A DNA stretch of 64,000 bases from an uncultured Bacteroidales bacterium (GCA_963763215.1 CAVXNX010000004.1:9492-73491), one strand, 5' to 3'. Counted from the first letter of the stretch, positions 1-64,000 are shown. The notes: a model not told the origin generated them from the sequence alone. Made by a program: numbers and translations.

Positions 1-1254
1 CATCAGGGGCATGAACAGTTCGTTTCCCCCGGTTACTTCGGCGATAAGGAAGATAGCGGTCAGGGGGGCATGGATCACGCCGGAGATCAGCCCCGCCATT
101 CCGACGAGGGCGAAGTTGCTCAGTGCGACGTGGATCCCGAAGTGGTTGAGCACGACGCCAAGAAAAAGGCCGACGTTCACGCCCGTATACAGGGAAGGGG
201 CAAAGACGCCCCCGACACCCCCGGCGGCAAAAGTCAGTGTGGTGGCAATGCTCTTGAAAATGATCATCAGCAGGAGAAAGAGCAGGATAAATATGGTGTT
301 TCCGCCGAGGGTGTCGTAAAATGTCCCGGAAAAAAGAAAGCTATAATCGCCGTGGAGCGCCCTGTTGATCTCTTCATACCCTTCGCCGTAAAGCGACGGC
401 AGGAAAAATATGATCACACCGAGCATCCCCCCTCCGAACAGGAGCCGTCTGACCCAGGATTTGATTTTATCGAACCGGTCGGAGATAAAGATAAAGACAC
501 GGATGAAATAGACGGAGACGAAGCCGCAAACCACGCCGAGGATAATATAAAGGTAGAAGTCGCCAAGCCGGAACGGTTCCTGGATCTGGAACGAATACAG
601 GAAGTTCTGTCCGAGAAAGAAATAGGAAGTGAGCGCAGCCGTGGCCGAAGCGATCAGCAGGGGGATCATGCTGAACACAGTGAGATCGAGCATGATCACT
701 TCAAGGGCAAAGACAATGCCCGCAATGGGAGCTTTGAAGATGGCCGACATGGCCCCTGCGGAGGCACATCCGATCAGCAGAATCGTTTCCTTGTAGGTCA
801 GCTTGGTCAGCCGGCCGGCCAGCGAACCGAGGGCTCCGCCTGTGGCCACGGTCGGACCTTCCAGACCGACAGACCCGCCAAATCCGACCGTGAGGACACT
901 GGACACGATCGAGGAGTAAAGATTGTGACTGTGAATGATCCCGTTATTACGCGAGATCGCATACAATACACTTGGAATCCCATGCTGGACCGGCCTTTTA
1001 TTGATATACTTGATGAAAACCATCACGATGAAAAGACCGGCGATGGGAAAGATGAAATAAAGGTAATGCTGGAAATTCCCGGCGTAGCCTTCGGTGAGCA
1101 ATACTTTGAGCAGATGGACCATGTTCTTGATGATCACCGCCCCTGCCCCGGCCGCAAGTCCGACGATCGCACTGAGTACGATTATCAACTGCCTCTTGGG
1201 GATGTGCCTTAGCTGTAGATGCTTTAATCTGCCGGGAAGCCAGGTAAATTTCAT
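1..1254 (-). CDS. ClC-family chloride channel/Cl-:H+ antiporter (3' end runs off the window)
   Basis: Not in the ORF track; translated by hand from the minus strand: MKFTWLPGRLKHLQLRHIPKRQLIIVLSAIVGLAAG...QHGIPSVLY...GFGGSVGLEGPTVATG...GGVGGVFAPSLYTG...GMAGLISGVIHAPLTAIFLIAEVTGG. These are ClC signature motifs. Confidence 0.92.
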   Translation of the reverse strand, partial: MKFTWLPGRLKHLQLRHIPKRQLIIVLSAIVGLAAGAGAVIIKNMVHLLKVLLTEGYAGNFQHYLYFIFPIAGLFIVMVFIKYINKRPVQHGIPSVLYAISRNNGIIHSHNLYSSIVSSVLTVGFGGSVGLEGPTVATGGALGSLAGRLTKLTYKETILLIGCASAGAMSAIFKAPIAGIVFALEVIMLDLTVFSMIPLLIASATAALTSYFFLGQNFLYSFQIQEPFRLGDFYLYIILGVVCGFVSVYFIRVFIFISDRFDKIKSWVRRLLFGGGMLGVIIFFLPSLYGEGYEEINRALHGDYSFLFSGTFYDTLGGNTIFILLFLLLMIIFKSIATTLTFAAGGVGGVFAPSLYTGVNVGLFLGVVLNHFGIHVALSNFALVGMAGLISGVIHAPLTAIFLIAEVTGGNELFMPLM

Positions 1255-1390
1255 TTCGGTACAAAAATAATATAATAAGCATACGAGAGAAAAAAACAGG
1301 CGTTTTCCTTCACCACCATTTTAACATTCCGGGGACCTCCTCCCCGTGCGCTATGATGCCCGTTCCAGGGAAATCTCTCTCCCCTTTTTT

Positions 1391-1398
1391 CAAAGATA
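1391..1398 (-). promoter_or_regulatory. Bacteroidota sigma70 -7 box (TATCTTTG) for the ClC gene
   Basis: Exact TAnnTTTG on the minus strand upstream of the start codon. Confidence 0.5.
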
Positions 1399-1737
1399 AC
1401 ACGAATTTAACGGAATTTTTCACGATACGCCGGCAGTTGACCCACGGTTGGCAGCATAAAAAGGTTAACAGCGATTAAAAGGCTTTGTTCAGACAAATTA
1501 GCGGATCCTTATCACCGGAGCTGTAGAGCGAATGACCCACGGTTGCAGCGTCTCCGATGCGTGATGGATCGCCTCAGGCGCACAATGCCACGGTTGGATA
1601 TAGCGACGCGCGACAGAATTTCCGGTAACCGGTTTATAAAACTTTTGCATATCAGCCCGAATCCGCTTATTTTTAATGTTTCTTCAAACAATAGTCAGGC
1701 CGTACCTGACCGTTATAGAGCGATGAATGGATGCGAC

Positions 1738-3234
1738 ATGAAAAACGGGACTTTCCGATATGCGCTAACTGTCGTCCTGCTGGCCTTTGCGTTCAGGCTC
1801 AGTGGGCAGGACAACACACCCCCGGCCAGGCCCTACATCACCTATGTAACGGTCGATACGGCCACAGGTAACACGCTCATTTACTGGACGAAGAGCCCGT
1901 CAGCTGATGTCGAGAAGTATGATCTCTATTACGAGATCACGACGGTTAACGGGTATGAAGGGGTTAAATTCGATTCGGTACCGGCCACCGTTTCACAGTA
2001 TACCCATGTCAACAGTGGGGCCGACAGGGCAAGCATCCTGTACAGCGTCACAGCAGTGGATAGTTCAGGGAATGAAAGCATCCGGAAACCGGGTTTACAC
2101 AGTACCGTTTTCACCAGCCTCGTCTACGATTCATGCCTGGCGCGGATGGCGGTGACATGGAACCGTTACCAGGGATGGGACGACAATGTTTCCGGTTACA
2201 GGCTCCTGCGCAGCATCGACAACGCCCCTTTTGGGATACTCACCGGTTTGAGTCCCGGCGACTCGGCATATACAGACGTTGATATAGCGGAGAACACCGG
2301 GTACCGGTACCTTATCCAGGCGGTTAAAAATGACGGACTCGAATCAATGTCGAATATTGCGGCCTGGTACACCCGCATGCCACCGTCCCCCGATAACCTT
2401 CTCATCGACTATGCCACGGTGCCTTCCGCGAATGTCGTCGACATCTCATTTTCCTATACACCGAATGGAGAGGTGAGCGATTTCAGCCTGCTGCGCTCAA
2501 GTAACCCCGTGTCCGATTTTCAGTCGGTCGGTATCGTGAACGGACTTACCTCCCCGCAGTATACCTTTACAGACAACATCATCACTTCATCGGAACAATA
2601 TTATTACAAGATCGGATCACTGAACGGATGCGGGGCCGTTATCGGCACATCCAATTTTGCCGTGAATATACTCTTGCGCGGCGACAGCCTGAGAGACGGG
2701 GTCAAACTGACCTGGAACAAATATGATCAATGGAGCGACGGCGTCCGGGAATACCGCATCTTCCGCAAGGAGGCCGACGGAAGCTTCAGTCAACTGGACG
2801 CCACTTCACCCCTGGTGACCACTTACATCGACCATCTCACGGGGATCGCCGGACATCACCTCACCGGTGAACTGACCTATTATGTGACCGCGGTGAGAAA
2901 TTCAGGAGGCATCACTTCACAATCCAACCCTGTCAGGATCCAGGTCAGCACGCACCTCCTCGATATTGCCGACGCGTTCACCCCCAACGGTGACGGCCGG
3001 AACGACAATTTCTTCCCCGTTTTTGATTTCAAACCCACCGAATTTCTCATGATCATCTATAACCGCGCCGGAACCCCGGTCTACACCACCGAAGATCCCG
3101 GGAAGGGATGGGACGGTACTGTAAACGGCAATAACATGGCCCCGGAAGGCGTTTACATCTATCACATCCAGTTCAAATCGTATAATGGGACGAGAGAGGA
3201 AAAAACAGGACATGTCACTGTTTTTTATCCCTGA
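1738..3234 (+). CDS. Secreted FN3/Ig-like protein with gliding-motility-associated (T9SS type B) C-terminal domain
   Basis: Signal peptide MKNGTFRYALTVVLLAFAFRLSG; FN3-like beta motifs; C-terminal AFTPNGDGRNDNF...IYNRAG...GWDG...EGVYIY...GHVTV. Confidence 0.85.
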   Translation: MKNGTFRYALTVVLLAFAFRLSGQDNTPPARPYITYVTVDTATGNTLIYWTKSPSADVEKYDLYYEITTVNGYEGVKFDSVPATVSQYTHVNSGADRASILYSVTAVDSSGNESIRKPGLHSTVFTSLVYDSCLARMAVTWNRYQGWDDNVSGYRLLRSIDNAPFGILTGLSPGDSAYTDVDIAENTGYRYLIQAVKNDGLESMSNIAAWYTRMPPSPDNLLIDYATVPSANVVDISFSYTPNGEVSDFSLLRSSNPVSDFQSVGIVNGLTSPQYTFTDNIITSSEQYYYKIGSLNGCGAVIGTSNFAVNILLRGDSLRDGVKLTWNKYDQWSDGVREYRIFRKEADGSFSQLDATSPLVTTYIDHLTGIAGHHLTGELTYYVTAVRNSGGITSQSNPVRIQVSTHLLDIADAFTPNGDGRNDNFFPVFDFKPTEFLMIIYNRAGTPVYTTEDPGKGWDGTVNGNNMAPEGVYIYHIQFKSYNGTREEKTGHVTVFYP

Positions 3235-3265
3235 TCACCGGAAAATATTTATCGGATAAAAACAT

Positions 3266-3273
3266 TAACTTTG
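3266..3273 (+). promoter_or_regulatory. -7 box (TAACTTTG) for relA/spoT
   Basis: Exact TAnnTTTG about 35 nt upstream of the ATG at 3308. Confidence 0.6.
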
Positions 3274-3307
3274 TACGTTGGCTCGTCCTTATTGTCAGGG
3301 AGGAAGA

Positions 3308-5542
3308 ATGGCAGTTATCGAGAAAAAAGAACAGACGGATATTCAGAGGCAGTTTGAGGATCTCCTGGAAAATTGTATTCACTGCAATACCGAAGAGGAC
3401 CGTAAACTGATCATCAAGGCATTCAATTTTGCCTCTGATGCCCACCGGAGCATGCGCAGAAAGTCCGGTGAGCCGTACATCGTCCATCCCATTGCCGTGG
3501 CCAAAATCGTGAACCGGGAAATTGGACTGGGTGTGAAATCGGTGGTATCTGCTCTCCTCCACGATGTTGTCGAAGACACAGACTATACCCTCGAAGACAT
3601 CGAGGCGCAGTTCGGAAAGAAAATCGCCACCATCATCGACGGACTGACGAAAATTTCCGGCGTTTTCGACAACAACTCTTCCCTTCAGGCCGAAAATTTC
3701 CGCAAGATGCTGCTCACCCTCTCCGAAGATGTGCGGGTGATCCTGATCAAGCTGGCCGACCGCCTGCACAACATGCGGACACTCGACTCGCTGCCCAGGC
3801 ACAAACAGATCAAGATCTCGGGGGAAACCATCTACCTTTTCGCGCCCCTGGCGCATCGCCTGGGACTTTATGCCATCAAAACGGAACTGGAGGATCTCAG
3901 CCTGAAATACCGGTATCCGAAGATCTACAATGAGATCACCGCCAAATTGAAGGATGATGAAGAACGACGGGTCCATCTCATCAACAAATTTTCGCTGCCC
4001 ATTATCGACAAGCTCGAAAAAAATCACATCACCTTCGATATCAGCGGAAGGCCCAAATCCATCTATTCCATCTGGAATAAGATGCAGCAGAAAAACGTGA
4101 ACTTCGAGGAGATTTTCGATCTGCTGGCCATCCGGATCGTTTTTGATCCCATGCCCGACATTCCCGAAAAGACGCAGTGCTGGAATATCTATTCCCTGAT
4201 CACCGACATATACCCGCCCCGGCCCGACCGGCTGCGCGACTGGGTATCGACGCCGAAAGCCAACGGCTACGAAGCCCTTCATGCCACTGTTATGGGGCCG
4301 TACGGAAAATGGATCGAGGTGCAGATCAGATCACGCCGGATGGATGAAATCGCCGAACGCGGCTTTGCTGCCCACTGGAAATACAAGGAACACGGGGCCA
4401 CCGATTCGGAACTCGACAAATGGATCAAACGCATCCGCGAAGTGCTGGAAAGCCCGGATTCGAATGCCCTCGAATTCATGGATGACTTTAAGCTGAACCT
4501 GTTCGCTTCAGAGATCTTCATCTTCACACCACAGGGACATATCAAAACCCTCCCCCAGGGATCCACAGCCCTCGATTTTGCCTATGAGATCCATACCGAA
4601 ATCGGGAACAAAGCCATTGGGGCCAAACTGAACCACCACCTCGTTCCCCTCAATTACCAGCTTCACAGTGGCGACCAGGTCGAGATCATCACCTCCGAAA
4701 ACCAGAAGGTCACCAGGGAGAGACTGGATTATGCCATCACGGCCAAGGCGAAAACCGCCATCAAATCGGCGTTGAAAGCCGAAACCAAAAACCGGATCGA
4801 AAAGGGAAAGAAAATCCTCGAAGAAAAGCTGAAAGAACTCAAGGTCCAGCCCAGCTCCAGGGTGTTTAAGAAATTGCTGCCCGCCTATGAGGCAAACACC
4901 AAGGATGAACTCTACAGTAAAATAGGCACCGGCATCGTCTCACTCGATGAACTGAAGAAAATCCTGCGAAAAAACTCGAGAAACAAATGGGTCAGGTACT
5001 GGGAAGTGTCGGTTGGGAAAAACGCCCGCAACCGCAACGAGGAAGAAGAAGAAAAAACGACCGACCGGAAAACCTTTGTCGCCCGGGAACAGATCAACGA
5101 GGAAGAACGCAACTATACCCTCGCCCGCTGCTGCAACCCGATCCCCGGCGATGAGGTGATCGGCTACCGCGACGAGGAAGACAATGTCATTATCCACCAG
5201 TCGCGGTGCGAAAATGCCATCCGCCTGATGTCGAGTGAAGGCAACCGGGTCATCCCCGTAAAATGGACCACCCACAAAATCCTTTCCTACCTCGCCAGGA
5301 TCCATCTCGACGGGTATGATAAATTCGGCATTTACAACAATATCACCACTATTATTTCCAAGGAACTGAGCGTCAATATCAGGACGATAAACCTTCATGG
5401 CCACGACGGAGTCTTTGAAGGAACCATCGACCTGTATGTCCACAATACGAGTGACCTTAATAACCTGATCATGAACCTGATCAAGATTAAAGGCGTCGAA
5501 AGTGTGCACAGGGTCGATGCCACTGAGATCCGGGAGGTTTGA
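3308..5542 (+). CDS. relA: Long bifunctional RelA/SpoT (p)ppGpp synthetase/hydrolase
   Basis: RKSGEPYIVHP, HDVVED hydrolase motif, IKLADRLHNMRTL, PKANGYEALH, AERGFAAHWKYK, TGS domain (LDFAYEIHTEIG), CCNPIPGD, C-terminal ACT. Confidence 0.96.
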   Translation: MAVIEKKEQTDIQRQFEDLLENCIHCNTEEDRKLIIKAFNFASDAHRSMRRKSGEPYIVHPIAVAKIVNREIGLGVKSVVSALLHDVVEDTDYTLEDIEAQFGKKIATIIDGLTKISGVFDNNSSLQAENFRKMLLTLSEDVRVILIKLADRLHNMRTLDSLPRHKQIKISGETIYLFAPLAHRLGLYAIKTELEDLSLKYRYPKIYNEITAKLKDDEERRVHLINKFSLPIIDKLEKNHITFDISGRPKSIYSIWNKMQQKNVNFEEIFDLLAIRIVFDPMPDIPEKTQCWNIYSLITDIYPPRPDRLRDWVSTPKANGYEALHATVMGPYGKWIEVQIRSRRMDEIAERGFAAHWKYKEHGATDSELDKWIKRIREVLESPDSNALEFMDDFKLNLFASEIFIFTPQGHIKTLPQGSTALDFAYEIHTEIGNKAIGAKLNHHLVPLNYQLHSGDQVEIITSENQKVTRERLDYAITAKAKTAIKSALKAETKNRIEKGKKILEEKLKELKVQPSSRVFKKLLPAYEANTKDELYSKIGTGIVSLDELKKILRKNSRNKWVRYWEVSVGKNARNRNEEEEEKTTDRKTFVAREQINEEERNYTLARCCNPIPGDEVIGYRDEEDNVIIHQSRCENAIRLMSSEGNRVIPVKWTTHKILSYLARIHLDGYDKFGIYNNITTIISKELSVNIRTINLHGHDGVFEGTIDLYVHNTSDLNNLIMNLIKIKGVESVHRVDATEIREV

Positions 5543-5640
5543 GCCAACGTTACCTGGAGGGTTCCTGCCCGCTTCCCCCAAAAAGCCATCATCAGGATTA
5601 GGGCTGATTTATATACGATTTGCGGTTTTTTTCAGTTTTC

Positions 5641-5724
5641 TTATTTAAAATAATGATAAACCGTATCCCCTATTTCATAATTTTTTAGTTAATTTGACAA
5701 GCTATTTTTAATTAGTCTAAGTTA
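5641..5724 (+). promoter_or_regulatory. Two AT-rich imperfect palindromes resembling Fur boxes upstream of fur
   Basis: TTATTTAAAATAATGATAAA (5641-5660) and CTATTTTTAATTAGTCTAAGTTA (5702-5724). The Fur-box assignment is inference. Confidence 0.4.
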
Positions 5725-6173
5725 TGGTCAGTGAAGAAACCAAGGAAACTGTAAAGAAGATATTCACCGAATATCTCGAAAAGAAAGGTCACCGGAAAAC
5801 ACCCGAGCGCTACGCCATTCTGGATGAAATTTATTCACGCGAAGGGCACTTTGACATCGAATCGCTGTACATCTTCATGAAGAACAAAAATTACCGGGTC
5901 AGCCGTGCAACCCTTTACAATACGATCGAGCTGCTGCTCGACTGCAACCTGGTGGTCAAGCACCAGTTCGGTAAGAATATTGCCCAGTTCGAGAAAGCCT
6001 ACCGCTGCATGCAGCATGATCACCTCATTGACCTGAATACGGGAAAGGTCATTGAATTCTGTGATCCACGGATCGATGAGATCATCCGGACCGCCTGCGA
6101 ACTGAACAACTTCGATCCTTCCCACCATTCCCTCTATATTTACGGAAGGAGCAAAGAAGAACGCGACACCTGA
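5724..6173 (+). CDS. fur: Fur-family transcriptional repressor
   Basis: [29 protein letters not shown]...GKVIEF. Confidence 0.9.
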
Positions 6174-6205
6174 TCCGAACATTTTTTCATCTTTATGAAC
6201 GGATT

Positions 6206-6231
6206 ATCCCTCTTCCTGAGGGATTTTTTTT
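6206..6231 (+). terminator. Intrinsic terminator after fur
   Basis: ATCCCTC-TTCCT-GAGGGAT followed by a T-run. Confidence 0.7.
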
Positions 6232-6392
6232 ATCTTTATCGGGCGAAGAAAAAACACCGGGCATTCAGGACGCAGGGGCACAGGTAATGATCAACCCATT
6301 ATCCTGTCCTTGCGTTTTGTGTGTTCTGTGCCGCTTGCCTGTGAAGGACAAAGGGCCTTGCACCGGAATCAACATAATAAATACACGCTGTA

Positions 6393-7655
6393 ATGAAAAT
6401 TGATGTTATTTTAGGTTTACAATGGGGAGATGAAGGAAAAGGAAAAATCGTCGATGTCCTCTCTCCCGGTTACGACATGATCACCCGTTTTCAGGGTGGC
6501 CCCAATGCCGGTCATACCCTGGAATTCAATCATATCAAGCACATTCTCCATAATATTCCCTCGGGGATTTTCAGGGAAAACACGATCAACCTGATCGGAA
6601 ACGGCGTTGTGCTCGATCCTGTCATTTTCCGTCGCGAAATCGAAGCCCTCGAGAAACTGGGCGTCGATCCGACCCGGAATCTCATCATCTCCAGGAAAGC
6701 GCACCTGATCCTTCCCTCACATCGGGCGCTTGATGCTGCCAGTGAAAAAGCGAAGGGAAAAACCAAGATCGGCTCAACCCTCAAGGGTATCGGTCCCACC
6801 TATATGGACAAAACGGGCAGGAACGGCCTTCGGGTCGGCGATATCGAACTTGACCTGCAAAACCGGTATAACGCCCTCCTTGAGAAACACCGCAGTCTGC
6901 TGTCGATGTATGATTATACCTATGACGCCGCTGAGGACGAAAAGGAATGGTTTGAGAGCATCGAAACCCTGAAGCGTTTCAGGTTCGTCGACAGTGAGCA
7001 CCTGGTAAACCGGTACCTTTCCGAAAATAAGAAAATCCTGGCGGAAGGCGCACAGGGAACCATGCTCGACATTGACTTCGGGTCCTACCCCTACGTGACC
7101 AGCTCTAATACGATCTGCGCCGGCGCATGTACAGGCCTTGGCATCGCTCCCTCAAAAATCGGTGAAGTGCTCGGGATTTTCAAGGCGTATTGCACGCGTG
7201 TCGGAAGCGGACCGTTTCCCACCGAACTCAGCGACACAACCGGGGAAAGGCTCAGGGAGCAGGGCCACGAGTTCGGGTCCACAACGGGAAGGCCCAGGCG
7301 TTGCGGATGGATCGACCTCGTCGCTCTGAAATACGCCATCATGCTCAACGGGGTTACCCAGCTGGTCATGACCAAGGCCGATGTCCTCGATGCCTTCGAA
7401 AGCATCAACGTTGCGGTCGCATACAGGAGCGGCGGACAGGAAATCGATGAATTTCCCTACCTGCTCACCGACGAAACGGAACCGGTGTATAAAACGCTGA
7501 AGGGATGGAATACCCCTCTGACAGGGATCCGGTCAAAATCGGAGTTCCCCCGGGAACTGAACGATTACATCGCCTTCCTGGAAAAAGAACTCGGCGTGCC
7601 TGTCACGTACGTTTCGGTGGGTCCCGACAGGGAGCAGATCATTCGTATGAAATAA
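6393..7655 (+). CDS. purA: Adenylosuccinate synthetase
   Basis: GLQWGDEGKGK, RFQGGPNAGHT, EGAQG, GSTTGRPRRCGW, SVGPDR. Confidence 0.98.
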   Translation: MKIDVILGLQWGDEGKGKIVDVLSPGYDMITRFQGGPNAGHTLEFNHIKHILHNIPSGIFRENTINLIGNGVVLDPVIFRREIEALEKLGVDPTRNLIISRKAHLILPSHRALDAASEKAKGKTKIGSTLKGIGPTYMDKTGRNGLRVGDIELDLQNRYNALLEKHRSLLSMYDYTYDAAEDEKEWFESIETLKRFRFVDSEHLVNRYLSENKKILAEGAQGTMLDIDFGSYPYVTSSNTICAGACTGLGIAPSKIGEVLGIFKAYCTRVGSGPFPTELSDTTGERLREQGHEFGSTTGRPRRCGWIDLVALKYAIMLNGVTQLVMTKADVLDAFESINVAVAYRSGGQEIDEFPYLLTDETEPVYKTLKGWNTPLTGIRSKSEFPRELNDYIAFLEKELGVPVTYVSVGPDREQIIRMK

Positions 7656-7748
7656 CCTTCCGGGCAACCCCTGAGGTCATCATCCGTACCTTTGGCCATG
7701 CGACGCCGGAATCCTGATTCAGACCAAATGGCAACACAGATACCTGTC

Positions 7749-8684
7749 ATGAAAAATGCCCCGATAAAAAAGAGTATCACCCTGGTCTTCCTCCTGGCCT
7801 CTCTCAGCGCTTCCATCCTCGCCCAGGAGGTGGATCTCCGTTACCGGCTGAAACCCGGAATGGCCTATTCAACCGAGACAACACTTCACACCAGCATGAT
7901 CCAGAAGGTGATGGGCATCGACCAGGAAATCATCATGGATATGGTGACCGGCCTCGACGGGAAGGTAACCGATAATCACAAGGGAATCTATACCATTGAA
8001 TACCGGTACCGGCATCTGAGGATCGCAACACGGTCGGCGATGTTCGCCGTTGATATCGACACCGATGGTCCGGCCACCCCTCAAAACCAGATGATGAAGG
8101 TCCTCATCGGGAAACCCTTCACCGTGGAAATGGACGAACAGGGTAAGATCACATCAGTCAGCGGTCTGGAACAAATGATCAACGATATCGACACCCTGAG
8201 TGATGTGGATGCTGCCACCCGCGAACAATACAAAGCCTCCCTCCAGGAGACCTTTGGCAAAGAATCCTTTCTGCAAACGATGAACCAGGAATCGATCCTT
8301 TATCCCGGCCACCCGGTAAAAACGGGCGATTCCTGGAATTACCGGTATTCGACAACTTCCAACAATATCATGCTCAACCTGCAGAATGTGGCTACCCTGA
8401 AGGAAGTGTCGCATCATTACGCCCTGATCCGCATAAACAGCCTGATTGCCACCCCGGCAAATGACTCGATCAGCCTCGGAGGCAACAGCGGCAATATCAG
8501 TATGTCCGGGAACCAGATCTCCGAGGTCCGGATTGACCCGGTCACGGGGCTCATCATGGAAGGAAACGTCTCCCAGGACATCCGGGGCAGGCTCATCCTC
8601 TCCGATCTTCCCGATTCGGATGAACCCATGGAAATTCCCATGACCATGACCTCAAAAATTGAAGTTACCCTGAAGATGAAGTGA
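7749..8684 (+). CDS. Exported hypothetical protein (DUF6263-like)
   Basis: Signal peptide; LRYRLKPG...Y, GKPFTVEMDEQGKITSVSG and PVKTGDSW motifs; TACCTTTG -7 box at 7687-7694 supports the downstream start. Confidence 0.65.
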   Translation: MKNAPIKKSITLVFLLASLSASILAQEVDLRYRLKPGMAYSTETTLHTSMIQKVMGIDQEIIMDMVTGLDGKVTDNHKGIYTIEYRYRHLRIATRSAMFAVDIDTDGPATPQNQMMKVLIGKPFTVEMDEQGKITSVSGLEQMINDIDTLSDVDAATREQYKASLQETFGKESFLQTMNQESILYPGHPVKTGDSWNYRYSTTSNNIMLNLQNVATLKEVSHHYALIRINSLIATPANDSISLGGNSGNISMSGNQISEVRIDPVTGLIMEGNVSQDIRGRLILSDLPDSDEPMEIPMTMTSKIEVTLKMK

Positions 8685-8937
8685 CCCTTCGCCAGCAATT
8701 CCCTCCACCCACCTCCACCCCGGCGGCTTCCCGGGAATATCCCAAAAAGATTTCTGAACCTCAATTTCGCAACTCTACCCGGTGGGCTCTCTTTTTCAAT
8801 GTCTTGATAAATATTTCCCGGTTTTTTCCTGCCATTCCACCTTCGCAAGGGGGTGAAAAGCAAAAAATCAGTGTAACCCTGGGATCATCCCCGCAGTAAA
8901 AGAAATCTGTCGAGCAACCTTTTGGAACAACCCTTCT

Positions 8938-11391
8938 ATGGAAATCACGAGTACAGGAAATGAGCCGGATTCCATGACTGGCAGTCAGGTATGGAACGAG
9001 GAAAAGAAATTGAGGGAAATCCTGGAGAATATCACAGAAATCTATTTCGAGACGTCCATCGATGGAAAGATTCTGTATGTGAGCCCCTCCATCGAACCCA
9101 TAACGGGTTTTTCGCGGGCGGAGACTGAAGGGAGGTCCATCTATGACTTTTACGAAAATCCGGATGACCGGGCGCGATACCTTCAAACCATCGGGAAGTC
9201 GGGGATGGTCAAAGACTACCTTGTGAATTTAAAGGACCACGAACAAAAGAGACATTATTTTCTTCTCAATTCACGGCTAGTCCGGGATGATGAGGGCAAT
9301 CCAGAAAAACTAACCGGAACCCTGCGTGACGTGACCGAAGCTCACAACGATCAGCTGGCCCTTTCCGAAAGCGAGATGAAGCACAGGCTGCTGCTCGAAA
9401 ATGCCGGGGTCCACATCATCTACACGGACACGGCCGGCAGCGTCATCCTGATTAACCGTCTTGCTGCCACATTCCTCGAGACAGGACCCGATGAACTTAC
9501 CGGCCGGAATATTTCAGAGATCCTCCCTGAACGGCTTTCAGGGTTGCTTTTCGAGAAGATCCATCATGTCATCCTGTATGAAACGGGCAGCCTGACCGAA
9601 ACCGAGGTCGTCCGGAACGAGCATTCATACTGGTTCATGATCAACCTCCAACCCGTAGCCCGTCGGGACGGGCAGATAAACGGGGTCGTGATCATCATGA
9701 GCGATATCACCGGAAAAAAGATGGCGGAACGCGAAATGCACAAGCTCTCGCTGGCCATCGAGCAGAGCACCACTCTGATCCTCATCACAGACGCCAGGGG
9801 CATCATCGAGTATGTAAATCCACGTTATACGGAAGTGACCGGATATTCATTCCGGGAAGTGGCAGGTAAAAGCGCCTGGGACTTTACGATCAACCGTGAT
9901 GATGCCCTGCTGTATGGAGAGTTACAGACACACCTCATGTCGGGCCGGACCTGGGAAGGAGAGATCAGGGATGTGACGAAAGACGGTACGAACATCTGGC
10001 TGAAGATCGTCATGTCACCCGTGACCAACAATGAAGGTGAGCTGGCGGGAATCATATCGGTCATGGAGGACATCACGGCAGCCTTTGAGGCGAAGGAGAA
10101 AGAGAAAAACATCAGGGAAAACCTCCAGATTCTGAATGAGACGGCTCTGGAGATCCTGGCTCTGCCACCCGGAGGAAATATTTATAAGCTCCTTGGGGAA
10201 CAACTGCACAAGATCTGCCCGGAGTGTTTGTTCGCCTTCAGCTCATACGATTCCCGTTTAAACCAGATGCGGATCGAATACCTCTGTGCTGGGCGCCAGT
10301 ATCTCGAAAAATTCGTGAACATCACCTCGAAAAGGATCCTTGACCTTTCACTGACTCTCCCCGCCGACGTCCATGAATTACTACGAAAAGATAAACTCCT
10401 TGAAATCGAGGACGGTTTGTACGGGATGTTCTTTAAAAAAATCCCCCGACACCTGTGCAAAAAAGCAGAAAAAAGACTGAATCTTGACCGGTTTTACGGC
10501 CGTGGCATCGTCAACAAGAATCACCTGTTTGGGAATGTCTGTATTATTACCCTGAAAGGTAAGCCCGGGATCGATCCGGATTTGCTGAATGCATTTTTCA
10601 CCCAGGCATCGCTTGGTCTCGAGCGGACCCTTTTGGAATCGGAATTGCGGACAGCAAGGGATTCTGCCGAAGAGATGAACCGGATGAAATCGGCTTTCCT
10701 GGCCAATATGAGCCATGAACTCAGAACCCCGCTCAATGGGATCCTCGGCTTTTCCGAATTGCTCATCGAACATATGGATAATGACAGGTTCAGGGAAATG
10801 GCCTCGGTGATCCAACAGAGTGGGATGAGACTCCTGGAAACGCTTAATACCATCCTCGATTTCTCAACCATCGAAGGGAAGAATGTCCTCCTGAACTACA
10901 CCTGTGAAGATGTGGAACAAATCATGAATGGACTCATCCGCCACTTCAGCTCCGAAGCCGCGAAAAAGGGTCTTTCCCTGGACTACCGGCCGGGACGCTC
11001 TGACCTCTCCTGCTTTGTGGTCAAGCCGATCCTGGAAAAAATTGTATCCCAGCTTCTTTCCAATGCCATTAAATTCACGAATGAAGGAAAGATTGCCATA
11101 AAAACCCGGCGAAAAGAAATAAACGGCCAGCCCTGCCTTATCATCCAGGTCGCCGATACCGGGACCGGCATTCCGCATGCAGAGCAGTCGCAGATCTTTG
11201 AGGAATTTCACCAGGTGAGCGAAGGATTCAGCCGCAAATATGAAGGTACCGGACTGGGACTGACTATCTGCAAGAAGTTTACCGATATGCTTCACGGTCA
11301 GATCGGCGTGGATTCCAGCCCGGGCAAAGGCTCGACCTTCACCCTCCGGATCCCGGCCTACAGCCGGGATCCCAATGAACAATCAAACTGA
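8938..11391 (+). CDS. Cytoplasmic multi-PAS sensor histidine kinase without receiver domain
   Basis: Three PAS repeats; H-box FLANMSHELRTPLNGILGF; NAIKFT, DTGTGI, IFEEF and GTGLGL boxes. Confidence 0.92.
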   Translation: MEITSTGNEPDSMTGSQVWNEEKKLREILENITEIYFETSIDGKILYVSPSIEPITGFSRAETEGRSIYDFYENPDDRARYLQTIGKSGMVKDYLVNLKDHEQKRHYFLLNSRLVRDDEGNPEKLTGTLRDVTEAHNDQLALSESEMKHRLLLENAGVHIIYTDTAGSVILINRLAATFLETGPDELTGRNISEILPERLSGLLFEKIHHVILYETGSLTETEVVRNEHSYWFMINLQPVARRDGQINGVVIIMSDITGKKMAEREMHKLSLAIEQSTTLILITDARGIIEYVNPRYTEVTGYSFREVAGKSAWDFTINRDDALLYGELQTHLMSGRTWEGEIRDVTKDGTNIWLKIVMSPVTNNEGELAGIISVMEDITAAFEAKEKEKNIRENLQILNETALEILALPPGGNIYKLLGEQLHKICPECLFAFSSYDSRLNQMRIEYLCAGRQYLEKFVNITSKRILDLSLTLPADVHELLRKDKLLEIEDGLYGMFFKKIPRHLCKKAEKRLNLDRFYGRGIVNKNHLFGNVCIITLKGKPGIDPDLLNAFFTQASLGLERTLLESELRTARDSAEEMNRMKSAFLANMSHELRTPLNGILGFSELLIEHMDNDRFREMASVIQQSGMRLLETLNTILDFSTIEGKNVLLNYTCEDVEQIMNGLIRHFSSEAAKKGLSLDYRPGRSDLSCFVVKPILEKIVSQLLSNAIKFTNEGKIAIKTRRKEINGQPCLIIQVADTGTGIPHAEQSQIFEEFHQVSEGFSRKYEGTGLGLTICKKFTDMLHGQIGVDSSPGKGSTFTLRIPAYSRDPNEQSN

Positions 11392-11484
11392 AATGACGTT
11401 TACGTATCAACAGGGGTGCCATGCTTTTTTTCCCATTTTATGTAAAAAACATTGAGAGGTATATTGTATAATGGGAAAAAAGCG

Positions 11485-11492
11485 TATTTTTG
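11485..11492 (+). promoter_or_regulatory. -7 box (TATTTTTG) for the polyamine operon
   Basis: Exact TAnnTTTG followed by an A/T-rich leader. Confidence 0.55.
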
Positions 11493-11546
11493 ACCGCCGT
11501 TTTAAAAATAATACTTTATGGTTAACGTATTCACTTAATTAAGTAA

Positions 11547-12152
11547 ATGAAAAACAAGCAATTAAACACATTGCTGAGGCCTGAATTAGCCCAGGCCGGC
11601 GGCTTTCAAAAAAACCTCGTTGTTGGCAACAGGATTCCCAAAGATTACTTTGTCACCACAGGGTCTGGAGAAAGTGACATTACCGTGCATGCCGGCTCCT
11701 ACCATTTAGCTCTCAAGTCGGCAGGCATTGAAATGGCTAATATAATGACCTACTCTTCAATTCTCCCAGGAATAGCAAACGAAATACCCAAGCCGGCCCA
11801 TGTTACTCATGGTGCCGTGGTGGAGTCCATCATGGCCGTCGCCAATGGAACAAAGGGTGAACTTCTCAGCGCCGGGATCATCTATGGATGGTTATACGAC
11901 CGCTACACCAATGAGAAGTTCGGAGGTCTCGTGTGCGAACATAACGGGAATTATACAGATGAAGAGATACGGTTTAAACTCAGAGAGAGCCTTAATGAAC
12001 TGTACATCAACGGTTTCGAAGAGCAATATTCGCTCAGGGACACCCGTCTGATCACACAGTCGTGCCAGCCGGAGAAAAATTTCGGTACCGCTATGGTTGC
12101 CCTCTGTTTCACGAGCTACCTGTATCCTGTTCTGGATTATCCGACAAACTGA
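11547..12152 (+). CDS. pdaD: Pyruvoyl-dependent arginine decarboxylase
   Basis: RIPKDYFVTTGSGES, SYHLALKSAGIEMANIMTY-SS-ILP (Ser-Ser autocleavage site), GGLVCEH. Confidence 0.85.
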   Translation: MKNKQLNTLLRPELAQAGGFQKNLVVGNRIPKDYFVTTGSGESDITVHAGSYHLALKSAGIEMANIMTYSSILPGIANEIPKPAHVTHGAVVESIMAVANGTKGELLSAGIIYGWLYDRYTNEKFGGLVCEHNGNYTDEEIRFKLRESLNELYINGFEEQYSLRDTRLITQSCQPEKNFGTAMVALCFTSYLYPVLDYPTN

Positions 12153-12158
12153 TCATAT

Positions 12159-13025
12159 ATGATGCAGAATTACGGAGGAGTGTCTGAAGAATATACCACG
12201 TATCATTCTTCAGACATTGTCATCATTCCCGTTCCCTATGACGCCACGAGCACGTGGGTCAAGGGAGCAGACAGGGGGCCCGCTGCCCTTCTCGAGGCAT
12301 CGGCCAACATGGAACTCTATGACATCGAAACAGATTCCGAGGTCTACCTGAAAGGGATCCATACCACGGAAAACATCACCACCGGCGGGACACCGGAGGA
12401 CCTGGCGCCGCTGGTCAGGGCGAAAATGCTTTCTGTCTTTAACGACAACAAGTTTCCCGTCCTCATCGGCGGTGAACATTCCGTAAGCATCGGCGCTTTC
12501 CAGGCGGCAGCGGAAAAATTCGGGGACCTGACGATCCTCCAGATCGATGCCCATGCCGACCTCAGGGAGGACTATGAAGGCTCGTCGTTTAACCATGCCT
12601 GTGTCATGGCCAGGGCAAAGGAACTGGCACCCATCGTGCAGGTCGGCATCCGGAGCATGAGCGTCGAAGAAAAGGATCAACTGGATCCTGACCGCGTCAT
12701 TTTTGCACGTGATATCTTCCGGCAGCCCCGCTGGGACGAAAAAGCCCTGGACCTGCTGACACGGAACGTGTATATTACCATCGATCTCGATGCCTTCGAT
12801 CCCGCTTACGTCATTGCCACAGGAACCCCGGAACCCGGCGGACTGAGTTACTATACCGTGCTGGATTTTCTCAGAAAGGTGAACAGCCGGTGCACGATCG
12901 TCGGTTTCGATGTGGTGGAACTTTGCCCGGTGGAAAACATCAAGGCCCCCGATTTCCTGGCAACAAAACTTGTCTACCAGCTGTTGAGTTATAAATATTT
13001 TGATAAACATGAAGAACATGGATAA
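12159..13025 (+). CDS. speB: Agmatinase (ureohydrolase)
   Basis: GGEHSVS, DAHAD, DLDAFDP, GTPEPGG, FDVVEL. Confidence 0.92.
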   Translation: MMQNYGGVSEEYTTYHSSDIVIIPVPYDATSTWVKGADRGPAALLEASANMELYDIETDSEVYLKGIHTTENITTGGTPEDLAPLVRAKMLSVFNDNKFPVLIGGEHSVSIGAFQAAAEKFGDLTILQIDAHADLREDYEGSSFNHACVMARAKELAPIVQVGIRSMSVEEKDQLDPDRVIFARDIFRQPRWDEKALDLLTRNVYITIDLDAFDPAYVIATGTPEPGGLSYYTVLDFLRKVNSRCTIVGFDVVELCPVENIKAPDFLATKLVYQLLSYKYFDKHEEHG

Positions 13026-14052
13026 GAAAGATTTTTTAAAAGATACCATTAAACATATTGATATCGCTTCCTTTGATTCGACAGCCATCATCGGGGCCAT
13101 GCGCGGCATGTCCTTTTCTTCGAGAGATACCGCCCAGGCTGCCGACATCCTGGTGAGAATGCTCAACGACAGAGAATGTTCAGTCATCCTCACCCTCGCC
13201 GGCAGCACCAGTGCAGGAGGTTGTATGCAGGTCTATGCCGACATGATAAAATACAATATGGTCGACGCTGTGGTGGCCACCGGCGCCTCTATCGTCGATA
13301 TGGACTTCTTTGAAGCCCTGGGTTTCAAACATTACCGGGGTACCCCCTTTGTGGATGACACCACCCTCCGGGATCATTACATCGACCGGATTTACGACAC
13401 CTTCATCGATGAAGAAGAACTCCAGTCGTGCGACAGTGCCGTTCAGGCCATCGCCGATTCTCTTGAGCCCCGTCCCTATTCCTCGCGCGAGTTCATCGCT
13501 GAGATGGGTAAGTACCTGGTCACCCATTCCAAAAAGAAAGAATCACTCGTTCAGCTTGCCTGGGAACACAATGTACCGGTCTTCTGCCCGGCATTCAGTG
13601 ACAGCAGCGCGGGTTTCGGCCTGGTAAAACACCAGTGGGAAAATCCCGGCAAACATGTCTCGATCGACTCGGTAAAAGATTTCCTTGAACTGACGATGGT
13701 GAAAATGAAGGCCCAGACCACCGGACTCTTCATGATCGGGGGCGGGGTGCCTAAGAATTTTGCGCAGGATACGGTGGTATGCGCCGAGATCCTTGGCGTA
13801 CCAGCTCCCATGCATAAGTATGCCGTACAGATCACCGTGGCTGATGTTCGCGATGGGGCATGCTCGAGTTCCACCCTGAAGGAAGCTTCATCGTGGGGAA
13901 AGGTTGATACCGTTTATGAACAAATGGTTTATGCTGAAGCCACCACCGTTCTGCCCCTGATCGTCAGCTTTGCCTACCACCAGAAAGACTGGACCCAGGC
14001 AAGGCCTAAGCGGGAGTGGGCGGGAATCTTTCAGAAACAGGCCGCACTCTGA
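13018..14052 (+). CDS. Deoxyhypusine-synthase-like protein (probable homospermidine synthase)
   Basis: IDRIYDT, PVFCPAFSDSSAG, IGGGVPKNF, DGACSSSTLKEASSWGK with the catalytic Lys; overlaps the speB stop codon. Confidence 0.88.
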   Translation: MDKKDFLKDTIKHIDIASFDSTAIIGAMRGMSFSSRDTAQAADILVRMLNDRECSVILTLAGSTSAGGCMQVYADMIKYNMVDAVVATGASIVDMDFFEALGFKHYRGTPFVDDTTLRDHYIDRIYDTFIDEEELQSCDSAVQAIADSLEPRPYSSREFIAEMGKYLVTHSKKKESLVQLAWEHNVPVFCPAFSDSSAGFGLVKHQWENPGKHVSIDSVKDFLELTMVKMKAQTTGLFMIGGGVPKNFAQDTVVCAEILGVPAPMHKYAVQITVADVRDGACSSSTLKEASSWGKVDTVYEQMVYAEATTVLPLIVSFAYHQKDWTQARPKREWAGIFQKQAAL

Positions 14053-14065
14053 TATGGAAAAAAGT

Positions 14066-14100
14066 GCCGGCACGGCACGGATCCTGATTTCCGTGCCGGT
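14066..14100. other. GC-rich stem-loop after the polyamine operon (possible terminator or processing site)
   Basis: GCCGGCACGG...CCGTGCCGGT inverted repeat; no clear T-run. Confidence 0.45.
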
Positions 14101-14133
14101 ATATTGGCATTCTTTACGATCAAACTGCATGAT

Positions 14134-14607
14134 ATGAGACGATTGTGGATCCTATGCCTGGTCATGTCATTGTTTTTAAGCACCAATGCCAAAGCACAGG
14201 ACTATCAAAATGCGGTGGGCGTGCGTCTGGGTCTTTCACAGGGCATCACCTACAAGCACTTCCTAACGATCACCGACGCGGCTGAAGGTTTGCTGACGGT
14301 GAGATGGGGAGGATTTGACATCACCGGACTGTATGAACGGCATCTCGGGGCCTTTGATGTCGAGGGTCTGTATTTTTACTATGGCGGCGGTGCCCACCTG
14401 GGCATCTGGAACGGCGACATAAACCCCTGGTTTCACGACACCAGGTCCCATACGGTGATCGGTATCGACGGCGTGGTCGGCCTCGAATATGTCTTCTCAC
14501 AAATACCATTCAATGCAGCGGTCGATTGGAAGCCCGGGATAAATCTGATCGGGTATACCGGGTTCTGGGGTGATGAACTGGCCCTGTCATTCCGGTTTGT
14601 ATTCTGA
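14134..14607 (+). CDS. Small outer-membrane beta-barrel-like protein
   Basis: Signal peptide ending AKA-Q; alternating aromatic/Gly strands (YYGGGAHLG, GIDGVVGLEY, DWKPGIN); C-terminal Phe. Confidence 0.7.
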   Translation: MRRLWILCLVMSLFLSTNAKAQDYQNAVGVRLGLSQGITYKHFLTITDAAEGLLTVRWGGFDITGLYERHLGAFDVEGLYFYYGGGAHLGIWNGDINPWFHDTRSHTVIGIDGVVGLEYVFSQIPFNAAVDWKPGINLIGYTGFWGDELALSFRFVF

Positions 14608-14664
14608 AAAATGACCGGTTAATACGCTTCCGGTTCCCAAAATGTCGAAACTAAACCTGCACAT

Positions 14665-15609
14665 ATGGCCTTTCCCACTTCCGAAGATCTGAAAAACTGC
14701 CACAGGAGAATTTCTCCTTACATCCATAAAACCCCGGTTTTAACATGTGCAACCCTCAACCGCATCACCGGCTCCTCTCTCTTCTTCAAATGTGAAAATT
14801 TCCAGAAGATGGGGGCTTTCAAGATGCGGGGAGCGATGAATGCCGTGTCGCAATTGACCGACGGTCAAAAACAGCGGGGTGTGGCCACCCATTCGTCGGG
14901 AAATTTCGGTCAGGCCCTCGCGCTCTCGGCCAGGGAGGTGGGGATAAAAGCCTGGATCGTTATGCCTTCCACCGCCCCGCGGGTCAAGAAAGACGCCGTG
15001 AACGGTTATGGCGCAGAGATCATTGAGTGTGAACCGAGCCTGACCGCCAGAGAAAAGACCCTCGAAGAGGTCGTCGCCCGCACCGGCGCCACATTCATCC
15101 ATTCTTCGAACAACATGGACGTCATCGTTGGGAACAGCACGGCTGCCATGGAAATGATCTTTTCCGACGGTCCTTTCGATGCCATCATCGCACCCGTTGG
15201 CGGCGGCGGTCTTCTGGCCGGTACAGAGCTGGCCGCTCTACATTTCAACCCCGGCTGCGAAATATACGCTGGTGAACCTTTCGCCGCCGATGATGCTTTT
15301 CATTCGCTCAGAACGGGGAAGATCCAGCCTTCAGACCATCCTGATACCATTGCCGACGGACTTAAAACCTCGCTCGGCGACCTGAATTTCCCGGTCATCC
15401 GGCAGTTGACGAAAGAAATTATCCGTGTAGAAGAACACGAAATCGTATCCGCGATGAAACTGGCCTGGGAACGGATGAAAATCGTGATCGAACCTTCAAG
15501 TGCCGTTGCCCTGGCAGCCGTTATCCGCGACAGCGGCAAATTCAGGGGGAAACGGACAGGCGTCATCTTTTCTGGGGGAAATGTGGACCTGTCTCAACTG
15601 CCATTCTGA
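14665..15609 (+). CDS. PLP-dependent serine racemase/dehydratase family enzyme (fold type II)
   Basis: KCENFQKMGAFKMRGA with the PLP Lys, THSSGNFGQAL, PVGGGGLLAG, TIADG, IEPSSA, SGGNVDL; no ACT domain. Confidence 0.88.
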   Translation: MAFPTSEDLKNCHRRISPYIHKTPVLTCATLNRITGSSLFFKCENFQKMGAFKMRGAMNAVSQLTDGQKQRGVATHSSGNFGQALALSAREVGIKAWIVMPSTAPRVKKDAVNGYGAEIIECEPSLTAREKTLEEVVARTGATFIHSSNNMDVIVGNSTAAMEMIFSDGPFDAIIAPVGGGGLLAGTELAALHFNPGCEIYAGEPFAADDAFHSLRTGKIQPSDHPDTIADGLKTSLGDLNFPVIRQLTKEIIRVEEHEIVSAMKLAWERMKIVIEPSSAVALAAVIRDSGKFRGKRTGVIFSGGNVDLSQLPF

Positions 15610-15717
15610 CGGCAGGCGGAACGACCGGCCCTTTCTTTCACGCCATAAAAGAGGCGGGATGACGGCTACCCCGTAACCGTCACCCCGCCCTGCATATTTT
15701 GACATCCTGATCGGCGA

Positions 15718-16587
15718 TCACTTTTCCTTTTTCACAAGGTCCGCATAACTGATCAGTTTGACGCCCTTCTTCTCTATGGCCTTCCTGACTACATCACTTG
15801 TGAAAATATCGGTAACGATCTGTCTCTGCTGACCGACATTCGTATTACCGGTATGCCCGATCGTCTCCATTTCGGCTGTCTCCAGTGCGGGATGCTCTAC
15901 CGTCAGGTAGGTTCCCGGCTTCAGATTCATGATGCTTTCCGCAAAAGCGGCTGCCCTGTCCTCGAAGCTCCCGGACCGGGGCTTGACCATCGGCATGGGC
16001 TTCACACCATAATCAGCCGGTGTGATATCGATGTGGTATTCCTTTGCCAGGCGGTTGACCAGATCCTCGATAGCCGGGTCGGCACTCGTGAACCCCATAT
16101 GCGTGGAGACATGGGAAATATTTTTGATGTTTTTCATGGCGACTTCGATCTGTGCGCGCAGTTCACGTTCAACATCCCATAACCGGTAACCCGACTCCAG
16201 GAACGTCATATCAGGAGGAAAATCGCTGGAGGGCCAGACCATCGGATAAAAATACCCGTTCCTGTCCGTGATACTCGACTCACCCGTGATGGGCCGCCAC
16301 TTCATTTCTGACCATTCACTGGTGACCAGGAGGTGAACCCCGACATCCAGGCCCGGATGTTCATTCAGCATTTCTGCGGCTTCAGGAAACCACGGGCAGG
16401 GCACCATGACTTCAACAGACCTGACGATCCCGTCGGTATACGACCGGATGCAGCCCAGGTTGGCGGCATGGAATGAGCCAATGTCGTCACCCCTGACAAT
16501 GAGCCGGATCCCGTTGTCTGGCTGACTAAAAGATGCCCGCATCATTCCGAACAGGAAGAACACGCTAAGGTAAAATGACGTCTTCAT
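15718..16587 (-). CDS. Exported ChbG/YdjC-family carbohydrate deacetylase
   Basis: Signal peptide; LIVRGDDIG, VGVHL, ELRAQIE, SHVSTHMG, EHP; TACCTTTG box at 16614-16621 on the minus strand. Confidence 0.85.
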   Translation of the reverse strand: MKTSFYLSVFFLFGMMRASFSQPDNGIRLIVRGDDIGSFHAANLGCIRSYTDGIVRSVEVMVPCPWFPEAAEMLNEHPGLDVGVHLLVTSEWSEMKWRPITGESSITDRNGYFYPMVWPSSDFPPDMTFLESGYRLWDVERELRAQIEVAMKNIKNISHVSTHMGFTSADPAIEDLVNRLAKEYHIDITPADYGVKPMPMVKPRSGSFEDRAAAFAESIMNLKPGTYLTVEHPALETAEMETIGHTGNTNVGQQRQIVTDIFTSDVVRKAIEKKGVKLISYADLVKKEK

Positions 16588-16686
16588 GGGTAATGGATTT
16601 GTTGGTTGGAAAACAAAGGTAAAATTTTTTGATGGAAAGTATAAGCCGGACACACAAGAATGACGGCTTTTTGCGTTCAGGATAAA

Positions 16687-16771
16687 CTGACATCTCCGGC
16701 TGTCAAAGCCTGACATTTTTTCCATCGGAACCTGCCAATATGGATCGATTTTTCGATGGCATGTTTTCTGT
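16687..16771 (+). promoter_or_regulatory. Putative sigma54 (-24/-12) promoter with phased upstream CTG(A/C)CA repeats
   Basis: TGGCATG-TTTT-CTGT at 16757-16771 versus consensus TGGCACG-N4-TTGC; CTGACA at 16687 and 16710, CTGCCA at 16732. Confidence 0.45.
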
Positions 16772-16821
16772 AAACATATTGAAAAATCTAACTATTTAGA
16801 TAAACTAAAATTTTTCAACCC

Positions 16822-17406
16822 ATGATCAAACGTGTCAATTCTCTCGAAGAGCTCCAGGAAATGCTTGAGCATCATGACAAAACCTACCTGCTGATTTACA
16901 AGAAAGATTCAGAACAGAGTGAATGTGCGTTGCACCATTTTGAAGAGGCCTCTGCCGGGATAGCGGATATCCAGCTCTTAACGGTCGATGTGGCCAAGGT
17001 AACCGATATCCACCCCCATTATCATGTAACCACGGCTCCCACCATGATTGAGTTTGACAGGAACCTGCCTAAGAATGTGATTAAGGGATGTCACGAATCG
17101 GGCTATTTCAGGGCCATCCTGGAAGATGCGGTCTATCACAGTGAAATGAAGAAATCCGGGAAAACACAGAAGCGGGTAACCGTCTATTCCACGCCGACCT
17201 GTTCCTGGTGCAACACCCTGAAGTCGTACCTGCGGCAGAATAAGATCCGGTTTAACGACATTGATGTCTCGAGAGATCAGAATGCCGCCCAGGAAATGGT
17301 CAGAAGGAGCGGTCAGCAGGGCGTTCCACAGACGGACATTAATGGTACGATGATTGTTGGGTTCGACAAGAAACGCATCAATGATCTTCTGGAGATCCAG
17401 GGATAA
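16822..17406 (+). CDS. Thioredoxin-like/glutaredoxin fusion protein
   Basis: N-terminal Trx-like fold with no CxxC (VTTAPTMIEF cis-Pro loop); C-terminal Grx VTVYSTPTCSWC...GQQGVPQTDING..IVGFD. Confidence 0.85.
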   Translation: MIKRVNSLEELQEMLEHHDKTYLLIYKKDSEQSECALHHFEEASAGIADIQLLTVDVAKVTDIHPHYHVTTAPTMIEFDRNLPKNVIKGCHESGYFRAILEDAVYHSEMKKSGKTQKRVTVYSTPTCSWCNTLKSYLRQNKIRFNDIDVSRDQNAAQEMVRRSGQQGVPQTDINGTMIVGFDKKRINDLLEIQG

Positions 17407-17441
17407 CCGAAAACATATTTATGAACATAAAAGCACAACAA

Positions 17442-17729
17442 ATGAAAGAATTACAACCCATTAACCAGAATGTCCTGCTCGAACTGGCAGATGATAAAAA
17501 AGAACAGAGAACCGCCTCAGGCATTATTATTCCGGATACGGCAAGGGAAAAACAGAATATTGCGAAGATTTCCGGCATCAGCCATATCGAAAATCCGGAA
17601 ATTTCCGTCGGCGACATGGTTCTTTACAAAGAATATTCTGGCACCGAAGTGGAATTTGAAGGAAAGAAATACCTGCTCATTCAATATGCTGACATCCTGG
17701 CAAAGATCGTTCAGACCGAATCCATTTAA
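17442..17729 (+). CDS. groES: Co-chaperonin GroES family protein with no groEL beside it
   Basis: LQPINQNVLL, mobile loop TASGIIIPDTAREK, VGDMVLYKEYSGTEVEFEGKKYLL..DILA. Confidence 0.85.
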   Translation: MKELQPINQNVLLELADDKKEQRTASGIIIPDTAREKQNIAKISGISHIENPEISVGDMVLYKEYSGTEVEFEGKKYLLIQYADILAKIVQTESI

Positions 17730-17909
17730 GGATCTCCCGGCAGCCAATATTTTAATAAAATCCTTTTAAACAGGTTGTGTTGTTGATTTGCTCCGGCAAT
17801 CGCAACACATCCTGTTTCTTTTTTCAGGCCGGAGTATGGCCAAGAATAAACGGCCCGACGCTTTCTTTTTTCAGTATAATGTTTATTTTTGAAGAAAAGA
17901 TGTAAACTT

Positions 17910-20057
17910 TTGCTGAAAGCCACTGCATATAATCATTTTCCTGATCCTTTTTCCGTTGATTCATTCCTTTGCTTCCCCCGGATATTCCATTTACCTGCAG
18001 GGGAAGGCGGGCATCATCCCGGATCAGACCGACAGCCTGATCTCCGGCGTGGCCAAAAATGATTCTTCTTCCCTCCCGCTTCATTCCTCTGTTAAAAAAG
18101 AAACTGAATGACCTGAAACCGCAGCAGAAGCTCCGCTATTTCGAGGTTCTCGGCAATTATTACTACGCCGGTGAAAACCCGGATTCTGCCATCCATTATT
18201 ACAGGATGGGGCTGGCGGCCGCCCGGGAGACTGACAATGCCTATTATATTGCGTCCTTTCATCTCTGGCTGGGGATCAATTACAATATCAAGTCGGAATA
18301 TGAACCGGCACTGAGTGAACTGACCCTGGCAGAAGAGACGGCTGCTCTGACCGATTCCATAAAGCTCCAGAACACCGTTGTCCGGAACAAGGGTAATGTT
18401 TACTGGGGCATGGGGGTTTACGAGAAAGCCCTTGAGAACTACTTCCGCTCGCTGAAGATCAGTGAAGATAACCATTTCAACAGCGACATCGCCTCTTCGC
18501 TCAACAACATCGGGAACGTATACCAGTCGATCAGCGATTACCCCAGGGCACGTGAGTACTATTCCCGGTCGCTTTCGCTCGCTGAAAAAAATAACTTTAA
18601 TCTGGTGGCTGCCATTACATCAAACAATATCGGCGACCTTCTGCTTCTTCAAAAAAAATACGACAGTGCGCTCGTGTATTTCAACCGGAGTCTCCGTCTT
18701 TCCACCAGCCTGGGTTCAAAGTTTTACCAGGGGATAGCCCTTTTCAACATCGGCGATACGTATCTTCAGAATGACTCGGCGGAAGTGGCGAGGGCATTCA
18801 TCAACCGTTCGCTGACCAAAGCCACCGAGGCGGGCGACAGGCTTGGGATCGCCGAATGTTACCTCAAACTCGGTGAAATTTTCCTGAACGGATCGTCACC
18901 ACGGAAAGCCGAGACCTTCCTCGATTCGGGAATGCTCATGGCTGAGCAGATCGGCTCGCTCAGGTTGCTTGATCAGGCCCATGAATTAAAGACCCAGTTT
19001 TACAACGAGCTTTCCGATTTCCCGTCTGCCTATAAAACCCTTGAGAAAAGACTGGCCCTGAAAGACAGCATCTTCAAGCAGGAAAGCGGGAAAAATATTG
19101 CCAAGCTCGAAGCCAGGAACCGCGAAGAGCAGAGGAAACGCCAGATCGATGAACTGAAAAGGGAAAAGATCAACAACCGGAATATCTTCCTGGTGGGGAC
19201 TGTTCGCCCTGCTGATCATCCTGGTACTGATCTTCATCGGGTTGAGGAACAGCCGGAAGAAGAACGCCATCCTTTCGGCAAAAAATCAGGAGATCGAGAA
19301 ACAACGTCAGCTTCTCATCCAGAAAAATGATGAGCTGATCAGGTCCCAGGCGGAACTGAAAAAGATCGATACTGGCAAGGACCGGTTCCTGACGATCATT
19401 TCCCATGATCTGAAGAACCCGGTAAGCGCCATGCGGGGATTCGTCGAATTACTGATCAACCGTTTCGACAAGCTGGATGATGAAGATAAGAAACGGTTTC
19501 TCCAGGAGGTCTTCGATTCAACCGAACGGATCAGCCTCCTGATCAGTAACATCCTCTACTGGGTACGCACCCAGACTCGGGACTGAAGGTCCAGCCGGTG
19601 ACCTTCAACCTTTACAAGCGCGTCCATGACAACCTGTCACTTTACCGGATCATTGCCAACGGAAAAGCGATACAGCTCGTCAACAATGTCCCCGAAGATC
19701 TCGATATGAAGGGCGACATCAATATTTACGATACGATCTTCCGTAACCTGATCTCGAATTCCCTGAAGTTCACCGATTGCAGCGGAACAATTTCATTCAA
19801 TGCAGAACGACCGGAACGGCAAGGTCGTGATTTCCGTCACCGATGACGGCATCGGGTTCGACCGGGAAAAACTCGATGATTTTATGATCAGGAACGAACA
19901 GTATTCGACTACGGGAACCCTCCATGAAAAAGGAACGGGGTTAGGGCTTTCTCTCGTCAGGGAATGCGTCCATTACCTCAACGCTGAACTGGAAATCGAA
20001 TCCAGCCCCGGACACGGCACATCGGTCAGGATCATCGCACCCGTCAATGAAGCGTAG
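17910..20057 (+). CDS. TPR-repeat membrane sensor histidine kinase, split by about four 1-nt frameshifts (start approximate)
   Basis: ORF pieces 18059-19330 (TPRs), 19242-19586 (IISHDLKNP H-box), 19598-19846 (RNLISNSLKF) and 19800-20057 (DDGIG, GTGLGL); signal-like peptide in another frame near 17917. Confidence 0.85.
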
Positions 20058-20164
20058 CTGTCCGGTTATCCCCATTTCATTTTGTGATGTGACGCCTTCA
20101 TTTTTTTCCTTTCCGGTAGCTGAGATTTTGACAAGAAATGCGATAAAGGGTAAAAATCCTTTTC

Positions 20165-20482
20165 ATGACCCTATCCACCTATTTTGACCGGCTGAAAAAA
20201 ATGGACTATCTCATCCGTACCCGGTCAACCGGCAAGCCTGCTGCGCTGGCGAAAAAAATGGGACTTTCGGAACGCCAAACCTACACCTGCCTGAATGAAC
20301 TCAGGGAACTCGGCGCCCCGGTAACCTGGTCTTATGCCGATGAAAGTTACATCTATACGGAAGAAGGCCGGCTGCAGATCCGGTTCATTCCTTTTTTCCC
20401 GGGGACCGGTAGCAAAACGAATGCTATGAAACACATGTCCACCTTCCGGCGGGTTTCGCCTCATTTCGCCTTGCCATCCTGA
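20165..20482 (+). CDS. Small winged-HTH DNA-binding protein
   Basis: DYLIRTRSTGKPAALAKKMGLSERQTYTCLNELRELGAPV...SYIY, an HTH_11-like pattern. Confidence 0.75.
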   Translation: MTLSTYFDRLKKMDYLIRTRSTGKPAALAKKMGLSERQTYTCLNELRELGAPVTWSYADESYIYTEEGRLQIRFIPFFPGTGSKTNAMKHMSTFRRVSPHFALPS

Positions 20483-20652
20483 TAATTATCTATAAAAGAA
20501 AAAGATACACTATCACCTAATTGAATATTCAACAAAAAAATCTCTTTCCAACCTGCAATTTTTTGGTTCAGAATTGCATTTTGTTTAAATTACTTCTATA
20601 TTTACTGTGATTGATCGATTCTCCTTTTTTCTCGTACTAACTAAAACACCTC

Positions 20653-20682
20653 AAAGGCAGACTTCTCATCTGCCTTTTTTTT
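20653..20682 (+). terminator. Intrinsic terminator, possibly bidirectional
   Basis: AAAGGCAGA-CTTCTCA-TCTGCCTTT plus T-run. Confidence 0.8.
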
Positions 20683-22019
20683 ATTCCCTGAACCGTGAAA
20701 AGATCAGGGCCGCAAGCATACAAATCGTGAACCCTGCCCAGGCGCTCATCCTTATCCCCAGGTCATTTCCGGGATCCCTTCCGAACAAGGTGCAGATGGC
20801 AAAACCCATCACCCCGATGGTCTGACCCAGTTTGTCGGCAAACGTCCGGATGGCAAAATACATCCCCTCGGTCTTTTCGCCCGTAGCTCTGGCATCTTCA
20901 TCGGCTAGTTCTGCCACGAGGGCATAGGGAAGGATGCCCAGTACCGCCACCGGGAAGGAAGCCCCTGCGCTCACCAGGAAAAGCTGAAGGTTCGGGGAAA
21001 TATCAACCAGGCCCATGAAGGAGATCACCAGGAACAGGAACGCAAAGATCAGGAAGGCCAGAACGATCAGCTTCTTTTTTCCATGCCTGGATGCCAGCCG
21101 GATCACCAGAGGGTAAAAGAAGAGGGAAAGCAGGATCATCATCGCCATGGCCAGGGATCCTCTTTTTTCGGGCAATCCGAGCAATACTTTGACATAGTAG
21201 AGGATCCCGCCGGAAATGATCGCAAGGGTGATGAAGAAGGATGCATCAGCTGCCAGGAAAATCATGAAACGCCTGTTCGTGAAGCTTTTATGCAACGACT
21301 TGAACATATTGATCCGGGATGGAACCGGGTCACAGTATTTTTTCTCATTGACCGTTATCAGCGGCAGGATCATGCAGACCACCGCCACCGAAACCACGAC
21401 AAGGATAGCCAACTGGTAGCTCCGGCTTACATCGCTGAAGGTGAACCGGGAATTCAATATGGTTGCGATCTGAGGAATCTGGGAGGAAATGATGATGCCC
21501 AACACGAACATGAAAGACAGCAGGGTGGACAGCCGGAGCTTTTTGTCCTTCTCCCTTGCCAGCTCAGGCATCAGGGCATTGAACGGGACAATGTACATGG
21601 TGAGCGAGATGTAGAACAGAGCTCTGCATAATGAACAGCCATCGGTAATTCATTGGGGTCTCGGTATGATACCGGGGGTGGAAAAGAAGGATACAGAAAA
21701 TGACCGAAGGCAGAACCGAAACCACCATGAAAGGGATCCGCCGTCCCCATGGGGAAGTCAGCCGGTCGCTGAACCAGGCGATGAGCGGATCCGTAATGGC
21801 ATCGATCAGTCTGCCCGAGGCCAGGATAAGTGAAAAGACCGTGAAAATGCCAAATATGGCCGTATTGGGGATCAGTACCGGCAGCCCCGAATTATCCGGA
21901 GGAAGGTAATAATAGATGAGCATTACCGAAATGGTATTCATCAGGATGGACCAACCGGCCATTCCGGCACTGTAGGCAATCAAATTTTGAATTCCGGCAA
22001 ATTCAGCTTTTTTCTCCAT
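20681..22019 (-). CDS. MFS glycoside-pentoside-hexuronide (MelB-like) transporter, one frameshift near 21620
   Basis: GRLIDAITDPLIAWFSDR...WGRRIPF in 21564-22121; YIVPFNALMPEL...GEKTEGMYFA in 20681-21598. Confidence 0.85.
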
Positions 22020-22193
22020 CCGGCCTGGTATTAACAGAATATTAACAATCCAGAATGGCGAATTCCCATTTTTAACCCGGTGTTGATAAAATAATTCCGG
22101 CTTATTTACCGGAAATTCCATTGAATATTAGGAAGTTAATCCTTTTTTTCATAATTTAACTTCTGAACGCTTTTAATTACCAAGCCGTTTCGG

Positions 22194-22787
22194 ATGAAAT
22201 CCTACACTGATCAGGAGATCATCAACGGGATTGCCCATGATGATCGGAAGGTTTTTGTCTACATTTACAATCGGTTTTTTCCGATGATTGACAGGATGGT
22301 TTTTAATTTGGGCGGCAAGCATGAGGATGCGGAAGATATTTTCCAGGAAACCATACTGACAGTGTGCCGGAAAATCAAATCCGGCGAACTGCGACTCTGC
22401 TGTAAGTTCAGCACCTACATTTATGCCGTTGGAAAGAAACTCTGGCTCCAGCAGCTGAAATCGGCTGCTATGAAAAATGTCCAACACGAAATGCCCGTCG
22501 ATGTGGTGTGCGAGCCCGGTCCCGAAAAAACAGAAGAACTTCCCTTCCATGGTCTCTTGGACAAACACCTGAAAAATCTCAGCATGGATTGTCAGAAGAT
22601 CCTCCGGTTGCATTTTAACAGGGCAACCATCGAAGAGATCATGAAAATCATGAACTACACCAACGCGCATTATACCATGGACAGGAAATACCGGTGCAAG
22701 CAAAGCCTGGTGAAAAGAATCATTAATGACCCCGATTTTAAAGCTTTAAATGATGAACTCAGCCGAGAGGACAGAAAAATATATTGA
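22194..22787 (+). CDS. ECF sigma-70 factor
   Basis: DAEDIFQET (region 2), FSTYIYAVGKKLW, region 4 CQKILRLHF..IEEIMKIMNY...KYRC. Confidence 0.88.
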   Translation: MKSYTDQEIINGIAHDDRKVFVYIYNRFFPMIDRMVFNLGGKHEDAEDIFQETILTVCRKIKSGELRLCCKFSTYIYAVGKKLWLQQLKSAAMKNVQHEMPVDVVCEPGPEKTEELPFHGLLDKHLKNLSMDCQKILRLHFNRATIEEIMKIMNYTNAHYTMDRKYRCKQSLVKRIINDPDFKALNDELSREDRKIY

Positions 22788-23545
22788 GGGATTACTCAGT
22801 AAGGAAGAAAAGAAGGCTTTTGAGAAAGAGATGAAAACCGACCCTGATCTCAGGGAGCGTGTCAGGGAAAGATTAAAACTCATGGAGGTCTTCCAGGAAA
22901 AATTCAAATATCCCACCTCCGCCCTGGAGGAGCTTCCCGACGAGATGTTCCTGGACAGAACCCAGGAACTCGGGATCGATGACGACCTGTACCGTTTTTA
23001 TTACCACTATGAAGGAAAGCCGGGGGAAACCGAACGCCCTGATCGACCGGATCAGGGCCGCAAAAACCGTTGCTCCCGCCTCCCCCGTCCTGAGGATCAT
23101 CATGATTGCCGCAACGGTCCTGTTTATTGCCATCGTCAGCGCAGGGTTAATCAAGCTGTCGCAACACAACCGCCAGGCAGAATTTGGCGATAAACTGTTT
23201 GCCACATATTTTCAGCCGCAAAACGATCCGGCATTTTCACATTTCTCCGGGAACGCTTACCCGGAACTCCTCAGATCACAGCATGTCAGTGATGCCAACC
23301 TGATCTATTTTGCAATCCAGCGCATGCAGGGTCAGGATTTCAAAATGGCCGAAAAAGTTCTATCCGACGTCATCAGCCATAATTCCCCGGAATTTTCTGC
23401 GGCAGCTCATTGGTACCATGGCCTTACCCTGATTAAAACAGGCAGGATCAGGGAGGCCGGCGACGAATTCGGGAAGCTGTGTAAGGCAGGCGGTGAATAC
23501 GCATCCCATTCCTGCAATATCCTCGCAGACTTATCCAAAAAGTAG
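22750..23545 (+). CDS. Putative anti-sigma factor with one TM helix and a periplasmic TPR, frameshift near 23025
   Basis: EKYIEGLLSKEEKKAFEKEMKTDPDL anti-sigma-like N-terminus; TM IMIAATVLFIAIVSAGLI; C-terminal AHWYHGLTLIK TPR; overlaps the sigma gene. Confidence 0.7.
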
Positions 23546-23597
23546 ACTGTTATCTCCGAATTATTTTTAAATTAGCCGATCATCCTTATTTTTGAGT

Positions 23598-25784
23598 ATG
23601 GTTTCATTCCCCTTTTATAAACAGCTGGACGCCATGGACTGCGGTCCGTCCTGCCTCAGGATGATCGCCAAACACTATGGCCGGACTTTTTCTCTCCAGA
23701 CGCTGCGTGAAAAGAGCTACATCACCCGTCAGGGCGTCTCTCTCCTGGGCATCAGCGATGCCGCCGAAAGCATCGGCTTCAGAAGTCTCGGCGTTTCCCT
23801 CACCGTCAGCCAGCTCGTCAAAGAAGCCCCCCTGCCACTCATCGCCCATTGGAAGCAGAACCATTTTGTCGTCGTTTATAAAATCAAAAATGACAGGATA
23901 TACGTGGCCGACCCGGCTTACGGCCTGATCAAATATTCGCGGAGCGAGTTTTTGAAAGGATGGATCAGCGATAAAACGGAAAATGAGCACAAGGGACTTG
24001 CCCTTCTGCTCGAACCGACGCCCGATTTTTACGCCAACCCCGGCGAGAAAATCAACAGGACACATTTCAACTTCCTGTTCCGATACCTGAAACCCCACCG
24101 AAAATTAGTAGTCCAGTTGATCATCGGCGTGTTTCTGGCCAGCATTCTTCAGCTGATTTTTCCGTTCCTTACCCAGGCGATCGTCGATTATGGGATCAAC
24201 AACCAGGATATCTCCTTTATTACGCTCATTCTCCTTGCACAGCTCCTGGTGATCATCAGCAGGCAGTCGGTCGAATTTATCCGGGGTTGGATCCTTCTCC
24301 ATCTCAGCACCCGGGTCAATGTCTCGCTGATCTCTGATTTCCTGATCAAACTGATGAAGCTTCCGCTGAGCTTCTTCGACACCAAGCTCATCGGCGATCT
24401 CCTTCAGCGTATTGCCGACCATCGGCGAATCGAAAACTTCCTGACCAATTCATCCCTCGACATTCTGTTTTCCTTTGTCAGTATCGTTGTTTTCGGTATC
24501 GTCCTGGGCATTTACAGTCTGAAGATCCTGATCATCTTCCTGGTGGGATCCCTCCTGTACTTCATCTGGGTTTACCTTTTCATGCACCGTCGCCGCGAGC
24601 TGAACTTCAGGCAGTTTGGGCTGCAGTCGGAAAACCAGAGCAAACTGATCCAGATCATCAACGGGATGGAGGAAATCAAACTGAATAATGCCGACAAAGA
24701 GAAACGCTGGGAATGGGAAGAGATCCAGGCTTCACTCTTCAAGGTGAACATCCGGAATCTGTCGCTTGACCAGTACCAGCAAGCCGGCGCTGTTTTCCTC
24801 AATGAGATCAAAAACATCATGATCATCTTCCTGGCAGCCACCGCCGTGGTCAAGGGACAGATGACCCTGGGTATGATGCTGGCCGTTTCCTACATTCTCG
24901 GCCAGCTGAACAGTCCCATAGACCGGATGGTCTGGTTCATGCGCACGGCCCAGGATGCGAAGATCAGCCTGGAACGTCTCGGAGAGATTCATGAAAACAA
25001 GGATGAAGAAGAGGAAGCCCGTCATCTCGACCTTCCTTCGACGGGAAAAAATATCCGGATCCGGGATCTGACCTTCCGCTATGAGGGTCCTTATTCACGC
25101 GATGTCCTGAAAAACCTGAACCTTGAGATCCCGGAAAATAAGGTGACAGCCATCGTCGGGGTGAGCGGCAGCGGGAAAACAACCCTGATCAAGCTTCTCC
25201 TGGGATATTACCCTCCCACACAAGGCGATATCCGGATCGGCGACCAGAGTATCCGGACCCTCAGCCATTCCGAATGGAGAAAACGGTGTGGCGTGGTCCT
25301 CCAGAACGGTTACATTTTCTCCGACACGATCGCCAGGAATATCACCCTGGGTGCGGAAGAATTCGATGCCGGGCGGATGGTCACCGCAGCACGGATCGCC
25401 AATATCAACGAGTTTATCGAACGACTGCCTGTGGGCTACAACACGAAAATCGGCCAGGAAGGGCATATGCTCAGCGGCGGTGAAAAACAGCGCGTCCTCA
25501 TCGCCCGGGCGGTTTATAAAAACCCGGATTTCCTGTTCATCGACGAAGGCACAAGCTCACTCGATGCCAACAATGAAAAACGGATCATGCAGAACCTGGA
25601 AGAGTTTTATGCGGGAAAGACCGTCATTATCGTGGCCCACCGGCTCAGTACGGTAATGAATGCACACCAGATCGTCGTTCTCGATGGCGGAAAAATCGTT
25701 GAGATCGGAACACACGGCGAACTGACCGGGATCAGGGGACATTATTACAACCTCGTGCGGAACCAACTCGAAATGGGCGTCTGA
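23598..25784 (+). CDS. Peptidase C39 domain-containing ABC exporter (PCAT)
   Basis: QLDAMDCGPSCL (Cys), HWKQNHFVV (His), ADPAYG (Asp); ABC membrane domain; GVSGSGKTT, LSGGEKQR, IDEGTSSLD. Confidence 0.93.
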   Translation: MVSFPFYKQLDAMDCGPSCLRMIAKHYGRTFSLQTLREKSYITRQGVSLLGISDAAESIGFRSLGVSLTVSQLVKEAPLPLIAHWKQNHFVVVYKIKNDRIYVADPAYGLIKYSRSEFLKGWISDKTENEHKGLALLLEPTPDFYANPGEKINRTHFNFLFRYLKPHRKLVVQLIIGVFLASILQLIFPFLTQAIVDYGINNQDISFITLILLAQLLVIISRQSVEFIRGWILLHLSTRVNVSLISDFLIKLMKLPLSFFDTKLIGDLLQRIADHRRIENFLTNSSLDILFSFVSIVVFGIVLGIYSLKILIIFLVGSLLYFIWVYLFMHRRRELNFRQFGLQSENQSKLIQIINGMEEIKLNNADKEKRWEWEEIQASLFKVNIRNLSLDQYQQAGAVFLNEIKNIMIIFLAATAVVKGQMTLGMMLAVSYILGQLNSPIDRMVWFMRTAQDAKISLERLGEIHENKDEEEEARHLDLPSTGKNIRIRDLTFRYEGPYSRDVLKNLNLEIPENKVTAIVGVSGSGKTTLIKLLLGYYPPTQGDIRIGDQSIRTLSHSEWRKRCGVVLQNGYIFSDTIARNITLGAEEFDAGRMVTAARIANINEFIERLPVGYNTKIGQEGHMLSGGEKQRVLIARAVYKNPDFLFIDEGTSSLDANNEKRIMQNLEEFYAGKTVIIVAHRLSTVMNAHQIVVLDGGKIVEIGTHGELTGIRGHYYNLVRNQLEMGV

Positions 25785-25785
25785 T

Positions 25786-26790
25786 TCACATGTCAAAATC
25801 GGTCTCATCCTTCTTGATCCACCTGAACCGTCTCACACTGTTATCTCCGAACCGCAATCCGAGCATGAGCTCATGCGATCCCGAGCTATAATTCCGGATC
25901 GACCCGAGTGAGGCATCAAAGGCATAACCGAAATAAAACATGTCCACGCTCATTCCCACCATCGTCACCATGGTTTTATTGGTGCGGTAAGAAAGTCCGA
26001 ACCAGTATTCATCCTGGTAGTAAAGCTTGCCGCTGATATCGGTCTGGAAATCGAATTTGGTGGCCCGGACAAGAAAAGAGGGCTCAAGGATGAAGTTATC
26101 GTCGAGGCTGAAACGGTAGCCTCCCATGAGGTTGAAGTCCCTCGCCGTCCTGAAATTATCCTTGATCGGATCCTTCCCGAGTTTCAGGGCCGATCCGAAC
26201 AGATCGGTGAGCGATGCTCCGCCGTACAATTTATTATTGGTGACGAACACTCCCGCAGTGGCATCGGGGACCCAGAATTGTTTCTTGTTGCCATCCAGCA
26301 GGGGATCTCCTGTATCATGAAGCAAAGCCTCTGAATCATCCAGTTTGTACTGGTATGCCGAGCCCGACAATCCCATGGACAGTTGGAAGGCATTGTTGAA
26401 ATTGAGGTGATAGGCATACGTCAGCTGGATGCCCGTTTTGTTGATGATCCCGTTCCTGTCCGAATAAATATTGGCGCCCAGTCCGACATTGGCGATCCGG
26501 GAAGCCTGGTTGGCATCTTTCCGGATTCTCAGGGCTCGCCTGATATAGGAATCATTCATGAGCCGTGTCTGGGCCGACAGGGCAAAAGTGCGGGGGGCAT
26601 TCTCAAACCCGAGGTATTGTTCCCGGGCGATCATGTTGATGGTACTGATGCCATTTCCCCCGGCCACCGCCGGATTGATAAGGAACTTGTTCACCATGTA
26701 CTGGCTGAAAACCGGTGACTGCTGTCCGTAAGCCTGAAGCCCTGCACAGAGCAGGAGCGCTAAGACCGATATTTTGCTGAATCGTTTCAT
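25786..26790 (-). CDS. T9SS membrane protein PorP/SprF family
   Basis: QQSPVFSQYMVNKFLINPAVAG, REQYLG..APRT, YAYH, GYAFD...GSHELMLG. Confidence 0.92.
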   Translation of the reverse strand: MKRFSKISVLALLLCAGLQAYGQQSPVFSQYMVNKFLINPAVAGGNGISTINMIAREQYLGFENAPRTFALSAQTRLMNDSYIRRALRIRKDANQASRIANVGLGANIYSDRNGIINKTGIQLTYAYHLNFNNAFQLSMGLSGSAYQYKLDDSEALLHDTGDPLLDGNKKQFWVPDATAGVFVTNNKLYGGASLTDLFGSALKLGKDPIKDNFRTARDFNLMGGYRFSLDDNFILEPSFLVRATKFDFQTDISGKLYYQDEYWFGLSYRTNKTMVTMVGMSVDMFYFGYAFDASLGSIRNYSSGSHELMLGLRFGDNSVRRFRWIKKDETDFDM

Positions 26791-26792
26791 TT

Positions 26793-29700
26793 CTACCTGA
26801 CAATTGTAATATTTCCGATGACCGGTTTCATCCCGTTATTCAGATCGATAACATAATGGTAGGATTCCATCGGCAGTTCTTTGCCGTCAGAGGTTCCATC
26901 CCATGGCTGATCATATCCCTTCGAATAGAAGACCCGTTTACCCCAGCGATCATAAATCTGCACGGTCACGCCGGAATAAAGGCTGAGACCTTCGATCTGC
27001 CATGTATCGTTCAATCCGTCACCATTGGGGGTGATGATCCCGGGGATCTGGAAACAGACATCATTGATGTATCCAAGAGTAAAGGCATTGCCCGCCTGGC
27101 AATTGTTGGCATCGGTGATTTCCACGCGTAGGTGCCGGGGGCGAGGTTTGTCAGCACCTGTTCCGAACTTCCGCCGTTATCCCAGCTATAGGCATACGGC
27201 GGTGTTCCCCCGCTGACGGTAAGGTCAATTTCACCATCGGAAGCATCGGGGCATTTGGCGTCATTCACGTTGCCGTTGACAACGAGAGTCTGCGGGCTGA
27301 TCAATGGTAACCGCTGCCGATCCGCTGCAGGAACGGGCATCGGTGACCGTGACGGTATAATCCCCGGCGGCCATTCCGCCCAGTGTCTGACCGGTTTGAC
27401 CGTCACTCCATTCAAAGGTGAAGGGGGCGAGACCTTTGGTCACGGTTACGGTCGCGGTTCCGTTCGAACCTCCCGGGCAGCTGACCTGCTCGTATTGGAT
27501 CGAAGGCTCGGGATTCGGGTAGACATGGACGGTCACCGGATCTGATTCCAGGCTGCGGACGCCGGATGCATTCGTAATGACAAGGCTGTATGAGCCCGAT
27601 GCATTCACCGTGATGGACTGCGTGGTCTCACCCGTGGACCAGAGCCATGAGGAGGCCGTTTCTCCGGTAAGCCCGACAGACTGTCCCTCGCAGAGTTCCG
27701 TGGAGCCTGACACGCTGACCGTAGGTTTGGGGAGAAGGTTGCTGACCACAACGTCGACAGGGTCAGAGGAGGGTCCTGTACAACCCTGTGCCGAGACGGC
27801 CTGTACGGAATAGCTTCCCGCTGCCGAGACATAGATCTCCTGTGTTCCGGCTCCGGTCGACCAGAGGTAACCTTCGGCCGGTGAAGAGCTGAGAAGAAGG
27901 CTGTCGCCCTGGAGAATGGTCACTTCCCCGGAAGGGGTGATCACCGGTGCTGGCGGCAGGGGATGAACTTCAATGGTGACAGGATCGGACGCCGGACTGA
28001 AGCATCCGCCGTCACGGAAACCTGCACACTCAGGGTACCGGACTGTTCTGCCGTGATGGTGCGGGTGGTCTGCCCATCCGACCAGCGGTAGGACGTGGCA
28101 AGCGGAGCGCTCAGTTCCACACTCCCGCCCTCGCAGAACGAAAGGTCACCAGTTACCTTGATGCCGGGTTTGGCAGGCAGGACCTGAACTGTGACGTCGA
28201 CGGGATCACTTTCGGGGGCGGTGCAACCGTTACTGTCGGTGATCTTCACGGTGTAGGAACCGGACAGGGTGACCGGGATCTGCGCCGTTGAAGCCCCGGT
28301 GGACCACAGATAGTCGGCGGCGGTTGTCGCAACGGACAGACACGGCCGTATCTCCTTCACAGAGATCGACGGGTCCTGAAGGAACAATCACCGGTTTTGC
28401 CGGCAGGGCATGGATGGTGAGAGCCACAGCATCACTTTCCGGGCTGAGGCATCCGTTGGTATCTTCAACATGAAGGGAGAGTGATCCGCTGACCATGGCG
28501 AAGACTTCGCGGGAATGGCTTCCATCGGACCAGAAATACGATGTGGCGGCGGAACTCTCCAGTTTGACGGTATCGCCTTCGCAGACTTCCGTACTTGTCA
28601 GAGGGGTGATCACCGGTTTCGCGGGAAGAGGATCCTGCTGGACGACAACATCGTCGGAGACGGGGCTGACACAGCCTGAAGCATCGAATATCCTGACATT
28701 CAGGGTATCCGAATTATTGACGGTGACCGTCCGGCCCATTTCACCCGTCGACCAGAGGTAATGGTCGGCCACGGGGGCACTCAGTTCCACACTTCCTCCC
28801 TCACAGAATGAGAGGTTGCCTGATGCGGTTATGGTGGGTTTTGAAGGCAGGGCATTTACCGTGATCTCCACGGGATCACTGACGGGGCTCTTACACCCGT
28901 CGACATCGGAGACCGTCACCGTATAGCTTCCGGCCCCGGACACCCCGATTTTATCCGACACCTCACCGGTGGACCAGAGATAGGCGGATGCAGGAGTCAC
29001 CGTGCCTAATTGGGCGGTGTCACCTTCACAAACAGCAAGAGGACCCGAAGGAGTGATCACCGGTTTGGCGGGGCGTGAACGGACAGTCACCATGACCGGG
29101 ACACTCTCTGCACTGGTACACCCACCGGCATCCTCGACATGCAGGGAGATTGAACCGGAAGTTGTCATCACCGCATTCTGCCCGCCCGTGCCATCGGACC
29201 AGAAATAGGACGCTGCCGGCGTGCTGCGCAGCTTCACCGTATCGCCTTCGCAGACAGTGGTGTCTGTCAGGGCGGTGATCACCGGTTTTGGAACAACGGT
29301 GATCTGAACGGTGACCGGATCAGATTCGGGGGAAGGGCATCCCCACTGGTCCTTCGTCGTCAATGAATAATTACCCGCCTCCGAAACGGTGACCGACCGT
29401 GTGTGATCGCCGGTAGACCAGATGTAGGAGAATGCTGAATCGGACATCAGTGTCAGGTTGTCGCCTTCGCAAATATCAACAGTCCCGGCGGGCGAGATGG
29501 CCGGTTTGCCAGGAGCGTCGTCAACGTAAATCCGGATCGAGCGCTGTACAGAATTCCCGTTTTTATCGGTGACCGTAACGGTATAGAGTGTTGTAACCGA
29601 AGGGTAAACTTCGGTGGTATCATTCGCCGGATCAGACAAACTGTCGGCCGGTGACCAGGAATAGGTGAAGGGTCCCTGGCCGGTTACATCCACGTAAAGC

Positions 29701-32121
29701 CATGCCGATGACGTCCGGCAACTTCCGGTGATGGTATCGGATGCGGAAAGGGTCACCATCAAGGTCATCATCGAGGATGGTGTAGGTATGAAGGCTGTCC
29801 GCATTCAGCAGGACGCCGGCTGTGGGATTCCTGCAGGACAACTTCAAAATCTCTCATCGGGGATTTCGACAAGGGTATCATTGATGATGAGGGGAATGAT
29901 CTCTGCGGTTTTCTGTCCGGGAATAAAACTGATCACATCGGGATTGAGTGAATAATCCACCCCTCCCCCGGAAGCCGAACCCGATTTCACCGCATAGCTC
30001 ACGTTGAAGGGGTCACTGATGGCATAATTGAGCGAAACAGGAAATACCGGATGCGCAAGCGATTCAGGACCTTCGGAATCAGACGTTTCAAAATGGACGT
30101 AAGGTTTAACGACGATCACGGTAATAAACGAACCGTCGGGTAAATCGATATTATTGGCCAGGTATTCATCTCCCGATTTGATCAGTCCATAGGCAACGGC
30201 TCCTGACGAAAAATCACCGTCCTGGTCGACCAACAGGTTATACGCCAGGTACCCGGCAGGGAGGGCAGGCAGGTTTGAAGCATTGAGACCGAGTGTCACC
30301 GTTCCGGCGCCGTCGCCACCCGACTGGTCGATGCGCCAGACCCGGGCGATCCGTTTGACATTCGGATCGGAACCGGGCGTATTGACGTCGGTCCAGGCGG
30401 ACATGTCATTGCCATCGTGACCGAAAAGCAGGAACTCACCGTCATCGAGATCAGAGGCGCCACCAATGGTGAGCACACCATCCGACTGGGCCTTGGAATG
30501 GATATTCTGGGCATCTACCCGGCCGATACCTGCTACATCATTCGGAAATCCGTCCTGGTAATCATACCGGTCGGCCGACCCGATATCGGCTCCATATTTT
30601 GCTGCCAGGTAATTGTTGATGATGATTTCCTGCGCTTTATTGACGTTTTTATTGAAGATGATCAGTTCAGAAAGGTCACCGTCAAAGAATCCACCTGGAA
30701 CGGACGATGAGCCGATGATAGAGTGAACCGTCGGTCACCAGGGCGCCGCTGAAATCGGCGACTGTTTGCGGAACCGCATTGATGCCCAGATGATGGTACG
30801 CCGCCGTAATGTTATCATTGATTTCGAAGATGCGGTTCACACCGGCCGGAAGTACAGGGCCGTATTTTTTTGTCCCGGTCAGACTGTAATACCGGGTGTC
30901 AGTTTCGCGGCTAAGACTGGTGGAGTTGTTGACATCGGCATTACCTAGTGTCATCACCGTCTCGTCTTTTGCGACATCATTGAAGCGGGCGACAGCAAAG
31001 ATGGTCAGCGGAGCGGAGAGGGTCCCCATTTCAGTGGTGTAATGATCGCTGGTTCCGTTGAAAGCCAGGGAGGATGCCGGGGAAGTGCCGAGAATGGCCT
31101 GCGAACCGGCAGCAGTCTGGACGACATCCATTTCATTCCCGCTCTGATCCTTCCATACTTTGACGGCATCTCCTTCTTGTGCGGGAGTGTCATCAGCCCT
31201 GACAGTTCCCCGGTCGGCCCGGAGCCACAGTTCGTTGGTCAGACTGTCGCCCACGCCGCCGGGACCGGTAAAGCCGGTGATCGGGGCCAGGGGGTCGGTT
31301 GCACAGATGCCAAAAGTTCCGCTCTTGGCCTGGTCACCGAAAAGACGAATGTAGACGATGTCGCCGGGAGTTCCGGAGATGGTTTTTACCGGCATGGCCC
31401 CGTTGTAAACACAGGATAAAAGGTTGAGCGAGGTACAGGTTCCCGAATAAAGGACCATCACAGCATTTTTAAGCGATCCTTCAAAGGTTTCGATTTTTAA
31501 CTCACCGGAAGCAGGAATGGCCGCTTTGAACCAGACGTCGCCACCGAAAAACTGGTGACACGGCGGACTTCCCAGTCCGCGGGTATCCCATGAACCTTTA
31601 TTGCTGTAATATGACGGGCTGCAGACATTTCCTACCGAAAGTTCGACCGCAGAGCACTGGTCATTGTTTACCGGGGGCGGATTTGCACTAATGACCCCTT
31701 CCCATCCTGAATCACGGGCTGAAAGGTTGTCCGAATGAAACCCGAAGGTGATGCAACCATCGGGCGAGGTAAAACTGAACTGCGGGGTATCGAAATTATA
31801 AGCCACATAACCGCTTCCTGCACCCGCATAGTTGATGGACATATAATCGTAACTGTGGTAATCCCCGCCACCGAAAATGGTGCGGAAATGATCAAAATCA
31901 ACGGTAATCGGGTTACCGTTCTCTGAACAGAATCTGACATTCCAGTTCTGCCCGGCCTGGTAGAGGTCGCTTCCCCCGTCGTCGTAAAACGTACCGGAGT
32001 TGGTATAGACCGTCTGTCCCGAAGTGAAGCCGTGGTTCAGCCAGTAGTCATCCGCACCGGACTGGGCAGATATGAAAAGCCAGAAATGCAGAAGTAAAAA
32101 AAGTGTAGAAATTTTTTTCAT
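26793..32121 (-). CDS. Large T9SS type-B-CTD surface protein of about 1770 aa (CUB-like, LamG-like, Calx-beta-like, about 9 Ig-like repeats, SprB repeats), split by several frameshifts
   Basis: Consecutive minus-strand ORFs from the signal peptide (32121) through GPGGVG..LWLRAD, KPVIT..CEGD..YLWSTG repeats and VSCPGGSNG/GGTPPYAYSW SprB repeats to ITPNGDGLNDTW..IYDRWG..WDG; directly upstream of PorP/SprF. Confidence 0.85.
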
Positions 32122-32553
32122 GTATGCAGGCGTGTATCAGATAATATCCCCATCCTCGTTCTTCAAATTGCTAATATCAGCATAATTATACGAGGTCCGG
32201 ATCAAAAGGATGGTCGTCTTCAGGTGTTTTCCATCAATAAAGACTTTATGTATTTGAATGTCCTTTTTCCTTCGATAAGCATCTGAACTAATTGGATTCT
32301 TCCCCGGTTTCCTTTATGAAAGCTCCTTATAGCATCCCACTGAACCGTCTTACGTATCTCCATAGATTATTGTTACAAAGCGCATTAAGTATTACACTTC
32401 CATCCCGGTTCAGCTGACCGGAACTTTGACGGGCCAAATGAGCCGGTGTCTTCCTTTTTACCGTGAAAAGCCATCGTTATGGAAAAATAGGAGCCACACG
32501 GCCATGCTCTTTTGCGCGAATGTCTTATTTTTACAAGCAGAAAGCCAGCCGAC

Positions 32554-33974
32554 ATGAAAATACGTCACACCCTGGTCGTCTTCCTGATGTTGATGATCCC
32601 TCTCCGGATTTTCGGGCAGGGGGAGCCGACTGTACAATGACACATCTTATTTCATCCCCGGGGAAAACGGTCTGAACCTGATCATGTCGGCAAACCGCGG
32701 GGATTCTGACAATGTACGCGCCCTGCTGCAACGGGGCACGAATGTCAATGCGGCAACACCCGACGGAGTCACGGCACTGATGTATGCCGCCGATACCGGG
32801 AACCTCGATATGGCATCCCTCCTGCTGAAAAACGGCGCCGATCCCAACATCAAACCGGCAAATGGTCTGACAGCCCTGATGAGCGCTGTGATCCGCGGAT
32901 ATTTTGATATGGCGGAATATCTATTGAAACATCAGGCCAACCCGAACCTCCGGGATGTGGATGGCATCACGGCCCTCAACGATGCTGCAGCCTACAACGA
33001 ATATAAGATCGTCGACATGCTGCTCTATTTTGGTGCTGACCCGGAAATTGCCGATAAAAAAGGCAATACACCCCTGATGACCGCAAGCTACAACGCCTGT
33101 TTCGAATCGGTGAAAATCCTGGTACAAAACGGGGCCAACATTAATAGCACCGATCACAACGGCTTCACTCCGCTGATGGTTTCTATCCAGAGGGGGAATA
33201 CGGAAATCGCCTGGTATCTCCTCGATCAGGGAGCCGATATTCACGCGGTCAACAAAGCCGGCATGACAGCCCTGGCGTTCGCCGTGCAGGAAGGCAATGA
33301 CGACCTCACCCGCGAACTGATCGAAAAAGGGGCGGATGTCAATCATCAGATCCGGGGAAGCCGGAATATCCTGGAGACGGCGAGGGAAAACAAAGACAGT
33401 GCGATTGTGAAACTCCTCGTTTCGGAAGGGGCCAAACCGAACCATTACCCCGACTTCACCCATTATCCTGGCCGATGTCACAATGAGTTTCAACATGGAT
33501 GATTTCACGACCGGGATGAATTTCGGGATCTATGATTCGCGTTACCATTTTACAGCAAAAGGGGGATTTTCCTTCCGCCCGGTGGCTGTGCGGGTACTGG
33601 TGGAACAGGAAAGCCAGCTCTTCCGACAGTATTGGGAACGGAGGTATTTCTTCAGCCTGTGCCTCGAAAAGGATTTTCGCCTCATCGAAATGCGAAGGGG
33701 TTTTTTCACCGGCCCTTCAGCAGGTCTGACCGCTTATTATTCGTTCGGCGCATACCGGGGAAGCAATTCGCACCCCGATCCCGTCTTCATTCCCGCGCCC
33801 TTTGCAGGCTGGTTCTGGTCAAATCCCTGGTGGCGCATCAGTCTGGACTACCGTTACCAGAACCTCCATACCGAATACATCGATCCGGGACGCATCAGCC
33901 TCACCTTCGGCATGCTGATCCCGATGCAGAAACCGGCCATTCTGCAGAAAAGCATTGACTGGCTGAACAATTAA
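32554..33974 (+). CDS. Exported ankyrin-repeat protein with a C-terminal beta-rich domain, frameshifts near 32620 and 33470
   Basis: Signal peptide MKIRHTLVVFLMLMIPLRIFGQ; about 7 GxTALMxA..G..GADxN repeats; aromatic alternating C-terminal strands. Confidence 0.75.
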
Positions 33975-33986
33975 CACCTGAAATTC

Positions 33987-34412
33987 ATGAGAAAATCCGC
34001 TATACCGGTCCTCATCATCTTCGTATCGCTCATCATTGCCCTGTCGTGTGAGAAAAGCCGCAGCTTCAGTGTGAATTGCAATGAATGTTATACGGTCAGA
34101 CCCGATAGCGCCGACCTGATCATCTACGTTACCATCAACAGCGAAAATCCCTGGGTGCCACTCAAGCTCTACAGGGGCGATGTGGAGGAAAACCAGGTGG
34201 ATTGGATCGATACCGTCTATTCCAAAGAATACAAGCTCTTTTCAGCCGTCAGCCAGGACTATTCCGTCTCGGTGACCTACCACGACGGCACACGGAAAAT
34301 CATCGCTGTGGATGGCGGCAAGATGGTGACCAGCCTGGTCACCGATGTCTGCGATGCGGATTGCTGGATCATCAAGGGCGGCATTCTGGATGTCAGGCTG
34401 AAAGACCGGTAA
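33987..34412 (+). CDS. Hypothetical lipoprotein
   Basis: Lipobox ALSC; Cys pairs CNEC and CDADC. Confidence 0.7.
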   Translation: MRKSAIPVLIIFVSLIIALSCEKSRSFSVNCNECYTVRPDSADLIIYVTINSENPWVPLKLYRGDVEENQVDWIDTVYSKEYKLFSAVSQDYSVSVTYHDGTRKIIAVDGGKMVTSLVTDVCDADCWIIKGGILDVRLKDR

Positions 34413-34463
34413 GTCCCTCCCCTGCCCTTTCATACCCCTGCCCGCGTTACCTGACCTCCGGCA

Positions 34464-35846
34464 TCATGCCGACTTATTCGGAAGTTCGAGGCCGTAACCC
34501 GATACTTTATCTTCCTTCTTCAACAGAAGGGCAAACACGGTACCCAGCACACCCAGGGCCGCCAGCATCAAAATGGAATAGGTATAATCATAGTGTGCCG
34601 TCCCGGCATCGATCGCCTCCGTGCTGATTCCCGGATTGGTTTTGTCGAGCACATAGCCGATCAGCAGCGGGAATGCCCATAAACCAAGGTTCTGAACAGA
34701 GAACATCAGTCCGTATGCGGTGCCCAGCCGGTTTTCGGGAACGATCCTGGCAACGGAAGGCCACATGGCTGCAGGGATAAGCGAAAAAGACACACCGAGT
34801 AAGAACAGGGGGACATAGGGCGTGATCCGGGTCAGACCGAAAATGAGATGGACAATCACCAGCATGATCGATCCCCAGATCATCAGCGAGGCACTCTTTC
34901 CCCTGAAGTCGGCAAAGGCGCCGAACAGCGGCGTGAAAAGGATCGTTCCCAGGGGGATGAATGAAGTGATCTTCCCGGCGGCATCCGGATCCAGTCCGAA
35001 TTTATTCGACATCAGGTCGGGGGCAAATTTAATGAAGGGAAAGACCGCACTGTAAAAGGTGACACACAGCAGGGTGATATAAAGGAATGACTTGTTGGTG
35101 ATCAGTCTGCTCAGGTCAGTGAGTTTGAATTTTTCGGTCTCATCAAGTTCCAGCTCATAATGGATCTGACGATCGAGTTTAATATCGTAGATCATATAAA
35201 TCAGGAACGACACCAGTGCGATCAGAAGCAGCATGGTGCCGAACCAGATGGCATTGTACCATTTGCCCGATGTTTCCGCGATATGATAGGAATACCGCAG
35301 TGCAACGGCCGTGCCGAGCCGTCCGAAAGAAAGGTTCAGGCCGAGGGCCAGGGCCAGCTCCCTTCCTTTAAACCATTTGACAATGGTCTTGGAGAACACC
35401 ACCGTTCCTGTTTCCGCACCCAGCCCGAACAACAGGAACCCCAGCGACATCATCTTCAGCGATGGCGATTTGGACAGCCAGAAGGAATTCATCAGGTGAT
35501 AGCCCGGGCCGCCGGCAAGGAAATAGTCGCTTGCTCCATAAGCGGTAAGCGCTGATCCGGCAACCATGAACACCATGAATGAGAAACCCGTGATCCGGAT
35601 TCCGAGCTTATCGAGAATGACCCCACCAATGACAGCCATCAGGAAAAACACATTGGGAATGGAATACGCGGCGTTGAAAAAACCATAATCGAAATTTTTC
35701 CAGCCGAGATGATCCTGCATTGTGCTTTTCAGCGGAGTTAATGCATCGTAGAAATAGTAATTCGCGAACATGGCGATACTGATGAGTATCATCACTGTCC
35801 AGCGGGCGGCTTTCGATTCGTTCAAAGCTCTCTTGATCGCATTCAT
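34464..35846 (-). CDS. MFS transporter (MFSD1-like)
   Basis: MFANYYFYD, GGVILDKLG, FGLGAE, KWFKGRELALALG, MWPSV..LGTAYG; TATTTTTG box at 35872-35879 on the minus strand. Confidence 0.85.
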   Translation of the reverse strand: MNAIKRALNESKAARWTVMILISIAMFANYYFYDALTPLKSTMQDHLGWKNFDYGFFNAAYSIPNVFFLMAVIGGVILDKLGIRITGFSFMVFMVAGSALTAYGASDYFLAGGPGYHLMNSFWLSKSPSLKMMSLGFLLFGLGAETGTVVFSKTIVKWFKGRELALALGLNLSFGRLGTAVALRYSYHIAETSGKWYNAIWFGTMLLLIALVSFLIYMIYDIKLDRQIHYELELDETEKFKLTDLSRLITNKSFLYITLLCVTFYSAVFPFIKFAPDLMSNKFGLDPDAAGKITSFIPLGTILFTPLFGAFADFRGKSASLMIWGSIMLVIVHLIFGLTRITPYVPLFLLGVSFSLIPAAMWPSVARIVPENRLGTAYGLMFSVQNLGLWAFPLLIGYVLDKTNPGISTEAIDAGTAHYDYTYSILMLAALGVLGTVFALLLKKEDKVSGYGLELPNKSA

Positions 35847-36214
35847 GTGTTCAGGTTTGTCGTGAAAATCCCAAAAATAGAAAAAAGTATTGGTTTTGCA
35901 TTTAATCCGTTTCTCAAACATGTTGCCGGTATACCGGACCACGAAAAACAAGGATACTTTCCTCTGATCATCTGCACATCCCAACGGAAAAGAATGAATA
36001 TTCCCCATGCAGGGTTGATGAAATCCAAAAAAAATGCTAACATTTGCCGGACCACTAAACCCTTAATTTACTGGATGAAATGCTTCGACCGGCATCCCCG
36101 GGGAACGGCTTCACCTCTGAAATGTTTGAACTGTCAAGGTTTTCCGGGGAATAAGGCGGTCTTCCATCGCTGTGTGACGGCAGACATTTCAACCTTGAAA
36201 CGAAGCGCTAACCC

Positions 36215-38119
36215 ATGAAAACCATCAATGAATTTTTTGAACACTATGCCGGAAAGTACACCGGCAACGCCATGATGTTTGAAAAAACCGGCGGGGCATA
36301 CCAACCTTCCACCTATGCGGAGATCCGCGAAGACGTGCACCGATTTGCTGCCGGACTGATATCCCTGGGATTGAAAAAAGGCGACCGGGTTTCGCTGATC
36401 GCCGAAGGCAGAAACGCCTGGGTCATCAGTGAACTGGGTATCCTGTATGCCGGGGCGGTCAACGTCCCATTGTCTGTCAAACTCCAGGACAGCACCGACC
36501 TGAAATTCAGGATCAACCATTCCGGGTCGAAGTTTGTGATCATCTCCGGTTCACAATCACGGAAACTCAAAGGCATCAGGCAGGAATTACCTACGGTGGA
36601 AAAATTCATTTATCTTGATCCCATGCCCGGATTTAAGGACAACGAGATCTATTTCGGGAATGTACTGGAACTGGGAAAATCGTACCTGGTGGAACACCAG
36701 GAGGAATTTGAGAATACCTGGCATTCGGTTCTTCCCGATGATATGGCCAATATCTGCTACACTTCCGGAACGACGGCCGATCCCAAGGGCATCATGCTGA
36801 GCCACCGGAATTACACGGCCAATGTTGAACAGGCACTGACCCTGATGGAGATCCCGGAATACTACTGCACGCTCCTCATCCTTCCCTGGGATCATTCGTT
36901 TGCCCATACGGCAGGAATTTATGCCGTCATCGCATCGGGTGCGAGCATGGCTTCCGTGCAGCCGGGTTCTTCCCCGATGGAAACCCTGAAGAACATCCCG
37001 GTCAATATCCGTGAAATCAAACCGCATTTTCTGCTCAGTGTACCGTCACTGGCCAAAAATTTCCGGAAGAACATCGAGAAAGGCATCCGTGAAAAGGGTC
37101 CTTTCCTGACAAAATTATTCAACCATGCCCTGAAAACAGCCTATCTCTATAACGGGATGGGATGGGACCGGGGCAAAGGATGGCGGATTCTCCTGGCGCC
37201 TTACGTCAGGCTCATGGATGCCATTTTGTTTAAGAAGGTGCGGGAAGCCTTCGGCGGAAACCTTGATTTTTTCGTCGGCGGGGGCGCCCTCCTGGATATC
37301 GAGCTGCAACGTTTTTTCTCTGCCATCGGCATCCCGATGTACCAGGGGTACGGACTGTCTGAAGCCGCTCCGGTCATCAGCTCCAATGCCGCGCATAAAC
37401 ACAAGATGGGGTCATCCGGTTTCCTCGTCGATCATCTCGAGGTGAAAATCCTCGATGAAGACGGGAATGCCCTGCCCCCCGGCGAGAAGGGAGAGATCGT
37501 GGTGAAGGGTGAAAACGTGATGCTGGGTTACTGGCGCAATGAACAGGCTTCAAGGGAAGTCCTGAAGAACGGATGGCTGTACACCGGCGATATGGGATAC
37601 CTCGACAAGGACAATTTCCTATACGTGATGGGGCGGTTCAAAAGTCTGCTGATCTCTGATGACGGTGAAAAATACAGTCCCGAAGGCATCGAGGAAGCCT
37701 TCACGGAACAATCCAAGGTCATCGACCAGGTCATGCTTTACAATAGTCAGAAACCCTACACGGTTGCCCTTCTTCACCCAAACAGGGAAGCCATACGGCG
37801 GATCCTGAAAGACGACCATATCGATCCCGCCTCCGGCGAAGGCGTGGATGCCGCGTTAAAGCTCATCGAGACCGAGCTGCTCGAGTACCGTTTAAAGGGC
37901 AGATACGAGGATATGTTCCCCCAGCGCTGGTTGCCTGCGGCCATAGGGATCCTGGATGAAGGGTTTACCGAGGAAAACCGGATGATGAATTCCACGATGA
38001 AAATCGTCAGGGGCGTGATCACGGAGGCTTACCAGGAACGGATCGACTATCTTTATACGCCGGAAGCCAAAAATATTCTGAATAACCTCAACATTGAGGC
38101 CATGAAGCGACTGCTCTAA
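36215..38119 (+). CDS. Long-chain acyl-CoA synthetase (AMP-binding)
   Basis: [36 protein letters not shown]. Confidence 0.92.
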
Positions 38120-38186
38120 GTTTCCTTCAGCCGTTCTCCCATCGAGAAATGGCAAACCGGCGATTGGAATACTCCCCATTTAGTGC

Positions 38187-38194
38187 TAATTTTG
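38187..38194 (+). promoter_or_regulatory. -7 box (TAATTTTG) for metH-metF
   Basis: Exact TAnnTTTG upstream of metH. Confidence 0.55.
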
Positions 38195-38259
38195 GAGATT
38201 CACGGGAAACGGGATCTCATTGGCACCGTTATCCCATAGATAAACGCGATGATCATCAC

Positions 38260-41962
<3,703 letters not shown>

Positions 41963-41975
41963 CTGTTAACCTAAG

Positions 41976-42929
41976 ATGAAAGTTGCTGATAAACTGAGAA
42001 ACACCGGAAAAACCCTTTTCTCCTTCGAACTCCTGCCTCCCCTGAAGGGACGGAAACTGGACGACATTTACAACGCCATTGACCCGCTGATCGAATTCGA
42101 CCCCCTGAATATCAACGTGACCTATCACCAGCAGGAATCGGTGTACCGCCTTAAGAACAACGGGCTGATGGAACGCAGGGTTATCCGGAAGAGGCCCGGC
42201 ACCGTCGCCATTGCAGCGGCCATTGCCTACAAATACAATGTGACCGTCGTTCCGCACCTCATCTGCGGCGGATTTACAAAAGAGGAAACCGAGGATGTGC
42301 TGATCGACCTGCATTTTCTCGGCATGCATAATCTTCTCGTTCTCAGGGGCGACCCACAAAAAGGACAGCGGGCATTCATCCCCGAGCACGGCGGTCATGA
42401 GCACACCGTGGATCTCATCCGGCAGATCACCAATATGAACAAGGGCATTTACCTCGACGAACAGATCCAGAATGCCGAGCATACCGACTTCTCCGTCGGT
42501 GTGGCCGGATACCCGGAAAAACATTATGAAGCGCCCAACCACGAAACCGATCTCCAGTTCCTGAAGGAAAAGATCGATGCCGGCGGAGAATACGTCGTGA
42601 CCCAAATGTTCTTCAACAATGCCAGGTTTTTCGAGTTCAGGGATCGATGCCGGGCTGCCGGAATCACCGTTCCCATTGTACCGGGCATCAAACCCATTAC
42701 ATCGGTGAAAGACGTGGATGTGCTTCCCAGCGTCTTCCATATCGATATTCCCAACGAGCTGGTGAAAGAGGTCAGGAAATGCAAAACCAATGCGGAAGCC
42801 AAGGAGGTGGGGGTTGAATGGACGACCCAACAGTCTCTCGAGCTTAAAGCTTCAGGGGCTCCGGCCATCCATTATTACACCATCGGCATTTCCGATAACA
42901 TCCGGAAAATTGCCCAAAGGGTTTTCTGA
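41976..42929 (+). CDS. metF: 5,10-methylenetetrahydrofolate reductase
   Basis: FSFELLPP, VPHLICGG, LRGDP, VAGYPEKH, VTQMFF, PIVPGIKP. Confidence 0.95.
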   Translation: MKVADKLRNTGKTLFSFELLPPLKGRKLDDIYNAIDPLIEFDPLNINVTYHQQESVYRLKNNGLMERRVIRKRPGTVAIAAAIAYKYNVTVVPHLICGGFTKEETEDVLIDLHFLGMHNLLVLRGDPQKGQRAFIPEHGGHEHTVDLIRQITNMNKGIYLDEQIQNAEHTDFSVGVAGYPEKHYEAPNHETDLQFLKEKIDAGGEYVVTQMFFNNARFFEFRDRCRAAGITVPIVPGIKPITSVKDVDVLPSVFHIDIPNELVKEVRKCKTNAEAKEVGVEWTTQQSLELKASGAPAIHYYTIGISDNIRKIAQRVF

Positions 42930-42932
42930 GGC

Positions 42933-43493
42933 TTACCTGTCGGGAACCGGAGGGAAATCGATCTGAAGACTGATACTGTCCATCCATGCATTGATTTTCC
43001 CGGCTTCCGGGGACACATTGCGCGACATCCAGTCGCCCCGGCTTTCCAAAAGGATGAATTTATACTCCCTGTCCTGTGGAAAATAGATCAGCCCATAGTT
43101 GCTGACCTGTCCCATATCGTTCCCCTGGCTTTGTTTATCCGTGAGAGTGCCGTGCGAAGCGGCCGAAATGTAAGAGAAATAGTGGAGCAGATCATCGCCC
43201 GGAATGGTCAGGTACGTGGTATCGGTGAGGGAGAGATCGTCAAGGAGATCACTTTCCGGTATCAGCCCACCGTCGTGAATGGGCTTCCAGTCCATCTCCG
43301 GGCCATACAAGGAAAAACCCCTGACCCTTCCGTCATGATCGATGAACCATCCCTTCAACTGGTGGCCCCAGGCGTAGTTTTCATAGATCCGGGCAAAGAG
43401 GACATCCTGGTTGATAACCGGATCCTGCGTTTCCCGGGAACACTGAAATGCCATCAACACAAATGCAAAAATAAGTAAACCGGTTTTTTTCAT
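42933..43493 (-). CDS. Hypothetical lipoprotein
   Basis: MKKTGLLIFAFVLMAFQC lipoprotein-type signal; YENYAWG motif. Confidence 0.65.
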   Translation of the reverse strand: MKKTGLLIFAFVLMAFQCSRETQDPVINQDVLFARIYENYAWGHQLKGWFIDHDGRVRGFSLYGPEMDWKPIHDGGLIPESDLLDDLSLTDTTYLTIPGDDLLHYFSYISAASHGTLTDKQSQGNDMGQVSNYGLIYFPQDREYKFILLESRGDWMSRNVSPEAGKINAWMDSISLQIDFPPVPDR

Positions 43494-43548
43494 CTTAAAT
43501 CGCTTTATGAAGAGATGTTATGACCCGGTAAAAAGTTGCTTCCGGTGA

Positions 43549-43594
43549 TAAAAAAAAGGGCCGACTGCCATAAAGCAGATCAGCCCCCCTTTTC
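43549..43594 (-). terminator. Intrinsic terminator of the OPT-PqqD-pepD unit
   Basis: Minus-strand GGG-CTGATCTGC-TTTATG-GCAGTCGG-CCC hairpin followed by a long T-run. Confidence 0.6.
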
Positions 43595-43613
43595 GTTCAT
43601 CCCTGATCCGGTA

Positions 43614-45074
43614 CTATTTTTTTTCCGGTATATTCGCCAGGGTTTCCACCAGGTAGTCCCAGAATTTCCCGACCGATTCGATGTTTACTTTTTCGTCGGG
43701 GGAATGGGGGAACCGGATGGTGGGCCCGAAGGAAATCAGGTCCATCCCCGGGTAAACATCTCCGATGATGCCACATTCCAGGCCGGCGTGAATGACTTTA
43801 ATCTCGGGATCGTTGCCGTATTTTTTCTTATACACGTTCCGCATGGTGTTCAGAATGGGTGATTTCATATCCGGCTTCCAGCCCGGGTAGATGCCGTCGT
43901 GGACGACCTGTGCACCGGCGAGGGCCATAACCGATTCGGTCATATTCCCGAGATCAAATTTGGCGGTATCGACGGAACTGCGCAGCAGGCAGAGGACGCT
44001 GACCTTGCCGTTTTCCGATTTAACGATCGCCAGGTTGGTGGACGTTTCCACGATCCCGGGCGTCTCCGTGCTCATCCGGATGGCACCGTTGGGAATACCA
44101 TAGACCATCTTGATCAGCCGGTCCGTGGAATCCTGGTCCATCACGGTTGAAGGCGGATCGGCCGGGCTGGCCTTGAAACTCAGGTGGGGCTCTGTCCCGG
44201 AGAGTTCATGAATGAATATCCCTTCGTATTCTTCCACCGCTTTCAGGAAGCCATCGGCTTTGTCGCCGGGTACGGCCACCACGGCGAAAGCTTCACGGGG
44301 AATGGCATTACGCAGGCTGCCTCCGTCGATGGATGACAGACGCATGCCGAATTCTTTGGCGCCGTGCCAGAGAAAGCGGAACATCAGTTTATTGGCATTT
44401 GCCCGTCCGAGATCAATGTCGAGACCCGAATGGCCGCCTTTCAGACCGGTAACCGACAGCCGGAAAGCTTTCATCCCGGAAGGCACTTTTTCTTCGTTGT
44501 ATTTCAGTGTGGCGGAGGTGTTCATCCCACCGGCACAACCAATGTAAAGCTGACCTTCATCTTCCGAATCGAGGTTCAGGAGGATGTCGCCTTTGAGAAG
44601 TCCGGGCTTCAGGGCGAAGGCTCCGGTCATTCCGGTTTCTTCGTCGATGGTGAGCAGGACTTCCAATGGACCGTGTTTCACCGACTTCTCTTCAAGCACG
44701 GCGAGAGCTGCAGCCACGCCGATGCCGTTATCCGCGCCAAGGGTGGTTCCTTCAGCAGTAACCCATTCCCCTTCAACAAAAGCCTGGATCGGGTCTTTTT
44801 CAAAATCGTGGGTTTTGTCGCTGTTTTTCTGCGGCACCATATCGAGATGAGACTGCAGCACGACGCCCATTTTATGTTCCATACCGGGTGTGGCCGGTTT
44901 GCGGATGATGACATTGCCGACTTCATCGACAGTCGTCTCAAGTCCAAGGTCTTCACCAAATTTCCGGGCAAAGGCGGTCGCCTGTGCTTCCTTTTTGGAA
45001 GGACGGGGAATCCGGGTTAACTGGTAGAAATTTTCCCAGAGGGAATGCGGGTACAACGATTTAATGGCAATCAT
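43614..45074 (-). CDS. pepD: Aminoacyl-histidine (cytosol non-specific) dipeptidase, M20C
   Basis: LQSHLDMV, TTLGADNGIG, DEETGM, NLDSE, GGHSG, HAGLECG, PHSPDE. Confidence 0.95.
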   Translation of the reverse strand: MIAIKSLYPHSLWENFYQLTRIPRPSKKEAQATAFARKFGEDLGLETTVDEVGNVIIRKPATPGMEHKMGVVLQSHLDMVPQKNSDKTHDFEKDPIQAFVEGEWVTAEGTTLGADNGIGVAAALAVLEEKSVKHGPLEVLLTIDEETGMTGAFALKPGLLKGDILLNLDSEDEGQLYIGCAGGMNTSATLKYNEEKVPSGMKAFRLSVTGLKGGHSGLDIDLGRANANKLMFRFLWHGAKEFGMRLSSIDGGSLRNAIPREAFAVVAVPGDKADGFLKAVEEYEGIFIHELSGTEPHLSFKASPADPPSTVMDQDSTDRLIKMVYGIPNGAIRMSTETPGIVETSTNLAIVKSENGKVSVLCLLRSSVDTAKFDLGNMTESVMALAGAQVVHDGIYPGWKPDMKSPILNTMRNVYKKKYGNDPEIKVIHAGLECGIIGDVYPGMDLISFGPTIRFPHSPDEKVNIESVGKFWDYLVETLANIPEKK

Positions 45075-45133
45075 TTTATCTGTTTTATGTGATGAGTATA
45101 TGATTAGTCCTGCACCTGGTCATGGTCCCGTTT

Positions 45134-45507
45134 TTAGTCCATCAGCTGGAAAAAGGTGATGTAACGGCGTTCATAGAGCATGGAGGCAAACGTGTTCAGC
45201 CGGTCTTCAAGCCCGGCCAGCGATGCTTCATCGAGAGCCGAATGTTTCCGGAGATGATCGGCGATCTGCCGGACATTTCGCTCACCGTCCATCAGCCTTC
45301 CATGCCTCGGATCCAATCACATCGAGCTTGATTTTGAAATACAGGAAACGTGTCCGGGGGAACATGGCATACGTGATCTTCACTCCGGAACTTGGGAACG
45401 AGCACGGTGACCCTTCCTTCATTCTCTTCATGAGCCATGGTCCTTACCGGGATAAGATCCATCGCATTGATACTCTTTAAAACACGTCGCCGTTCGAAAT
45501 AGTTCAT
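45134..45507 (-). CDS. Stand-alone PqqD/RRE-family protein of about 123 aa, two +1 frameshifts near 45382 and 45298
   Basis: Joined translation MNYFERRRVLKSINAMDLIPVRTMAHEENEGRVTVLVPKFRS-KITYAMFPRTRFLYFKIKLDVIGSEAW-LMDGERNVRQIADHLRKHSALDEASLAGLEDRLNTFASMLYERRYITFFQLMD; carries the RRE pattern LD.IG...W...DG.R.V..I...L. Confidence 0.78.
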
Positions 45508-45535
45508 GTCCCGATGGGGTTTGGATGACACAAGG

Positions 45536-45564
45536 CAGGGACGCACCGGGAAGGCACGTCCCTG
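45536..45564. other. Intergenic stem-loop between the OPT and PqqD genes
   Basis: CAGGGACG-N13-CGTCCCTG; no T-run on the minus strand. Confidence 0.5.
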
Positions 45565-45584
45565 GAATGAAGATCAAAAAGGGG

Positions 45585-47657
45585 TTACATCTCCACCTTT
45601 GGCGGAGCGGGTTCGTCAGGCTTTCCGGCGTTGTTCAACGGGATTCTCACCAGGATCAGACCGATGATGCCCAGGACGAACAACCCGGCGATATACGACG
45701 GATTTTTAAAGACCGCACCCGGAAATTTATCGAAGGTGGCAAAGATGGCAAAGATCAGTCCGACGAGAGCTTCGCCGGCGATGAGACCGGACGCCAGGAG
45801 GACACCGGTATTTTCGACCCGTGTTTTCTGAGCCTCGTTAAATTTCCGTCTCTCGGTAAAGTTAGTGACAATGCCTTTGATCAATCCGCCGATGAAGATG
45901 GCAAATGTTGTTTCAAGCGGGAGGTACATGCCGACGCAAACCAGCATCGGGCTTTTCACCTGCATGAGGATAAAGCCGAGACCCATGAGCATCCCGGTGA
46001 TGATCAGCGGCCAGGCCATCTGCCCGCCCACGATCCCCTGGGAGAGGATGGCCATGAGGTTGGACTGGGGAGCGGAAAGCTTCCGGCTTCCAAAACCGCC
46101 CGCATAACCTTCAACGACGCCGGTATTGATGTCGCCCTTGTTCAGGTAGGACAAGACGAAGAACATCACCGAACCGGCGATGACCACCCCGATAATGTCG
46201 CCGATCTGCATTCTCCAGGGCGTCCCGCCGAGGATATGCCCGGCTTTCAGATCCTGGAGCATCTCACCTGCCACGGCAGCGGAAACACACACCACGGCAG
46301 CCACACCGAGGGTTGAAGCGACGCCTTCATTTCCCTTGGCGCCCAGGATGACCATGATCAGAGCCGTCACCACAAGGGCGGTCAGCGTAAGACCACTGAT
46401 CGGGTTGTTGCTGGAGCCCATGATACCGACAAGGTAACCTGAGACGGCGGCAAAGAAAAAGGCCAGGATGATCATGACCGTCGCCGCCACCACGGCAACG
46501 ATGACACTGGTGTGAAAAACGAACCAGGTGATCCCGAAGGTGGTGATGGCCACGGCAATAATGCCGATCATGATCCAGTTGAAACTGATGTCTTTTTCAT
46601 TCCGCGGAATGCCGGTGTCAATCCCCGCAGCCGCTTTCTTGACATCATCGATCGATCGTGACACCCCGGCGAAGAGACTCTTTCGCATCATGTAGAGGGT
46701 ATAAACGGCACTCACCAGCATACCGCCGATGGCGATTGGTCGGACAATGTATTTCCAGACATCGTAAGCCGTGTTGACCCAGGCCTTTTGCATCGCGACC
46801 TGCTGCGTCAGCCCCTCGGACTGGACCAGGCTGGCAGCCAGAGCATTGATATCGAGACCCGGCGCCAGGAAATAGAGGATCATGGGTGTGAGAAGACCCC
46901 AGGCGATGAGGCTCCCGCTGAAGTTCAGCGAAGCCAGGCGGGGCCCGATGATGTATCCGACCCCGGTATAAGCCGGACTGATGCCCGGGCTCCCGATGAG
47001 AGCGCCGCCTTTTCCGAAAAATGCGGTGCCGGTAATTTTCTGTTTGGCAAAGATCACAAACTGTTCCCAGTAGGTGGAGAAGACTTTAAATTCGCCCAGC
47101 GCCTTAACAATCCCACCAAAGATCATGGCCCCAAAGAGCAGTTTCGAGCCGCCGCCGCCCTGGCTTCCCGACTTATGAATTTCGGCAGCAGCGATGGATT
47201 CGGGAAAAGGAAGTTCCGCATCGTCAACCATCACTTTCCGCAGCAGAGCGACGAACATGATCCCCAGGATACCCCCGGCAATGAGAATGATCGTGGTTAT
47301 TCCGTAGGTAAAGTAGTTGTTGACTTCAATACCCTGTTCCATGTTCTGCTGGTAAATGATGTAGAATGCGGGAATGGTGAAAATTGCACCCGCGGCGACC
47401 GATTCACCGATGGAGCCGACGGTTCGTGCAAAATTCTCTTCGAGGATCGATCCCCGCATTGCCTTGATAAGAGCCATTCCGATTACCGCGGCCGGATAAG
47501 TGGCTGCGATGGTCATCCCGGCTTTCAGCCCCAGGTAGGCATTCGCCGCCCCCAGAATAACTGCCAGTACGATACCGATAATCAAAGCCCTGATCGTAAA
47601 TTCAGCCATTCGTGTCTCGGCTGAAACGAAAGGAACAAACTTTCTCTCTTGGGACAT
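45585..47657 (-). CDS. OPT-family oligopeptide transporter
   Basis: ANAYLGLKAGMTIAATYPAAVI, LPFPESIAAAE, GSSNNPISG, LQDLKAGHILGGTPWRMQ, APQSNLMA, ASGLIAGE. Confidence 0.95.
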   Translation of the reverse strand: MSQERKFVPFVSAETRMAEFTIRALIIGIVLAVILGAANAYLGLKAGMTIAATYPAAVIGMALIKAMRGSILEENFARTVGSIGESVAAGAIFTIPAFYIIYQQNMEQGIEVNNYFTYGITTIILIAGGILGIMFVALLRKVMVDDAELPFPESIAAAEIHKSGSQGGGGSKLLFGAMIFGGIVKALGEFKVFSTYWEQFVIFAKQKITGTAFFGKGGALIGSPGISPAYTGVGYIIGPRLASLNFSGSLIAWGLLTPMILYFLAPGLDINALAASLVQSEGLTQQVAMQKAWVNTAYDVWKYIVRPIAIGGMLVSAVYTLYMMRKSLFAGVSRSIDDVKKAAAGIDTGIPRNEKDISFNWIMIGIIAVAITTFGITWFVFHTSVIVAVVAATVMIILAFFFAAVSGYLVGIMGSSNNPISGLTLTALVVTALIMVILGAKGNEGVASTLGVAAVVCVSAAVAGEMLQDLKAGHILGGTPWRMQIGDIIGVVIAGSVMFFVLSYLNKGDINTGVVEGYAGGFGSRKLSAPQSNLMAILSQGIVGGQMAWPLIITGMLMGLGFILMQVKSPMLVCVGMYLPLETTFAIFIGGLIKGIVTNFTERRKFNEAQKTRVENTGVLLASGLIAGEALVGLIFAIFATFDKFPGAVFKNPSYIAGLFVLGIIGLILVRIPLNNAGKPDEPAPPKVEM

Positions 47658-47785
47658 TTTTTTTCAGGTTTTTTAATTAAAGATCGGTAAATGTAACAAT
47701 TTATCCCGAAACCGATCGTTGGTACGCTTTCGCAGCACGCAAAATTTATATGTTTTATGATATACGGAGAGCGAGGCAGGCGGGA

Positions 47786-48433
47786 TCAAAGGAGCTCCCC
47801 ATGGGTGAATTCGCCGGTAAACAGGACGTCGCCGTTCTCGTTCCAGACCGTCTTATGGCCATGCTCGCGGCCGTCAAGGTAAAACATCTCGATGCATTTC
47901 AGGCCATTCCGGAAATACTTGACCTGCTTGCCATGCAGCACATCCATATTGTAGGTGGCCACGTATTTCTTCCCCCCTTTCTCATACCACATGAGGAACC
48001 TCCCGTGACGCTTTCCGTCCTTCAGGGTGAAGAGGGCCTTGATATTCCCGCTGGCATAATAGGTGGTGACCTGGCCGTTCCTGACCCCTTGACGGTATTC
48101 CGCTTCAACCATCAGGCATCCGGCCTCGTTGTATAATTTTATCCTGCCGTGAAGAAGACCATCCTTCAGGTAGCCTTCCTCAGCGAGGTTGCCGTTTTCA
48201 TAAACCCAGAAATAATGCCCGGTGTAGGGTTGGCCGTTAACCGGGTCGAAATAGGTCTTTTCCCGTTTCTCCAGATCATTGAGATCTGTGCTGTTCTTCA
48301 CTGGTCGTGCCGGCATGTCAGGAAGTTTTAGACGATTCGTTCCAAAGGAGTTTTTCGCTCCAAAAGCCTTACTCCTTTCTAACATTCCCTCCTGCCCGAT
48401 TGTTCGTCCCGGCTCACCATGGTCAATCCCCAT
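47786..48433 (-). CDS. MORN-variant repeat protein (YwqK-like); N-terminus uncertain
   Basis: Repeated Y/W-Y-x-N-G...G.Y.DG..HG units. Confidence 0.7.
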   Translation of the reverse strand: MGIDHGEPGRTIGQEGMLERSKAFGAKNSFGTNRLKLPDMPARPVKNSTDLNDLEKREKTYFDPVNGQPYTGHYFWVYENGNLAEEGYLKDGLLHGRIKLYNEAGCLMVEAEYRQGVRNGQVTTYYASGNIKALFTLKDGKRHGRFLMWYEKGGKKYVATYNMDVLHGKQVKYFRNGLKCIEMFYLDGREHGHKTVWNENGDVLFTGEFTHGELL

Positions 48434-48526
48434 GCTGGAGATCCCGTAGAATATTCATAACTTTACATGTCTTCATACTTAGGTTTATCCTATGAATGAT
48501 TGAAGGGAATGCAAAAGAACAGGTTT

Positions 48527-49072
48527 ATGAAAAAGCTGATGATCATGCTGATGGCAGGTCTGATGACCGCCACGGCCTTTGGGCAGGATCCCGGAGAACC
48601 CGCCGTGAAATGGTACACGATGGAGCAGGCCGTCCAATTGAATGCGAACCATCCGAAAAAGATTTACATCTATGTTTACTCGGATCATTGCGGCTGGTGC
48701 CGGAAGATGGCCGGGAATACGCTCACCGATCCGGTGATCGCGAAGTACCTCAATGAAAAGTACTATCCTGTCCGGCTGAATGTGGATATGAAAGAAGCCG
48801 TGACCGTCGGATCAAAGACCTATACGTATGTTCCTGCCGATCCGTCGAAGGGCACTCCGGGCTACCATGAATTTATCGTCGCCATTCTCCAGGGATATAT
48901 GGCCTATCCGGCCGGGGCTTTTTTCGACCAGAACCTGACCTTCTTAGGCGTGGACAGGGGATATAAGGCACCTGCTGATTTTGAAAAACTTCTGCATTAC
49001 ATCGGTGACAATGCCTACCTGGAGAACCACGATTATGGAAAGTATGCTGCCGGGTATACCGGTGAACGGTAG
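48527..49072 (+). CDS. Exported thioredoxin-like protein (DUF255 type)
   Basis: Signal peptide; KKIYIYVYSDHCGWCRKM; YLNEKYYPVRLN. Confidence 0.85.
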   Translation: MKKLMIMLMAGLMTATAFGQDPGEPAVKWYTMEQAVQLNANHPKKIYIYVYSDHCGWCRKMAGNTLTDPVIAKYLNEKYYPVRLNVDMKEAVTVGSKTYTYVPADPSKGTPGYHEFIVAILQGYMAYPAGAFFDQNLTFLGVDRGYKAPADFEKLLHYIGDNAYLENHDYGKYAAGYTGER

Positions 49073-49076
49073 GTTG

Positions 49077-50174
49077 TTATTCTCCCACCGGCAGGTTAAC
49101 CATGGCGCCCGCCTGGTAGATGCTTACCCGGCTTTCGTAGAGGATGTCGGATGAAACCCTGACACGGATGTCGGCGAGATCGGGAATGCGGTAGAAAAGA
49201 TTATTCTGCATTTGCGGATCAGGATAATTCGCAGCATCTTTCCTGAGTTCCCTGACCTTGTTCAGTGGCTGGATCTCGACGATCACCTCATTTCCGGTCG
49301 TATTCTCCTGGTCCGTCAATCCAATTTGGCCCGAGAACCTGGCGATCGTCACGGCCTGCTTATTCGCGGAGGCTTCGGGAACGACCACGAACGAACGCGT
49401 ATACTGTTGCCGGATCGTTTTTCCAAGGAACAAGGCAAGGTATTCCTTCTCGAGCTTGTCGAGTTCCTTCACGGAAAGGGCCAGGGCATCCCCTTTGGGG
49501 AAGACTTTATACTCTCCGTCAAGGAGCTTGAACCGGCGTTTCCGGATTTTGATGATGAAATTGGCCGCTTCCTCGGCTTTCTGCTCCACGGTTTTGGCTT
49601 CCTTCTGTTTTCGCACCACGGGGATCCGGACATAGGAGCTATCCCTGATCATGGTTTTGTACAGCGTGTCGGTCGTTTCCCTGAGGTTCTTTTTAACAGA
49701 AAGGTCGGTGAAATAAGGGGCTTCCTCTATCGCCGGCGCCTTTTCATTGTAGTTGGTGAATTCATAGAGATGTGAGGGATCCAACACGAGACCTTCCTGA
49801 CCAAGCCGGAGAAAATTCTGCAGGTCGGGATGCCCGCTTAGCACGTTAATGCTGTAGTACTGGTTTTCGTCGGGCTGTGTTGTGGTTTTCACATCAACGC
49901 CTGTAATCCTGTAGGAAAATCCCGGTTCGTCGATCAGGGATTTCATCCCCAGGTATTTCTCCGAGAAAATACGGTAAGGGCCGGGGATAAAGGTTTCCTT
50001 TTCAAAATTGACGGTCACGAAGAGCGCAGTCTGCGGCAGCACATAGACCACTTTTTCCGTGGTTTTTTCCGGTTCGTTGCCCACCTTGCTCACCTGGAAG
50101 GTTGAAGTGGTGGCACACGACTGCGCCAGAAAAAGAATAACGGTCAGAGAAAAAATGAGGAGATTCCGGTTCAT
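49077..50174 (-). CDS. Lipoprotein, DUF4831-like
   Basis: Lipobox AQSC; VYVLPQT, PGPY..FSEKYLG, KAEEAANFIIKIR, LEKEYLALFLG, FYRIP; TACCTTTG box at 50199-50206 on the minus strand. Confidence 0.75.
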   Translation of the reverse strand: MNRNLLIFSLTVILFLAQSCATTSTFQVSKVGNEPEKTTEKVVYVLPQTALFVTVNFEKETFIPGPYRIFSEKYLGMKSLIDEPGFSYRITGVDVKTTTQPDENQYYSINVLSGHPDLQNFLRLGQEGLVLDPSHLYEFTNYNEKAPAIEEAPYFTDLSVKKNLRETTDTLYKTMIRDSSYVRIPVVRKQKEAKTVEQKAEEAANFIIKIRKRRFKLLDGEYKVFPKGDALALSVKELDKLEKEYLALFLGKTIRQQYTRSFVVVPEASANKQAVTIARFSGQIGLTDQENTTGNEVIVEIQPLNKVRELRKDAANYPDPQMQNNLFYRIPDLADIRVRVSSDILYESRVSIYQAGAMVNLPVGE

Positions 50175-50206
50175 GGCATCCGTATTTTCAGTTTGCAACA
50201 AAGGTA

Positions 50207-51748
50207 TTAAAAAAAGGAAGGACGGGAAGGATTAACAAAATTTTTCACCGTCTTAAATGCTTTGCCGATATGCCTGACGATATCGCCGGAAATCAGGGAT
50301 TCCATGCTCTCGGATTCCAGGGCGAGGTCGCCGGCGAGACCATGAATATAGACGCCGGTGATGGCGGCTGTCACAGGTTCGTAGCCCTGGGCCAGAAGTG
50401 ACACCAGCATGCCGGTGAGGACATCGCCGCTTCCGCCGGTCGACATCCCGGGGTTCCCGGTGGTATTGATCCACGACCTTCCGTCGGGTGAGGTAACGAT
50501 CGTATTGGCCCCTTTCAGGACAATGACGGCTTTATAGCGTTTTGCCAACTGGAGTTGCTTCAGATGCCGCTCGTAAAAGGTCTGGGATTCGCCTGCCAAC
50601 CGGTCGAATTCGCCGGGATGGGGTGTGAGGATCGCATTTTCCGGAAGCCGGTCCATCCAGTCGGGATTGGCGGAAAGGATATTGAGCCCGTCGGCATCGA
50701 TGACCAGCGGGCGTTTTGCCTTTTTAAGAAGTTCGCAGAACGCTTTCTCCGTGTTTGAGCGCCGGGACAGTCCGGGCCCCACCCCCACTGCCGAATATTT
50801 CGAAAGGTCAGGAACTTCGGTAAACTGGATATCCGACTGGTCGATGCTCACCAGGGCTTCCGGCAGCGCCGTCTGGATGATATTGTAGCCCTGCCGGGGA
50901 ACGTGGGCCGTCACCAGTCCGGCCCCGGTGCGCAGACATGCATAGGTAGTGAGGATGGAGGCACCCAGCATGCCGTAACTTCCGGCAATGATGAGCCCGT
51001 GACCATATATCCCCTTGTGCGAAAATTTCGCCCGGTCTTTGAGCAGAGGCTGGATATCCATGGTTTCCAGGGCTGTATACGGTGTTTGTTTTTCTTCAAT
51101 GGCTTTCGGGTGAAGCCCGATCGGCACGACATGCCATTCACCGGTATAGGGGGCATTGTCGGCGAAGAAAAACGAGAGGAACGGAAACTGGAAGGTCACC
51201 GTATGGCGGGCTTTAACGATGTTTTCGGCCACGTTGTCGCGATTGTCTTCCCCGAAAAGCCCGGAGGGGATATCGATGGACACGACGGCAGCCCCCGAAT
51301 CATTCATGAGATGGATGATGTCTGCCGGAAAACCTTCGACAGGACGGGTGAGCCCTGAGCCGAAGATGGCATCGATGATGACGTCCTGTTTTCCGGGTTT
51401 TGGCCGTTCCGAATCTTCATTGAGCTCAACGAACAGGTCGTTCCCGGCCTGTTTGAGCCTTTCGATGTTTTGTGAACAATCGTCGGAGAGTTTTTTGGTA
51501 AATCGCACGAGGTATGCCCTGACACGGTAATTCCTTTCATGAAGCAGCCGCGCGACGGCCATCCCGTCGCCCCCATTGTTACCCGGACCGGAAAAGACAT
51601 AGACCGTTCCGGAATGGTCAATATTCCGGGTAAACCATGAAACGAAAGCGTTGGCAGCCCGTTCCATCAGGTCGATGGATTTCACGGGCTCATGCTCGAT
51701 GGTATACGCATCGATTTCACTGATCTGTTCAGATTTGAAAATTTTCAT
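50207..51748 (-). CDS. nnr: Bifunctional NAD(P)H-hydrate epimerase/dehydratase
   Basis: LMERAA, GPGNNGGDG, DAIFGSG, DIPSG, HKG.YG, DADGLN, TPHPGEF, GGSGDVL. Confidence 0.95.
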   Translation of the reverse strand: MKIFKSEQISEIDAYTIEHEPVKSIDLMERAANAFVSWFTRNIDHSGTVYVFSGPGNNGGDGMAVARLLHERNYRVRAYLVRFTKKLSDDCSQNIERLKQAGNDLFVELNEDSERPKPGKQDVIIDAIFGSGLTRPVEGFPADIIHLMNDSGAAVVSIDIPSGLFGEDNRDNVAENIVKARHTVTFQFPFLSFFFADNAPYTGEWHVVPIGLHPKAIEEKQTPYTALETMDIQPLLKDRAKFSHKGIYGHGLIIAGSYGMLGASILTTYACLRTGAGLVTAHVPRQGYNIIQTALPEALVSIDQSDIQFTEVPDLSKYSAVGVGPGLSRRSNTEKAFCELLKKAKRPLVIDADGLNILSANPDWMDRLPENAILTPHPGEFDRLAGESQTFYERHLKQLQLAKRYKAVIVLKGANTIVTSPDGRSWINTTGNPGMSTGGSGDVLTGMLVSLLAQGYEPVTAAITGVYIHGLAGDLALESESMESLISGDIVRHIGKAFKTVKNFVNPSRPSFF

Positions 51749-51966
51749 ATGTCAGGACATTTGTTATTGGTCAGTATTCATTCCGGAAGAGATGCTCCCC
51801 TGTCGCATGGGTTTTTCGTCCTGCTCCATGGAAATCGGTCATCAGGCATCCTGCACGCCCCGGACGCGGCTTCCGGTTAATCACGGTAAAAAGCGTTCAG
51901 TGCCGTGGCGCTCCTTCCGTCATTCTTTATAACACTTCACTGATTAAAAAAGATTTGTGGATAATT

Positions 51967-52108
51967 AGTCGGGAGTCGGTGGTCAGAAGCCCGAGGTCGG
52001 AAGTCCGGCTACCGACCACCGACCACCGACTACCGACTACCGACTACCGACCACCGACTACCGACTACCAACTCCCAACAACCGACCACCGACTACCGAC
52101 CACCGACT
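51967..52108. repeat. 7-bp tandem array ACCGAC(C/T) x14 (52011-52108) preceded by about 6 degenerate inverted copies (51967-52008)
   Basis: Counted directly; the upstream AGTCGGG/AGTCGGT/GGTCGGA units are reverse complements of the array unit. Confidence 0.92.
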
Positions 52109-52144
52109 TCCTTTCTTTTAATCCTGATTATTTACAAAGATTTT

Positions 52145-52152
52145 TATCTTTG
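52145..52152 (+). promoter_or_regulatory. -7 box (TATCTTTG) for the POT transporter
   Basis: Exact TAnnTTTG with an A-rich leader before the ATG at 52196. Confidence 0.6.
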
Positions 52153-52195
52153 GGACAATTATGAGAACACCAAATTACTAACAAAAACCCAAACT

Positions 52196-53893
52196 ATGTT
52201 CAAAGCACATCCCAAAGGCCTGTTCGTGGCCTTTTTCGCCAACATGGGTGAACGGTTCGGATATTACACCATGCTGGCCATCTTCATTCTTTTTCTCCAG
52301 GCAAAATACGGCTTCAATTCCGCTACTGCCGGTCAGATCTACGGAGGATTCCTGGCTGCCGTTTATTTTCTCCCCCTCATCGGCGGTATCATTGCCGACC
52401 GTTGGCTCGGTTATGGGAAGACCATCAGCCTGGGGCTGATTACCATGTTTGCCGGTTATTTTCTCCTGGCCATCCCCAGCGCCCGTGGTGAGAACCTGTG
52501 GGAGGTCATTGTAGCTCTGGGGGTCATTTCACTGGGGACGGGCTTTTTCAAAGGTAATCTCCAGGCGCTTGTCGGGAATCTTTACGATGATCCGAGATTC
52601 AGCAAGAACAGGGATGTCGCGTTCAACATTTTTTACATGGGGATCAATGTGGGAGCGATGTTTGCTCCCACGGCGGCACGTGCCATTTACAGTTACGTCC
52701 TCCGGAATGCCGGCCTGACCTACAACAATGCCATCCCGTCACTGGCCAACAAATTCATCGATCACACCGCCACTCCGGCGAATATCAACGAACTGATGGG
52801 GCTGGCTAAAGCCCAGGTCCCCTCGCTCACACAGTCGGGGCTGGATGAATTCAGCCACACTTACATCGACACGCTCAGCCGGGGATACCATTTTGGATTT
52901 GGCGTCGCGCTCTTATCCTTGGTTGTATCGATGATCATCTTCTGGAGTTTCAGGAAATATTACAAATGGGCGGACATGACCGAAAAGCAGAAGTCGGTCA
53001 GCCCCAACCACCAGGGACAGGGCGTGGTACTCACTCCCCAGCAGGTCAAATCGCGGCTCACGGCCCTGGGACTCGTTTTTGCCGTTGTCGTCTTTTTCTG
53101 GATGGCATTTCACCAGAACGGCCTCACCATGACGATGCTGGCGCGTGATTATGTCAAAAACATTGTGCCCACCGATGTCTATATCTGGTTTGACCTTTGG
53201 GGCCTTCTCCCGGCCGCGCTTTCCCTGGCAGGGCTGGTTTTCGTCCTGCGCAGGAAATCGACAACCACAGCACGCGCCATCGGGGGCATAGTTTTTCTGG
53301 TTTTCGGCTACCTGGCGTTCCTCCGGATCCGGACGTATACCGGTGGAAACAGTTTCAGCCCCGAAATGTTCCAGCACCTCAACCCGTTCTTCATCGTATT
53401 CATGACGCCTGTGGTGATCTTCTTCTTTACCTGGTTGAAAAAAAGAAACAGGGAGCCGAGCACACCCCGGAAGATCGGCATCGGCATGTTGATCACTGCC
53501 GTTGCCTTTTCCATCCTGATCATTGGCAGCCTGAAGCTGGCCGGATACAGTCCCGTCGACATCGGGGGCACGCGTATCCCGGATGAATCACAGGCACTGT
53601 CGCCCTACTGGCTGATCAGCACCTATTTCATCCTCACCATCGCCGAGCTTTTCCTCAGTCCGATAGGCATTTCCTTCGTTTCACAGGTTGCTCCCCCGAA
53701 GTATAAAGGCACCATGCAGGGTGGCTGGTTCGCCGCCACGGCGCTGGGCAATTACCTGGCCGGCGTGATGGGCCTTTTCTGGAGAAGTGTTCCCCTGTGG
53801 GCCGTTTGGGCCATTCTTGTTGCCTGCTGCCTGCTTTCCGCCGCCTTCATCTTTTCCATATTGAAGAGGCTGGAACGGGCAGCACAGTCGTGA
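52196..53893 (+). CDS. Proton-dependent oligopeptide (POT/PTR2) MFS transporter
   Basis: HPKGL, MGERFGYY, GTGFFKGN, FYMGINVG, AELFLSPIG.SFVS..AP. Confidence 0.93.
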   Translation: MFKAHPKGLFVAFFANMGERFGYYTMLAIFILFLQAKYGFNSATAGQIYGGFLAAVYFLPLIGGIIADRWLGYGKTISLGLITMFAGYFLLAIPSARGENLWEVIVALGVISLGTGFFKGNLQALVGNLYDDPRFSKNRDVAFNIFYMGINVGAMFAPTAARAIYSYVLRNAGLTYNNAIPSLANKFIDHTATPANINELMGLAKAQVPSLTQSGLDEFSHTYIDTLSRGYHFGFGVALLSLVVSMIIFWSFRKYYKWADMTEKQKSVSPNHQGQGVVLTPQQVKSRLTALGLVFAVVVFFWMAFHQNGLTMTMLARDYVKNIVPTDVYIWFDLWGLLPAALSLAGLVFVLRRKSTTTARAIGGIVFLVFGYLAFLRIRTYTGGNSFSPEMFQHLNPFFIVFMTPVVIFFFTWLKKRNREPSTPRKIGIGMLITAVAFSILIIGSLKLAGYSPVDIGGTRIPDESQALSPYWLISTYFILTIAELFLSPIGISFVSQVAPPKYKGTMQGGWFAATALGNYLAGVMGLFWRSVPLWAVWAILVACCLLSAAFIFSILKRLERAAQS

Positions 53894-53900
53894 CAGGGAC

Positions 53901-53990
53901 GTGGGTACGTGGGTACGTGGGTACGGGGGTACGTGGGTACGTGGGTACGTGGGTACGTGGGTACGGGGTACGTGGGTACGTGGGTACGGG
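53901..53990 (+). repeat. 8-bp tandem array GTGGGTAC x11 plus GGG (12 G-tracts)
   Basis: Counted directly; variants GGGGGTAC and GGGGTAC; begins 7 nt after the POT stop codon. Confidence 0.95.
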
Positions 53991-54341
53991 AAGCTGGTGC
54001 AGCGGGAATCGACGTCAGACACGTGTTTGGCAAATCGGAACCACCAAACGGGTGATATGCTAAAGATTCCGTTCCCTCTGAAACCCCGCATAAAAACAGC
54101 CTGTTGAAAACTTTTCGTCAAAATGTCCGGAAACGGACGCTGAGATTCGGGGGGCTGAAGCGATGAAGGGCAGGTGTGCAGGTTGGCGGGGGAGGCACCC
54201 ACCCTGCAGAAAACTCCTTAAGATTTAAAGCCCTCCCCATGCCCGACAGTGCCCTCCCGCACTGAACAAGTCCTCGTGAAGTCGAAACACAATGAAATCA
54301 TGAAGACGATTTTCCCATCGCCCCCCCTCCACCAAAATCAT

Positions 54342-55469
54342 TTAAAACCCATTCTCTTTTTCCCCCGCCTGGTTCATCGGAGCATACATATCCGGCATTT
54401 CATCCTCGAACATAAACGTGGTATCCCGGATCATCTTTAGAAAATCGGGCACACTCGGATTCCCCGGATAGATTGAGTAATACATGTCGTCATGGTAATT
54501 CGCCCATAACAAAAGGTACGAGATCTTACGGGCCACGGGATCCCTGGCGACCTGCCCGAGAAAACCGGTCCACCAGTCGGTGATATCGTGCCGCGAATAT
54601 CCCGTTTCTGTCAGGGCGGCAACCTTGTTTTTTTCCGTGGCCAGGCCGACCACCATCCGTATGCGTTTGAGAAATTCCGGCAAATTGTTCGATTCCACAT
54701 CCCGGTAAATATCGATGCCGAGGATATCCACATAGCCATCACCGGGATAGCGCTCAAGGTAATGGGCTGCCGACTCCACCGTGTCGGGTGAATAGGCATA
54801 GAGGAAATTATGAACACCGAGGGTATCCCTGAGGTAATCGACCGTGAAACGCCAGAGGGAGATAAACTGACCAGGCGTGTTGAAGTCTTCCCCCCACCAG
54901 AACCAGTTGCCGGTGTGTTCATGGAACGGGCGGTATATCACCGGGATGGGTTTACCCCCGGCAGTCGTGAGATTTTTGGCAAAGGTGCCAACCCTGTCCA
55001 GGATGTCGGTGTAATTTTTATGAAACGCTCCGCCAGGAAGGATATCGTCGATATTGAGGGTCGTATCACGCGGTCCCCTGCCTGAAACAGGATTCTGCAT
55101 GTGCTGTGAAAAGGTGATCACCCCTCCGCGTTGGTAAGAACCCATGATCGCTTTGCGCTCCATGGCCAGGTACCGCTCCTCTGCCTCGCCGAAATCATAT
55201 CCGTATACGGCGGGATAGTGCCCACAGACTGCATACAGGTCGCATGTGAATGCGGTGTCCCTGTGGGACCACCTGCCATATTCCTGCGTCAACGCACCCT
55301 GCTGTCCGAAAAGGATGTGCTTGCCCGAAAGTGCCTTAAGATGTTCATACAGGTGCTTTGTCTCAGGGGTGGCATGGCGGTCGACCAGTCCGGGACCACC
55401 AGGCCTGTCACACGAGGTGATCGCCGCAATGAACAACATGGCGGTAAAAAAATGTCTCAGGAGATTCAT
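54342..55469 (-). CDS. GH26 beta-mannanase-like lipoprotein
   Basis: Lipobox ITSC; YRPFHEHTGNWFWWG (acid/base Glu), YPGDGYVDILGID, ALTETG (nucleophile); TAACTTTG box at 55529-55536 on the minus strand. Confidence 0.9.
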   Translation of the reverse strand: MNLLRHFFTAMLFIAAITSCDRPGGPGLVDRHATPETKHLYEHLKALSGKHILFGQQGALTQEYGRWSHRDTAFTCDLYAVCGHYPAVYGYDFGEAEERYLAMERKAIMGSYQRGGVITFSQHMQNPVSGRGPRDTTLNIDDILPGGAFHKNYTDILDRVGTFAKNLTTAGGKPIPVIYRPFHEHTGNWFWWGEDFNTPGQFISLWRFTVDYLRDTLGVHNFLYAYSPDTVESAAHYLERYPGDGYVDILGIDIYRDVESNNLPEFLKRIRMVVGLATEKNKVAALTETGYSRHDITDWWTGFLGQVARDPVARKISYLLLWANYHDDMYYSIYPGNPSVPDFLKMIRDTTFMFEDEMPDMYAPMNQAGEKENGF

Positions 55470-55635
55470 CTGGTTAAGTTTTGAATGAAATGAAATACAA
55501 TCGCATCGGGTGTCTCTTCATGTGACGGCAAAGTTAAAATTTTTGGCTGAACCGCTGAAGGGAATGGTGGGTGCGATAGCACAGAAATTTACCAGAATGG
55601 TTAAAGCCATACAAAATCCTTAACTTTCCGCCTGA

Positions 55636-56175
55636 TCCATTGTTGAAGACATCAGACAAGAGTTGATCATCCGGCGTGAACTTTCCGATAATTACTGCCA
55701 TTACAATGAACAGTATGATTCCCTCGCCAATATCCCGGCGTGGGCAGCTGCAACCCTCGATGCGCACCGGAAAGACGAGCGGGAAATCATCTATGACCTT
55801 GATGAACTGGAAAATGCACAAACATCCGATCCTCTTTGGAATGCCGCGCACAACCAGATGCGGTTCACAGGCAAGATGCATGGTTACATGCGGATGTACT
55901 GGGCAAAGAAAATGGCCGCCTGGACCGCGAGGCCGGAGACGGCCCTCGAATACAGCCTGTATCTGAATGACAAATATGAACTGGACGGAAGGGATCCCAA
56001 TGGCTATGCGGGGTGTGCATGGTCGATCGGAGCCGTTCATGACCGCGCCTGGGCCGACCGGCCTGTAACGGGAAAAATCAGGTATATGAATGAAAACGGT
56101 GCCCGTCGTAAATTCGATGTCCGCACCTATATCCGCAAATGGACTTCGGCCGGTATTCCCGGTCAACCCGGGTGA
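55636..56175 (+). pseudogene. phrB: 5'-truncated class II CPD DNA photolyase (C-terminal FAD-binding half only)
   Basis: ELIIRRELSDNYC, DPLWNAAH, GKMHGYMRMYWAKK, YLNDKYELDGRDPNGYAG, HDRAW, GKIRYMN; in-frame TGA at 55633-55635 and no room for the N-terminal domain. Confidence 0.85.
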
Positions 56176-56182
56176 TGAAACC

Positions 56183-56299
56183 GTCCGTTTCCGGACCACC
56201 TCTATCCGGATCCGGACAGTATCTGTACCCTGAAAGGCGAGCAATCTTGGCTTATAATGCAGTTTATCAATACATTGCATGAGTTGGCATAATCCATGC
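56183..56299 (+). promoter_or_regulatory. Putative sigma54 promoter with two palindromic upstream activator sites
   Basis: GTCCG-TTTC-CGGAC (56183) and ATCCG-GATC-CGGAC (56204), 21 bp apart; TGGCATA-ATCC-ATGC at 56285-56299. Confidence 0.6.
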
Positions 56300-56323
56300 G
56301 GCCTGTATTGAAAATGACCGGCA

Positions 56324-58717
56324 ATGCTGAGAAGTTTTCTCATCGTCTTCATCAGGAATCTCACCAGGCAAAAGGGATTTAGTCTCATTAACATCCTGGG
56401 CCTGACACTGGGCCTTACGGTGAGTTTTCTCATCATCCTGTATATCTTCAATGAATTGAGTTATGACCGGTTTCACAAGGATTCCGGCAGGATCTACCGC
56501 ATTGCCATCGAGGGAAAGCTCGGTGAAATGCCGCTGAACGTGGCGGTCACCCCGGGAGCTCTCGGGCATACCTTAAAGAGAGAACTTCCTGAAATAGAAG
56601 ACTATACGGTATTCTTCCATGTTGGCGGCAGCCAGTTGCTCAGGGCAGGTGAAAAGAAGTTTTACGACTCTCACATGATTTATGCCGACACCAGCTTTTT
56701 CAGGATCTTCACGTTCAACATGATATACGGGAATCCGGCAGAAGCTCTGAAAGCCCCCAGGTCGGTTGTCCTCACCGAAAGTGTTGCCCGGAAATATTTC
56801 GGCGATGCCAACCCGGTGGGTGAAATACTCAGACTGAATAACCAGACAAACCTGACGGTCACAGGAGTCATCAATGATCCCGTTGAAGAAACCCATCTCG
56901 CCTTCAACCTGCTGACCTCATTCCAAACACTCGTTGAAGAAAGGGGACCGGGCATTTTGGATGACTGGGGCGATATGATGTATTACACTTACCTCAAGCT
57001 CAAACCAGGGATCGAACCGAAATCTTTTGAGGCCAAGATCAGTGATTTCCTCAATAAATACGCGGGCGAGAATATGGAGGAAGAAAACATTGAAATGCAT
57101 CCGTACCTACAGCCTGTCCGTGATATCCATCTGAAATCAAACCTGATCGGCGAAATCCGGCCCAATGGTGACATGTCCTACATTTACATCCTGTCCTTCA
57201 TTGCCATTGGCATTCTCCTGATTGCTGGGATGAATTTCATGAACCTTTCCACGGCGCGTTCTTCCAACAGGGCTATGGAAGTGAGCGTTCGCAAGCTCAT
57301 GGGCGCCAGAAGAGAACAGCTCATCTATCAGTTCCTCGGCGAATCCGTGTTCCTGAGCCTCCTTAGCCTGGTTTTCGCACTGGCCCTCATCGAGATCCTG
57401 CTGCCGGCTTTTAACCAGATCACCGGCAAAAACATCTCCATCAATTACCTTGAAAACTGGAGACTCATGCTGAGTTTCGGGCTCATCGCCCTGCTTGTGG
57501 GGATTTTTTCCGGCAGTTACCCTGCCCTTTTCCTTTCAACCTTCAAACCCGTGCGAATCCTAAAGTCGAGACTTCATAGCGGCGGGTCAAACAAAACGAT
57601 GCGGAATGTCCTGGTTTTTGTCCAGTTCACCATCTCAGCGGGATTGATCGTCTCCACCCTCATCATCTACCGGCAGCTGAACTATATCCGGGAAAAACGG
57701 CTGGGCTTTGACAAGGACAATGTGATCACGATCTTCCTGCGCAACGAAGAAATTAAAAAGAATGCCGTGGTCTTAAAAGAAAATATCACGGCCCTTCCCG
57801 GGATCGAGGCTGCCAGCCTGGCTTCATCGGTTCCCGGGATGAGCCTGTCGGGCGCTTCCTATTACCCTGAAGGCTTCATGAACGAACCCTGGCTGATCTT
57901 TAATTTCGATTCGGATGAGGATTTTGTGGATAAGACCCTGAAAATGGAGCTCATCAAAGGCCGGAATTTCTCCCTCGACTTCCCGTCCGATTCGTCGGCT
58001 GTGATCATCAATGAGACCCTGATGAAAAAGCTCGGATGGGAGGAACCTCTCGGACGAACCATTAAAAGCAACGATGACAACAGGAAGGCTTTTCATGTGA
58101 TCGGTGTGGTAAAGGACTTTCACTACCGTTCATTTCATGAGCTCATCGGTCCCACGATGATCCTGTACAAACGCAACCTCCCCGGCTTTCTGGTTGTCAG
58201 GCTCACTGCCGGAGAAAAGGAAAAAACGCTCCAGAGCATCGCCACAGCGTGGAATAAACTCAATCCCGAACTTCCGTTCGACTATGAGTTCATCGATCAG
58301 TCATTCCAGGAACTTTACAGCTCGGAACGAAAGCTGGGTGCCCTTTTCATCTACCTGACCCTCTTTGCCATATTCATTGCCTCACTGGGGCTCCTCGGCC
58401 TCGCGTCCTATACAGCCGAACAGCGGACAAAAGAGATCGGCATCAGGAAGTCTATGGGCGCGAGTATTTTTGAAGTAAGCCGGATGCTTTCGGTGGAATA
58501 CCTCCGCCTGATCCTGATCTCCAACATCATCGCCTGGCCGTTGAGCTATTACCTGATGGAGTTATGGCTCAGGGATTTCTCCTACCGGACCGGTATTCCT
58601 TTGTGGGCATTTCCCCTGACCGGCATCCTTACACTCCTTCCTGCGCTGATCATTATCAATATCCAAACCATCAGGACAGCTGCCGCAAATCCCGTCAATG
58701 CCCTGAGGTACGAATGA
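56324..58717 (+). CDS. ABC transporter permease (tandem MacB/FtsX type)
   Basis: FSLINILGL, ELSYDRFH, LQPVRDIHL, NFMNLSTARS..RAMEV.VRK, EQRTKEIGIRK, ANPVNALRYE. Confidence 0.93.
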   Translation: MLRSFLIVFIRNLTRQKGFSLINILGLTLGLTVSFLIILYIFNELSYDRFHKDSGRIYRIAIEGKLGEMPLNVAVTPGALGHTLKRELPEIEDYTVFFHVGGSQLLRAGEKKFYDSHMIYADTSFFRIFTFNMIYGNPAEALKAPRSVVLTESVARKYFGDANPVGEILRLNNQTNLTVTGVINDPVEETHLAFNLLTSFQTLVEERGPGILDDWGDMMYYTYLKLKPGIEPKSFEAKISDFLNKYAGENMEEENIEMHPYLQPVRDIHLKSNLIGEIRPNGDMSYIYILSFIAIGILLIAGMNFMNLSTARSSNRAMEVSVRKLMGARREQLIYQFLGESVFLSLLSLVFALALIEILLPAFNQITGKNISINYLENWRLMLSFGLIALLVGIFSGSYPALFLSTFKPVRILKSRLHSGGSNKTMRNVLVFVQFTISAGLIVSTLIIYRQLNYIREKRLGFDKDNVITIFLRNEEIKKNAVVLKENITALPGIEAASLASSVPGMSLSGASYYPEGFMNEPWLIFNFDSDEDFVDKTLKMELIKGRNFSLDFPSDSSAVIINETLMKKLGWEEPLGRTIKSNDDNRKAFHVIGVVKDFHYRSFHELIGPTMILYKRNLPGFLVVRLTAGEKEKTLQSIATAWNKLNPELPFDYEFIDQSFQELYSSERKLGALFIYLTLFAIFIASLGLLGLASYTAEQRTKEIGIRKSMGASIFEVSRMLSVEYLRLILISNIIAWPLSYYLMELWLRDFSYRTGIPLWAFPLTGILTLLPALIIINIQTIRTAAANPVNALRYE

Positions 58718-58832
58718 CCACTACGCTTCAGGCCACATACCGGACCACAATGAACCCTCCCCTTTCAGGTTTGTTGTAGGAATAAACATCCGTGAAAACC
58801 CTGAAACGTATTCTTTTTGCCCTGATCAACGC

Positions 58833-58956
58833 TTTCACCAAAAAATCATCATCCACTGACCACCTGATAAACAGGAAGGGATCATTCGCCTTTCATCCTC
58901 TCCCTCCTGAAGGAAAAAGGAAAACAGGCCGGATGATCCCTTCCGTTTTGGTGAAA
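58833..58956. repeat. Nested inverted repeats between convergent genes
   Basis: TTTCACCAAAA/TTTTGGTGAAA and GGAAGGGATCATTCG/CGGATGATCCCTTCC. Confidence 0.65.
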
Positions 58957-58967
58957 AATTTTCAGCT

Positions 58968-60272
58968 CTACCTGAGTATCAGTTTGCGGGTTTGCAACCC
59001 TCCGGAGGTTTCAATCCTCAGGAAATAAACGCCCTTCCTGAAATTGGAATAATCCAGCATGAGTTCGTTGGTGCTGACCTGCCGTTCATCCAGGATCTGT
59101 CCTGAAATACTATACAAACGGATGCGCGTCATGACCAAACCGTCATTCGTGCCGATCATGACCAATCCTGCCGACGGGTTAGGATAGACGTGGAGGCCAT
59201 GACCGGATTCCAGGCCGGGGACTCCTGAAGAGCCTCCGCCAATGTCCGTGAAATTGGTATTATGCACGAACAAAAGCGTCGTATCTCCCCCCACATCATC
59301 GAATTCAAGCCGCCATGCATGATCAGCCGGAGGCGGATCATACCTGCCGTTCATGTTGAGATCGGCATAAAAGTCAACGCGGTAGCTATCGTTCGGCTGG
59401 ATCCCGGGAATGGTCATCGTGAAGCTGGCCTGCCGGATTGTATCGATGGTGATGTTGGCGAGCAGCGAATCGACGTCGGATCCATTCATCCTGTAAAGTT
59501 TCAGATTAAACATCTGTCCGACATGTGGCGTCATGTCCTTAAAGTCCATGGTCAAAACATAGGGCCACATGATATCGGTGAAGTTCGTGTTGTGGGTGAA
59601 GGTCAGCGTGGTGTCACCCGTCACATTGTCCAGCTCGAGCCTCCAGGCATGATCAGCCGGCGGCGTATCGTACACCTTGTTGCCGTTCAGGTCCGCAAAG
59701 AAATCGACCCTGTAGCTGTTGCCGGGCATGATCCCGGGGATGGTCATCGTGAAATCCGGCCCCGGTACGGCATTCAGCTTCTGCCTGGCCACTTCCGTCC
59801 CATCGGCTTTGTTGACCACGCGCAGTTCGAGCAGCTGTCCGACATGCGGCGTCATGTCCTTAAAGTCCATCGTCAAAACATAGGGCCACATGATATCGGT
59901 GAAGTTCGTGTTGTGCACGAAATCGATCGTATCATGATCCGTGGCATCATCAAGGCTCAGGCGCCATGCGTGATCGACGGGAGGGACATCATATTTTCCA
60001 TTTCCGTTGAAATCGGCGAAAAAGTCAATCCAGTAACTATGCCCGACTTCAAGATTGTTGAAATCCAACGAAAATGCAGGACTTGCGGTTACTTCAGTCC
60101 GGTCGATTTCAGAGCCATTGGCTTTGTCATAAATCCTCAGAAACACCTCCTGGCCATTATGGGGTGTCATATCCGAAAAATTAATGGTCAGGTCCGAGGC
60201 ATAGCCATTCAAAAAAAACGTGCAGAAAGCAAAGATGGCTAAGCCTTTCCAAACAGTAGAATTTTTTGTCAT
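58968..60272 (-). CDS. T9SS type-A-CTD secreted protein with three internal repeats of about 105-112 aa
   Basis: Signal peptide; 3x [DMTPH..Y..DF.AD.N.N..YD.PP.DHAWRL....HNTNFTDI]; CTD VYPNPS...GVYFLRI...KLILR. Confidence 0.88.
   Translation of the reverse strand: MTKNSTVWKGLAIFAFCTFFLNGYASDLTINFSDMTPHNGQEVFLRIYDKANGSEIDRTEVTASPAFSLDFNNLEVGHSYWIDFFADFNGNGKYDVPPVDHAWRLSLDDATDHDTIDFVHNTNFTDIMWPYVLTMDFKDMTPHVGQLLELRVVNKADGTEVARQKLNAVPGPDFTMTIPGIMPGNSYRVDFFADLNGNKVYDTPPADHAWRLELDNVTGDTTLTFTHNTNFTDIMWPYVLTMDFKDMTPHVGQMFNLKLYRMNGSDVDSLLANITIDTIRQASFTMTIPGIQPNDSYRVDFYADLNMNGRYDPPPADHAWRLEFDDVGGDTTLLFVHNTNFTDIGGGSSGVPGLESGHGLHVYPNPSAGLVMIGTNDGLVMTRIRLYSISGQILDERQVSTNELMLDYSNFRKGVYFLRIETSGGLQTRKLILR
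59514..59915. repeat. Near-identical 81-bp intragenic direct repeat (59514-59594 versus 59835-59915)
   Basis: 79 of 81 positions identical by inspection; offset 321 bp (107 codons). Confidence 0.85.
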
Positions 60273-60577
60273 GCGCGCATGGTTTATGATTGTTATGATT
60301 TATCTGGAACAATCAAAATTTACATTTGTTTCCTGGATATCAAACAATTATATCGTTATACGCTTTTGGATAAGGACCATCTTGACGAGGGGAAGCATCC
60401 CAGGTCAAAATCGAAGATGAGCTGCTAAAATAATTCAGTGAAATACATTAGCGTACTCAGGATCAGAATGGGTGACAAAGGCAGAGTCCGGGTAAGAGTT
60501 CAAGGTCTCGGGGCAATGGTGAGACCTTCCATGTGCGCAGGCCTTTCAGGGACTTGGGCGCGACAGCGGGTAAAGCC

Positions 60578-62615
60578 TTATCTCTGTTTGCGGAATTCAG
60601 GTACCGTGTCCCTCCCATCGTTCAGGTGTAATTCGCGTGGGGAGAGCTTCGGCACCGGTATTTTTTCCAGGGCGACTTCCTGGTGAGTGATGGTGAAATC
60701 CTTGTTGAAATGGACGATGTTGAGCGATTGGTTTTCGAATCCGCCGCCGGGGGATTTTTTTCTAAAATGGTAACCCGGCAGAAGCTGACCGTCCCGGCTG
60801 TCGAGGATTGTCCCGACGAACCGGTTGTCGTTATTCCGGATCGCGTCAAGGAACGAAAAAGTGGCATCATGACCCAGGAAGGCATAAGGGCAACCTTTCC
60901 GGGTGGTGAAGGATGGTTCGGCTTTGAAGGCACTCCGGAACCTGGCCAGAAAGTCTTCAATCTGCTGATCATCAAAGCTGTAATAATAGGGAGTGATGTA
61001 GGTCAGTCCCAGTTTATGGAAGGCCTGGAAATCCGAATTCTGGAAGACCGGCCATTGAGGCATCCCGAAAACCTGGATATCAAAATTTCTGGCTTCGAAA
61101 TACAACTGGGAGACCACGGCTGTCACAAACGACTCATCGGTCACGGGAATAATGACGATATTCTTTTTCTCCTTTGAGAGGGCCTGGCCCAGGTCTGCGG
61201 AAATATCGGCCCTGGCGATATTGTCGTATACGATTTCCTTGATGATCGCATTCTCAGAATAGGTGTAATGCTGGAGCGATTTCATCAGTTCATTCTTGAA
61301 ATATTCGATCTTGTTCACGTCCAGGCTGTCGGCCCCGTAAATGAAAACAAAATTCGAATTGAAATCCCTGGCCAGGTATTGTGATGCCAGCTTAAATTCC
61401 GTCGTATAGGAAGGATTGAGCTGGAACAGGTAAGGATTGGAGGCTGTCAGGCTGTCGCTGGCATAAAACGGGCATATCAGCGGGATATGGTGTGTGCGTG
61501 AGAAGTCATTAACGATCTCCACATTCCAGGAGTAGAAGGGCCCGATGATAAGGTCGACATCCCGGAAGAAGGGTGAAGCCAGGATCTTCCTGCATGTGGG
61601 AAGGGCTTTTATGGGTGTCGAAATAATGGATATCCATCGACAAGCCTTCCTGCCTCAGTGAATCGATCGCGATAAGACTCCCCTCCATGAATTCCAAAAA
61701 GTTCACCGATGCAGGAAGCAATTCGGAAGCGGCCTCATCGATATCTTTTACCCCCATTTCCGATTCTTCCTCGTTTTCGGCGGGCTGGGGCTGTTCCTGA
61801 TTATAGGCAAAGGGAATGAGGTAGGCGACCTTCAGCTGTTTTCCGGGATAATAAGGCAGAGTCATCGCATACTCATCAAGGGAAAATTCGGGAATGGTAT
61901 CGGACTGCATGGGCGTCAGGGTATCCGGGGTCAATTCCGCCTCCTTTTCACCCGCCGCAACTCGGGCTCCCCGGCTTGGGAATCCGGATGATCTGTCCGG
62001 TTTTCAGCCCTCCCCACTGCAGTTCAGGATTGTACTTTTTAATGTCGTCGATACTGACATCGTATCGCTTTGAAATTCCGAACATGGTATCCCGCCGTCG
62101 CACCTTATGGAGGATAAAATCGTCATCGTTATAAACCGACTTGTGCCCGGGGGATAAGGATTACCTGTCCGATCTGAAGATTTGTATAATCAAGTTCAGG
62201 ATTCGCCTGCCGGATGGCATCGGGTGAAACATTGTATATCCGGGACAGGGCAAAAATATTTTCACCCTGACTTCAGGGTATGATAGATGAACTTGGTGGT
62301 ATCGACATTTTGCGCCTGGGTAAAAGGCCTGGAAGGGACCTGTTCAGGGATCTTCAGCATCTGTCCCACCTGCAGCCCGGAATACACTCCGGGATTCTCC
62401 AGGGCGATGTCCTTTTCGGTTACGTTATAGGCCTTACTGATGGAAAACAGGGTCTGTCCGGGTTTGACCACATGGATGTAATAGACCTTGCCTTCGATGA
62501 TAACCTTACTGTCCGATTTTTTAACCGTCACCGGTTCCTGGGCATTCAGCACAGGGGAAAGAGCCATAAAAACAAAAAAGATCACAAAGGCCAGAACCTT
62601 CTTATTCATATTCAT
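60578..62615 (-). CDS. LysM-repeat protein with a C-terminal periplasmic-binding-protein-like domain, several frameshifts
   Basis: Signal peptide; HVVKPGQTLFSISKAYNV...GQMLKIP and further LysM repeats; KVAYLIPF, FMEGSLIAIDSL, YFDT, IIGPF, NPYLFQLNPS, AFLGHD. Confidence 0.82.
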
Positions 62616-62777
62616 AAACGTCGCTTTTCTGAAAGGATATTTTCCACCTTATACGTCATCTCCTCCTGCCGGTTCCCACATAATTCTCTGCCGTCTAACA
62701 GGCCGGTAAGGATTCGTAAGGTGGATATTTTCTCCCGCTAAGTTACCGAATAAATAAACAGTATTTAAGCTGAAATA

Positions 62778-63727
62778 TTACAGCGTTTTCAAAGATTCCG
62801 TGATATTTGAAAAGATTCTTTCTTCGATCTTTCCGGATTCGGCCCTCTGGAATGGTTCGCCGGTGATCTTCTCAAACAATTCGATATAACGTTCTGAGAC
62901 CTGGTTGACAAAATCATCGGGCATTTCGGGCATTTTCTGGCCGATCTGACCCTGGAAGCCTCTTTCGATCAGCCATTGCCTGACAAATTCCTTGGAGAGT
63001 TGCCTCTGGGGTTCATCCTTTTGCCTGCCGTTCCTCGTAACCGTCAGCATAGAAATAGCGGGAAGAATCGGGCGTATGGATTTCATCGATGAGGATGATC
63101 TCGCCGTCAGCCTTCCCGAATTCATACTTGGTATCCACCAGGATCAGTCCTTTTTCGGCAGCCATTTCCGTGCCCCGCTGAAAGAGTTTCCGGGTATAGT
63201 TTTCCAGGACACCGTAATCGGCAGCGGAGACGAGACCCTGGTCGATGATCTCCTGCTTTGAGATATCCAGGTCATGACCTTCATCGGCTTTGGTAGTCGG
63301 GGTGATCAATGGCGTTAGGCAGACGGTCGTGCTCTTTAAGTCCGTCGGGCAGCGGTTCTCCGCAAAGCTCCCTTTTACCCGCCTTGTATTCCCTCCAGGC
63401 ATGGCCCGTGAGATAGGCGCGAATGACCATCTCCACCTTGAAAGGTTCGGCGAACTGCCCGACGGTGACCATTGGATCGGGACTGGCCAGTTTCCAGTTC
63501 GGAACAATATCGGCGGTTGCATCGAGAAACCGCGTGGCAATCTGGTTCAGGACCTGACCTTTGAACGGAATGCCTTTGGGCAGGACCACATCGAAAGCGG
63601 AAATCCTGTCGGTCACCACCATGACGAGGTATTTGCCGTTGATATTATAGACATCTCTGACCTTCCCCTTATACAGATTTTTCTGACCGGGGAATTGAAA
63701 CGAAGTACTAATAATTGCCTGATTCAT
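62778..63727 (-). CDS. purC: SAICAR synthetase, two +1 frameshifts near 63316 and 63016
   Basis: [66 protein letters not shown]. Confidence 0.95.
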
Positions 63728-63746
63728 GAATAGCGTTTTTTAACGT

Positions 63747-64000
63747 TTATAATTCTTCTGTTTCACCATAATTGCGGTATGCCTCCACGATTTGTTTCAC
63801 CAGGCGGTGACGCACAATGTCGCGTTCATCGAAATGGATTATGGAAATGCCTTTGATCCCCGAGAGGACCTTTTCGGCCAGGATGAGTCCCGATTCATAC
63901 TTCCTGGGCAGATCGATCTGGGTCACATCGCCGGTTACGATGAATTTTGCATTGCGCCCCATGCGGGTGAGGAACATCTTGAGCTGGTTGCCGGTTGCAT
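63747..64000 (-). CDS. phoH: PhoH-family protein (3' part only)
   Basis: QLKMFLTRMG, VTGDVTQIDLP, DIVRHRLVKQIVEAY. Confidence 0.92.
   Translation of the reverse strand, partial: ATGNQLKMFLTRMGRNAKFIVTGDVTQIDLPRKYESGLILAEKVLSGIKGISIIHFDERDIVRHRLVKQIVEAYRNYGETEEL

What the first reader, a model, noticed from the sequence alone, without database searches (positions are those of the whole stretch)
43614..47657. OPT importer - stand-alone PqqD/RRE - PepD operon: a RiPP-recognition fold apparently repurposed for peptide uptake and catabolism
Seen: three co-oriented genes with 77- and 59-nt gaps and one terminator after pepD. The middle gene is hidden in the ORF track by two +1 indels but reconstructs to about 123 aa with the RRE pattern (beta strands VTVLVPKF and FKIKLD, then IGSEAW.LMDGERNVRQIADHL...EDRLNTFASMLYERRYI). 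No radical SAM, YcaO, lasso cyclase, pqq gene or precursor peptide is nearby. Established: PqqD/RRE domains bind RiPP leader peptides and present them to modifying enzymes; OPTs import oligopeptides or metal chelates; PepD cleaves dipeptides. Inference: a non-biosynthetic RRE acts as a cytoplasmic peptide-binding adaptor that gates the OPT, hands imported peptides to PepD, or scavenges foreign RiPPs or leader peptides. The OPT's own cytoplasmic tail (N-terminal MSQERKFVPFVSAE) is a candidate leader mimic. I am not aware of a characterised function for this arrangement.
Basis: partly seen in the sequence, partly recalled or inferred. Interest (0 to 1): 0.75.

Follow-up and report, generated by a model that had tools for sequence, protein, structure and literature searches.

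The report
Peptide importer, PqqD-like protein, dipeptidase operon
A small protein with the fold that normally guides antibiotic-like peptide synthesis sits, in many Bacteroidota, between a peptide importer gene and a dipeptide-cutting enzyme gene, so it probably helps peptide feeding, though nobody has tested how.

Summary
On the minus strand lie an OPT-family transporter (45585-47657), a small gene split over three frames (45134-45507) and a PepD-type M20 dipeptidase (43614-45074), with gaps of 77 and 59 nt and a terminator after pepD. The middle gene carries two 1-nt insertions. At least ten similar frame switches break six other conserved genes in the same 64 kb, so assembly error is the likeliest cause.

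Intact orthologues (about 124 aa) belong to the PqqD family, and the predicted fold matches RiPP-recognition elements. No RiPP enzyme is nearby.

The order transporter, small protein, peptidase is kept widely in Bacteroidota: 41 of 47 and 26 of 30 loci. A second cassette has an MFS transporter, a related small protein and an M29 peptidase. The small protein is dispensable: 12 of 45 genomes with the same OPT clade lack it.

My best reading is a cytoplasmic peptide-binding adaptor in peptide import and hydrolysis. The mechanism is inferred only. The complex prediction gave no verdict, and the family is basic (median pI 9.55), so a regulatory role stays open. The OPT tail as leader mimic is weakened. 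I found no paper on this arrangement.

The parts
45585..47657 (-). OPT-family oligopeptide transporter, 690 aa. First gene of the operon.
   Evidence: PF03169 E 2.7e-87. TIGR00733 349.8 bits against a cut-off of 182.5. Orthologues of 58-92% identity lie upstream of the small gene in 44 of 47 loci and 27 of 30 loci.
45134..45507 (-). Small PqqD/RRE-fold gene, 123 aa if read through. In this assembly it is broken by two 1-nt insertions.
   Evidence: Three-frame reading. DNA alignment with 4 intact same-genus orthologues. Orthologues reach the PF05402 cut-off in 7 of 11. AF2 model has pLDDT 89. Fold matches: TbiB1 Z 10.4, PqqD Z 8.4.
45372..45372 (-). First extra base (approximate place), shifting frame 0 to frame +1.
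   Evidence: Alignment column 136 is a gap in all 4 orthologues.
45293..45293 (-). Second extra base (approximate place), shifting to the third frame.
   Evidence: Alignment column 215 is a gap in all 4 orthologues.
43614..45074 (-). PepD-type M20C dipeptidase (aminoacyl-histidine / Xaa-His dipeptidase subfamily), 486 aa. Last gene of the operon.
   Evidence: TIGR01893 607.8 bits against a cut-off of 343.75. The E. coli PepD equivalog model NF011600 scores 534 bits, below its cut-off of 991. PF01546 and PF07687 match.
43550..43594 (-). Intrinsic terminator after pepD: G+C-rich hairpin followed by a U-run.
   Evidence: Sequence read directly. Fold -38.9 kcal/mol, z -3.59.

Best explanation
This is a conserved Bacteroidota operon for taking up and hydrolysing peptides. 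It encodes an OPT-family importer, a small basic cytoplasmic protein with the PqqD/RRE fold, and a PepD-type M20 dipeptidase.

The small gene is real and under purifying selection. Its two frameshifts in this window are most likely consensus errors of an indel-rich assembly.

The small protein is not a RiPP-biosynthesis chaperone. It most likely works as an optional cytoplasmic adaptor. I infer that it binds an incoming peptide as an added beta-strand in the groove between its beta-sheet and last helix, as RREs bind leader peptides. I also infer that it couples the transporter to the peptidase, by presenting substrate or by switching the enzyme on, much as lasso-peptide B1 proteins serve the B2 peptidase.

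Shown: gene order, family, predicted fold, conservation, co-occurrence. Inferred: peptide binding, partners and effect.
For: Family and fold.
- PF05402 reaches the cut-off in 7 of 11 orthologues.
- A profile of 44 orthologues hits a lasso PqqD chaperone, 9x90_B, at E 8e-4 and TbiB1 at E 0.04.
- The AF2 model has pLDDT 89 and pTM 0.77.
- VIA-align gives 8hkr_B Z 12.1, TbiB1 Z 10.4 (82 of 84 residues aligned), lasso B1 6jx3 Z 9.3 and PqqD 5sxy Z 8.4. Foldseek gives TbiB1 E 2.7e-3.

Context.
- Both OPT upstream and PepD downstream are present in 41 of 47 loci from GTDB genomes (44 with OPT, 43 with PepD).
- Both are present in 26 of 30 loci of a phylum-wide sample.
- A second cassette, MFS transporter, related PqqD protein, unknown 240-aa protein and M29 peptidase, occurs in 7 of 9 further loci fetched. 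The same kind of cassette lies behind a different OPT clade in 5 of 5 others.
- One relative has OPT, the small protein and a POT transporter.

Co-occurrence in 401 genomes.
- All 46 genomes with the small protein have an OPT (142 of 401 overall) and a PepD (182 of 401 overall).
- 33 of the 46 have the same OPT clade as the window.

Coupling and fusion.
- The median gap from the small gene to pepD is 11 nt; 28 of 62 gaps are 2 nt or less. The median gap from OPT to the small gene is 70 nt.
- One lineage has the small gene and pepD in one 641-aa open frame, seen in two records that are 640 of 641 identical.

Selection and assembly quality.
- pN is about 0.15 and pS about 0.75 among same-genus orthologues.
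- Six other conserved genes in the window, including the MetH-like gene, also switch frame against two relatives. The junctions I could read directly (about 19811, 30717, 40897) each have one extra base.
- The genome scores 80% complete in only 31 contigs.

Support from a paper. In Porphyromonas gingivalis an opt mutant took up less of several dipeptides and a pot opt double mutant scarcely grew (PMC8048996, passages seen).
Against: - No experiment or model shows that the small protein binds a peptide, OPT or PepD.
- It is dispensable. 12 of 45 genomes with this OPT clade lack it, and in 10 of them PepD directly follows OPT.
- The family is basic: median pI 9.55, net charge about +5.7, N-terminal 15 residues about +4. 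That fits DNA or membrane binding at least as well as peptide binding.
- Winged-helix DNA-binding regulators (Fur, MecI and others) also appear in the fold list at Z 5-6.
- In one locus a radical SAM gene, not pepD, follows the small gene.
- The frameshifts could not be checked in reads, so a real pseudogene in this strain is not excluded.
- Genomes of one phylum are related, so the counts overstate independence.
Confidence: 0.45

Rival explanations
1. The small protein regulates the transporter rather than handing substrate on. It docks on the cytoplasmic face of OPT (or of the MFS transporter) through its basic N-terminal helix and gates import according to cytoplasmic peptide load.
For: - It always lies directly after a transporter gene: OPT in 44 of 47 and 27 of 30 loci, MFS in the second cassette.
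- All 46 genomes that carry it have an OPT.
- Its N-terminus is basic and strongly conserved.
- In the second cassette the gene overlaps the end of the MFS gene (L156).
- Earlier notes of this scan report PqqD-type proteins beside OPT-fold proteins in other phyla (leads only).
Against: - The OPT N-terminal motif does not track the presence of the small protein.
- The gene is more tightly coupled to pepD than to OPT.
- It also occurs beside PepD without an adjacent OPT (L041, L059, L109/L162).
Confidence: 0.2
2. It is a small winged-helix DNA-binding regulator, possibly peptide-sensing, that controls the operon. The likeness to RREs reflects only the shared fold.
For: - Median pI 9.55.
- Winged-helix regulators appear in the fold list at Z 5-6.
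- The RRE-Finder paper says most RREs show homology to DNA-binding domains and that helix-turn-helix regulators are its main false positives (PMC7470986, passages seen).
Against: - RRE and PqqD structures score clearly higher (Z 8.4-12.1) than regulators (Z 6.7 or less) and cover the whole domain.
- The sequence profile hits PqqD-type chaperones, not regulators.
- The gene sits inside the operon and is often translationally coupled to pepD.
- A fusion to PepD exists.
Confidence: 0.15
3. It is a true RiPP recognition element. It either serves a pathway whose enzyme and precursor lie elsewhere, or binds imported foreign RiPPs or leader peptides for detoxification or scavenging.
For: - Family membership and fold.
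- Public records call it 'PqqD family peptide modification chaperone'.
- One locus (L043) has a radical SAM gene overlapping its end.
Against: - The conserved neighbours are a transporter and a peptidase in 41 of 47 and 26 of 30 loci.
- The gaps of 77 and 59 nt leave no room for a precursor gene.
- There is no radical SAM gene in the window and no YcaO in the genome.
- The genome's other PqqD gene (C23) has its own ATP-grasp partner.
- NCBIfam RiPP-chaperone models are matched only far below their cut-offs.
Confidence: 0.07
4. In this particular strain the gene is a genuine pseudogene with two real frameshifts, and the operon works as OPT plus PepD alone.
For: - Two indels fall within 374 nt, neither in a homopolymer run.
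- Natural OPT-PepD operons without the gene exist in 10 genomes.
- Reads did not cover the place.
Against: - Six other conserved genes in the same 64 kb carry at least ten frame switches.
- The genome is only 80% complete by marker genes although it is in 31 contigs.
- All three pieces remain open and about 70% identical to orthologues right up to the natural stop.
Confidence: 0.12

Closest known systems
Lasso-peptide B1 proteins (TbiB1, PDB 5v1u/5v1v; 6jx3_B): discrete RREs that bind the leader and serve the B2 peptidase
   Same: Stand-alone small protein with the same predicted fold (Z 10.4, rmsd 2.7 over 82 residues; Z 9.3). Encoded directly before a peptidase gene, often translationally coupled to it. 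I did not read the paper on peptidase activation by a leader-bound RRE; I saw it only as a reference entry (Kretsch 2023) in PMC12710340.
   Different: The partner here is an M20 metallo-dipeptidase, not a cysteine protease. There is no precursor gene and no cyclase. The protein carries about 20 extra N-terminal residues and a helical insert at residues 43-54. The family is basic. NF033536 is matched at only 21 bits against a cut-off of 80.
PqqD (PQQ biosynthesis peptide chaperone; PF05402, TIGR03859; PDB 3g2b, 5sxy)
   Same: Pfam family membership of orthologues. Fold Z 8.4 and 7.0.
   Different: TIGR03859 scores 16.9 bits against a cut-off of 46. No pqq genes or radical SAM partner are nearby.
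Porphyromonas gingivalis OPT (peptide uptake alongside POT)
   Same: A Bacteroidota OPT-family transporter with genetic evidence for peptide uptake (PMC8048996, passages seen).
   Different: That paper mentions no PqqD-like partner in the passages I saw. I did not test whether the P. gingivalis gene belongs to the same OPT clade.
RRE-like domains in non-RiPP proteins (Rv2067c methyltransferase 8hkr, rickettsial PKMT 5doo, NO66)
   Same: These are the best or high structural matches (8hkr_B Z 12.1). They show that the fold is used outside RiPP synthesis.
   Different: Those are domains fused to enzymes. This is a free-standing protein in a transport and catabolism operon.
ABC (MacB/FtsX) plus OPT-fold plus PqqD gene clusters noted earlier in this scan (other phyla)
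   Same: A small PqqD-type protein is encoded with an OPT-fold membrane protein (AI notes, not checked here).
   Different: The operon architecture differs: ABC motors and a pseudo-peptidase. No sequence look-alike of this protein was found among earlier findings.

Membership tests
PqqD family (Pfam PF05402) | Match to the family profile at or above the gathering score (23.4 bits) | tested here: met
   Orthologues: 7 of 11 score 24.4-37.0 bits and 4 of 11 score 15.6-20.1. Members of the second cassette score 33.8-44.8 bits. The window's own broken pieces do not reach it (14.3 bits).
PqqD family / RRE fold | Three-stranded sheet plus three-helix winged-helix fold superposable on solved RREs | tested here: met
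   Predicted model only (pLDDT 89). TbiB1 Z 10.4, 6jx3_B Z 9.3, PqqD 5sxy Z 8.4, ThcOx Z 8.1. Foldseek TbiB1 TM 0.70-0.72 on the target.
RiPP recognition element (functional sense) | Encoded with a RiPP-modifying enzyme and a precursor peptide | tested here: not met
   The neighbours are OPT and PepD in 41 of 47 and 26 of 30 loci. There is no radical SAM gene in the window and no YcaO in the genome. The intergenic gaps are 77 and 59 nt. One exception, L043, has a radical SAM gene.
RiPP recognition element (functional sense) | Binds a leader or substrate peptide in the groove between beta3 and alpha3 | not testable with these tools
   No coordinates or binding assay were available. The conserved residues L61, D62, G65, W69, R102, F106, L110 and Y111 lie in these elements.
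Named RiPP chaperone equivalogs (TIGR03859 PqqD, NF033536 lasso, TIGR04302, TIGR04248) | Score above NCBIfam's curated cut-off | tested here: not met
   Best scores are 23.1, 21.3, 21.0 and 16.9 bits against cut-offs of 100, 100, 80 and 46.
OPT oligopeptide transporter family (PF03169 / TIGR00733) | Full-length profile match above the cut-off | tested here: met
   294.3 bits over profile positions 1-622 of 623. TIGR00733 scores 349.8 bits against 182.5. The substrate was not tested.
PepD / aminoacyl-histidine dipeptidase subfamily (TIGR01893, MEROPS M20C) | Subfamily profile above the cut-off | tested here: met
   607.8 bits against 343.75. The E. coli PepD equivalog NF011600 is not met (534 against 991). 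The motifs HLD, GADNG, DEETG and PHSPDE are visible in the translation; their role as metal or catalytic sites is recalled, not tested.

The most novel reading that the evidence does not exclude
PqqD/RRE-fold proteins form a so far unrecognised class of cytoplasmic accessory subunits of peptide importers (OPT and MFS). They catch the imported peptide as a beta-strand and pass it to, or switch on, the operon's peptidase. This would be the first non-biosynthetic, nutritional role for the RiPP-recognition fold. It might also be related to the PqqD-OPT pairings that earlier notes of this scan reported in other phyla.
Probability: 0.3. Interest if true: 0.75.

Novelty: new variant of a known kind. 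Interest (0 to 1): 0.55.

Why it matters
RRE/PqqD domains are used as a class-independent flag for RiPP gene clusters. A large clade gave 639 cluster representatives at E 1e-10 or better and occurs in 35 of 180 sampled Bacteroidota genera. If that clade lives in peptide uptake and catabolism operons, it is a systematic false positive for such genome mining.

If the adaptor idea holds, it would also show how a leader-peptide-binding fold was recruited into, or came from, primary peptide metabolism.

Bacterial OPT transporters are poorly understood. A dedicated cytoplasmic partner would give a handle on their substrates and regulation in soil and sediment Bacteroidota.

Tried and rejected
- Raw-read check of the two indels. 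The only run offered held 0.08 of the sampled words, as contigs. When laid on 43600-47700 it gave no cover between 45107 and 45928. The indels therefore could not be checked, and I draw no conclusion from this.
- Complex prediction of OPT (alignment A3, 41 rows) with the small protein (A2, 44 rows). The verdict was 'no answer', score 0.00 against a mark of 0.32, and the controls were not run. This is no evidence for or against binding. PepD with the small protein was not tried because the cap is one job.
- OPT N-terminal tail as a leader mimic. The tail is conserved in 45 distinct orthologues, but also in 12 OPTs from genomes without the small protein. I rejected it as a specific co-evolving signal.
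- Pattern scan for terminators. It listed nothing after pepD, but direct reading and folding found the terminator.
- Sequence search of PDB with OPT. No match at E 0.001 or better, so no structural template for docking ideas.
- Search for longer fused forms. Only one was found, the 641-aa small protein-PepD frame. That tool warns that finding few is weak evidence.
- Earlier findings by words (all six words) and by sequence returned nothing.
- Twin-arginine signal idea for the N-terminal RRKILK. I rejected it by eye because no hydrophobic stretch follows. No tool was run.
- Literature searches. These found no paper: PqqD + oligopeptide transporter + dipeptidase; PqqD + 'OPT family'; PqqD + peptide transporter + Bacteroidetes. 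In RRE-Finder (PMC7470986) and the 2025 RRE paper (PMC12710340) the words oligopeptide and Bacteroid* do not occur in the main text. I did not look at their supplements, which may list such clusters.


Full report
**What is in the window.**
On the minus strand the ORF list shows a 690-aa ORF at 45585..47657 and a 486-aa ORF at 43614..45074. Between them no single ORF spans the gap. A three-frame translation shows one gene running through all three frames:
- MNYFERRRVLKSINAMDLIPVRTMAHEENEGRVTVLVPKFRSEDH
- ..YAMFPRTRFLYFKIKLDVIGSEAWKA
- ..MDGERNVRQIADHLRKHSALDEASLAGLEDRLNTFASMLYERRYITFFQLMD*

Pfam and NCBIfam name the outer genes without doubt.
- OPT: PF03169 E 2.7e-87; TIGR00733 349.8 bits against a cut-off of 182.5.
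- PepD-type M20C dipeptidase: TIGR01893 607.8 bits against 343.75. It stays below the E. coli PepD equivalog cut-off.

A strong hairpin with a U-run follows pepD at about 43550-43594. The consensus scan missed it.

**The frameshifts.**
A DNA alignment with the four intact same-genus orthologues shows exactly two extra single bases in the window, near 45372 and 45293.

I could not check them in reads. The one run offered did not cover 45107-45928.

Indirect evidence points to assembly error.
- I translated 80 kb of syntenic DNA from two same-genus genomes and laid the ORFs on the window.
- Six further conserved genes switch frame: at about 19811, 21623, 30717 and 40897 (the MetH-like gene), four times in 60587-62633 and twice in 62781-63745.
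- Where I could read the junction directly (about 19811, 30717, 40897), consecutive residues are separated by one extra base.
- The genome is rated only 80% complete although it is in 31 contigs.
- The three pieces of the small gene stay open and similar to the orthologues up to the natural stop.

I put about 85% on artefact and about 12% on a real strain-specific pseudogene.

**What the small protein is.**
The window's own pieces do not reach Pfam's PqqD threshold (14.3 bits on the last piece). Intact orthologues of 122-137 aa were found in same-genus and other genomes.
- Eleven of the twelve aligned orthologues were scanned; 7 reach the PF05402 cut-off and 4 fall just below.
- NCBIfam's named RiPP-chaperone models are hit only far below their cut-offs.
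- A profile of 44 orthologues (A2) hits a lasso PqqD chaperone (9x90_B, E 8e-4), TbiB1 (0.04) and PqqD (0.22) among PDB sequences. It also gives one spurious coiled-coil hit.
- The AlphaFold2 model is confident: pLDDT 89, pTM 0.77.
- Its best structural matches are RRE domains: Rv2067c C-terminal domain Z 12.1, TbiB1 Z 10.4 (82 of 84 residues), lasso B1 Z 9.3, PqqD Z 8.4, ThcOx Z 8.1. Winged-helix DNA-binding regulators come lower, at Z 5-6. Foldseek agrees more weakly (TbiB1 E 2.7e-3).
- Compared with canonical RREs it has an extra, highly conserved basic N-terminal helix (MNFFERRKILK) and a helical insert at residues 43-54.
- The family is basic: median pI 9.55.
- It is under purifying selection: pN about 0.15 against pS about 0.75.
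- Public records call it 'PqqD family protein', 'PqqD family peptide modification chaperone' or 'hypothetical protein'.

**Is the linkage conserved?**
Yes, within Bacteroidota.
- Among 13 true hits in 41 relatives, 12 have OPT before and PepD after the gene. One (L010) has only PepD, sits at a contig start and looks degenerate.
- A pattern scan of GTDB genomes gave 47 loci. By record title they are Bacteroidales, Prolixibacteraceae, Draconibacterium, Melioribacter, Stygiobacter and Ignavibacteria. Of these, 44 have OPT upstream, 43 have PepD downstream and 41 have both. A few carry inserted genes: patatin, an ECF sigma/anti-sigma pair, DUF4395.
- In an even sample of 401 genomes of the phylum, 46 genomes (35 of 180 genera) have the protein. 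Of the 30 best loci, 26 have both neighbours, 1 only OPT, 1 only PepD and 2 neither.

**Co-occurrence in the 401-genome sample.**
I combined three searches.
- All 46 carriers have an OPT; 142 of 401 genomes do.
- All 46 carriers have a PepD; 182 of 401 genomes do.
- 33 carriers have the window's OPT clade.
- 136 PepD genomes lack the small protein, and 111 PepD genomes have no OPT at all.
- 12 of the 45 genomes with the window's OPT clade lack the small protein. In 10 of these PepD follows OPT directly.

So OPT plus PepD is the core pair and the small protein is an optional third member.

**A second cassette and other variants.**
- The 13 carriers without the window's OPT clade mostly hold a related protein (PF05402 up to 44.8 bits) in another cassette. 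Its order is MFS transporter, small protein, an unknown roughly 240-aa protein with an N-terminal hydrophobic stretch, then an M29 peptidase.
- That cassette has a different OPT clade directly upstream in L134-L138, L159 and L160, and none in L154-L158.
- One relative has OPT, small protein, POT transporter.
- A third OPT clade (30-33% identity) lies beside a PepT-like M20 peptidase without any PqqD gene.
- In one locus a radical SAM gene overlaps the end of the small gene in place of pepD (L043).
- In one lineage the small gene and pepD form one 641-aa open frame. It was seen in two records differing by one residue.
- Estimated gaps: OPT to small gene, median 70 nt (n = 63). Small gene to pepD, median 11 nt (n = 62), with 28 of 62 at 2 nt or less. 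Start codons were guessed from alignments, so single values are approximate.

**RiPP context.**
None was found.
- The flanking genes are MTHFR, a MetH-like gene, a lipoprotein-like ORF, a MORN-repeat protein, a thioredoxin-like protein, DUF4831 and YjeF/Nnr.
- The genome has 23 radical-SAM matches, none in the window, and no YcaO.
- Its only other PqqD gene (C23:64831-65229) lies before an ATP-grasp gene and a PLP-decarboxylase-like gene, which is a separate system.

**How it most likely works.**
The recurring pattern of transporter, small protein, peptidase, in two cassettes with different transporters and different peptidases, argues that the protein serves peptide import and hydrolysis rather than one particular enzyme.

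By analogy with RREs, I favour a cytoplasmic adaptor. RREs bind a peptide as an extra strand and present it to a partner enzyme. In lasso pathways that partner is a peptidase; I saw that paper only as a reference entry. On this model the protein binds imported peptide and couples it to the peptidase (confidence 0.45).

Other readings remain possible:
- gating of the transporter (0.2);
- a small DNA-binding regulator, which is compatible with the basic pI and the fold's kinship to winged-helix regulators (0.15; PMC7470986 passages);
- a cryptic RiPP role (0.07).

The tail motif is conserved in 45 distinct orthologues, but equally in OPTs of 12 genomes without the small protein.

The single complex prediction (OPT with the small protein) gave no verdict and counts neither way.

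**Comparison with what is known, and novelty.**
By sequence and predicted fold the protein is a member of the PqqD family. By context it fails the defining feature of a RiPP recognition element.

I found no paper that joins PqqD with OPT or oligopeptide transporters. The two RRE genome-mining papers do not mention oligopeptide transporters or Bacteroidetes in their main text. I did not look at their supplements.

Genetic evidence that a Bacteroidota OPT takes part in peptide uptake exists for Porphyromonas gingivalis (PMC8048996, passages).

Earlier notes of this scan describe PqqD-type proteins beside OPT-fold proteins in ABC-type machines of other phyla. I did not test these, and no sequence look-alike was found. 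They make a general PqqD-transporter theme worth pursuing.

I rate this a new variant of a known kind. The operon and family are real and widespread, the function is untested, and the frameshifts in this window are most likely ordinary assembly noise.

Noticed in passing
window about 19811, 21623, 30717, 40897; 60587-62633 (four places); 62781-63745 (two places): Six further conserved genes, including the MetH-like gene at 38173-41959, switch reading frame against intact orthologues in two same-genus genomes. At the junctions I could read directly there is one extra base. The assembly looks rich in insertion errors, which fits its 80% marker completeness in 31 contigs.
   Followed up: partly
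G000:C23:64831-67675 (locus L071): The genome's only other PqqD-family gene (36.6 bits) is followed by an ATP-grasp gene (PF15632, ATPgrasp_Ter) and a PLP-dependent decarboxylase-like gene. This is a different, possibly peptide-modifying, system.
   Followed up: partly
L134-L138, L154-L160 (other Bacteroidota genomes): There is a second conserved cassette: MFS transporter, PqqD-like protein, unknown roughly 240-aa protein with an N-terminal hydrophobic stretch, M29 peptidase. A distinct OPT clade lies directly upstream in some loci.
   Followed up: partly
L088-L091: A third OPT clade (30-33% identity to the window's) lies beside a PepT-like M20 peptidase with no PqqD gene. OPT plus M20 peptidase pairs therefore recur in several forms.
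   Followed up: partly
L032:6001-7923 and protein P0151: The small gene and pepD are in one 641-aa open frame with no stop between them. This was seen in two records that are 640 of 641 identical. It is either a possible natural fusion or merely an open linker before PepD's own start.
   Followed up: partly
L043:4508-5497: In one Bacteroidales MAG a radical SAM gene (PF04055, CxxxCxxC motif) overlaps the end of the small gene where pepD normally lies. A UbiA prenyltransferase and an HD-domain gene follow on the other strand.
   Followed up: no
L010 (G012:C55:1-2187): Only the C-terminal half of the small protein is recognisable before pepD, and no OPT of E 1e-30 or better was found in that 100%-complete genome. 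This may be a decaying copy where the transporter is lost, but the locus sits at a contig start.
   Followed up: no
G000:C22:27095-28543: The window's genome has a second PepD paralogue (51% identity) away from this operon.
   Followed up: no
L159 (G425:C1:2948800-2959200), 1790-3729: The OPT gene upstream of the MFS, PqqD and M29 genes is split into three consecutive ORFs in a genome rated 99% complete. It may be a pseudogene or frameshifts.
   Followed up: no
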